Shown piece by piece: positions 1 through 36,254 of a stretch of 36,254 nt of DNA. The stretch is taken from positions 1-36,254 of the IMG/VR virus record IMGVR_UViG_3300023223_000317; one strand, written 5' to 3'. Position 1 is the stretch's first letter. Every line of letters begins with the position of its first letter. This stretch comes from a virus (lineage: Duplodnaviria; Caudoviricetes). A program made the position numbers and the translations under genes. Below the pieces are notes generated by a model that made no database searches, had not been told where the DNA came from, and saw only the letters and a list, made by a program, of their open reading frames with translations.

Positions 1-144
1 GGTGATCAGAACGGCTTAAGCACAAGGCTTCAGGGCACCGATCAAAGAGGACTAATTGCTTCCCCTATACTTTTTCGCTTATCAGAGCGATCTGTATTAG
101 AATATTCGCATGTAGAATAGTATGCAAGTATTATTTTATGGAGG
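1..144. repeat. Terminal direct repeat, left copy (144 bp)
   Basis: Identical to 36111-36254 (ggtgatcaga...ttatggagg); indicates a circular or complete contig with unit length 36110. Confidence 0.97.
99..127 (-). promoter_or_regulatory. Putative sigma70 promoter driving the HNH-AP2 leader across the junction
   Basis: Minus strand TTGCAT-17 nt-TATTCT; the same site recurs at 36209-36237. Confidence 0.5.
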
Positions 145-368
145 CTAAAATGATTTGCACTAGTTGCGGAGAAGACGAAACAAAAACTACGTTTTACAAA
201 GCGTTGAGTGGTTACCGTCAGCCTTGTTCCACGTGCCTCAATTTATCCGCAAGAGAAAAGAGAGCGGTAGGACAGGCTTTTGAGCGTGAAATCTTTAGCC
301 AGGATGGTGGGTACTATTCTGACAACACTCCGGCCCTGCTCAAGATGATGCGACCAACTAAACTTTAA
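138..368 (+). CDS. Small Cys-rich (zinc-finger-like) hypothetical protein
   Basis: CTSC...CSTC motifs; GGAGG at 140-144 suggests the true start is ATG 150. Confidence 0.65.
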   Translation: MEAKMICTSCGEDETKTTFYKALSGYRQPCSTCLNLSAREKRAVGQAFEREIFSQDGGYYSDNTPALLKMMRPTKL

Positions 369-519
369 CTGGCCGCCAATGGCAAACATTATCAATAGCT
401 ACCCACGATGTAACCTCGTTTATCCTGCTGGCTGGAGTGGGGTTATTTAGCTTGTGATGACAAAGAGTTATCACCCCGTAAGACATTTTATCAAGCTGAT
501 CTTGTAGTTTCTTATCCAT
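358..519 (-). CDS. Hypothetical protein (53 aa, MDKKLQDQLDK...)
   Basis: Hand-translated; follows 526..822 by 6 nt on the same strand; below the ORF-track size cut-off. Confidence 0.45.
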   Translation of the reverse strand: MDKKLQDQLDKMSYGVITLCHHKLNNPTPASRINEVTSWVAIDNVCHWRPVKV

Positions 520-525
520 GATTAA

Positions 526-822
526 TTACTCTAAATCAAGCCAAGGCGACCAATCCCGTTCATCGCCCTCTGCTTTCTCAATCACCGCTAAAGCTTGAGT
601 TAAAACGGCTATTTGATGTACGAGGTCACGCTTGTCACTACCAGCAGTTTCATCACGAAATTCGCCTTTAAAGCATGTTGTGTATTTATCTTGGTCTACT
701 GAGCGCCTTTCCCCGTTATTTTCACCGCAACAAAAGAATGAAGCGTTATTATCAGATGCAATAATAGATAGGCTTATGCAGTCCTTTCTCCCTCTTGGGC
801 AGTCATAAGGTATTTTCATCAT
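526..822 (-). CDS. Hypothetical protein, Cys-rich N-terminus
   Basis: ORF track; 4-nt start/stop overlap with 819..1091. Confidence 0.7.
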   Translation of the reverse strand: MMKIPYDCPRGRKDCISLSIIASDNNASFFCCGENNGERRSVDQDKYTTCFKGEFRDETAGSDKRDLVHQIAVLTQALAVIEKAEGDERDWSPWLDLE

Positions 823-1091
823 TCTAATGCCTCGGCCAGGATTGAATCACGTTCTTGTAGCTCGAGATTAACAACAAAGTCATGTTGTGACATTATCATC
901 TCAGCCAGCATCATTCTGCGACCTGACCGGCAATCTAGCGACCAACCATGACAAACCCTATCGTCATCCCATCCAGCCACATAAAAAAGACTTCTAAGCT
1001 CTCCAGATTCGGCCTGTTCCAATAGCTTGCGTAGTGAATTAATAGTATTTTGATTTGGCGACCTGTCTTTAATGTCTTCCAGCTTAGCCAT
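819..1091 (-). CDS. Phage hypothetical protein
   Basis: AAGGA SD; LRKLLEQAESGELRSL helix typical of small phage proteins. Confidence 0.75.
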   Translation of the reverse strand: MAKLEDIKDRSPNQNTINSLRKLLEQAESGELRSLFYVAGWDDDRVCHGWSLDCRSGRRMMLAEMIMSQHDFVVNLELQERDSILAEALE

Positions 1092-1113
1092 GACGGTTCC
1101 TTTTAAATGACAA

Positions 1114-1281
1114 TCAACTTAACAGATTTTCCAGTGCTATACATGCCGTACAAGGCCGGTTATCGATATCAGGGCCATTACAGACGCTACACTCTTTTAT
1201 CTCTTGCAGTAATGCCTTACGGAATTCTGGATTTTCTAACAGCTCATCTACTGTATCTTTAAAGTCTCTTGTTAATGGCAT
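1114..1281 (-). CDS. Small protein: antitoxin-like N-terminus (MPLTRDFKDTV...PEFRKALLQE) plus CxxC...CxxC tail
   Basis: Start revised to ATG at 1281 (GAGG SD at 1287-1290); N-terminus resembles HI1420/HigA-type addiction antidote proteins but no HTH follows. Confidence 0.6.
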   Translation of the reverse strand: MPLTRDFKDTVDELLENPEFRKALLQEIKECSVCNGPDIDNRPCTACIALENLLS

Positions 1282-1351
1282 ATAGACCTCATTAAAAACC
1301 GCATTGATTAAGCATACCACACAATTAATTCATCCCCGCGCTGATATTAAC

Positions 1352-1379
1352 TTGCAATATTGGTGGATTAGCATAGAAT
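1352..1379 (+). promoter_or_regulatory. Putative sigma70 promoter
   Basis: TTGCAA-16 nt-TAGAAT; the predicted start near 1385 coincides with the first base of the following stem. Confidence 0.6.
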
Positions 1380-1384
1380 TGATA

Positions 1385-1449
1385 GTGCTGGGTGCAAGAC
1401 ACTTTGTTCCCATAGAAGAGGTTTTCCCCTTGGTTCGCCTCCCCAGCAC
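1385..1449 (+). ncRNA. C4-antisense-like or leader RNA module
   Basis: 8-bp closing stem GTGCTGGG/CCCAGCAC enclosing hairpins GTG-caaga-CAC and GAGG...CCTC with a pyrimidine-rich loop. Confidence 0.5.
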
Positions 1450-1534
1450 ACGATTTAATAAGAATGAAGGGCGTGTTTAAGCAGCTAAGGGTATGCAGTA
1501 CCTTTCCAATTATACCCCAAAACCGTTTTAAGCA

Positions 1535-1667
1535 GAGTTGTTATTTGTGGTGGCGATGCCCTGAAATAGCGTAAGGGAAGTCCTGTTGTTCAGGCTGTGC
1601 CGGTTGTGACCCAAGAGCGCGTTAAATACGATACGAGTCACCAGCGCCCCTTCAAATAACAATTCTC
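1535..1667 (+). ncRNA. Multi-branched structured element
   Basis: Closing stem TTGTTATTTG (1538-1547)/CAAATAACAA (1653-1662), then GGCG/CGCC, with internal arms CCCT/AGGG, CCTG/CAGG and GTGAC/GTCAC. Confidence 0.55.
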
Positions 1668-1685
1668 AGTTACATTCAATAACCA

Positions 1686-2325
1686 GGCTGATCCTGACGA
1701 AAACGCAGCCGACCAAAGTAACGTATAACTACCGCACCAGCCAGTAAGCCGAAAGGAAACTGGCAAAGCATGGTCTTAGATCGTGTGGATATAGAGGGGT
1801 GTGGACTGCTCACCACAAGGGGCAGGGCATAAACAGGCGTATGGTGATATATGAAATTGCACTTTACAAAAAAAGATTTCAAGATTGATTGGTTTAGCGG
1901 GACTGGCGCAGGTGGCCAGCATCGTAATAAACACCAGAACTGTTGTCGAATTACTCATATCGAGACAGGACTGCGCGCTCAAGGTACGGAAGCAAGAGAG
2001 CGTATATCCAATCAGAAGAAAGCTTTTGAACGTCTAACTAGATTACTAACATCTCATTATTCTGCTGACCCTGAAGGGCGTAGAAATACCTCAGAAGTCA
2101 TTCGTAACTATCATGCCGAAAGGAATGAGGTTAAGGATAAAGTTTCGGGTAAAACTATGCTTTATACAGATGTTGTCGGGAAAGGCGATATTGGCGAGAT
2201 GATAGAAGCTAGACGGCGTGCAATGATTGAAAAGTAGGGCAGTCCGGCAAGACTGAGTAATAAACTGTGACCTGATAAGTGTAGTTATATGATTAGTGGG
2301 CTATAGGATTATGGTAGGGATCACC
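1686..2325 (+). ncRNA. Long-range nested pairing domain enclosing the release-factor-like ORF
   Basis: Co-linear helices 1689-1695/2317-2323, 1707-1716/2293-2302 (2 mismatches), 1722-1732/2281-2291 and 1802-1811/2237-2246; GAAA tetraloop hairpin at 1740-1764. Confidence 0.5.
1851..2237 (+). CDS. Minimal class-1 peptide chain release factor homologue (GGQ peptidyl-tRNA hydrolase domain)
   Basis: SGTGAGGQHRNK...CRITHIETG...R...NQKKAFERL is the RF-1 catalytic domain signature; IRNYH...RNEVKD resembles the RF1/RF2 IRTYN...RVTD segment. Confidence 0.92.
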   Translation: MKLHFTKKDFKIDWFSGTGAGGQHRNKHQNCCRITHIETGLRAQGTEARERISNQKKAFERLTRLLTSHYSADPEGRRNTSEVIRNYHAERNEVKDKVSGKTMLYTDVVGKGDIGEMIEARRRAMIEK

Positions 2326-2370
2326 AACCCCTCTAATTGATAGCTATGCTTAATTAATGAGGAGAATGAA

Positions 2371-2559
2371 ATGTATGTGAATACCCCACCAAAACGATGC
2401 AGAAAGTGTGATTCTCTCCGTAACGAGACATTTACACAACCGGACGTGACTGGCATTAGGTGTTTGAAATGTGGACATGAGAGCCGAACAGTAACTACAC
2501 ATACTGAAAGTAGTGAATCTATAAAGTGGATAAGCACTGAAGTCAATAACGTATTTTAA
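2371..2559 (+). CDS. Zinc-ribbon hypothetical protein
   Basis: CRKC...CLKCGH; GAGGAG SD. Confidence 0.7.
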   Translation: MYVNTPPKRCRKCDSLRNETFTQPDVTGIRCLKCGHESRTVTTHTESSESIKWISTEVNNVF

Positions 2560-2581
2560 TGTCTACTATGGGAGAAAGGAA

Positions 2582-2806
2582 ATGAGCTTCACTATAACCG
2601 AAGAAGAGAAGGCTGCTTATAGGGCGTTGTGGAAATCAGAAGGTAAGCCAGTAACCCAAGCTAAAGAAGACCCTATGCCCATCACCGTTGAGTATCTACT
2701 TAAGCAGCGTGAGCGTGAGAATGAATTGATACTTGAGATGAAGGCGGAGATTAGCACCCTGAAAAGCCAGCTAAACAATTGTCGGCAGAAACGCAAAGGA
2801 GACTGA
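2582..2806 (+). CDS. Hypothetical coiled-coil protein
   Basis: AAGGA SD; heptad-like C-terminus. Confidence 0.7.
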   Translation: MSFTITEEEKAAYRALWKSEGKPVTQAKEDPMPITVEYLLKQRERENELILEMKAEISTLKSQLNNCRQKRKGD

Positions 2807-2807
2807 T

Positions 2808-3020
2808 ATGTGGAACTTTGAACTAGTTAAAAAGTTTATGGCTCAGAAGTGCGAGTGCGGCCAGCAGCGTAGATGTGAGATACAGAAGCGTTTAACAATC
2901 ACTGGCAATGGCGTGACCGCTGTACCGGCAGAGGCTTATATGAAGTGTGGTAAATCTCGCAAGCAGCTATTGGGGGTCAAAGCGTTAGAGCAGAAGCTTT
3001 CATCAAGCAGAGTGAAATAA
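2808..3020 (+). CDS. Hypothetical protein
   Basis: GGGAG SD; starts 1 nt after the previous stop. Confidence 0.65.
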   Translation: MWNFELVKKFMAQKCECGQQRRCEIQKRLTITGNGVTAVPAEAYMKCGKSRKQLLGVKALEQKLSSSRVK

Positions 3021-3023
3021 ACA

Positions 3024-3052
3024 TTGACGGTATCGCGTTACTGTATTACATT
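3024..3052 (+). promoter_or_regulatory. Putative sigma70 promoter followed by a short hairpin
   Basis: TTGACG-17 nt-TACATT; ATGTAGA/TCTACAT inverted repeat just downstream. Confidence 0.55.
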
Positions 3053-3097
3053 TATGTAGAGTTTGTTTCTACATGAATTTTAACTGAGGATATTGAG

Positions 3098-3424
3098 ATG
3101 AAACCAGAAAAAACAAAGAAAGGATTAACGTTTTTCCCTGTTCCAGAATTCAGTGGCGTTGATGCTGCTTTTGGAGCGGATGAGTCTCGTTATTTCGACC
3201 GACATGACCTGCCAGAAGTGCCGGGAAAATACGAGGCTATGGCTAATGACCTTATGTTCAATGGCGGTAGTTTAGAAGGAATTTCTGAAAAGGTTGATGG
3301 CGCCGCCGCCACAACAGCTGTTAGAGCATGGCTTTCCAGTTGGGCGCCGGCTCACGAGGCGAAGGTTGCCACTGTTGGTTACGCCCTTTGGCTATGGAGC
3401 GATGATGAGGCGTTGAGCGTATAA
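3098..3424 (+). CDS. Phage hypothetical protein
   Basis: GAGGA SD; 108-aa ORF. Confidence 0.8.
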   Translation: MKPEKTKKGLTFFPVPEFSGVDAAFGADESRYFDRHDLPEVPGKYEAMANDLMFNGGSLEGISEKVDGAAATTAVRAWLSSWAPAHEAKVATVGYALWLWSDDEALSV

Positions 3425-3441
3425 CGAACGGAACCAGAATT

Positions 3442-3600
3442 ATGGCAAAGAACAAAGCAGCAATGATGCGCAGACTACGCAGAGAGCGCAAAGAGCAGGG
3501 GTTGGTCGAGTTGCGAGCATGGCTAACCCCTGATCACAAGTCAGTCATAGAGAGGCAGATAGAGTGCTTAAAGCGGGGCGCCGATGGAAATAATTCTTAA
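3442..3600 (+). CDS. Small basic protein, DUF3018/ribbon-helix-helix-like
   Basis: Hand-translated MAKNKAAMMRRLRRERKEQGLVELRAWLTPD...; the R..R..GL.....W pattern resembles DUF3018-type proteins. Confidence 0.55.
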   Translation: MAKNKAAMMRRLRRERKEQGLVELRAWLTPDHKSVIERQIECLKRGADGNNS

Positions 3601-3979
3601 TACCGGAAAATACCACCAGATCGACGATGCCGACATAATCAAGTGGGTATCACTCTATCCAGCTATAGATGTACATCAAGAGCTAAACAAGATGATAGCC
3701 TGGTGCGATGCTAATAAGTCTAAGCGCAAGACTGCAAAGGGTGTTAGCCGGTTTATCGTGAATTGGCTATCCAGGGCGCAAGACAAGGGTGGTAGCGGCA
3801 ATCCTGCGCAATACAATAATCAGCCAATGACTAATGCCAGTGATCTTCAGACGGATCTATCGTGGGTGCCAGAGGGCGAGCTAAAGGAGCAGACAAAGGC
3901 GCTGTTTATCAGCAAGTATGGCTTCTATTCTATAGCCGGTCAGCGAGTAACTGCAGCGCCGAAGATGATAGCTAATTAG
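3584..3979 (+). CDS. Replication-initiator C-terminal-like domain protein
   Basis: YPAIDVHQELNKMIAWCDANKSKRKT...RFIVNWLSRAQD resembles the C-terminal domain of phage replication (O/DnaT-like) proteins. Confidence 0.65.
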   Translation: MEIILNTGKYHQIDDADIIKWVSLYPAIDVHQELNKMIAWCDANKSKRKTAKGVSRFIVNWLSRAQDKGGSGNPAQYNNQPMTNASDLQTDLSWVPEGELKEQTKALFISKYGFYSIAGQRVTAAPKMIAN

Positions 3980-4018
3980 TAAATCTGTACCTCACGCGAT
4001 ATTAGATTGGAGAATGAA

Positions 4019-4204
4019 ATGCAGAACAATATAGAGATAGATTTCGGTAATGATGGTTTTAAAATCCAAGCAGTTCTACAGATGGACGGAAATCAGTGGT
4101 GTGTTGGAGTCGGTGATAATTTGCAGCAAGGGCTTTATGAGTTTGGTGACACACCCATGATGGCAATCAATAAGTTTAAAGATGCCTTCCGTAACGCTAA
4201 GTAA
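4019..4204 (+). CDS. Hypothetical protein
   Basis: ORF track 4007..4204; GGAG SD favours ATG 4019; DGNQWCV...NLQQG...FGDTP motif seen in small phage proteins. Confidence 0.7.
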   Translation: MQNNIEIDFGNDGFKIQAVLQMDGNQWCVGVGDNLQQGLYEFGDTPMMAINKFKDAFRNAK

Positions 4205-4226
4205 TGTACTTTGAGGTGAATTAAAA

Positions 4227-4448
4227 ATGTTAAATAAATGTGATTTATTGATTCCAGCTATTAGGCAATATCAGCACAATGATGGCGAAGGATTAGTTAT
4301 GGCATACGACCAGCGCGAAACGCAAAAGCTGGTATATGAATTAATTCAAAGGATCGAGAAGCTAGAAAATGGGCTAATGGGTTTCAAGACACAATATAGT
4401 CTTAGCCCTTGGATACATCGACAAGTTGATGAGGCAATGGGCCTCTAA
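4227..4448 (+). CDS. Hypothetical protein
   Basis: GAGGTG SD. Confidence 0.75.
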   Translation: MLNKCDLLIPAIRQYQHNDGEGLVMAYDQRETQKLVYELIQRIEKLENGLMGFKTQYSLSPWIHRQVDEAMGL

Positions 4449-4479
4449 CTTTTAATCCTGTACTTTGGAGTGAATTAAA

Positions 4480-4683
4480 ATGATTAACCGGTTTTTAAGG
4501 TGGCACAGGAAACGCTTGGTATTGAGGCTTGCAAGCCAGCCAACGCCAGCAACCAAGGAGCAGCTCATCACCCATTACGAACACATGATGATTAACGCGA
4601 TCAATCAGGAAACAAAATCTGAACAAGCTATGTTGTCCGTAGCAACTGGGGTGTTGAACCTGATTGACCCTATTACCCAATAA
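4480..4683 (+). CDS. Hypothetical protein
   Basis: GGAG SD within the repeated junction. Confidence 0.7.
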   Translation: MINRFLRWHRKRLVLRLASQPTPATKEQLITHYEHMMINAINQETKSEQAMLSVATGVLNLIDPITQ

Positions 4684-4717
4684 TGTACCTCACGCAAAAT
4701 TAGAATTGGAGAAGATT

Positions 4718-5017
4718 ATGAGTGAAAAATACGCACCGACGCAGGCAGGAACTATTACTGGATACTACCCGGAATTCTGTGTTGATGATGTGTGGCAAAG
4801 AATAGAGGTTCATCCAAGAGAGGGCGGAGTACCGGGGGATAAATATTATAGCGGCGTCCTCAGAACAATAGGCCTTTGTAGTTATGAACAAGCCAATGCA
4901 CTTGCGTGGATTTTTGCCGCAGATGCCGCAGCTAACGGTAGGCACATAGATGTGCGGGCGAAGTCGTATGAAGTCTCATACGATATAAAAGCAAAAGAAC
5001 TATCGGATAAATCGTAG
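4718..5017 (+). CDS. Hypothetical protein
   Basis: ORF track 4664..5017; start revised to MSEKY (ATG 4718, GGAG SD). Confidence 0.7.
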   Translation: MSEKYAPTQAGTITGYYPEFCVDDVWQRIEVHPREGGVPGDKYYSGVLRTIGLCSYEQANALAWIFAADAAANGRHIDVRAKSYEVSYDIKAKELSDKS

Positions 5018-5048
5018 TTCTGTACTAAAAGCGACATATAACTACGGA

Positions 5049-5249
5049 GTGATGAAGATCATGAAGAAATTTAACAAAACTGTGTTGATTTTGGTTGTCG
5101 GATTGACCGTGCTGTTATGTGCAGGGTGTAGTGAAATTACCCCAGCACAACTAAAAAGCGCAGATAGTATTTGTGATGAGAAAGGTGGAGTTAGGATGAT
5201 TATGGCTTATGCTCTAAAGTCTAATGTTGTTTGGCGTATAACACGATAG
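5049..5249 (+). CDS. Putative lipoprotein (possibly C-terminally truncated)
   Basis: Basic N-terminus, hydrophobic stretch, lipobox-like CAGC. Confidence 0.65.
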   Translation: MMKIMKKFNKTVLILVVGLTVLLCAGCSEITPAQLKSADSICDEKGGVRMIMAYALKSNVVWRITR

Positions 5250-5257
5250 ATCATTAA

Positions 5258-5266
5258 TGCTATACT
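5258..5266 (+). promoter_or_regulatory. Possible extended -10 promoter for the lysis/late genes
   Basis: TGcTATACT 19 nt upstream of the holin start. Confidence 0.35.
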
Positions 5267-5284
5267 GTCGCAATTGGAGGGATT

Positions 5285-5698
5285 ATGGGCTGGTTAAGTT
5301 TTTTAAAATCAACACCGAAAGCCATTGACGATATATTCGATAAAGATAATGGTCACCTAGCCAAGATTGGTAGCTGGATTGGTAATCAGCAGTTTACTGA
5401 TCAAGAGCAGGCTGAACTAAATGCCAAGATTGGTGAATCAGTGCGCGGTTATGCTGTGGCTACGTTGTCCGAGAATACTGATCGATCTAGGGCGCGGCGG
5501 GAAATGTCGGTATTTATCCTGAAGTTCTATTGCTTGTTGGTATTTATGACCGGCATGACGTACCAATTTGACAAAGAGTGGTCTCAAATTTGGTTTAAAC
5601 TAGCTAGTCTGCCAACACTCGGAGCCTTAGTTGCCGGTGTTGGGCTGTTCTTTTGGGGTACTCATGCGCTTAGGTCTACTAAGCATGGGAAAGATTGA
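5285..5698 (+). CDS. Putative holin (3TM/GTA-holin-like)
   Basis: FTDQEQAE motif and two C-terminal hydrophobic segments ending in FFWG.H.LR; adjacent to a predicted cell-wall enzyme. Confidence 0.7.
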   Translation: MGWLSFLKSTPKAIDDIFDKDNGHLAKIGSWIGNQQFTDQEQAELNAKIGESVRGYAVATLSENTDRSRARREMSVFILKFYCLLVFMTGMTYQFDKEWSQIWFKLASLPTLGALVAGVGLFFWGTHALRSTKHGKD

Positions 5699-6129
5699 TG
5701 AGATTGCTCTTAAGGTCTGCCAGCATTCCCGGCATAGGCACGTTCGGCAGGTGGTATCATGATGGAAAGCCATTGTGCTGTTCAGTTGAGCGTGAGTGGA
5801 AGAACAACGAACCATCAATAAGCTGTATTCCCGCCGGCGATTATCGACTGGAATGGCACGATAGCCCCAAGTATGGCCGGAGACTGCATTTTGTCGCGCC
5901 ATCGTTAGGTGTTACAGTAAGCGGACCATCACAGCGTACACACTGCCTCATACACCCGGCTAATTGGCCTACACAGGTAGAGGGCTGCAACGCTCCAGGG
6001 CTTGTATTCAAAGACAAGGTGCCAGATAGAGGCCTTGGTGTTGCTAGTAGCCGTGTAGCTGTTGAGATATTAGAGGCTTTAGTTCCTGATGATGGCTGTG
6101 ATGTAACTATTGAACGGTATGTGATCTAA
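5695..6129 (+). CDS. DUF5675-like protein, putative endolysin (L,D-transpeptidase-like fold)
   Basis: SCIPAGDYRL...R.H.LIHPANWPTQVEGC with conserved His and Cys. Confidence 0.8.
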   Translation: MMRLLLRSASIPGIGTFGRWYHDGKPLCCSVEREWKNNEPSISCIPAGDYRLEWHDSPKYGRRLHFVAPSLGVTVSGPSQRTHCLIHPANWPTQVEGCNAPGLVFKDKVPDRGLGVASSRVAVEILEALVPDDGCDVTIERYVI

Positions 6130-6142
6130 TCGGGGTTAAATA

Positions 6143-8365
6143 ATGGGAGTGATCAATAAAACGTCCACTCGACGACCTAAAATTCTATTTACAGCAAATG
6201 ATATTCAATCTTCTTCTGATGTTTTCAACGAAACGTTAGACGCATCAACAGTGGGTGGTGACCCCACAGTATCCACAATTGATTACAATAATACAGAAAT
6301 ACCCATTCCCGAACCCTTTAGAAAGCTTTATGGCGTTACGCAATTAATCAAGATAACAGTTGCCTCAAGTTCTACATCAACGCCGAGAGAGGCGGGTTTC
6401 GACTTCACTGGTTTTTCAATTGAAATGCCTAATGAACTAATCGATCAGTTTGGGTTTGTAGTTTATTCTCCACAACAACAGGGTGAAAATGGTAGCGGAT
6501 CACACTTACGTTATGGTATTCGCGCTTTTTTTGGTCAGAACACTACGCTGACTGCGCCATTTAGAGGATTTCAGGCGGCAAGAAATGACTTTGATGAGGA
6601 TGACGGCATAGGTACTTGTGGCTGGCAGGTTATCTCTTTCCATGAGTCTCAGTCTAATTTTGATTCGGGCGTTATTGACTGGGCAGACCCCTTTCAAATG
6701 TGCCGTATACGCTGTGAAGGGTTAGATACCCGTGATGGTTACGTGCCGGAAGTAGGAGAGACAGTAGAATTCTACATTGGCATGTTTTTCATGAATCAAC
6801 GCCAGGAAGCCGGATTTTTAGTTTCTGCCGATGATAATGATATTGAGCAGATGCACGGTGGATATCTAGGATTAAAAAATATTACATCTGTAACTCAGGG
6901 TGCAACTACAACAATCAACTTCCCCGATCATCCGTGGTCTAATGGCGATAAATTAAACTTCCGTATTGCTGGTGGAGGTATGACAGAGCTAGATGGTATT
7001 GGGCCTCTGACAATCTCAGGCGTAACTGCTACCTCTTTTGATATCGCCATTGATAGCACTTTATTCACTGCATTCACCACAGCAGTTAACAATTACGCTT
7101 ATACCGACCAAACAAACGGGACATTCTTTGGCCCTCATGCGGTTCATAATATCCCCCTTCAATTGTATGTAAATCCGGCTACCCTCGACGGTCAAGATGA
7201 AAACAAAATGACGTGGGATGATCTACGCTTCCTTGAAGCCGATGCTGGATGGCGGATATACAGTCATTTCGGATATTCAAGAACTACAGGGCGTCTGCCT
7301 TTTGCTGGACACCCTGATTTAACGCTATTAAACCCTGTTGATTTACAAGATGAGATTGATGGAACTAAAGCGGCATTCCAGGCTGAGGGGTTTAATAACG
7401 CCTTTCAGTTCTCTTCTTATCCTGAGGGGGCTCATAATGTCGATGTAATGGAAGCTCTTAGGGCTAACGGATATGTCACGGGATGGACAGTGACAGGGTC
7501 AGGCAATTGGCTTAAAAACTATCGGCTATTTCATTCAATGATGTACGGCGTTCAAGACCTAAACGGCTCAAGAGTCAATATTCAGGATGATTCCAGTGGG
7601 TCAGGAATTACAGAAGCTCTCATTCTTGCTCAGATAGATAGAGCCAAAGACTTTGGTGCGGTTGTTCACCTCTACTATCACGTTCCAGTAGACTTGACTC
7701 AGGAAACTACCGGCGCTCGGCAGATTTCATTAACTCAGCTAGATAATGTATTATCAGCATTGAGAACAGAATTAGATGCAAATCTAATGACTAATTATTC
7801 TGATCAGGAGCTATTTGCTGCTATGTCACAAACAACCGTTATCATTGGAAGTAATTTCGACGGCGGTACTAGCAGAACGCTTGTTGCTGATTCTGCTAGA
7901 TCGCACGCTAAATCATTAGCTTATACAGCATCGTCAGGCGATAAGATCACTGATTTGTTTTGTCATGTGAGAAATAATTCATCATCTGTTGATGCAAATG
8001 CAACCCTTTCATTGTACAAATTAGAATCTGGCGATATTACAGACCGTTTAGTTATGTCTAATTTTGTTATACCAGATACTACGGCAGAGCCTGACTTTCA
8101 GTTTTATACAGAATCTATTGATTGTAATTTAGAGACGGGTGTTCAATATATTGTTGTTCTCGAATCTGATGGCACATTATTGATATCTGATGATCTTGTA
8201 AGCGGTGAAGATTTGCAGATTAATTCTGGTGCTTCATGGCCGTTAAATTCAGACGATCCATTTACAGGTACAAATTCCACTAACGTCAATTATTCTATTG
8301 GTGGAACAGTCTTGCGAGGGGCTGGCGGTATAATGCGCCCCATCATGTCATCAATAACCTGCTAA
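6143..8365 (+). CDS. Large virion-associated protein with a polysaccharide deacetylase (CE4/NodB) domain
   Basis: Motifs VSADD, MTWDDLRFL...GWRIYSH, SYPEG and VHLYYH; inserted beta-rich module; beta-rich C-terminal domain. Confidence 0.75.
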   Translation: MGVINKTSTRRPKILFTANDIQSSSDVFNETLDASTVGGDPTVSTIDYNNTEIPIPEPFRKLYGVTQLIKITVASSSTSTPREAGFDFTGFSIEMPNELIDQFGFVVYSPQQQGENGSGSHLRYGIRAFFGQNTTLTAPFRGFQAARNDFDEDDGIGTCGWQVISFHESQSNFDSGVIDWADPFQMCRIRCEGLDTRDGYVPEVGETVEFYIGMFFMNQRQEAGFLVSADDNDIEQMHGGYLGLKNITSVTQGATTTINFPDHPWSNGDKLNFRIAGGGMTELDGIGPLTISGVTATSFDIAIDSTLFTAFTTAVNNYAYTDQTNGTFFGPHAVHNIPLQLYVNPATLDGQDENKMTWDDLRFLEADAGWRIYSHFGYSRTTGRLPFAGHPDLTLLNPVDLQDEIDGTKAAFQAEGFNNAFQFSSYPEGAHNVDVMEALRANGYVTGWTVTGSGNWLKNYRLFHSMMYGVQDLNGSRVNIQDDSSGSGITEALILAQIDRAKDFGAVVHLYYHVPVDLTQETTGARQISLTQLDNVLSALRTELDANLMTNYSDQELFAAMSQTTVIIGSNFDGGTSRTLVADSARSHAKSLAYTASSGDKITDLFCHVRNNSSSVDANATLSLYKLESGDITDRLVMSNFVIPDTTAEPDFQFYTESIDCNLETGVQYIVVLESDGTLLISDDLVSGEDLQINSGASWPLNSDDPFTGTNSTNVNYSIGGTVLRGAGGIMRPIMSSITC

Positions 8366-8375
8366 GGAGGATATA

Positions 8376-8507
8376 ATGCCAGTAAGCCCGACCAATAAGC
8401 CTAGAAATAAAAAACCTCCTGCAACTAGTGGTGCCGCTAAGGAAGAGGAAAAAAATAGAAAGATAATCGCTAAAATTAGATTGCTTTCAAAGAAGAGGGT
8501 TACATGA
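8376..8507 (+). CDS. Small basic protein (43 aa)
   Basis: Hand-translated MPVSPTNKPRNKK...; TAAGGAGG SD; ATGA overlap with the next gene. Confidence 0.65.
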   Translation: MPVSPTNKPRNKKPPATSGAAKEEEKNRKIIAKIRLLSKKRVT

Positions 8508-8968
8508 CGGTAAATCGATGGCTATGTGTATCTTTGATATTATTATTAACTTATTTATCAGGTCTTTTAATTCCTGAAAATGAGCGATGGTTTAATGCTG
8601 CAACCACAATGAGTTTTGTGAGCGTTTTTGTTATCTCCATGATATCAAATTCAGGATTGGCTATTTTATTGATAATTATAGAGATCACAGCGTTCTTTTT
8701 GATTGGAATAGCCGGATACCAGAAACCATATAACGGATTTGTATATACTAACTTAGGGGTTATAATTAATTCAATGGCGTTGGTACAAGCCGCTCTACTA
8801 GTGATTGGAGGACCGTGGCGTGGAATGGCTGACGCAATTAGACGAATATTTGACCATAAATGGCTGGACAATATTCTGGCTAATTCAAGGGCCGTTGTAT
8901 TTCGTTCAAGGGGTAGTTTGCCTATGGCGATTAGGTCAAATGATCAAGTCGAGGACGTTGAAGCGTGA
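8504..8968 (+). CDS. Multi-pass membrane protein
   Basis: About four hydrophobic segments. Confidence 0.75.
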   Translation: MTVNRWLCVSLILLLTYLSGLLIPENERWFNAATTMSFVSVFVISMISNSGLAILLIIIEITAFFLIGIAGYQKPYNGFVYTNLGVIINSMALVQAALLVIGGPWRGMADAIRRIFDHKWLDNILANSRAVVFRSRGSLPMAIRSNDQVEDVEA

Positions 8969-9249
8969 AAAGATTGACTGAGGCAATTACTGGCGTACCT
9001 GCTGCTGGTGCTGCTGGAGCGCCTTTGGCTAAAGGGGCTGAGTCGGCCCTGCCCGCGTATGAGCAGATACCCCAAATAGGCGACTACTTGATAACTCATG
9101 GCCCCTGGGTTTTGTCATGGGCTGAAGTGGCTAAGATAGCAGCATCTATTTATGTTATTCTATTATCATTAAAAATGTTGTGGATGGCAGGTCAAAAGGC
9201 CATTAAACTTACCAAGTGGATAAATAGCAAGATTAGAGTGGAGAAATAG
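8965..9249 (+). CDS. Single-TM membrane protein, holin-like
   Basis: One hydrophobic helix and a basic C-terminus; GAGGA SD. Confidence 0.55.
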   Translation: MKRLTEAITGVPAAGAAGAPLAKGAESALPAYEQIPQIGDYLITHGPWVLSWAEVAKIAASIYVILLSLKMLWMAGQKAIKLTKWINSKIRVEK

Positions 9250-9250
9250 G

Positions 9251-9529
9251 ATGGCAATTGCATTACTAAAAGACGCGCTTACTGGTACAACGCCTACCGA
9301 GCAAGTGGCTGTCCAAGTTGGCAATTTCACAGTCGCTATAACGGGCATATTTACAGGCTCGATTGTTCTTAAACGAAGATTACAAAATGGTGATGAGGAT
9401 GAGGTTGTGGCTACATATACCACCGCAGACCCACTTGATCGCAACGGATTCCAAGCTTCACCGGATTCAAGATATTTCTTTGATCCTAATATCTCATCTG
9501 GAGCGGCTAACGTATTACTGGAGCAATAA
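9251..9529 (+). CDS. Small beta-rich putative virion protein
   Basis: V.ITGIFTGSIVLKRR pattern; translational coupling with neighbours. Confidence 0.7.
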   Translation: MAIALLKDALTGTTPTEQVAVQVGNFTVAITGIFTGSIVLKRRLQNGDEDEVVATYTTADPLDRNGFQASPDSRYFFDPNISSGAANVLLEQ

Positions 9530-10044
9530 TGACTTCCTCTCAGTTTGGTGGAGCAAATGTAGAATTCTTGCAGAATCAGATAGAAAATGGCCGTGTCTTT
9601 GAATCTTCATCGATTATTACCGGCGTTGCAAATGGTGGAGGCATAGCGGAATGGGTTATCCAAACAAATGGACGGCCTATATTACTGCAAAGCGCATCTT
9701 TAAGGACTAATGGCAATGAGATGACACTCACGCCATTTTTTGGAACAACATTCACTGGCGGCACTATATTGTTATCCGTTAATAGAAATGGATTATCAAC
9801 AAATACAGCAAAAGCCAAATTAATCGAATCTCCAACAGTGACAGATGAAGGATTACCATTTCCTCCCATTTACCTTCCAGGCTCAGAAACGGTGGGCCAG
9901 AACGCAATGGGAACTCTATCTGATGATGAGGTTATTCGCATACTGCCACCAAATACAAACGCATTAGTCAGAATGACCAATAATGGCGTAACAGCGTCAG
10001 CAACAATAGCTTTCTTTCTAACCTGGATCGAATTGGTGGGCTAA
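9529..10044 (+). CDS. Putative virion protein
   Basis: Beta-rich, ends in LTWIEL; TAATG coupling. Confidence 0.7.
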   Translation: MTSSQFGGANVEFLQNQIENGRVFESSSIITGVANGGGIAEWVIQTNGRPILLQSASLRTNGNEMTLTPFFGTTFTGGTILLSVNRNGLSTNTAKAKLIESPTVTDEGLPFPPIYLPGSETVGQNAMGTLSDDEVIRILPPNTNALVRMTNNGVTASATIAFFLTWIELVG

Positions 10045-10191
10045 ATGGCAAGGCATCCTGGATCACATAGACCGACCAAAGCGAAGAACCGCTTATTGTC
10101 GGCCAAGATCAAAAAGGTTAGGGCAGAAGGTGTAAAGCCAAAGCAAGCAGTAGCCATCGCAATCAGTAAGACTAAACGCAAGACATCCTGA
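10045..10191 (+). CDS. Small basic protein with KQAVAIA motif
   Basis: Hand-translated MARHPGSH...EGVKPKQAVAIAISK; motif common in small proteins near packaging genes. Confidence 0.7.
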   Translation: MARHPGSHRPTKAKNRLLSAKIKKVRAEGVKPKQAVAIAISKTKRKTS

Positions 10192-10200
10192 GGGGGATCA

Positions 10201-10578
10201 ATGGCAGAAGCAGGAAGAAAAACACTCTACACCGACGAGCTGAATGAAAAGGCCAAAGAGTATGTAGAGAACTATGAAGAATACAACCACCCGCTACCTA
10301 GTGTTGTGGGAATGGCTGTTGTGTTAAAGGTAGCAAAATCAACGCTTTACCAATGGGCAGAAGACAATAGAGGCGATATTTCCGACACGTTAGAGTTTTG
10401 TAACGACTATCAGCACATGGAGTTGCTCCATAAAGGCCTTAAAAACGAGTTCAATCCAACAATAACAAAGCTTGCTCTAGCCAATCACGGGTACCACGAC
10501 AAACAAGATCTAGATGTTAGTGGCGAACTGGGTATAGCCGAACGAATCCAACGAGCTAGAACCCGTGAGCAAGACTGA
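10201..10578 (+). CDS. terS: Terminase small subunit (P22 gp3-like DNA-packaging protein)
   Basis: AGRKTLYT...PSVVGMA..L.V.KSTLYQW...NPTITKL.LANHGY; directly upstream of TerL. Confidence 0.88.
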   Translation: MAEAGRKTLYTDELNEKAKEYVENYEEYNHPLPSVVGMAVVLKVAKSTLYQWAEDNRGDISDTLEFCNDYQHMELLHKGLKNEFNPTITKLALANHGYHDKQDLDVSGELGIAERIQRARTREQD

Positions 10579-12031
10579 TGATCTATTAGCCGATAAGATG
10601 GCTACATTCTATGATGATCCGCTAGGCTTTGTGCTATTTGCTTATGACTGGGACCACGGCGACTTAAAAGGCTTTCATGGCCCCGATGTATGGCAGAGGG
10701 ACTACTTAGTTAATCTAGGCAACGCTATCAAGGATCGAGGTTTCAATGGTGTTGATCCGGTAGCTCCCATCCAGATAGCTACATCATCCGGTCACGGCAT
10801 AGGTAAGAGCGCCCTCACTGCCTGGTTATGCAACTTCCTCATGTCTACCAGGCCATTCTGCAAGGGTGTGGTGACTGCCAATACATCCCCTCAACTGCGC
10901 ACAAAGACCTGGGCTGAAATTCAAAAGTGGACGAAGCGATGTATAACGTGTGATTGGTTCAATATAACCGCCGGTCAACACATGTCGTTAAGCCACAAGC
11001 AACACCCTGAGAGCTGGCGAATCGATGCTCAGACCTGCGCCAAAGAGAATTCAGAGTCATTTGCTGGCTTACATGCGGCAAGCTCTACGCCTTTCTACAT
11101 CTTCGACGAGGCTAGTGCTGTTGATAACTCAATATGGGAAGTGTCGGAGGGCGGTCTGACTGATGGCGAGCCGATGTGGTTTGTGTTCGGTAATCCAACC
11201 AGGTCGAGCGGCACATTCTTTGAGGCGTTCAATCGGCAGAAGCATCGCTGGACAACCAACAGAATAGACTCCAGAACGGCAGCAATGACTAACAAGGTCA
11301 AAATACAGGAGTGGGTTGATGATTACGGCGAAGATTCAGATTTTGTGCGTGTACGGGTCAAGGGTGAGTTTCCACGTTCCGGTTCATGTCAGTTTATTTC
11401 AACTGAGGATGTAAACAACTGCATTGAATACAAGTCTATGGGGCATCATGAGCTTCCTATTGTGATTGGTGTCGATGTAGCGCGGTTCGGTGATGATCAG
11501 TCCATTATCTGTATACGCCAAGGCCGCAAGGTATGGCCGTTGCAGAAGTTCAGAGGCTTAGATACTATGTCCTTGGCCCATAAAGTGGCTGAATCCATTG
11601 ATCTGTATAACCCTGATGGCGTATTTATTGATGGTGGTGGCGTTGGCGGGGGTGTCATTGACCGGCTAACACAGCTTAATTACAAGGTGACTGAAGTTCA
11701 GTTTGGCGGCTCACCCAATGACAAGTCCAAATACAGAAACAAAAGGGCTGAAATGTGGGGTGATATGAAAGCCGGTATCGTTGCCGGTGTTGATCTACCT
11801 GATGATATAGATTTAAAGTCTGCATTGACTGCAGTTGAATACGGTTACAATGATAAGGATCAAATTCAGCTCGAGAAGAAAGATGACATGAAGAAGCGAG
11901 GACTGGCTTCACCGGACGAAGGCGATGGCGTTGGTTTAACTTATGCTTTCAAGATACCCGAGCGGTCACAGAAGTATAGCCGTAACAGACAAACACAAAC
12001 TAAGGTGGTTGATTATGATCCGTTCGGCTAA
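10565..12031 (+). CDS. terL: Terminase large subunit
   Basis: Walker A SGHGIGKS, Walker B IFDEAS, coupling motif GNPT, nuclease IGVDVARFGDD and SPDEGD. Confidence 0.97.
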   Translation: MSKTDDLLADKMATFYDDPLGFVLFAYDWDHGDLKGFHGPDVWQRDYLVNLGNAIKDRGFNGVDPVAPIQIATSSGHGIGKSALTAWLCNFLMSTRPFCKGVVTANTSPQLRTKTWAEIQKWTKRCITCDWFNITAGQHMSLSHKQHPESWRIDAQTCAKENSESFAGLHAASSTPFYIFDEASAVDNSIWEVSEGGLTDGEPMWFVFGNPTRSSGTFFEAFNRQKHRWTTNRIDSRTAAMTNKVKIQEWVDDYGEDSDFVRVRVKGEFPRSGSCQFISTEDVNNCIEYKSMGHHELPIVIGVDVARFGDDQSIICIRQGRKVWPLQKFRGLDTMSLAHKVAESIDLYNPDGVFIDGGGVGGGVIDRLTQLNYKVTEVQFGGSPNDKSKYRNKRAEMWGDMKAGIVAGVDLPDDIDLKSALTAVEYGYNDKDQIQLEKKDDMKKRGLASPDEGDGVGLTYAFKIPERSQKYSRNRQTQTKVVDYDPFG

Positions 12032-12452
12032 TGAGCAAGATGTTATCGAAATGATTGTCATGGGCAAGGCTATGCACCAGGAGTCAAGCTATCGTGATAT
12101 AGAGTTTAGTTCGGCTGTATTTGAACATACCTTGCTTACTTGCATCCAGGAAGACGAAGCGCTGGTCATGGTAGATGAGCATGAAGGCGAATTGCGTGGA
12201 ATGTTCGTAGGGTTTTACCAGCATCATTTCTTTTCAACCAAGACCGTAGCCTCAGATTTGTTGCTCTATGTTAAACCTGAGCTAAGGAGTGGTAGAATAG
12301 GCTATAATCTGGCGAAGGCTTATACTGATTGGGGTGAGTCTGTGGCCGATGATGTGCAAGTTGGTATTACAACCGGTGTAAATGAGAAGGGGACGCAGCG
12401 TCTTTATGAGGCGTTAGGCTATAAGCAATGTGGAATTATTCTCAAGAGGTGA
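12015..12452 (+). CDS. GNAT-family acetyltransferase
   Basis: MIRSANEQD...LYVKPELRSGRIG...RLYEALGY; start revised from 11943 (AAGGTGG SD before ATG 12015). Confidence 0.85.
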   Translation: MIRSANEQDVIEMIVMGKAMHQESSYRDIEFSSAVFEHTLLTCIQEDEALVMVDEHEGELRGMFVGFYQHHFFSTKTVASDLLLYVKPELRSGRIGYNLAKAYTDWGESVADDVQVGITTGVNEKGTQRLYEALGYKQCGIILKR

Positions 12453-12455
12453 GAT

Positions 12456-12749
12456 ATGTGCGGTAAAGCTTTGAAAAAGATAGTAAAAGTAGGCGCTGCT
12501 CTTGTTAGCCCTCTTGGTGCTGCGGTAGCTTTTGGAGGCGAGGCCTTATTAAAAGGGTTAAAAGCGCCTGCATTACCAGGCATTCCAGAAACTCCAAGCG
12601 TTGATGTAGCAACCGAAACTGCGAAAGCTGGGTTACTTCAAAAGCGCAGACGTAGATTATCAGCAGGTCGAGCCAGTACATTATTAGCTGGTCGTAATCA
12701 ATTAGAACCAGCCGAAGAACAAGGCCGTAAACGTCTATTAGGGGCATAG
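12456..12749 (+). CDS. Small pre-portal virion assembly protein
   Basis: MC start, RRRR..GRASTLL and terminal LLG typical of the gene before the head-tail connector in such podoviruses. Confidence 0.75.
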   Translation: MCGKALKKIVKVGAALVSPLGAAVAFGGEALLKGLKAPALPGIPETPSVDVATETAKAGLLQKRRRRLSAGRASTLLAGRNQLEPAEEQGRKRLLGA

Positions 12750-12750
12750 C

Positions 12751-13296
12751 ATGGTAGATACAGCACGTACAAAGGCGGACCTACAGGCCAATCTATTCCA
12801 AGATGGTCAGGTTGACGGCGCTATAACTGAGCAGGACATGCGGGATTTAATTGAATCTATGCATTTGCCGATGGGAACAATTACCATTGCAACACCTGCT
12901 GCAACGACCATCGCCGTGCAGGGGACATTTGTTAAGGCTGCGGGGACTACGGTGCTTGCTCCTACCGCTCATAAAACCACAATGCCAGCTAATAATAGAT
13001 TGCAGATAGATTCAGGGTTTGATATCGGCGGAACAATTATAATTACAGCTTCTTTTACCTGTGCATCAAACAATCAAATAATCTCGTTTAAAGCCGCTGT
13101 CAATGGGGTTGTTGTGGACGAGTCTGAAGTAAACTCAAAGATTGGAACTGGGGCTGATGTTCAGGCTGTTCCGCTATCAGGGACGGTAAGTATAAGTGAC
13201 GGAGACCAAGTGGAGCTGTGGGTAACCAATAAATCAGGCACGGCGAGTCCGACAGTTGAAACCATGACCTTAAACTTTCAAGGGGCGTTTAAATGA
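12751..13296 (+). CDS. Putative virion appendage or decoration protein (helical N-terminal anchor plus C1q/TNF-like beta domain)
   Basis: RTKADLQ...GAITEQDMRDLIES N-terminus; VSISDGDQVELWV C-terminus. Confidence 0.6.
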   Translation: MVDTARTKADLQANLFQDGQVDGAITEQDMRDLIESMHLPMGTITIATPAATTIAVQGTFVKAAGTTVLAPTAHKTTMPANNRLQIDSGFDIGGTIIITASFTCASNNQIISFKAAVNGVVVDESEVNSKIGTGADVQAVPLSGTVSISDGDQVELWVTNKSGTASPTVETMTLNFQGAFK

Positions 13297-14861
13297 GCGC
13301 CACTGAGGTAGTCACCCAGTATGACCAACTAAAGTCTGACCGGGGTGTGTGGGAGAGTCACTGGCAGGAAATCTCTGACCAAATCTATCCTCGACGTTCT
13401 GACTTTCAGACAAAGCGCGCCGATGGTGAGAAGCGCATGACCAGAGTGTTTGACAGTTCACCTATTCTGTCTAACGAATTGCTTGCCTCTGGCCTGTTAT
13501 CTTTACTGGTTAGCCCGGCCTCTAAGTGGTTTGGCATGCCTTTAAACCTACCCGAAGATCAGCAGCGCTGGATTGCTGGTGTTGTCGATATTATGTTCGA
13601 TGAGATCAATGTTTCTGACGCTGGCTTCTACACAGCGATGCACGAAGCCTTTTTGGAATACGGATCATTTGGCACTACCGGGATATTCATTACTGACCGT
13701 GATGGCGATGGTATCCGGTTCCAGTCGCGTCCACTGTCTGAGTTGGTTGTTGCTGAGAATGATAAGGGCTTGATCGATACAGTCCTGCGTAAGTTTCAAT
13801 GGACCGTGAAGCAAGTCATTGATCGTTGGCCTGATAGTGCCTCCAGTGACGTGAAGAAACGTTTTGCTGATGGCAAATTAACTGACAAAATCTTTATTAT
13901 CCACAAGATTGCACCGCGTAGCGATAGGAAGCAGGGCAAGAAAACACGTAATAACCTGCCTATTCAATCGGTTTATGTCGAAGCAGCAACGAAAAAGATC
14001 CTTGAAGATGGTGGCTTCGAAGAGTGGCCTATCCCTGTAGGGCGCTTTTATAAGTCTCCTATGGAGGTTTATGGCCGTTCGCCTGGTATGACCGCACTGC
14101 CTGATGTGAAGATGCTCAATGAGATCATGAAAACCACTATCAAGGCGGCTCAGAAGTCTGTTGATCCCCCTATTGCCGTTGCGAATGATGGATTCCTTAA
14201 CCCTATTCGCACAGTTCCAGGTGGAGTGAATGTATTTGATGGACAGATTGAACCTGGGAAGTTGTTTGCTCAGCTGCCGTCTGCCAATCCAGGCATCGGT
14301 TTAGACTTTGTTACCATGCTTCAAGATAAGATTCGCTCTATCTTCTTTGTGGATCAGCTTCAGTTCGCTGGCGGGCCTCAAATGACCGCCACAGAGGTTA
14401 TACAGCGTCAGGAAGAGAAACTTAGGCTGATGGGTCCAATCCTCGGCAGGGCACAAACAGAGCTATTAGGGCCGATTCTTGACCGTGTGTTTGGTATATT
14501 GATGCGCCAGGGTAAGTTTGAGCAGCCCCCTGAAGATTTGGCAGCGTTTGAGTTTACTTATACATCGCCATTATCACAGGCACAGAGGCAGCAGGAAGCT
14601 ACAGGCTTCTTGCGGGCTGTTGAAGTAATGACGCCTTTATTGCAGTTACAACCTAACCTGCTAATTGATAATATCAACGGCGATGAAACAATGAGGGATA
14701 CGCTGAAGATGTTCGGCTTTGACCCTAATAAGCTATCAGATGAAGATGACCGGGACCAGATAAGAGAATTACAGGCAGAGAATGCCCAATTGCAACAAAC
14801 GGTTGCCAATGTTCAAGCAGGAGCAGAGGCAGGTAAAGCAGTAAACGAAGCACAACAGTGA
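13293..14861 (+). CDS. Portal (head-to-tail connector)
   Basis: WESHWQEI, EVYGRSPG, MTATEV..RQEEKLR.MGP motifs; 522 aa. Confidence 0.95.
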   Translation: MSATEVVTQYDQLKSDRGVWESHWQEISDQIYPRRSDFQTKRADGEKRMTRVFDSSPILSNELLASGLLSLLVSPASKWFGMPLNLPEDQQRWIAGVVDIMFDEINVSDAGFYTAMHEAFLEYGSFGTTGIFITDRDGDGIRFQSRPLSELVVAENDKGLIDTVLRKFQWTVKQVIDRWPDSASSDVKKRFADGKLTDKIFIIHKIAPRSDRKQGKKTRNNLPIQSVYVEAATKKILEDGGFEEWPIPVGRFYKSPMEVYGRSPGMTALPDVKMLNEIMKTTIKAAQKSVDPPIAVANDGFLNPIRTVPGGVNVFDGQIEPGKLFAQLPSANPGIGLDFVTMLQDKIRSIFFVDQLQFAGGPQMTATEVIQRQEEKLRLMGPILGRAQTELLGPILDRVFGILMRQGKFEQPPEDLAAFEFTYTSPLSQAQRQQEATGFLRAVEVMTPLLQLQPNLLIDNINGDETMRDTLKMFGFDPNKLSDEDDRDQIRELQAENAQLQQTVANVQAGAEAGKAVNEAQQ

Positions 14862-14868
14862 GGAAATT

Positions 14869-15084
14869 ATGAAGGGGATTATCCATACAGAAGTTCTATG
14901 TGGCGAATGCAAGCGTTTAATGTCGTGGCATGAGAACAATCAAATCTACTGTAACAACCTGAAATGCAAGGAGCGCGGTGTTAAATACCATGCACCGATG
15001 GTTGAGCTTGTCTCTACTGTGGCTAAAAAGGAGGTAAAGCTACGTGGCAGACCAACGAAGCGAAGCAAAGCAGCTCAAGAGTGA
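14869..15084 (+). CDS. Small zinc-ribbon protein
   Basis: CGEC...CNNLKC; GAGGA SD. Confidence 0.65.
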   Translation: MKGIIHTEVLCGECKRLMSWHENNQIYCNNLKCKERGVKYHAPMVELVSTVAKKEVKLRGRPTKRSKAAQE

Positions 15085-15298
15085 TTATCAGGCGGCTTTC
15101 ACCGGCAAGGAAGGAAGGCGGTGCCTTGAGGACATACTAAAGTATTGCCATGTCCTTGAGCCGTTGAATGGCGCAGTTGATACTAATAGCATTATCTTGC
15201 GAGAAGGCAGGCGTGATGTGGCTTTAACCATATTGCAGAAATTAAACTGGAACGAGAAAGACTTTTTAAACTTGACCGAAGGGGTTGAACATGAGTGA
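15044..15298 (+). CDS. Bbp19-like protein between portal and scaffold
   Basis: DYQAAFTGKEGRRCLEDI...REGRRDV..IL; GGAGG SD. Confidence 0.8.
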   Translation: MADQRSEAKQLKSDYQAAFTGKEGRRCLEDILKYCHVLEPLNGAVDTNSIILREGRRDVALTILQKLNWNEKDFLNLTEGVEHE

Positions 15299-16124
15299 AG
15301 AAGCAGCAGTACAGGAAGAAGCAGCGGAGCCAGCAGCAGCGCCGGCGGCAGCAGCACAGGCTCCGGCTGAATCAGGCAATTGGTACGACTCTCTACCCGA
15401 TACCATGCGAGAAGATCCCAACATTACCAAGTTCTCAAGCGTAGAGACTATGGCTAGCTCTTGGTTGAATGCCCAACAGATGATTGGCCGGGACAAAATC
15501 CCTATGCCGGTGACTGATGATGATTGGTCTGATGTGTATACCCGCCTTGGTAAACCTGAATCAGCCGAGTTATACCAGATTGCAGCGCCTGAAGGCATTG
15601 AGATTGATGATGTTCGCCAGGGTGCATTCAAAGAAATGGCGCATAATGCTGGCTTTAATCAAGGTCAGATGGAAAAGGCGTCTGAGTTTTATTTCAATAT
15701 GCTGGCCGAGGACAGTAAAGCGTCTAATGATGCTATTGAGTCTCATCTAGCGGAAACCTCTACAGCGCTGAAAGCTGAGTGGGGTGAGAAGTTTGACCAC
15801 AACTTGGCTGTGTCTGAGCGTGTTATCGATGAGTTCGGCGGTGATGATTTCCGTGAGTTCATGACTTTGGATGTGAGCGAGCTTCCGAAAGGGACGCAGC
15901 TCAATAACATCCCTCAAGTCATTAAGATGCTGGCGGCTGTTGGCAACGGGATGATCGAGGACAACAAGCTTGAAGGCTTGGCTCCGTCCGGTCAGACACC
16001 CGCAGAGATGGAAGACGAGCGTAATAGTTTGATGGCACATCCTGCCTATACGGATAAACGGCACCCTGAGCACGCCGCTGTACTGAAGAAGGTCACTGCA
16101 TTGTTTGATAAGCAATTTGCATAA
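15291..16124 (+). CDS. Capsid scaffolding protein
   Basis: Acidic, Ala-rich N-terminus, LKAEWG motif, position before capsid; ATG 15291 preferred over 15285. Confidence 0.85.
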   Translation: MSEEAAVQEEAAEPAAAPAAAAQAPAESGNWYDSLPDTMREDPNITKFSSVETMASSWLNAQQMIGRDKIPMPVTDDDWSDVYTRLGKPESAELYQIAAPEGIEIDDVRQGAFKEMAHNAGFNQGQMEKASEFYFNMLAEDSKASNDAIESHLAETSTALKAEWGEKFDHNLAVSERVIDEFGGDDFREFMTLDVSELPKGTQLNNIPQVIKMLAAVGNGMIEDNKLEGLAPSGQTPAEMEDERNSLMAHPAYTDKRHPEHAAVLKKVTALFDKQFA

Positions 16125-16128
16125 ACTA

Positions 16129-16300
16129 TTGCAATCACGATAGTTTTAGCCTATAAATAGCATCATAAGGGATAGCTAAAAACTGTCCCTTTCCCCGACA
16201 ACCCTCTCCAGGGCCGGACATTGTACGAAGTATCTAGCAATGAGACCGGCAACGACAATCTCAAACCTAGTAATAACCCTTTATTAAGTTTGAGGATATT
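16129..16300 (+). promoter_or_regulatory. Capsid gene promoter and structured leader
   Basis: TTGCAA-17 nt-TATAAA; hairpin 16167-16191; GACAA in two further stem contexts (16197, 16254). Confidence 0.55.
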
Positions 16301-16303
16301 ACC

Positions 16304-17167
16304 ATGTCTTTTGAAATTACCACGGCATTTGTGGAACAGTTCGGTTCGAATATCGATCTGCTTTCACAGCAAAAAGATGCTCGTTTTGGCGGTAAGATTC
16401 GTATGGAATCGCAAACCGGCGAGACAGGCTTTTATGAACAGATCGGGCAAACGGCAGCGCAAGAGCGCACCAGCCGCCACTCCGACACACCACGTCTTGA
16501 TACCCCGCATGCTCGCCGTAAGGTGGTATTGCGCACCTTTGAATGGGCTGATTTGATTGATAAGGCGGATAAGGTCCGTATGTTGATCGACCCCACTTCA
16601 AGTTATGCGATGCAGGCTGTGATGGCGATGAATCGTTCACGCGATGACATTATCATTGAATCGGCCTTGGGTATTGCGTTTACTGGCAAGACAGGCGTTA
16701 CCCAGGTAGCTTTACCTGCTAGTCAGAAGATTGCAGCATCAGCAACGGGTCTAACCATTAACAAGCTGCGCAGTGCGGCTGAAATCCTGAACGCGAATGA
16801 TGTTGACTCTGATATTCGTCGTTACATGGCTATTACTTCAGCGCAATTGACTGATTTGCTGGAATCTACAGAGATTACCTCTGCCGATTTCAACACAGTT
16901 AAAGCTCTAGTGAACGGCCAGGTCAATGAGTTCATGGGCTTCACTTTCGTTCGTAGTGAGCGTTTAACCCTTGATAGCAATAGTGATCGTCAGGTCATCG
17001 CATGGGCTGAAGATGGCCTATTGCTGGCTCAGAGTTCACAAACCGTCAGCCGTATCACAGAGCGTGATGATAAGTCTTATTCTACCCAAGTGTTCCGTTC
17101 CGAAGATTTCGGTTCGACTCGCATGGAAGAAGATAAGGTTGTCGAAATCGCTTGTGTCGAAGCCTAA
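16304..17167 (+). CDS. Major capsid protein
   Basis: ITTAFVEQF..N..LL.QQK...RHSDTP...IDP.S.Y...GS.RMEE.KVV; follows scaffold. Confidence 0.95.
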   Translation: MSFEITTAFVEQFGSNIDLLSQQKDARFGGKIRMESQTGETGFYEQIGQTAAQERTSRHSDTPRLDTPHARRKVVLRTFEWADLIDKADKVRMLIDPTSSYAMQAVMAMNRSRDDIIIESALGIAFTGKTGVTQVALPASQKIAASATGLTINKLRSAAEILNANDVDSDIRRYMAITSAQLTDLLESTEITSADFNTVKALVNGQVNEFMGFTFVRSERLTLDSNSDRQVIAWAEDGLLLAQSSQTVSRITERDDKSYSTQVFRSEDFGSTRMEEDKVVEIACVEA

Positions 17168-17183
17168 TAAGGAGGAATGACCC

Positions 17184-17672
17184 ATGGCTGTTACTAACCA
17201 AAAAAGTGATCAGATCACTAATGTAGAAGCGTCACCTCCTGTACTGGAAGAGACGCACACGCTGGAAGGCGGTCACCGTATTGCTTTCTTTTCACATACA
17301 CAGGTCGGTGCAGGTGATGCTAACTCAGATATTGAGCTGGTTCAGTTGCCTGCTGGTAAGCTTCGTCTATTGACTCAGTTATCCCTAGTTGAGCATAACT
17401 GGACGGTTGCGACGGTTGACATGAACGTAGGCTTTGCTGCTCATACAGATCAGGATGGTTCGGCTGTTGTGGCTGATCCGAATGGTTTGGATGCGGCTAT
17501 CGATGTAGAAGTGGCGGGTACGTTTACGCCAGGGTCTGCATTGGCGGCTGGTACAGGTCTCACCCAAGTCTTCAGTACGCAGAGCGGTGTAACACTAACC
17601 GCTCAGGCTATTGCTGCCGGACTGAACGATGGCGACACTGTCCAAGGCTACTTTGTCTACGTTTTAGACTAA
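17184..17672 (+). CDS. Capsid decoration or cement-like protein
   Basis: TAAGGAGG SD; immediately after capsid; ends in YVLD. Confidence 0.75.
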   Translation: MAVTNQKSDQITNVEASPPVLEETHTLEGGHRIAFFSHTQVGAGDANSDIELVQLPAGKLRLLTQLSLVEHNWTVATVDMNVGFAAHTDQDGSAVVADPNGLDAAIDVEVAGTFTPGSALAAGTGLTQVFSTQSGVTLTAQAIAAGLNDGDTVQGYFVYVLD

Positions 17673-17696
17673 TTCCGGCTCCCCCTTCGCTGGATA

Positions 17697-17716
17697 GGGG
17701 GGGCTTCGGCTCCCCC
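17697..17716 (+). terminator. GC-rich UUCG hairpin after the capsid genes (weak terminator or stabilising stem)
   Basis: GGGGGGC-TTCG-GCTCCCC; no U-tract follows. Confidence 0.45.
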
Positions 17717-17732
17717 GCACTAGGAGTTATTT

Positions 17733-18314
17733 ATGACCTCTGAGGTTGGCATTTGTAATAACGCCTTAGTCGAACTAGGCGAAGACCCAATTCTTTCATT
17801 AACAGAAGATTCTAAGCCTGCTCGTTTATGTAATTTAGTCTATAAGCCAATGCGCGATGATCTATTGCGTACTCATTTCTGGAACTTTGCTGTCAAACGT
17901 GTAGAGCTGGCAAAGACCATTAACATCCCTGTTTTCGGCTTTGATAACGAATATCAATTGCCGTCTGATACTATCCGTGTAGTTCGCACAGAAGACAATC
18001 ATGTCATCCGCTCTCAAGGTCATCATGTAGATTTCCGTATTGAGGGCGATAAGCTGCTATCTGATGACGATACAGTGAAGATTGAATACATCGCTCGTAT
18101 AGTCGACCCTAATCTATTTGATGCTAATTTCACAGAAACGCTGTCTTTAAAGATTGCTGATAAAATTGCCTATAATCTATCTGATAACAACACATTGATA
18201 GGGATTGTCCGGGCAAAACTTGTGGATAAGTTGAAGCAGGCTAAGTCTGCTGATGGTCAAGAAGGTATTCCCTATGGTGTTGAGGCTGATATTTGGCTGA
18301 ATGTGAGAGCGTAA
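17733..18314 (+). CDS. Tail adaptor (tail tubular protein A-like)
   Basis: ICNNALVELG...HFWNFAVKR...YQLPSD. Confidence 0.9.
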   Translation: MTSEVGICNNALVELGEDPILSLTEDSKPARLCNLVYKPMRDDLLRTHFWNFAVKRVELAKTINIPVFGFDNEYQLPSDTIRVVRTEDNHVIRSQGHHVDFRIEGDKLLSDDDTVKIEYIARIVDPNLFDANFTETLSLKIADKIAYNLSDNNTLIGIVRAKLVDKLKQAKSADGQEGIPYGVEADIWLNVRA

Positions 18315-18315
18315 T

Positions 18316-20355
18316 ATGCCAAAAGCTGCACCGATACAAACAAACTTTACCGCCGGTGAGCTTAGTCCGCGACTTGAAGGCCGTGTTGATGTTGCCAAAT
18401 ATTTTAATGGTGTCCGTACCTTAAAGAATTTCACGGTAAGCGCCCATGGCGGTGCTGTTCGTCGTGGTGGTACAAAGTTTGTCGATACTGCCAAGGCGGG
18501 CAAGGTTCGATTAATCCCTTTTCAATTCTCTATAACCCAAGCCTATATATTAGAATTTGGCGCGGGTTATGCTCGATTTTACCGCAATCAGACTCAATTG
18601 GATTCAGGAGCTTTCGCCGCGGCCTTTGCACCGGCTTTCTCGGTTGATGCTATTACAGAAATAGTTCTGCCTTATCTCGAATCGGAGTTATTTGAGCTCC
18701 AATTTGTTCAATCTGCTGATGTTTTATTTCTTGTTCATCGGAATCATCCCCCTCGGACTATTTCGCGTATATCTGATGCCGTATGGCTTACAGAAGAAAT
18801 CACGTTTATTAACGGGCCTTATCAGGATGAAAACACTACAGTCACCACAATGACGCCCAGTGCGACTACTGGTAACGGAATCACCATTACTGCCACAACT
18901 GATGAATTTGTGTCTACTGATGTAGGACGTTTGATTAGAATTGATGAAGGCGCAGACTTTGGTTATTCACTCATCGTAGGATTTACCAGCGCTACAGTGG
19001 TTACGGCTGATGTAATCGATGACTTTGTTTCTACTGCCGGACAGACTACATGGCGACTGGGTGCATGGAGTGAAACAACGGGTTTCCCTGGATCAACGGC
19101 ATTCTTTGAACAGCGCAAAGTGTATGCGGGATCTACCGATCAGCCTCAGACTGTATGGGGCTCAGCTTCAGATATCTATGATGAGTTTGGTCCAGGCACT
19201 GAAGATGATGATCCTTACACTTACACGATAGTCACTGATCAAATCAATGCTATTCAATGGCTCTCTCCAGGCAAGTCTTTGACAGTTGGTACATTGGGTG
19301 GCGAATTCCTAATGTCGGCCTCTAATCGTGATGAGGCCATCACTCCAAGCAATATCAAGATTGTCCGTCAGTCCGAGTATGGCAGCACTCGTATTATGCC
19401 GGTCCGCTCTAATGGCGTGGTGTTATTCCCTCAACGATCAACCAAGAAGATCAGGCAGTTTGTTTATCAATTCGAAACAGATACCTATATTGCCCCTGAT
19501 ATGAGCTTATTAAGTGAGCATATCACCGGTACAGGTCTCATAGAGCTTGACTATCAGCGCGACCCTGACTCGATTGTATGGATGGTCCGTAAAGATGGCA
19601 CATTGCTAGGCATGACATTTGAGCGTGAGCAAGACGTTACCGCTTGGCATCGTCACACACTAGGCGGTTTCTCTGACGCTATTAGCACCCAAGCACAAGT
19701 TGAGAGTGTGGCAGTTATACCCGGCTCAGATAATCGGGACGAAACATGGGTATCTGTTAAGCGGTTCGTGAATGGGCTTACTGTTCGGCATCTGGAGATA
19801 ATTTCCAAAGGCCGGGACAATATTAACCCTGTCGATAATGATGACTTTTTTGTTGATTCCGGACTGACATTTTCAGGCGCTCCATCCACGGTGATTTCTA
19901 ATCTGGATCATCTTGAGGGTGAAACTGTATCGATATTGGCTGATGGCGCTGTTGAGCCGAATCAAGTAGTTACTGGCGGACAGATTACCTTGAATGATTC
20001 GGCCAGTGTTGTGCAGGTTGGTCTGCCTTATGTATCTGACCTGGAGACTATGCGATTAGAGGCAGGCTCGGCCAATGGTACATCACAAGGTAAAATTAAG
20101 CGGATAAGCCATGTTACAATCAGGTTCTTTGAAACATTGGGTGGTAAAATAGGGCCAAATGCGAATAAATTGGACATTATCCCTTTCAGAAGTACGGCAG
20201 ATCCAATGGATAGCGCACCACCGAGAAAAACCGATGACATTAAGCAGCCATTTAATAGTGGTTACGAAGAAGAAGGTCGGATATTCATCAGACAAGATCA
20301 GCCTTTACCGATGACTATTCTTAGTTTAATGCCACTAGTGAGGACGAACGGATAA
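18316..20355 (+). CDS. Tail nozzle (tail tubular protein B-like)
   Basis: QTNFTAGELSP...RRGGTKFV...AWHRH...QDQPLPMTIL. Confidence 0.92.
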   Translation: MPKAAPIQTNFTAGELSPRLEGRVDVAKYFNGVRTLKNFTVSAHGGAVRRGGTKFVDTAKAGKVRLIPFQFSITQAYILEFGAGYARFYRNQTQLDSGAFAAAFAPAFSVDAITEIVLPYLESELFELQFVQSADVLFLVHRNHPPRTISRISDAVWLTEEITFINGPYQDENTTVTTMTPSATTGNGITITATTDEFVSTDVGRLIRIDEGADFGYSLIVGFTSATVVTADVIDDFVSTAGQTTWRLGAWSETTGFPGSTAFFEQRKVYAGSTDQPQTVWGSASDIYDEFGPGTEDDDPYTYTIVTDQINAIQWLSPGKSLTVGTLGGEFLMSASNRDEAITPSNIKIVRQSEYGSTRIMPVRSNGVVLFPQRSTKKIRQFVYQFETDTYIAPDMSLLSEHITGTGLIELDYQRDPDSIVWMVRKDGTLLGMTFEREQDVTAWHRHTLGGFSDAISTQAQVESVAVIPGSDNRDETWVSVKRFVNGLTVRHLEIISKGRDNINPVDNDDFFVDSGLTFSGAPSTVISNLDHLEGETVSILADGAVEPNQVVTGGQITLNDSASVVQVGLPYVSDLETMRLEAGSANGTSQGKIKRISHVTIRFFETLGGKIGPNANKLDIIPFRSTADPMDSAPPRKTDDIKQPFNSGYEEEGRIFIRQDQPLPMTILSLMPLVRTNG

Positions 20356-20356
20356 A

Positions 20357-20758
20357 ATGTGTACAGGTGCTGAGATTGGATTAATTGCTGGAGCCGGAGC
20401 CGGAGTATTTGGAGATATCCAAGGTTCTAGGGCTCAGGCTGCCACACTAAAACGTGATGCCGAACTTACTAAATTACAAAGCCAGTTCGAATTACAGAAG
20501 CTTGTCCGGACTAAAGAGCGTGTTAAAGGTGCGCAAGTAGTAGCAGCCACCAAGGGTGGTGTTGCAATATCTGGTTCAGTATTGGAAGTCATGCAACAAT
20601 CAGCGGCTGATGCTGAGCTTGAGGCATTAAATATTAAGTTTGGTGCAGAGGCAGGGTTCCAGGCGCGTCAGTTTGAAGCCAAACAGGTTAAAAAGGCGGG
20701 TAAAATAAGAGCTGGTGGACGTTTATTAACTGCCGGTGCCACATTTTTAGATAGGTGA
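20357..20758 (+). CDS. Small internal virion (ejection) protein
   Basis: MC start with Gly/Ala-rich N-terminus; GV.ISGS motif; position after nozzle. Confidence 0.8.
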   Translation: MCTGAEIGLIAGAGAGVFGDIQGSRAQAATLKRDAELTKLQSQFELQKLVRTKERVKGAQVVAATKGGVAISGSVLEVMQQSAADAELEALNIKFGAEAGFQARQFEAKQVKKAGKIRAGGRLLTAGATFLDR

Positions 20759-20761
20759 TCA

Positions 20762-23080
20762 ATGCCCAAAATACCTCAATTTCAAGCTGATACACGATTA
20801 AGGACCGGTGGTGCGTCTATCAGCCCCGGCGCTGCTGGTGCTGTGAGTCAGGCTGTTTCGGGGCTTGCCACTACAGTCACAAGCATAGCTACAGCCGCTG
20901 TTAACCGTCAACGGGATGCAGAAGACGCGGCTTTTGCTACAGAGCAAAGTAATTCACTGTCTCGTCGATGGACTGAGCGACAAATAGAACTTGAGCAATC
21001 CGGTGAAGATGTTGATCTTGAAGGGCTGAAGAAAGAATACGACGATGATGTGGCCGCCACTTTAAAGAACGCGCCAAGTGATCGTGTATCAGCCTCATTG
21101 AAACGAACCTTTGATAACAACTTCAGCAATAAAGTATTTCCTTCCATGGCTCGGCATCAGGCCGGGAGGAATGTTGAGAAGCGTGTGTCCTCAGTTAATA
21201 CGGCCCTGGATGACATTAACTCAGAAGTCTTAACAGGTCGTACTGATATCACAGAGGCATTAGCTAGGGCTGAATCGGCTATTGTGGGCCTTGAACAGAC
21301 TACCGGCGGTGTTGTTGATACGGCCAAGTTGAGAGAATCGACCCGCAATGATATAGGTCGAAACGCCTTATCTTCGCTGATGGAGTCTGATCCACAAGAA
21401 GCTTTAAGTCAGATGAATGCCGGGGATTGGGATAAATTTACTAGCGCTGAAGATTTAAAGTTCCTGCGTAAATCGGCAAAGAAAAATATTGCGGACAATG
21501 CATCTATTGCACAAAAACAACAGGCCGCATCGAATGCGTTGCTTGCCTCTGATCTTGAGATTAGCGTTAACCGCAATGAAGCCACGTTTAAAGATATTGA
21601 CGACGCCCTTAAAAAGGGAATAATTACTCCGGCCAAGCGTACTCAATTAGTTAAATCCTTGGATGCTGAATCGTTAAAGTTAAGAGATGAAGCGAATATT
21701 CTCAGTAAAGTGCGGTTGTCTTTAGGTGCTGGAATACCGCTTGACCCTACGTCTACAGAGGACAAGGAAGGCGTTGATCTGATGTGGAATGAATTGGCCC
21801 CGAGTTATTCTGAACTGCCTGCTGATGAATTCTCTGCCAAAGCTGTAGATTTTATCAAACAGACCAATATTCTACCAGCTACCCTTAAAGGCTCAATTGC
21901 TGCATTCAGTCGATCAGGCGATACAGGGCAAGCCATGCAAGCGGCTGACCTGGTAGGGCGTATGGTTGAAGAAGCCTTACCGGCTGTTAATGATCTAACC
22001 GATGAAACAAAGGCTCAGAGCCTGATGATCATGGACCAAGTGAGAAGTGGTATCGCGCCAGGTAAAGCGATTGAAAACGCCCGAACAGCAACCTTTGGGC
22101 TAGTAGAAAGTGAGAAAGCTGTTATCAGGGAGCAATCCCGAATTGCCGCACCTGATTTAAAGAGCAGTCTTGATACTTTTGTTGATCAGACCTTTGATCC
22201 GTCCAACATCCCGTTCTTTGGCGAAGAGCCTGACGTTACCCCCGCCATGCTGGGTGAATACCGTGTTTCATTTGATCGTTTTATGCAATTAACCCGTGGT
22301 GATATTGAACAGTCTCAGAAATTAGCCTTTCAGGGAATTACTAAGGTATGGGGTGTGACCGAAGTTGGGGGTGAATCTCGCTTCATGAAGTATGCCCCTG
22401 AGTCTGTTTATCGTATCCCGGGGGTAGATAATCAGTGGATGGAGAATCAATTCAACGAGGAAATGGCTTTGCTGGGCGCAGAAGGTGCTATTTTAGCAAC
22501 AAATTCTGACGTTGCTCGATCTGAAAAACCGGCATATCCTATTTTGGTTCCTAATGAAGATGGATTAATTGAGCCTTTCACAGATGAAAATAATGTAGGA
22601 CAGACATGGCAGCCTGATTTTAAGCTTACGCTGGAATTTGAAGAGTTGAATGAAACTCCTTCGCCGGTCGAAGAAGCCAAGAAGCAACGAACTTTTAACC
22701 AGCAGCGGCGACAGGTTCATGTAAAGAGCATGGTGGAGACTCGCGTTAGAGGTGCGTTACCGTTTGAGATAAGGCTTGATATTGAATCGGATCGGGCCCG
22801 TGAACAGGCTGTCAATACTGTTGGCAACCTATTATCTGCTGAAAGAATCAACGGCCAAGAGGCTAAGCAGTATCTTGAATTGAGAGGGTTGGAATTTACC
22901 GAGCAAATGCAGGCCGTTATCGATAAGCAAAAGGGCGGCCGGGCAGCAAAAGCACAGTTCAGAAAAGAGCGTGAAGCAGCAGCCGCATTAGCCCGTGCAG
23001 AGTTTGTTGATGTTATAGGCGCTCCCGGTAGAGCTATAGCCAGAACCACTAAAGCCTTGCAAACATTGAGCAAAGAATAA
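20762..23080 (+). CDS. Internal virion (ejection) protein
   Basis: MPKIP start, 772 aa, mostly helical; position. Confidence 0.8.
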   Translation: MPKIPQFQADTRLRTGGASISPGAAGAVSQAVSGLATTVTSIATAAVNRQRDAEDAAFATEQSNSLSRRWTERQIELEQSGEDVDLEGLKKEYDDDVAATLKNAPSDRVSASLKRTFDNNFSNKVFPSMARHQAGRNVEKRVSSVNTALDDINSEVLTGRTDITEALARAESAIVGLEQTTGGVVDTAKLRESTRNDIGRNALSSLMESDPQEALSQMNAGDWDKFTSAEDLKFLRKSAKKNIADNASIAQKQQAASNALLASDLEISVNRNEATFKDIDDALKKGIITPAKRTQLVKSLDAESLKLRDEANILSKVRLSLGAGIPLDPTSTEDKEGVDLMWNELAPSYSELPADEFSAKAVDFIKQTNILPATLKGSIAAFSRSGDTGQAMQAADLVGRMVEEALPAVNDLTDETKAQSLMIMDQVRSGIAPGKAIENARTATFGLVESEKAVIREQSRIAAPDLKSSLDTFVDQTFDPSNIPFFGEEPDVTPAMLGEYRVSFDRFMQLTRGDIEQSQKLAFQGITKVWGVTEVGGESRFMKYAPESVYRIPGVDNQWMENQFNEEMALLGAEGAILATNSDVARSEKPAYPILVPNEDGLIEPFTDENNVGQTWQPDFKLTLEFEELNETPSPVEEAKKQRTFNQQRRQVHVKSMVETRVRGALPFEIRLDIESDRAREQAVNTVGNLLSAERINGQEAKQYLELRGLEFTEQMQAVIDKQKGGRAAKAQFRKEREAAAALARAEFVDVIGAPGRAIARTTKALQTLSKE

Positions 23081-26000
23081 TGCCTATCATCCCTGAGACT
23101 CAAGTGGCTGGCATTAACCCGATCCAGACTTTACCGAATCAGGAAGACCCCGTATTGGTTCAAGAAGACTCGCCTTCGGTATCTGAGGTCTTTGGTGCGG
23201 CTTTTCGACAGGAAAATACATTAGTCTCATGGGCTTCAAATAACCTTAGCCTGTCCGGCGAAAATGAACCTGTTGATGGCTATGACGCCTTGGATGATGT
23301 TGAAGGTTATGAGATGTTCGCTCAAAACTTCATTGAATCCAATAACCCAGGCATGACTTCGCGTATTAAAGAACAAATTGATTTAGAGCAGCAGGACAAA
23401 CAAACATTAGCCGCCGGCGGTGTTACAGGCTTTGTGGCTCAAGTCGCCGCTGGCATATCTGATCCTATGTATTGGCCTTTATTGGCTATTCCCGGTGGTG
23501 CGGCTATTCGTACCAGTAAAACGATAGGACAAGCCAGTAGAAGAGTCGCGGCAATAGGCGGTATATCAGAAATCCCAGCAGAGGCCGCAAAACAGTACAC
23601 ACAGGAAACTCGCACAGTTGGTGAGAGTCTTGCCATCATTGCAGGCGCAACGGCTCTATCTGGCATTCTAGGCGGTGCGGTGAAGTCCCTATCAAAGCAG
23701 GAATATAAATCGATTTCCAAAAAGGTCGATGATTTACTGCAAAATGACGAGCCAGAGCTTGTTACCGGCAATATGCAGAGTATGGGCGCGGCCAGAGTTA
23801 GGGAATTGACACAAGAGGAATTGGAGCTTGTGCCGGTTGCAGGACTTGAGAGCTTAGGCGTATCCCCGGTGCTTAGATCATCAACTTCTCCCTCTGTATC
23901 AACACGTCAAACTAATGCAAACATGATGGAATCCCCCTTTGTTACCAAGGGTAACGTGGAAGGTGTAACGGTTGTACCCGAGGGCGGTGCTGTAGAGACT
24001 CGCATTAAGCTATGGGATGCAGGGCTAGCTCAAGGTATCGAGAAGATTGATGAACTTTATACAGCGTATCGAAGTGGGCTGAAGGGCGTTAAGCGTATTG
24101 TTAATGATTATGTGATGCGGAATCGAGCGGGCGCATTAACGGCTAAAGAATTTAGAGAAGAAGTCGGTCGGACTATGCGCCGGGGCGATGTATCAGATAT
24201 TCCCGAAGTACAGCAAGCGGCTGAGTTTTTCCGCAAAAATGTCTTTGACCCCATGAAAGACGCAGCGATCAAACAGAAGTTACTACCACCTGATGTGGAT
24301 GTGGCAACAGCTGTATCCTATTTAACCCGTGTTTACAATACGACCAAGATAGCCGCTAAGCGGGGTGAATGGGACTCTGTTGTTGAGGGTTGGCTAGGTC
24401 GTATACGTGGCCGTGCGATCGCTGACGTTGAGGTAAGAAAAGTTGAAGCTGAAAAACAGATACCAGATGAATTTATTGAATCTGATATTTCTACATTGGA
24501 TCTTCTTGATAGAGACATTATTGATCGGCTCCCTGAATTTCAGCAAGATGCGGTCAAAGATTTTTCAGGGATCGGGTCGATTCAGATAAATAAAAAGCTT
24601 CGAGCAGGCGAAGACCCTAGAAGTCGTAGACTTTTAGGCAGTACCGAAGGGCTTGATTTTGCTATAGAAGAAGCTCCATTACCCTCTGATGTTAGACTTT
24701 TTAGAAAAATTGATGGTGCTGATGTGCCAGAGCTAAAAGAAAATCTTGCTGGGAAAACTTTTACAGATAAAGGCTATTTATCTACTAGCACAAAAGAAGA
24801 AGTAATACGAAAATTTGATGATAGTTTTGAAGGCGAAGCTAAAACTCTTAAGGAGCCAGTAATATTTAAAATTAATGCCGCCAAAGGGGAAGACGCACTG
24901 CCTTTGCCGGGTGCGGAAAAGGAAGTCTTATTACCAAGAAATGCTGTCCTGAATGTAGTTTCAGATGAGATTATAAAAGGGGAAAGAGTAATAGTTGCAA
25001 ATTATGGAGCTCCCAAAATTGGATTAAAGAAAACAAAAGCCCCAAGGATTTCTGCCTCTCTGGTCGAACAGGCAGAAATGTCAGATATAACGATCAAAGC
25101 CATTGCTGATGATATTACTAATGCCATTATGGGCAATGCTTCCGGGCGCATTCCTTATGAGATCATTCCCAATGTTCGTGGCCCACTGAAAGAGCGTACC
25201 TTCAATATCCCTGATGAGCTGATTGAGGACTTCCTGGAGTCTGATGTTGATTTGGTTGCGCGTCAATATACCCGGACTATGGCCCCTGATATTGAATTGA
25301 ATCGCATGTTCGGAAGTTCAGATTTAGCTCAGCAAGTTGAAGACATTGCATCCAGCTATAAACCTTTGATTGATAAGGCGAAAACAGAAAAGGACAGAAT
25401 TAAGCTCAAGAAACGCATGGAAGGTGATATTCGTGATATTGAAGCTATGCGTGATATGTTGCGCGGGACTTATCGAGTACCAGAAGATCCTGATTCGTTC
25501 TTTATTCGCGCCGGTAGAACTTTAAGGGATGTTAATTTCGTCCGCATGTTGGGTGGCATGACCATATCAGCAATACCAGACCTTGCTAGGCCCATTGCGG
25601 TTAATGGTTTACGGCCAGTAGCCAGAGGATTAAAGGCGTTGGCATTCTCTGGTGAAAAGTTCAAAATGGCTAAAGCTGAAGCCAAGAAAAATGCAATCGG
25701 CCTAGATATGGTGATTAATTCACGTGTGTCTTCATTGGCTGATATTACTGATATTTATAACCGGGCAACTCCGTTTGAGCGTGGCTTAAGGGCTATGTCT
25801 GATGTGTTTGGCAAAATGACCTTAATGAGTCAGTGGAATGCCGGTCTAAAGCAGTTTGTAGGTGTTGTCACTCAAGACAGAATACTGGAAGAGTCAATCA
25901 AGTTAGCTGCCGGTAAAGCCTCTAAAAACTCTATTCGTCGATTGGCAACAAGCGGTATCGATAAAGAGCTGGCAAAACGTATAGCAAGAGAGTTCAAAAA

Positions 26001-26694
26001 GCACGGCACAGATGGAGATGTTAAACTGTCTAACGGGCATTTATGGATTGATGATCAAGAGGCTATGGAGGCCCTAAAGGCTGCTGTACTGAAAGATGTT
26101 GATAGGGCCATAATTACACCAGGCAAAGGTGAAAAACCGCTGTGGACCAGCTCAGAGACAGGAAAGATGGTATTCCAGTTCAAGAGCTTTGCCGCTTCAG
26201 CTCATCAAAAGATATTAATTGCTGATTTGCAGCATCGAGATGCACAGGCTTTGAGTGGGTTCCTAATGTCTGTAGCCCTTGGCTCAGCTAGTTACGGAAT
26301 GAAAGAATTCGTTGCAGGGCGTGAAATATCTGATGATCCGAGTAAAATACTCGTAGAGTCGCTGGATAGATCAGGGGCTTTCGGTTATTTTTGGGATACG
26401 AACAACATTATTGAGAAGATGACCCGTGGTGAGGTAGGTGTTAATAAGCTGATTGGTGCACCTCCTATGTCACGTTATCAGTCACGCAATATATTAGGGT
26501 CGTTACTTGGGCCTTCAGTCGGTACAGTCCAGGATATAGCGCAAATAACCGGAGCTATATCGACCGGTGAGATTGGTAAAAGTGAAATTCGTAAAATTAG
26601 GCGATTATTACCGATGCAGAATTTATTTTATATGCGTCAATTATTAACTGAATTAGAAGACAAAACAGCAGAATCATTAGGAGTGCAGCAATGA
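23080..26694 (+). CDS. Large internal virion protein with an inserted ADP-ribosyltransferase domain
   Basis: Ejection-protein motifs (AAFRQENT, YLTRVYN, QFKSF, LLP.QN) plus ART motifs R542, S568-T-S570 and E613-K-E615. Confidence 0.88.
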   Translation: MPIIPETQVAGINPIQTLPNQEDPVLVQEDSPSVSEVFGAAFRQENTLVSWASNNLSLSGENEPVDGYDALDDVEGYEMFAQNFIESNNPGMTSRIKEQIDLEQQDKQTLAAGGVTGFVAQVAAGISDPMYWPLLAIPGGAAIRTSKTIGQASRRVAAIGGISEIPAEAAKQYTQETRTVGESLAIIAGATALSGILGGAVKSLSKQEYKSISKKVDDLLQNDEPELVTGNMQSMGAARVRELTQEELELVPVAGLESLGVSPVLRSSTSPSVSTRQTNANMMESPFVTKGNVEGVTVVPEGGAVETRIKLWDAGLAQGIEKIDELYTAYRSGLKGVKRIVNDYVMRNRAGALTAKEFREEVGRTMRRGDVSDIPEVQQAAEFFRKNVFDPMKDAAIKQKLLPPDVDVATAVSYLTRVYNTTKIAAKRGEWDSVVEGWLGRIRGRAIADVEVRKVEAEKQIPDEFIESDISTLDLLDRDIIDRLPEFQQDAVKDFSGIGSIQINKKLRAGEDPRSRRLLGSTEGLDFAIEEAPLPSDVRLFRKIDGADVPELKENLAGKTFTDKGYLSTSTKEEVIRKFDDSFEGEAKTLKEPVIFKINAAKGEDALPLPGAEKEVLLPRNAVLNVVSDEIIKGERVIVANYGAPKIGLKKTKAPRISASLVEQAEMSDITIKAIADDITNAIMGNASGRIPYEIIPNVRGPLKERTFNIPDELIEDFLESDVDLVARQYTRTMAPDIELNRMFGSSDLAQQVEDIASSYKPLIDKAKTEKDRIKLKKRMEGDIRDIEAMRDMLRGTYRVPEDPDSFFIRAGRTLRDVNFVRMLGGMTISAIPDLARPIAVNGLRPVARGLKALAFSGEKFKMAKAEAKKNAIGLDMVINSRVSSLADITDIYNRATPFERGLRAMSDVFGKMTLMSQWNAGLKQFVGVVTQDRILEESIKLAAGKASKNSIRRLATSGIDKELAKRIAREFKKHGTDGDVKLSNGHLWIDDQEAMEALKAAVLKDVDRAIITPGKGEKPLWTSSETGKMVFQFKSFAASAHQKILIADLQHRDAQALSGFLMSVALGSASYGMKEFVAGREISDDPSKILVESLDRSGAFGYFWDTNNIIEKMTRGEVGVNKLIGAPPMSRYQSRNILGSLLGPSVGTVQDIAQITGAISTGEIGKSEIRKIRRLLPMQNLFYMRQLLTELEDKTAESLGVQQ

Positions 26695-29042
26695 CAGTAT
26701 CCACAGCCACAAACAGGGCCGATTATAACGGTAATGGCTCAGTCGTTGACTTTGCTGTGCCTTTCCGATTCTTGGTTAATTCTGACGTTCAAGTAATTCT
26801 CATTGATGCTCTAGGTGTTGAGACTACACAGGTAGAGGTCACAAATTATACCCTAGTCGGTGCTGGAGATGCGGCTGGTGGTACTGTCACCATGCTAGTA
26901 GCTCCGGCTACCGGCGAACGATTAACAGTATTGCGTGATGTTCCCGCTACTCAGGAGACTGACTATGTAGAGAACGATTCGTTCCCTGCTGAATCTCATG
27001 AAGACGCACTAGATAAACTGACAATGATTGTCCAACAACAAGCGGAACTTATCGCGAGAACATTAAAATTCACAGCAGGCTCAATAAATACAAGTGATCT
27101 TGATTTGCCCGTACCAGAGGCGGGTCTTTTCTTTAAATGGAAGGCTGATCTTTCTGGTGTTGAAAACTCAGGAGCCCCCGGTCAGGTAGTCCCAGGTACT
27201 AATATCGGTTTAGTATCCGATATGAAAGCAGATACAAGTTTAGTAGTCGGTGATTTTGTATTTACAAATGGCTATATCTCACTAGGTGATGGCGGTGATA
27301 ATTCCTATGAAATCGTAGCCGCAGCTACCGGGACAAATGATGGGGGTTCATTTATTGATCTTGCGGGGTCTGGTCATCAGGCAAAGGCTTTGTTTCCTAA
27401 TGGCACTATAAATATTCGTCAATATGGCGCTATTGGTGATGGTGTTGCTGATGATAGCGCTGTCTTCTCTTCCGCAGCTACAGCTACAGACAATATACTC
27501 CTACCTCCTGGAACATATGATGTACCTACAGGAGATTTTTCTTCTACATTTTTTTATGATTTTGATTTTAATGGGGTCTCTGTCACTAATAACTCCACAA
27601 TAGTCTCAAGAAATATAACCAGTATGTACGATGGAAATTTAAGTTCGCCAGATGATCTGAATCTTATTCAGGGTCCGGCTGCAATGAGGGTATTCTCATT
27701 TAATCAGACAGCAGTGAATATTCCAGAAGCTGGACAAGATGGCACGCTATTGCATTTTGAAGATACTAAAAATGCCGCTCAAATGGTATTCGGGTCGAAT
27801 AATGAATTCTGGTTAAGGAACGATCCTACAGCTCCATTCGATTTCGCTGCATCTCCTTTTAGGAGAATTGTTTTAGCAGATGGCACAGCAGATTTCCTTA
27901 CTATCACTAATGAAATTCGTTTTGAAGGAGCTGTAGGTGAGGACGCATTAATTCAAAAGAATGCTACAGCTCTTCGTGATGAGTTTCAAATCTATGCTAA
28001 CGGTGATGCTTTTAGTACTGGGTCATTGGGTTCGGGTATTCATCTGTACGGGAATAAAGACGAACAACATGCCGGTAATTTTACAGTTCTGACAGGTCAA
28101 AATGACTTAGGAGACGCACGTATTATTGCCTCTGGTGGTAGCCTCAAGTTGGCTATAACATCTATCACTTCTGTATCAACTACGGCAACAGTAACTACAA
28201 CTTCCCCTCACGAGTTAACCTCTGGCATGAGTGTATTAGTAGATGGGGCTGGGCAATCAGAATATAATATTAAGGCAGTAGTTACTGTTACGGGAGCCAG
28301 CACGTTTACATATATATTTGCTGGATCTGGTACATCTCCTGCAACAGGAACAATCTTCTTTTATTGGGGAGAAGGTGCTAGAGCAAATACTGATACTAGG
28401 GTGACTATTGGTAATGCTATATTTGATTTTGTAGATAATGAGAATGATACAGCTTTACTTAACCTTAAGAATCCTTCAGGTAGACCCGCTATATGTTTCA
28501 CTGAGACTAATTCCTCAACAGAGGGTGAATTGTCTGTACCTACAGGAGAGGCATTCTCAATTGGTCATTGGACCGGTACCGCATTTACTCCAAGGGTTGG
28601 CATGGATTCAGGCGGCGATTGGATACCTATGGTAGATGATGGTGTTAACTTAGGTGATGCCGATAATAGATGGAAAGAAGTTTTCTCTACTATAGGCTCT
28701 ATTAATACCTCAGATGAAAATAGGAAACAGCAAATAGGAACTATACCAGAAGCTGTTTTAGATGCCTGGGCTGAGATTAATTATTGTCAGTATAAATGGA
28801 ATGCTAGAGTAGAGGAAGAAGGGGAATTAGCTGTTTTCCATATTGGTGTTATTGCTCAACGAATAGAAGAGGCTTTTATTAAGCATAATGTAGACCCTGG
28901 AGATTATAGTATTGTTCTTGTTCCAGAAGGTTCGGGAGAATATAGTATCCGACCTACAGAATGTTTAATGCTAGAAGCTGCTTTGCAGAGAAGAGAGCTA
29001 GATAAAATTAAAGCATTATTAGATACATTTGGTTCAGTTTAA
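26691..29042 (+). CDS. Tail fibre/spike with T7 gp17-like N-terminal anchor and C-terminal intramolecular chaperone (peptidase S74)
   Basis: YNGNGS...F..PF...Q.TDY.END.FPAE.HE.ALDKLT N-terminus; TSDENRKQ...HIGVIAQ C-terminus. Confidence 0.92.
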   Translation: MTVSTATNRADYNGNGSVVDFAVPFRFLVNSDVQVILIDALGVETTQVEVTNYTLVGAGDAAGGTVTMLVAPATGERLTVLRDVPATQETDYVENDSFPAESHEDALDKLTMIVQQQAELIARTLKFTAGSINTSDLDLPVPEAGLFFKWKADLSGVENSGAPGQVVPGTNIGLVSDMKADTSLVVGDFVFTNGYISLGDGGDNSYEIVAAATGTNDGGSFIDLAGSGHQAKALFPNGTINIRQYGAIGDGVADDSAVFSSAATATDNILLPPGTYDVPTGDFSSTFFYDFDFNGVSVTNNSTIVSRNITSMYDGNLSSPDDLNLIQGPAAMRVFSFNQTAVNIPEAGQDGTLLHFEDTKNAAQMVFGSNNEFWLRNDPTAPFDFAASPFRRIVLADGTADFLTITNEIRFEGAVGEDALIQKNATALRDEFQIYANGDAFSTGSLGSGIHLYGNKDEQHAGNFTVLTGQNDLGDARIIASGGSLKLAITSITSVSTTATVTTTSPHELTSGMSVLVDGAGQSEYNIKAVVTVTGASTFTYIFAGSGTSPATGTIFFYWGEGARANTDTRVTIGNAIFDFVDNENDTALLNLKNPSGRPAICFTETNSSTEGELSVPTGEAFSIGHWTGTAFTPRVGMDSGGDWIPMVDDGVNLGDADNRWKEVFSTIGSINTSDENRKQQIGTIPEAVLDAWAEINYCQYKWNARVEEEGELAVFHIGVIAQRIEEAFIKHNVDPGDYSIVLVPEGSGEYSIRPTECLMLEAALQRRELDKIKALLDTFGSV

Positions 29043-29068
29043 GGCCACCAAGATAAGCTAGCTACCGA

Positions 29069-29269
29069 TCAATGTACGTTATGATCAGGCTCTGGCCCTA
29101 TTGAGATAGTTTGATATCTATCCCAGGTGATGAGCCAGTTAGTATGACAGGGATAATTACTCTTACTTAAGAATGTCATCTTCATAAACTCTGCCATCAC
29201 CTCTTCTGGAGTGCTATCGGCATCCTCGACAGTCTTTAGGAATGTTTCTTGTAGAGCTTCTATATCCAT
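29069..29269 (-). CDS. Hypothetical protein
   Basis: GGAG SD; last gene of the leftward operon. Confidence 0.6.
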   Translation of the reverse strand: MDIEALQETFLKTVEDADSTPEEVMAEFMKMTFLSKSNYPCHTNWLITWDRYQTISIGPEPDHNVH

Positions 29270-29327
29270 GATTCATCTCCAGAAATATGACCACTTATAT
29301 GCGTCATGGTGGTCATGATCAACAGTG

Positions 29328-29549
29328 TTAGCTGTCACAAGCCTTCACAGTTCCATCGGTGTTATATGCCACTGATGCGCCAGAGGTAAACTGTAGATAC
29401 ATCACGCCGTCGTAGCAGGTTTCTGTAGCGTTTCCACTGACCGCAACGAAAAGACGGTCAACTGCTCCGCAGCCCGTCACAGCTAACAACACTGTCAAAA
29501 CGACAGTCAAACGCAACGCGATCTTGTTAAATTTATTCATAATCTTCAT
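29328..29549 (-). CDS. Putative lipoprotein
   Basis: Signal peptide with lipobox VTGC; C.DGV.YLQF.SG.SV.Y..DG.V..C pattern. Confidence 0.8.
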   Translation of the reverse strand: MKIMNKFNKIALRLTVVLTVLLAVTGCGAVDRLFVAVSGNATETCYDGVMYLQFTSGASVAYNTDGTVKACDS

Positions 29550-29575
29550 CCTCTCAGTTCTAAATCGTATAACAA

Positions 29576-29850
29576 CTAAACAATCCCAGCCCGCATAAAC
29601 CTGCCCATCAAGTTATCTTCACTAGCAATAACCACAGGCACTCTTTCCGGCATCATCCCTTTAGGCCATAGCTTAGTAAAGTTTGGCCCGCGATCAATCT
29701 CAATATCACCACGCTTAACCAATTTGTTCTTGGCGTATTTCAGCGTATATGGATTGGCAAGATCAAACGCGGCGGCATACTCGATAATCTTTAGCCCTGG
29801 CTTATCCTTTATTGCGGATAGCAGGTCATCTGGGTTTTCTTTAGCTTCAT
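29576..29850 (-). pseudogene. Winged-HTH protein, frameshifted near its start
   Basis: Open frame 29860-29576 encodes LLSAIKDKPGL...LVKRGDIEI but has no ATG/GTG/TTG near its 5' end; ATG 29850 is one base out of frame. Confidence 0.55.
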
Positions 29851-29853
29851 GGG

Positions 29854-30492
29854 TTATGCCTTAATAATTGAATAATCATTATTTAAAATAAACTGCTTTG
29901 TTGTGGTTATAAGATCTCGGAACCCTGCAAGCCTTTCGTTGACCATTTTAAACTCTTCTGTAAAATCCTCTTTGTAGCTGCGATGAACATAAAGATTCTT
30001 GTCTTCTGGAAAGTCGCTACAGTAGCTAATGAAATCAACCCAGTCGCGACCGGTTATTTTTAAATGGCCTACTAGCTGCCATTTATAAGCAGAGTCGAAT
30101 GATTGCTTTACGATGCGCGAATAATGAACAGATGGAATAGCTGATTTAATCTCAATTATTCCGTTACTACCAACAAGGCCATCCGGTGATGTTCCTGTGT
30201 CGCCATCCTCGAAGAATCCGCCATTGGATACATCACAGAAATACCGCTCCTCGTAAGCCATTCGAGCTAGTGGCTCCTCTTCGTGACCCCTTGCCATGTG
30301 TTCATTTGAGTAGCCGTCGCCCGATGTGCAGCCTGTGAGCTGCTGTAGCGCAATGTCAACAGCATACTTCTTGGCCGGTTCGCCAAATGATTTGCCATAG
30401 TTAGCCATGACTTTAGATAGGCTGCTGGCTGTAACCTTACCAGCCCTAAGCAAAAACCACTCGTCAGAGTTTTGCTCGACATCATGAAACAT
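29854..30492 (-). CDS. YqaJ/lambda-exonuclease family recombination nuclease
   Basis: EQNSDEW...R.GKVTAS...MARGHEEEP.AR...SPDGLV...IEIK. Confidence 0.93.
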   Translation of the reverse strand: MFHDVEQNSDEWFLLRAGKVTASSLSKVMANYGKSFGEPAKKYAVDIALQQLTGCTSGDGYSNEHMARGHEEEPLARMAYEERYFCDVSNGGFFEDGDTGTSPDGLVGSNGIIEIKSAIPSVHYSRIVKQSFDSAYKWQLVGHLKITGRDWVDFISYCSDFPEDKNLYVHRSYKEDFTEEFKMVNERLAGFRDLITTTKQFILNNDYSIIKA

Positions 30493-30985
30493 TTGCTTGC
30501 TCCGCTATCAGGGCTCTATTTGCTCCACTAACGTCCATGCGCTCCAGTACCTTATCCAGGTTCCCATCACGTTTGTATGCTGCGATAGCGTTAGTCCATG
30601 CCTTGCTGTCAGGCTTCAACTCTTGACGCTTCTGCGGTTGATTAGGGTTTATCCTGATGCCGCCAGTTTTTTCACCGCCAAAGAAAACATCTGGATTAAT
30701 GTATAGCTGCACTGGAATGTTACTCCAATCTTCAACAAAAGAGCTTCCACCGGCGAACTTGCTGATCATTTTGGCGTTTTCTACGTTAAGGCAAAGAGGC
30801 TTAATCTTCTCCTCAAAGTAGGCAATATTGTGATTTCCTTTGCGCCCTGCAACCTTCACTCCGATCTCTTGCTTAACCTCTCTGATCGTGAATACAAGAG
30901 GGTTTTTAGCCTCCACTAAGTCCTCAAGATCAGCAACTCCAAGGTGATCGCTTTTAAATACTTTTCTATAATGTGTTTTGCTCAT
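30482..30985 (-). CDS. Conserved phage protein partnered with the exonuclease (putative ssDNA-annealing or binding protein)
   Basis: KTHYRKVFKSDHLG...KPL.LN..N...W...GIRI; function inferred from position only. Confidence 0.6.
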   Translation of the reverse strand: MSKTHYRKVFKSDHLGVADLEDLVEAKNPLVFTIREVKQEIGVKVAGRKGNHNIAYFEEKIKPLCLNVENAKMISKFAGGSSFVEDWSNIPVQLYINPDVFFGGEKTGGIRINPNQPQKRQELKPDSKAWTNAIAAYKRDGNLDKVLERMDVSGANRALIAEQANVS

Positions 30986-31166
30986 CTCTCTTCCCTTCCA
31001 TTAACTGTTTATATTCTTGGTAGCCCGTATATTCTGAGCTGCCCGGTAAAAATGGCGTCCTATCACTGAATCCGCCGTTTGTCTTAAGCTCAATTATTCC
31101 CGCTTCATACCCCAACATCCTGCCGTGATTATTTGCTGTTTCTGTCATTATTATCATCAACCACAA
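30966..31166 (-). CDS. Hypothetical protein
   Basis: ORF track; overlaps neighbours in the operon. Confidence 0.55.
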   Translation of the reverse strand: MWLMIIMTETANNHGRMLGYEAGIIELKTNGGFSDRTPFLPGSSEYTGYQEYKQLMEGKRDEQNTL

Positions 31167-31338
31167 TACCTCGCTTAAACTGATGTGCGGCTACTGCAGA
31201 GCGCGCGCACAACGACTCAATCAACTGGAAACACTCTGTTATAGCCTGCCCTCTTGTTGGCATATCGGCTAATAGAGGCCTTCCAGCTATCATTTGGAAT
31301 GCGCTATAACTGCCACTGCTGTTGCGTTTGATGATCAT
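31129..31338 (-). CDS. Hypothetical protein
   Basis: ORF track; GGCGG SD. Confidence 0.6.
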   Translation of the reverse strand: MIIKRNSSGSYSAFQMIAGRPLLADMPTRGQAITECFQLIESLCARSAVAAHQFKRGIVVDDNNDRNSK

Positions 31339-31340
31339 TG

Positions 31341-31517
31341 CTAGTTACCGCCTTTAAAGTTTTCTACAAAATAGCCCACTTGACATCTGCCAGCTACTCC
31401 AGCCCTAAGAAGATTTAACTCGTGTTCTTCTTGCCGGCTTCTATCAGGCAATGGAATTGACGTGATTTCTTCTATTCGATCCATATCTACCGGATCAACA
31501 TCAATTGTTATTTTCAT
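31341..31517 (-). CDS. Hypothetical protein (58 aa, MKITIDVDPV...)
   Basis: Hand-translated; fills an operon gap with ATGA coupling. Confidence 0.6.
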   Translation of the reverse strand: MKITIDVDPVDMDRIEEITSIPLPDRSRQEEHELNLLRAGVAGRCQVGYFVENFKGGN

Positions 31518-31645
31518 TTCGCCGCCCTGTCATCAAAACAACATCCAACATAAAAGCACACATCGCTGAACGAGATAACGCCCCAGGTGTACTCCATCAA
31601 ATAGGCTTCAATAAACTTTTTACCATGATCATTAATATTGGTCAT
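31514..31645 (-). CDS. Hypothetical protein (43 aa, MTNINDHGKK...)
   Basis: Hand-translated; ATGA overlaps at both ends. Confidence 0.55.
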   Translation of the reverse strand: MTNINDHGKKFIEAYLMEYTWGVISFSDVCFYVGCCFDDRAAK

Positions 31646-31872
31646 TTCGCACCCCTTATTAGCTCAATATCTTCGTCAGTCATTCGATGCATCACCACGC
31701 TGAACCGGACATTTACATTGTCTTCCCAATCAACCTGAATACTTTCATCGGAGTGGCTGTACATGCCCCGATAATGACCGCCACTCTCTTCTTCTAGCTT
31801 GTCACGAACCTGCTGAATGTCTTTGGCAATGAATGGGCTGTCGTCTTGGTCTGAGTAAGTGCATATATACAT
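31642..31872 (-). CDS. Hypothetical protein, first gene of the leftward early operon
   Basis: GGGAAG SD; downstream of the leftward promoter. Confidence 0.7.
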   Translation of the reverse strand: MYICTYSDQDDSPFIAKDIQQVRDKLEEESGGHYRGMYSHSDESIQVDWEDNVNVRFSVVMHRMTDEDIELIRGAK

Positions 31873-31904
31873 GATGCTTCCCGTTGTTTTGATTTGTTAA
31901 GTTC

Positions 31905-31933
31905 AGATTACACTCAAATAATTAAACTGTCAA
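31905..31933 (-). promoter_or_regulatory. Leftward sigma70 promoter
   Basis: TTGACA-17 nt-TAATCT on the minus strand. Confidence 0.75.
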
Positions 31934-31939
31934 ATACAA

Positions 31940-31968
31940 TTGACATATTAATTAATATAAATTATCCT
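31940..31968 (+). promoter_or_regulatory. Rightward sigma70 promoter
   Basis: TTGACA-17 nt-TATCCT. Confidence 0.75.
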
Positions 31969-31995
31969 ATTGATAAATCAGATGAGGCTGGGATT

Positions 31996-32181
31996 ATGGA
32001 ATTAAAGTTTAAGACAGTTGGGCTTGAAGAAGTTCTAAGGGATATGACGGTGACGGCTGTGGCTAAATTGCTAGAAGTATCGAGGCCCACGATATATGCA
32101 ATGCTGGATGAAGGGCGTTACGTTCGATTCAGAAAGGTTAAGGGTGTGTACGAGGCCTATGAAGTAACCAGGCTTATTTAA
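31996..32181 (+). CDS. Cro-like HTH regulator
   Basis: TVTAVAKLLEVSRPTIYAML HTH; start revised to ATG 31996 because the longer ORF runs through the promoters. Confidence 0.8.
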   Translation: MELKFKTVGLEEVLRDMTVTAVAKLLEVSRPTIYAMLDEGRYVRFRKVKGVYEAYEVTRLI

Positions 32182-32189
32182 TAAGGGGA

Positions 32190-32405
32190 GTGATTATGAA
32201 CGACCTAGCAATTAAAGTTAAAGACGTAAAGGAATTTGTAAAGAGTGAGCGCGCCCTATACGCATCCTGCAAAGGAAAAAGGTTTTTTGTCGCGTTACAC
32301 GCTGGCCCAAATGTTAATCGGTATATTGTAGAGTTGGACGGTAGCCCTAATGGCTTTACAAAACTTGGTGATGCCGTGAAATTCTTTAATAGCGCTTACA
32401 TGTGA
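32190..32405 (+). CDS. Hypothetical protein
   Basis: AAGGGGAG SD (likely ATG 32196). Confidence 0.7.
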   Translation: MIMNDLAIKVKDVKEFVKSERALYASCKGKRFFVALHAGPNVNRYIVELDGSPNGFTKLGDAVKFFNSAYM

Positions 32406-32614
32406 TAACGGGGGAGATTATGAGAAATTTTGACTACTGGATTGTATACGGATTAATCAGCAGCAACCTCGTATGGATAAGGGTTGCTGGGCTTGGCTAT
32501 GGATTAGCAATAAAGAAAACGCCCATGTTGTTTAGTGAGCGCAATGGGCTCGTTAAGCATTTACCTTTACCTTTTGGGTGGCGAGCAGTGTTTTTAAAGG
32601 CTACTGACACCTAA
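32402..32614 (+). CDS. Hypothetical protein
   Basis: W.R..G.G..IK..P.LFSERNG motif; likely start ATG 32420. Confidence 0.7.
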   Translation: MITGEIMRNFDYWIVYGLISSNLVWIRVAGLGYGLAIKKTPMLFSERNGLVKHLPLPFGWRAVFLKATDT

Positions 32615-32664
32615 CCACCCCCCAACAACTTATGCGCTATATGCGCTGATATGGAGTGAGAGAG

Positions 32665-32832
32665 ATGAAAACTTTATTGTTCGTTGTTGTTTTAACTTTA
32701 TGCTACTGGCCGTTTTCCGCATGGATTCGAGATCAAAGCATTTGGGAAGGACTGTTGCACGGGATATTAGTCGTTATTATTTGTGGCATTGTTGGAGTTT
32801 TCGCTGGGAATATTCTCAATCGTAACAACTAA
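32665..32832 (+). CDS. Small two-TM membrane protein (55 aa)
   Basis: Hand-translated MKTLLFVVVLTLCYWPF...; GGAG/GAGAG upstream. Confidence 0.6.
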   Translation: MKTLLFVVVLTLCYWPFSAWIRDQSIWEGLLHGILVVIICGIVGVFAGNILNRNN

Positions 32833-32868
32833 TCCCCTAAACGCAGTAATAGATTAATAACTGAGGAT

Positions 32869-33156
32869 TTGAAGATGAAGATTGAAGCAGGTTGCAAAGC
32901 AGTAATTATAAATAGCTATGCTGGAAATGATGGATTAATTGTTAATGTTATTAAGCATCTTGGAAAAGTTAAATATTACTCCAGTGAGTACGGTGATCGA
33001 TGGGAAATTGATGCCACGATCAATGATACTGATGGAATTAAGCACAATCATATTTGCGTGGGTCAATTAAAACGAATTGATGACGACGCAAGAAAAGTCA
33101 CATCATGGGATGCGCTAAAAGATATTTATGTACCTCCTTCTACTGTTGGCGCGTAA
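32869..33156 (+). CDS. Hypothetical phage protein
   Basis: IEAGCKAVII...N.G..V.V...LKRID; GAGGA SD. Confidence 0.75.
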   Translation: MKMKIEAGCKAVIINSYAGNDGLIVNVIKHLGKVKYYSSEYGDRWEIDATINDTDGIKHNHICVGQLKRIDDDARKVTSWDALKDIYVPPSTVGA

Positions 33157-33242
33157 CACCATGAACGAACTATATTGGATAGCAGCCACAGAAGTTACTT
33201 GTTACTTCTTGCTGCTTTACCTGATGATAACGGATAACAATC

Positions 33243-33680
33243 GTGAAAATTGACGTGATAAAACAGGCTGGCGGGTTGTTAGTGCCTGCTTCGGATATGG
33301 AGGCCGAAAGAATGATCAGGTTTAAGACCGGCGAGCATTATCAGATTGATATTAAGCTCACTCGTAACCCTGCTTTCCACGGCAAAGTATTCGCATTCTT
33401 TAATTTCTGCTTTGAGTTCTGGCGCGGCGACAACGAGTTCCAGGATGAAAAGAAGCAATTCGACGTATTCCGTAATCATTTAACAGTATTAGCCGGGTTC
33501 TATGATTCTTTCGTCGGAATTAATGGCGATGTGCGTATCGAGGCGAAGTCACTAGCATTTGGTAACATGGACCAAGAAGAGTTCGAACTGTTCTATAACG
33601 CAGCGATCCGGGCCGCTATAAAGCATATCTTCAAGACGGATGATGAAAACACACTTAATCAACTAATGAGTTTTTTCTAG
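33243..33680 (+). CDS. DUF1367 (YbcN/NinB-like) protein
   Basis: RNPAFH.K.FA...FR..LT..AGFY...AKSLAF.NMDQEEF..FY. Confidence 0.88.
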   Translation: MKIDVIKQAGGLLVPASDMEAERMIRFKTGEHYQIDIKLTRNPAFHGKVFAFFNFCFEFWRGDNEFQDEKKQFDVFRNHLTVLAGFYDSFVGINGDVRIEAKSLAFGNMDQEEFELFYNAAIRAAIKHIFKTDDENTLNQLMSFF

Positions 33681-33691
33681 AGGGATAACCA

Positions 33692-33910
33692 ATGAAAACT
33701 TTGATATGCGAACTATCTCATGGGCTTCATCACAAACCTTTGCGCCATGACGAGCCAATACCGCCTCACGATGAGCTCATAACATATAAATGCTCAAAGT
33801 GTGACCGAACCTGGCAGGATACTGATATTGAGACGAACATATGGGCCCTGCTTGTTATTCCTGTGGGTGTGTTGGTGTTGGTTATCCTGGCAATCAGTGA
33901 TTTTGTGTGA
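33692..33910 (+). CDS. Zinc-binding protein with C-terminal TM helix
   Basis: C...H...CSKC and a hydrophobic tail. Confidence 0.65.
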   Translation: MKTLICELSHGLHHKPLRHDEPIPPHDELITYKCSKCDRTWQDTDIETNIWALLVIPVGVLVLVILAISDFV

Positions 33911-34104
33911 TGATCGAGATCGATGCGAAAGTGATAGACTGTAGTTCACCCAAAACCGGCAGAATAGCGCTGATAATCGTTGATTTGCATGACTGCATGC
34001 GCCCAGTTACAGGGGTTGTTGTAAAGTGGGACGACGAAACAATATCAACAATCAAAGCTGATCAGTTAGTTGATCGTGATGGATTTCTGGAGCTGATACC
34101 ATGA
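33907..34104 (+). CDS. Hypothetical protein
   Basis: Overlapping start/stop with both neighbours. Confidence 0.65.
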   Translation: MMIEIDAKVIDCSSPKTGRIALIIVDLHDCMRPVTGVVVKWDDETISTIKADQLVDRDGFLELIP

Positions 34105-34415
34105 GAGGCAGAAACGCAAACGCAGAGGAAAAACGGTGGATGTCTCAAGTCCAAGACTTGGGCTGTTGCGTCTGTCGTAAGCACTATGACCAAGACAGCC
34201 CTGCTGAGATACACCACACGACAGGCAAGACGATTGAAGGCGCTCACTTCCATGTATTGCCATTATGCCCAATGCATCACCGCTTAGCCTGCTGTAATGG
34301 CACTTGGGCTACTCGTCATGGCCCAGGCAGGAACGCTGGCAAGTTTCTATTTGAGCAGGCATATGGCACTGAGCAAGAATTATTGGATTATGTAGTGGAG
34401 TTGATTAATGGCTAA
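34101..34415 (+). CDS. Ref-family recombination enhancement nuclease (HNH-like)
   Basis: LGCCVC...PAEIHH...VLPLCPMHHR...FEQAYGTEQELL. Confidence 0.88.
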   Translation: MRGRNANAEEKRWMSQVQDLGCCVCRKHYDQDSPAEIHHTTGKTIEGAHFHVLPLCPMHHRLACCNGTWATRHGPGRNAGKFLFEQAYGTEQELLDYVVELING

Positions 34416-34692
34416 ATATCGGCAAGCAGCAAAAGTTGACGCTAATCAGTCAGATATTGTCGATGACTTGAGGTCTATCCCTAGCATAACTGTTGAGCTA
34501 GGGCATGATGACATACTCGTAGGCTATCAGGGGCGCACGTACTGGTACGAAATAAAGAACGGCAAGCCAACCCCCAGCAAGATAAAACCGGACCAATACA
34601 GGCTATTAGAGAGCTTCACAGGGCATTATAAAATAGTGTGGACTACGGAAATGATACTAGAAGATATTGGATTGATTAATATAGGTAATTAG
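34408..34692 (+). CDS. VRR-NUC/PD-(D/E)xK nuclease, putative resolvase
   Basis: AAKVDANQ..IV..LR...DILVGY.G....EIK...Q. Confidence 0.85.
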   Translation: MAKYRQAAKVDANQSDIVDDLRSIPSITVELGHDDILVGYQGRTYWYEIKNGKPTPSKIKPDQYRLLESFTGHYKIVWTTEMILEDIGLINIGN

Positions 34693-34699
34693 TTATACT
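34672..34699 (+). promoter_or_regulatory. Putative promoter for the small RNA candidate
   Basis: TTGATT-16 nt-TATACT. Confidence 0.5.
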
Positions 34700-34704
34700 G
34701 ATAA

Positions 34705-34872
34705 CGTGTAGGAAAGATCGACCCGACTGCAGTACCCTGTTCAATCAAGCTGAGAAGTTGTCAGCTTTGGAGGTGATCATCTCCGGTTAATTCCGGGTTC
34801 CTTGTTAGGCTCTCCCCCTAAGACCAGTAATAATGGTCTCCTTGGCTCGGTTATGATGTACGAGCCTTTTTT
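34705..34872 (+). ncRNA. Candidate multi-hairpin small RNA
   Basis: Consecutive hairpins 34747-34767, 34769-34784, 34783-34796, 34805-34821, 34821-34839 and a terminator; no convincing ORF. Confidence 0.6.
34844..34872 (+). terminator. Rho-independent terminator
   Basis: GGCTCG...CGAGCC followed by T6, at the convergence of two operons. Confidence 0.75.
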
Positions 34873-34879
34873 ATGTGTG

Positions 34880-35074
34880 CTATCTCGCTAGGGCGTCTTG
34901 GTGTATTTCTTCTAAGAATCCATCCAGAGTAGGCTTGTTATCTTCACTGAATTCATCACGGCAGGCATCAATAATCATCAAATACAGTCTAAATATCCTG
35001 CGATCATGATCAAACCCCTGAATTACCTCTCGCTTAATAATTCGTTTTACAAGCCACAGTTCAACAGTATTCAT
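34880..35074 (-). CDS. Hypothetical phage protein
   Basis: AGGTG SD; V.QG..H...EF.EDN.PT motif. Confidence 0.75.
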   Translation of the reverse strand: MNTVELWLVKRIIKREVIQGFDHDRRIFRLYLMIIDACRDEFSEDNKPTLDGFLEEIHQDALAR

Positions 35075-35117
35075 ATCTTCACCTATTAGTTAATATAACC
35101 GTGTATACCGATGGTTG

Positions 35118-35402
35118 TTATTCGTATAGTTTTGGAACGTTAGATTCGGGTCTAAGCCTTTTGTCTGCTTGGTATCTAGCCTTTCTCGCAGCTGCCCACC
35201 ATATCCAATGCCTGAATATAAGCCCGAAAGCATTACTATCATCAACATCAACAAACCACGCACCATTAGAAACCCATAATTCTCTACCCTCTCTATCGGC
35301 AGTACAGCAATGTCCGCATAAGGAATTATAACGAAATTCCCACTCTCCATTCCTGAGCTGCTGGATAACTATTTTCGCATTCTTAAATTTACTTACTTTC
35401 AT
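35118..35402 (-). CDS. Hypothetical protein
   Basis: GGAGAGGA SD. Confidence 0.7.
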   Translation of the reverse strand: MKVSKFKNAKIVIQQLRNGEWEFRYNSLCGHCCTADREGRELWVSNGAWFVDVDDSNAFGLIFRHWIWWAAARKARYQADKRLRPESNVPKLYE

Positions 35403-35425
35403 AATCCTCTCCTGCTGTATGGCCG

Positions 35426-36055
35426 TTAAACGGCTGAACGTAATTTATATGCTCTTAATAACAGAGCATGTTTTGCTAGCGGGTTTAGTTGTAATTGTGC
35501 GACTCGTTCTATTTCGTCAGCTTTTGCAGCTTTGTAGGCGGCTTCGGCTTCTTCTGGGGTTTTGTATAGGCCTAGGAACTTCTTTTTCCCATTAATTCTT
35601 AGGTCAGCTTGGAATAGTTTTTTTCTCTTGTGTAAACAGACACCTTTAGGATGCTTGCCTCTTTGTGCAGTTTGATTATTAAGCAATTTATTTGTGTGTT
35701 GATCGATAAACACGCAAGATTCTGCGCTGTATATTTTATTATCTGGAATGAGAATATCTTTATCTAAGCACATTCCTTCCCAGTATTTAGTTTTCATCCA
35801 TTTCTTAAAATTAGAAAATAGTAACCATTCGTCAGCTACAGTGCAGCCACGATACGTTGGCCATCTTTTTTGATATTTATCTGAATAGCATCTCTCTAGC
35901 ATGTTCACCCAGACTTGATAATACGGACACACGACCTGACTGCCACGCACAACCGGACTAGTTACATAATCAGAATCATTGATTCCGACTCCATAAAGAG
36001 ATTTTCGGAGAGAAATAGATATTTTATTAGCTGGTTTTTCTACGAATGAACTCAT
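35426..36055 (-). CDS. HNH homing-endonuclease-like protein with C-terminal AP2 DNA-binding domain
   Basis: YGVGIND...W.NMLERC...Y.GC.V..EW..FSNF..W...LDKDIL...YS.E.C.F; KKKFLGLY.TPEEA..AY. Confidence 0.88.
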   Translation of the reverse strand: MSSFVEKPANKISISLRKSLYGVGINDSDYVTSPVVRGSQVVCPYYQVWVNMLERCYSDKYQKRWPTYRGCTVADEWLLFSNFKKWMKTKYWEGMCLDKDILIPDNKIYSAESCVFIDQHTNKLLNNQTAQRGKHPKGVCLHKRKKLFQADLRINGKKKFLGLYKTPEEAEAAYKAAKADEIERVAQLQLNPLAKHALLLRAYKLRSAV

Positions 36056-36060
36056 AATAA

Positions 36061-36161
36061 TCCTCTTTGAACAATGCCCTGCTGATAATAACCGGCAAGG
36101 GGATGATCTAGGTGATCAGAACGGCTTAAGCACAAGGCTTCAGGGCACCGATCAAAGAGGA
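36061..36161 (-). promoter_or_regulatory. Leader hairpin sequestering the HNH-AP2 Shine-Dalgarno
   Basis: 10-bp stem TCCTCTTTGA (36061-36070)/TCAAAGAGGA (36152-36161) and inner TGCCCTG/CAGGGCA; the 3' arm on the minus strand contains AGAGGA 5 nt before the ATG. Confidence 0.7.
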
Positions 36162-36254
36162 CTAATTGCTTCCCCTATACTTTTTCGCTTATCAGAGCGA
36201 TCTGTATTAGAATATTCGCATGTAGAATAGTATGCAAGTATTATTTTATGGAGG
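36111..36254. repeat. Terminal direct repeat, right copy (144 bp)
   Basis: Identical to 1-144. Confidence 0.97.

Follow-up and report, generated by a model that had tools for sequence, protein, structure and literature searches.

A candidate family of pseudoknotted phage RNAs with a variable slot that can hold a release-factor-like gene

The stretch of DNA analysed here (36,254 bases, referred to as the window) carries direct terminal repeats and represents an entire phage genome, whose terminase is ~49% identical to proteins of Vibrio, Cobetia and Pseudomonas phages. The locus under study lies between leftward small genes, which end at 1320, and a rightward gene run reaching a gene at 3584-3979 with a weak replication-initiator match (E 9e-4). 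The original prediction had placed a promoter at 1352-1379, and a sigma-70-like site was indeed found there on the plus strand (9/12 matches, predicted start near 1386). It also held that the downstream DNA encodes an undescribed large phage RNA, or forms an ssDNA structure, in which a gene with a GGQ motif is embedded; this gene was confirmed at 1851-2237 (+), codes for 128 amino acids and matches Pfam RF-1 with E 9e-17. Elsewhere in the genome, an HNH endonuclease gene (35426-36055, minus strand) and a small zinc-finger/HNH-like gene (138-368, plus strand) flank the genome end, ~1-2 kb from the RNA locus. An internal virion protein of 1204 amino acids is encoded at 23080-26694, and by eye a segment around residues 500-610 seems to be ADP-ribosyltransferase-like, with an R, STS, E-x-E pattern.

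The 128-aa protein corresponds to the C-terminal third of a class I release factor. It aligns to residues 230-360 of RF1/RF2 and is devoid of the N-terminal and stop-codon recognition domains; on curated prfA/prfB models it covers residues 209-348 only and reaches 51-54 bits, against cut-offs of 370-423. For PrfH and ArfB the respective figures were 41 versus 167 bits and 23 versus 100 bits. The GGQ hydrolysis domain is common to this protein, RF1/RF2, ArfB and PrfH. The ORFs adjoining the RNA encode 50-131 amino acids, so that the gene has no neighbour of the size of RtcB, the neighbour that PrfH would have. Since the stop-codon domain is missing, the protein should be unable to read stop codons, and judged by its sequence it would act either as a peptidyl-tRNA hydrolase that ignores the codon or as a decoy. 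It belongs to a family of stand-alone GGQ fragments of 125-160 amino acids (2468 proteins at E<=1e-10, 254 viral loci), many of them in phages and in very mixed gene settings. GGQ is invariant in all 31 aligned relatives (31 of 120 listed among the 2468 matches), as are GGQHRNKH and NCC among those aligned. We found no description of this protein family in the literature on phage release factors; in the parts of a survey available to us, RF1, RF2, ArfB and PrfH were the only bacterial release-factor paralogues named (PMC6514570).

Taken alone, the window makes a weak case for a structured RNA. All four pairs of complementary stretches postulated around the gene are present, yet the energy of the flank-to-flank duplex was matched by 7.5% of 1000 shuffles and the longest helix, of 11 bp, by 17% of 300 shuffles. 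The expectation that the region folds better than shuffled controls was borne out for the core with the ORF excised (z -2.0 to -2.7) and not for whole regions, whose values are uninformative (1380-2335, z -0.7; 1380-1850, z 0.0). It is the comparison with relatives that settles the structure.

Such relatives came from pattern scans. True relatives were recognized in two of 71 metagenome loci (L085 and L152, with the same core) and, among viral sequences, in two of five and then in 11 of 76 loci including those two. The resulting family comprises 12 other distinct sequences, namely 11 IMG/VR phage contigs and one metagenome contig pair; the carriers are phages from water samples. The family core spans ~260-340 nt and corresponds to 1719-1850 plus 2235-2345 of the window. 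Ten compared cores are 42-88% identical, with L297/L315 at 88% and L300/L338 at 78%. A covariance model built from eight relatives recovered four held-out ones at 70-123 bits, the best unrelated score among the 76 loci being 8 bits; in the window the ORF divided its match into two pieces (86 and 42 bits). Each of the five near-complete carriers searched has one copy of the RNA, and in none of them was a relative of the window phage's terminase detected, which indicates that the RNA spans phage lineages.

Further pattern scans yielded no new member (0/2 loci, 0 loci, 0/37 and 0/8), and the two true loci among 44 in another scan were already in the family. None was found in 401 sampled genomes from the class of a gammaproteobacterial genome, nor among 34 GTDB loci, where the pattern was too lineage-specific to indicate absence. 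BLASTn gave no real match, either for the window region and five relatives' cores against cultured phages or for one relative's core against plasmids. In line with the notion of an undescribed RNA, Rfam 15 had no match in the window at gathering score, and at E<=10, E<=1 or E<=0.5 the window and the 12 relatives showed weak unrelated matches, in the relatives none over the core. An 18-nt identity between window positions 2314-2331 and the Rfam consensus of the Coxiella sRNA CbSR1 (16 versus 146 bits, E 2.6) was rejected; it is probably due to chance, because it falls in a part that varies within the family. Likewise, the 85-nt insert just 5' of the L152 core (1669-1738, minus strand) resembles RAGATH-13 too weakly to count (18 versus 80 bits, E 1.6). 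A prior description of the RNA was not found in the literature searched, and its motifs had no match in seven supplementary files of PMC10690425 (those other than files 1 and 2) or in one supplement of PMC10085705; it may be among candidates in supplementary lists outside this motif search. Judged by its sequence comparisons, the family is almost certainly real.

The consensus fold was derived with RNAalifold from an alignment of eight relatives; L297, L315, L316, L341 and the window were left out because of their long inserts. It contains 47 pairs, 32 of them with two-sided changes, and with the candidate pseudoknots added 29 of 57 pairs change on both sides. In total, 90.7% of 441 alignment cells pair, as opposed to 73% in shuffled and 33-42% in slid controls, which ignore relatedness. 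The postulated 11-bp stem 1722-1732/2281-2291 (+) turned out to be the closing helix of the family: all nine of its consensus pairs change on both sides and 92% of cells pair. An outer closing helix, 1707-1716 with 2293-2302 (+), is supported by complementarity in the window and, by eye, by extensions in L284 and L287 that look similar and differ in sequence. The remaining two stems give way to other partners in the family. The strands of 1802-1811/2237-2246 form local hairpins in the family (1806-1825 and 2240-2255); the long stem is possible in the window lineage, where it competes with these two hairpins, and across the eight aligned relatives pairing is confined to its invariant 4-bp end. 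For 1689-1695/2317-2323, the conserved partner of 2317-2326 proved to be 1842-1848.

Five elements of the family structure are absent from the original prediction: stem 1733-1738/1798-1803, hairpin 1768-1786, stem 1834-1837/2271-2274 and both pseudoknots. The first of these stems closes core domain 1 (1733-1803, +) of the consensus fold, in which one consensus pair (30/113) is AU in four relatives, UA in three and GC in one. Inside it lie the predicted GAAA hairpin (1740-1764, +), whose GAAA loop is kept in 13 of 13 sequences, the hairpin 1768-1786 (+), a conserved GGAU and the pseudoknot 1 strand 1792-1797. The window's own minimum-energy fold of 1733-1830 equals the consensus structure (z -2.8). 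Hairpin E (1806-1825, +; CUGCUC/GGGCAG) varies in sequence across the family and is followed by a conserved junction, GGCAUAAA, with an invariant CAGG (1826-1837, +). This CAGG pairs with CCUG in stem 1834-1837/2271-2274 (+), the four pairs of which are invariant and hence without covariation. The stem encloses strand 1842-1848, the variable slot and the hairpin 2240-2255 (+), which carries the near-invariant loop CGG(C/U)AA at 2245-2250 (helix 10 of the consensus; 100% paired, two of four pairs covarying). On the 3' side follow a junction with conserved AAACURUR, CCUG and AUAA(G) (2262-2279, +) and a loosely conserved 3' motif (2338-2351, +), which may mark where the RNA ends or, in some relatives, serve the following promoter as its -35 box; a -35-like hexamer was seen there in six of 13 sequences at a lenient cut-off of 8/12. 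The GAAA hairpin was also compared with domain 5 of group II introns, of which an AGC triad is a feature; this likeness was discarded, the triad being absent in L287, L294, L297, L300, L315 and L338.

The kinds of pairs further bear on the form in which the element is read. On the plus strand 32 cells hold G-U, eight of them from one invariant pair, versus 11 with A-C, which favours an RNA made from that strand and, together with the GAAA loop in 13 of 13, disfavours the ssDNA structure first offered as an option. Among the eight aligned relatives, 53 columns are invariant and many of these are unpaired.

The tail of the RNA (2320-2335, +) is predicted to enter two adjacent pseudoknot helices, which we examined in an alignment-free manner in all 13 sequences, by shuffles and permutations. 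Pseudoknot 1 joins 1792-1797 to 2330-2335 (+), varies in sequence and has no bulge; each strand favoured its own partner with p<=0.005 in 13 of 13, and none of 20,000 permutations did as well. Pseudoknot 2 joins 1842-1848 to 2320-2326 (+), with a duplex energy of -10 kcal/mol; here the own partner did better than shuffles in 11 of 13 sequences (p<0.05), and again none of 20,000 permutations was as good. On the unadjusted alignment its pairing does not go beyond 69%, owing to strands that are shifted in register. A third pseudoknot between the CGGYAA loop and the 3' tail was rejected (permutation p 0.26), and a pairing of 2315-2325 with 1551-1563 was dropped in favour of 1842-1848.

Upstream of the core the RNA is variable. 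In the window this 5' region contains a hairpin module at 1385-1449 (+; z -2.6) and a long branched hairpin at 1535-1667 (+; z -1.9), the latter outside the family core. A hairpin in a similar position in L287 has z -3.6, and a three-way alignment of L152, L287 and the window was poor. A contig of 5.9 kb, termed X1, matches the window at 1380-1545, 1724-1856 and 2235-2340, with unrelated flanks outside. It keeps 1380-1545 with 14 other letters and seven gaps, none of the listed changes falling in the closing stem of 1385-1449. The similarity stops right before 1380, where X1 has, by eye, its own -35/-10-like letters at the same distance.

The same contig shows what can happen in the slot. Between ATGAAA and TAG, 177 other letters replace 378 bases of the window; the frame from ATG to TAG is kept (186 nt), and the first ten codons after ATGAAA are open and unlike the release factor, so that X1 likely has a different 61-codon ORF in the same slot. 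Two short contigs (X2) add further variants: one keeps the release-factor gene behind a different hairpin (match to 1786-1948), and in the other 1837 runs almost straight into the 3' part. In the 12 distinct relatives the slot is without an ORF throughout and holds 22-113 non-coding nucleotides, whereas that of the window measures 405 nt. There are thus relatives that share the stems but have either no ORF or another insert. The GGGCAG repeat on both sides of the ORF had been read as a mark of gene insertion; ORF-less L287 has GGGCA at both places, and the repeat is therefore no insertion scar.

How would a gene in this slot be translated? GGUGAU at 1843-1848, two bases before the ATG, we take to be a Shine-Dalgarno-type element, and the strand 1842-1848 is likely the ribosome-binding site of the inserted gene. 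The same GGUGAU is the pseudoknot 2 strand; this sequence is confined to some members and is lost through covariation in others, so that the site probably arose as RNA structure and was exploited by incoming genes later. The fully folded RNA would hide the site, and a translated molecule would be one that is slow to fold. The site may not stay free until the tail is made, since in the nascent fold of 1733-1870 GGUG is already paired with the first codons of the ORF.

Gene and RNA also occur apart from each other. No RF-1 domain was detected in the ten carrier records searched (of 12; five at least 90% complete). Conversely, among the best 80 of the 254 viral loci with a relative of the gene, none matched the RNA model and none showed similarity in the flanks. 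Since most relatives have no insert, the RNA likely works on its own, and the gene is, by this comparison, very probably a passenger; the cargo option of the original prediction is thus supported by the relatives with no ORF or with another insert, the covariation and the lack of an Rfam match. Its other option, an RNA that works with the release factor at the ribosome, is not supported. Such a partnership would be a tmRNA-like rescue or shut-off pair of RNA and release-factor fragment, for which one may cite that the gene sits inside the RNA both here and in the second contig (X2, 1786-1948) and that GGQ is invariant in the 31 aligned relatives (of 120 listed). With RF-1 in none of the ten carrier records, the RNA at none of the best 80 gene loci, another insert in X1 and no tmRNA found by ARAGORN in the window or the 12 relatives, a pair of this kind is highly improbable. 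The statement that the locus has no tmRNA ends agrees with this, and the family model gave no match on the E. coli smpB-intA interval, where ssrA presumably sits. In the literature searched, we found no protein gene swapped into or out of a structured RNA other than a known intron.

The RNA is intergenic in the window and in all 12 relatives. Annotation of neighbours covered 35 ORFs (34 of 84 listed, plus one). A helicase, primase or initiator gene lies within ~2 kb downstream in seven of 12 relatives, and a replication gene is also found in the window; by annotation L152, L284, L300, L338 and L341 have no replication gene downstream. Overall the gene neighbourhoods are mixed, with helicase, primase, methylase, cro-like and HNH genes and the nin region. 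In L338 the RNA comes after a NinG/Rap gene; HNH genes adjoin it in L287 and L341. In L196 (2014-2718) the genes on its two sides are divergent, the one that it directly precedes being a cro-like repressor gene, and there is no convincing cI ORF where the cI gene would be expected. A simple scan found no terminator after the RNA in any of the 13 sequences, and in seven of 13 the first ORF begins 15-51 nt past the 3' motif.

The absence of a terminator and the replication genes downstream would fit a cis-acting leader as well as a stand-alone RNA. Such a leader would fold on the nascent early transcript, modify RNA polymerase or shield the message, and so drive the replication or late operon, in the manner of the RNA antiterminators HK022 put and EAR. 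The closely following first ORF is on the same strand in those seven of 13 sequences, and the replication genes in seven of 12 relatives plus the window point the same way. On the other hand, nine of 13 sequences have a further promoter-like site in the 200 nt after the RNA (lenient cut-off, without a shuffle control), the downstream gene differs between phages, and an ORF of 390 nt within the core would slow the folding. We consider the leader a possible, if unlikely, explanation. That the RNA often precedes an initiator, helicase or primase gene might also suggest a replication element, read as DNA or as primer RNA (an origin or R-loop primer), and the purine-rich G run at 1792-1803 would suit this, as would the likeness to ARRPOF, an RNA implicated in plasmid replication (PMC12990946, as far as available to us). 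We regard this as quite improbable, given that G-U exceeds A-C by 32 to 11, that L300 and L338 are without a replication gene in the 2 kb downstream, L338 following NinG/Rap, and that the carriers use unrelated replication systems.

The 5' end may be made in different ways. Promoter-like sites lie 93-716 nt upstream of the core in nine of 13 sequences, at 93 nt in L297 and L315; these are weak evidence, because shuffles give about one per kb. In L284 a hammerhead ribozyme with an intact-looking core (2430-2508, minus strand; E 2e-4, below gathering score) precedes the RNA by ~250 nt on the same strand, and in L300 a tRNA-Arg gene lies upstream, the only tRNA within ~2 kb in 12 relatives, with none in the window. 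Promoter, hammerhead and tRNA are thus different possible makers of the 5' end. A tRNA-like module upstream of L287 was rejected, as ARAGORN reported it only at a lowered threshold that gave 12 hits in 4 kb.

Several further observations concern the surroundings of the RNA. The cloverleaf-shaped 70-nt module preceding it in L287 lies at ~2417-2488 (minus strand); the letters after this module are common to L152 and L287, and further upstream each of the two carries a long hairpin with a U run. An A-run together with a GC hairpin, likely a terminator for the opposite strand, recurs 170-330 nt before the core in L294, L316, L339, L341 and L345. A promoter of the type TTGAC-17 nt-TACATT is located at 3024-3052 of the window, 700 nt downstream of the RNA, and the same type stands directly after the RNA in L152 (1357-1329, minus strand) and in L192/L287 (L192 2324-2295, minus strand).

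Group I introns offer a precedent, being folded RNAs in which a peripheral loop can accommodate an optional gene, and their order of stem, GAAA hairpin, hairpin and pseudoknot strand is loosely similar. A group I intron, however, interrupts a gene and has exons, whereas this RNA is intergenic and its cargo is not an endonuclease. As already claimed from the window alone, there is no group I core, with its guanosine-binding P7: Rfam gave no group I match, and the family model scored at most 7.2 bits on the T4 region holding the td and nrdB introns. It had no match on E. coli rnpB either, and an RNase P-like topology was rejected, since the P4 signature of E. coli rnpB, GGAAAGUCC with a bulged U, is absent from the family. 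A reverse transcriptase of the RVT_1 type, to be expected within or beside a group II intron, retron or DRT ncRNA, was found in none of the five near-complete carrier genomes.

These comparisons bear on whether the family is a new ribozyme class, whose invariant core would cleave or ligate itself or a substrate in the processing of phage transcripts. The 53 invariant columns of the eight aligned relatives, many of them unpaired, would be in keeping with catalysis, as would the multi-way junctions, the two pseudoknots, the GAAA loop and the hammerhead adjoining the L284 RNA. Against it stand the lack of similarity to the T4 td/nrdB introns, E. coli RNase P RNA and the ssrA region, the fact that the RNA interrupts no gene, and the absence of any Rfam ribozyme above threshold; in our view a ribozyme is unlikely.

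In kind, the RNA resembles three multiply pseudoknotted phage or plasmid RNAs of open function, with the qualification that it matches neither GOLLD, ROOL or ARRPOF nor any other Rfam 15 covariance model and would be a new family, unrelated to these. According to the parts of two reports available to us, GOLLD, a large ornate RNA of phages and prophages, is conserved in its 3' region and variable in its 5' region and sometimes embeds tRNAs as cargo, its function being open (PMC12286853, PMC12990946). Phage origin, pseudoknots, a conserved 3' and variable 5' part and the capacity for cargo are thus shared, as far as these parts go; the cargo of GOLLD, however, is tRNA and that of the window RNA a protein gene, and GOLLD measures ~375-800 nt versus ~290 nt for the core of the window RNA. 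ROOL, as portrayed in the part available, is a phage RNA too; it forms several pseudoknots, and no protein is known to partner it (PMC12286853). Several covarying pseudoknots and a 3' core with a variable 5' region are likewise found in our family, which differs in size and has no Rfam match. GOLLD and ROOL occur in tRNA arrays, whereas a tRNA is near this RNA in one of 12 relatives. ARRPOF, of ~255 nt and with four pseudoknots, is linked to replication and forms dimers (PMC12990946, in part). The RNA studied here is of similar size and often has replication genes as neighbours; ARRPOF comes from Fusobacterium plasmids, with no ORF slot described there, while the present family resides in phages and has a slot.

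The reading we prefer, and to which we give roughly an even chance, is a stand-alone, stable phage RNA with a knotted 3' end that acts through its invariant loops, as a binding or self-assembly scaffold. Transcription from the 1352-1379 promoter would yield an RNA of ~950 nt here and of ~430 nt in L297 and L315. Its 3' tail would thread back into the two adjacent pseudoknots and resist 3' exonucleases, and the knot would set the mature end near 2335-2340, as no terminator follows. The GAAA loop, the CGGYAA loop and the AAAC and AUAA junctions would then be invariant exposed contact surfaces, as in GOLLD, ROOL and ARRPOF, and the RNA would act on its own early in infection. Where a gene has been inserted, it would be transcribed from the promoter of the RNA, with the GGUGAU strand of pseudoknot 2 serving as ribosome-binding site. 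A bolder version, which we find rather doubtful, would make the family a new class of phage RNAs that are catalytic or form cages and have an exchangeable gene slot built in, genes being swapped from start to stop behind the pseudoknot-strand ribosome-binding site; each transcript would become either a folded RNA machine or an mRNA, a switch that would time the expression of cargo such as a codon-blind peptidyl-tRNA hydrolase.

As large folded phage RNAs, GOLLD and ROOL belong to a small number of RNA classes that still lack an assigned function. To these the present family would add an unrelated, small core that can be made in vitro, with natural deletion and insertion variants and with invariant loops to mutate, so that catalysis, self-assembly and antitermination would be directly testable.

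Follow-up and report, generated by a model that had tools for sequence, protein, structure and literature searches.

The complete genome of a small phage encodes an intact, cut-down class-I release factor of 128 residues, and the gene lies inside the loop of a predicted pseudoknotted RNA. In our main reading, to which we assign a probability of roughly one half (0.52), the protein likely carries out codon-free peptide release on ribosomes with an empty A site, and its gene is an exchangeable cassette in an RNA that it likely does not need. By "window" we mean the whole stretch of DNA analysed, 36,254 bp. The coordinates of the gene and of the RNA parts are collected in Table 1.

Table 1. Features of the release-factor gene and the surrounding RNA in the window
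Feature	Position	Strand	Basis or remark
Further conserved noncoding module	1380..1545	+	Kept at about 90% in contig X1; not demonstrably part of the RNA
RNA 5' half	1732..1848	+	nhmmer/cmsearch matches; covariation
Parts of RNA 5' half: predicted three-way junction with GAAA hairpin; hairpin	1749-1756 (GAAA hairpin); 1806-1825 (hairpin)	+	
Helix X	1792-1799 with 2328-2335	+	Long-range, spans the ORF
Helix Z	1834-1839 with 2269-2274	+	Long-range, spans the ORF
Helix Y	1842-1848 with 2320-2326	+	Long-range, spans the ORF
Minimal class-I release-factor gene	1851..2237	+	128 aa; Pfam match, RF1/RF2 alignment, structure model
GGQ catalytic motif, codons 21-23	1911..1919	+	Family context GGQHRNKHQNCC; unvaried in the best 120 homologues
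RNA 3' half	2240..2348	+	Sequence matches; covariation
Hairpin H, CGGCAA loop	2240-2255	+	
Variable domain of the 3' half	Between the 3' strands of helix Z and helix Y	+	

A minimal release factor and its viral family

The window is a complete virus record bounded by terminal repeats of 144 bp. The genes for its head-tail connector, tail tube and internal virion proteins resemble those of podoviruses, in keeping with the preliminary description of a 36-kb podovirus. It is read in the standard code: its 38 genes end in TAA (21), TGA (12) or TAG (5) under table 11 and are intact, and a release factor serving an alternative code was rejected. Other genes of the window include one for a 1,204-aa internal virion-like protein (23080-26694) with an ADP-ribosyltransferase domain (PF03496, residues 483-634, E 5e-14), which resembles host-takeover enzymes injected by phages, and a GNAT acetyltransferase gene (11943-12452) between the terminase and the head-tail connector. 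A 740-aa ORF (6143-8365) follows a DUF5675 gene; its one hit, to polysaccharide deacetylase, is below threshold, and neither PHROG nor PADLOC matched it. All 4 proteins submitted to PADLOC were without a hit.

The release-factor ORF matched the Pfam RF-1 family (E 9e-17, 61.5 bits against a curated cut-off of 35) and aligned end to end with residues 217-343 of E. coli RF1 (30% identity) and approximately 230-363 of E. coli RF2 (29% identity). By alignment, it corresponds to domain 3 of RF1/RF2 together with the C-terminal portion of their domain 4: domain 3 with the GGQ spans residues ~5-72 and is followed by a shortened linker and by the domain-4 beta-meander with C-terminal helices (84-127). 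The AlphaFold model (mean pLDDT 88.5, pTM 0.55) has a domain-3 fold, then a loop, a beta-hairpin and two helices, and its best PDB fold matches are RF1/RF2. These results bear out a 128-aa ORF with GGQ at residues 21-23 and an RF1/RF2-like C-terminal segment, as first described. Domains 1-2 and the PxT/SPF motifs had been called absent, and indeed tblastn with RF1/RF2 domains 1-2 gave zero matches across the window (E 0.01) and the PCRF domain zero matches among the 62 window ORFs scanned. An in-frame stop upstream of the ORF leaves just 21 codons up to the GGQ, and therefore the N-terminus of the mini factor was not missed. We also considered a split release factor with domain 2 encoded elsewhere and rejected it; domain 2 was without a match in the window or at mini-factor loci, its matches being confined to loci among L167-L186, the carriers of longer relatives that bear domain 2.

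We compared the mini factor with known release and rescue factors. It shares with RF1/RF2 (PrfA/PrfB) the GGQ domain, the RxY/RVxD beta-meander and the terminal helix, at ~30% identity over its whole length, but it is viral, is without domains 1-2 and PxT/SPF, has a linker 10-11 residues shorter and carries the GGQHRNKHQNCC signature. Like ArfB/YaeJ, it is a GGQ domain standing alone without a codon reader, and it is of similar size. ArfB enters the empty mRNA channel with a basic unstructured tail and has no superdomain II/IV (PMC8012679), whereas the mini factor has a neutral, predicted-folded domain-4 remnant and scores 23 with the NCBIfam ArfB model against a cut-off of 100. Its C-terminal 30 residues hold 6 K/R and 5 D/E, compared with 11 and 2 in ArfB, and the median net charge of the final 30 residues is 0 in 144 family members, so that the claim of no ArfB-type basic tail holds. 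PrfH is likewise a rescue factor without domain 1 and derived from RF1/RF2; it recognizes the cut 16S end through domain 2, which it has retained, and is coupled with RtcB (PMC9304027), whereas the mini factor is without domain 2 and scores 41 with the PrfH model against a cut-off of 166.65. Profile and phylogenetic comparisons had been proposed in the preliminary description: the RF1, RF2, PrfH and ArfB models all match the mini factor only far below their cut-offs, and the mini factors fall outside RF1/RF2/PrfH in a quick tree.

In that tree (78 rows, 141 columns, unrooted), the mini factors share a 99-supported branch with relatives of ~190-235 aa, apart from RF1/RF2/PrfH. These relatives have the PCRF domain, keep domain 2 with an RF1-like PxT motif and are without domain 1. 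The distance from GGQ to R85 has a median of 64 in mini factors (measured in 142 of 151), compared with 74-75 in RF1, RF2 and PrfH, and the GGQ-to-domain-4 distance is 73-74 in 10 of 14 longer relatives. The mini factor may have arisen by stepwise loss from RF1. The domain-1-less relatives carry a GGQHRN signature and an LLW-like C-terminal end and are distinct from PrfH in the quick tree; longer relatives are found at L167, L170, L171, L173, L175, L177, L178 and L180-L186 and as P0272-P0293. At one of these loci (L171, 5803-9316; Pararhizobium sp. BT-229), behind the gene come three incomplete copies of its C-terminal half (6810-7130, 7468-7785 and 9032-9316). A further GGQ family of 105-121 aa (L166, L168, L169, L172, L174), with a different C-terminus and without the domain-4 motif, branches within the same group as the mini factors.

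The family proved to be widespread in viruses. A search for relatives gave 2,590 proteins, 70-224 aa in length, with E <=1e-5, a count that may take in fragments and neighbouring families; the best 120 of the 2,590 are 61-100% identical and 123-160 aa long. Scans of viral sequence confirmed 254 and 331 stretches for the mini-factor family. Prokaryotic genomes, 185,579 in all, yielded only 27 confirmed stretches, 5 of them close full-length relatives, all on contigs of at most 36 kb from metagenome bins. The three best Atlas clusters are 91-94% viral. We conclude that the mini-factor family is large, conserved and essentially viral; the gene is not peculiar to this phage, with relatives in other near-complete 36-42-kb records and in jumbo phages. 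Searching cultured phages with the mini factor by tblastn returned mainly ordinary bacterial prfA/prfB sequence, and two phage-collection hits (H4 and H23, at L368 and L369) are ordinary bacterial prfA-hemK and prfB regions, probably host DNA.

The preliminary description allowed for a dead release-factor fragment with a decayed GGQ, which does not apply here. The motif is unvaried in 120 of the best 120 of the 2,590 homologues and present in 137 of 150 profile hits, and most of the 13 without it start downstream of the motif, 2 having an altered one; the figure of 151 of 151 in the loci is biased, as some search patterns included GGQ. Median dN/dS is 0.093 in 124 pairs of relatives with at least 75% identity and unsaturated synonymous sites, the window gene being in no pair. 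In 151 full-length members the domain-4 residues R85, Y87, N92, V94, D96, S99 and R121 are 93-100% conserved, to the same degree as the GGQ loop. A non-catalytic decoy or remnant, for instance a PrmC sink or an A-site blocker, would suit a protein that is only half a release factor, and the 13 hits without GGQ, with their 2 altered motifs, could be counted for it; however, the strict conservation of the GGQ loop and a dN/dS of ~0.09 make such a role highly improbable.

Stand-alone GGQ proteins are already annotated in phages as "RF-1 domain peptide chain release factor" families (PHROG 20323 and 3122; BFVD). The two PHROG profiles cover only domain 3 (residues 3-71), whereas the mini-factor family also keeps domain 4. 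As far as its sequence tells, the mini factor is a real variant of a known enzyme domain that is generically annotated in phage databases. RF1, RF2, tmRNA and SmpB have been reported in huge phages (PMC7162821), rescue genes listed for jumbo phages include tRNAs, RNA ligases and PTH2 (PMC7824862), and the main text of PMC6514570 has 0 occurrences of "phage". The literature searched, which covered few subscription papers, yielded no published study of the mini-factor family or of the RNA described below.

A predicted pseudoknotted RNA around the gene

Both noncoding flanks of the release-factor gene match one other locus, L090, where the two RNA halves are nearly contiguous and lie just upstream of its own release-factor gene. 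Pattern scans of viral contigs gave 8, 0, 19, 41, 27 and 2 stretches, mostly chance, from which 11 distinct contigs were retained on profile score and visual inspection, bringing the total to 13 members. L298 (profile E 2.7) was retained on inspection, and L341/L357 (profile E 0.35) were excluded. Across these, core identity is 58-81% (median 64%) and the RNA measures ~270-350 nt without the insert. Its carriers are unrelated small phages with no protein common to all.

Helices Z and Y cross, forming a predicted pseudoknot, and helix X encloses both. Because MAFFT misaligned the middle of the RNA, helix pairs were counted from anchors by script, and model R1 is sequence-only. All 13 members form a Watson-Crick pair at the first variable position of Z, in three types (GC 7, CG 4, AT 2), and fixed-register pairing reaches 21 of 26 for Z and 36 of 39 for H. 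For X and Y the register was the best fit, and an identical best-fit search was applied to mismatched member pairs as the control; own strands paired at 5.92 of 7 positions versus 4.61 for cross pairs in Y, and at 7.62 of 8 versus 6.65 in X. The observed helix pairing was reached by 0 of 10,000 permutations, and by 0-1 of 10,000 when 3 close relatives were left out; the permutations ignore relatedness, and these figures are not probabilities. Folding z was -4.0 for L288 and -3.4 for window positions 1725-2345. The whole upstream gap, 1321-1850, was unremarkable (-0.18), and the RNA emerges only with the correct ends. On this covariation, we conclude that the flanks of the gene are two halves of a real RNA.

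Catalogued RNAs did not account for it. Rfam 15 covariance models (including GOLLD, ROOL, tmRNA and HEARO) gave 0 window hits at E 1 and no match on the RNA in L090 and 11 other loci at E 5. The topology, in our view, loosely resembles RNase P RNA type A, and RF00010 matched 0 of 5 records at E 10. The 5' junction resembles a c-di-GMP-I riboswitch, for which RF01051 gave a hit in 1 of 5 records at 10.8 bits against a cut-off of 35. Some group I introns carry endonuclease ORFs in peripheral loops of pseudoknotted RNA. The window likewise has an ORF in a peripheral loop of such an RNA, but RF00028 matches 0 of 5 records at E 10, no flanking exons are evident and the loop ORFs are not endonucleases. 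GOLLD and ROOL are pseudoknotted phage RNAs of unknown function, and the GOLLD linker can carry tRNA genes (PMC12286853); the present RNA differs in having no Rfam match, a size of ~270-350 nt and protein ORFs as its passengers. Further searches for the RNA gave no match in cultured phages by blastn, no holder listed in sequencing runs and no motif or sample-id match in the tables of candidate viral RNAs of PMC10690425, whose alignments may hold the motif. No protein cluster occurred in more than 4 of the 13 records, many of which are fragments, and promoter and terminator scans stayed at chance level.

Upstream of the RNA, contig X1 keeps the noncoding module of Table 1 and has 1546-1723 replaced, and run X2 keeps window stretches 1488-1528 and 1655-1711. 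Long hairpins of a similar kind occur in L090, together with a degenerate tRNA-like element (3013-3082).

A loop that takes exchangeable inserts

The release-factor ORF sits between the 5' strand of helix Y and hairpin H, bracketed by the long-range helices. Of the 13 members, 7 have a loop of 14-28 nt and 4 one of 87-101 nt; it reaches 209 nt in L312 and 393 nt in the window. The 87-101-nt form (L090, L266, L271, L343) is an optional RNA subdomain of shared sequence in the slot taken by the factor gene in the window. In L312 the insert is an ORF of 76 codons (1605-1835) that starts at the Y strand and encodes a basic, K/R-rich protein with a single homologue at 89% identity and no match in Pfam or PHROG. 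The clearest exchange is found in contig X1, a close relative that matches both RNA halves at ~90-95% and has 177 nt in place of exactly 1857-2234 (378 nt), with identical start and stop. Each length is divisible by three, and the part of the insert that was read (30 letters, ten codons) is open and unlike the release factor, suggesting that the insert is likely a different, 61-codon ORF. In run X2, the RNA 5' half runs into the beginning of the factor gene on a single 302-nt contig; a second, likewise single, contig extends from helix Z through a short loop to where hairpin H starts. We conclude that the loop is a slot for exchangeable inserts. As far as we could test, the RNA and its swappable gene slot are new.

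The position of the gene suggests how it may be expressed. The 5' strand of helix Y holds GGTGA, a Shine-Dalgarno-like sequence just before the release-factor ATG, which we infer to be a ribosome-binding site; the RNA 5' half would thus supply the site for the factor. Helix Y, a duplex of -10 kcal/mol, may gate expression: only once transcription has passed the ORF could the 5' half pair with the 3' half, and this pairing would lower output. In nested folding, adding the 3' half lowered the unpaired fraction of the Shine-Dalgarno-like stretch from 0.33 to 0.28 and that of the ATG from 0.94 to 0.55, and the damping step is weak because exposure of the former hardly changes.

The preliminary description had named the surrounding RNA as a candidate partner that recruits the factor. 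Its suspicion of the flanks was justified, as they are halves of a covarying RNA; the idea of a required recruiter is not supported, for gene and RNA mostly occur apart and unrelated inserts fill the same loop. PF00472 is present in 0 of the 11 other RNA-bearing records (2 of the 11 at least 90% complete). Conversely, L090 is the only one of 265 release-factor loci searched that has the RNA; the loci are redundant (175 distinct proteins besides the window's) and many are short. Among 50 whole factor records, the 1 weak RNA hit is AT-rich sequence without the motifs, leaving no credible hit. The RNA is therefore not an obligatory partner of the factor: because the two occur apart almost everywhere, the factor in most phages presumably gets by with no such RNA, which in turn is found where there is no factor.

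A facultative link between the two is conceivable. The gene lies ~25 nt after the RNA in L090 and inside it in the window, and two adjacent cases in different layouts are more than the rarity of both elements suggests. Against the cassette reading, these adjacencies must be put down to chance or a shared niche. One could instead propose that in some phages the RNA is a functional partner that replaces the lost domain 2 and positions the GGQ, the two forming a tag-free rescue pair. Two rare elements side by side in two layouts favour such a pair, as do factor proteins of the window and L090 that are 62.5% identical and lie in different, weakly supported subclades, and the X2 contig linking the RNA 5' half to the gene start. 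However, the RNA-bearing records without PF00472, the single RNA-bearing factor locus, the 50 whole records and the unrelated inserts in the same loop all speak against it, and both joint cases were found through the factor and are thus selected; we regard the pair as unlikely. A broader proposal is that the RNA represents a new pseudoknotted phage class serving as an expression slot or scaffold for small translation-directed ORFs, with start signals in its pairing strands, and that it sometimes joins with half a release factor in a tag-free rescue complex in which RNA replaces the codon-reading domain; taken whole, we consider this speculative and doubtful.

Likely function of the factor

Relatives of the gene often lie among translation genes. 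At 42 of the 76 loci with enough flank, tRNA genes occur within 2 kb of the mini-factor gene, and at 27 within 150 nt, both of them raw counts. This proximity spans 12 of 28 protein clusters (70% identity) and is uneven, with 37 of 51 loci in the clade of 40-55% identity and 4 of 22 in the closest clade (at least 55%). Because the closest clade contributes only these 4, the tRNA argument draws mainly on a distant clade that contains many near-copies. A tmRNA is near 3 of 60 mini-factor loci scanned; at L063, L066 and L080, a permuted tmRNA gene is 0.8-4.3 kb away from a mini release-factor gene that has tRNA-Met and tRNA-Arg on its flanks. Kinase and phosphoesterase genes are also among relatives' neighbours. 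No tRNA or tmRNA was found in the window. A conserved protein partner was sought and rejected, the largest neighbour clusters covering 12 of 176 loci. RtcB gave zero hits among the 62 window ORFs, and no RtcB-like recurrent neighbour was identified among the 6 neighbour clusters annotated.

Codon-independent ribosome rescue, one of the roles proposed in the preliminary description, appears the likeliest for the mini factor; it is in line with an intact GGQ, with purifying selection on the family and with the tRNA arrays around relatives. The protein would hydrolyse peptidyl-tRNA, for example after host nucleases have cut tRNA or mRNA, and would dock through its own domain-4 remnant rather than by a basic tail in the mRNA channel. 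Given a linker that falls 10-11 residues short of its RF1/RF2 counterpart, the remnant probably lies higher than in those factors, close to the interface between the subunits, which could let mRNA remain where it is.

The short linker can also be read differently. Mitochondrial C12orf65/mtRF-R works on split 50S subunits carrying peptidyl-tRNA, and the mini factor might act there too, not on 70S ribosomes. Loss of the whole 30S-reading domain 2 would agree with a 50S substrate, and C12orf65 is among the fold matches of the model (E 1.2e-3). However, the counterpart of the invariant domain-4 remnant in RF1/RF2 is part of the decoding-centre superdomain, the mini factor has no basic helix at its C-terminus, and we found no conserved S4-like or other partner gene near factor loci, so that we judge this substrate improbable.

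An unchecked releasing factor could also poison translation, which is a counterpoint to rescue. The protein might shut off the host by making elongating ribosomes release their peptides too early, with its own expression limited by the RNA context. The missing codon check, the place of the gene among small ORFs outside the virion genes and the Shine-Dalgarno-like site inside a pairing strand fit such a role; phage mRNAs would also be hit, however, and the tRNA, tmRNA, kinase and phosphoesterase genes around relatives fit translation support, and we give shut-off little credence.

Ribosome rescue by the mini factor would bear on how stalled ribosomes are recognized. The bacterial rescue factors known so far respond either to an mRNA channel that is empty, as do tmRNA, ArfA and ArfB, or to cleaved 16S rRNA, as does PrfH. 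The mini factor, only 128 residues long and kept in many phage proteins, has neither sensor and would indicate another route of peptide release. Such release might occur while mRNA still occupies the A site, for instance after a defence has cut tRNA; the protein is small and easy to assay. The flanks of its gene, in turn, form a phage RNA whose covariation is solid and which no catalogued family matches; because its loop accepts whole genes precisely from start to stop, this RNA can be tested as a regulator, ribozyme or scaffold.
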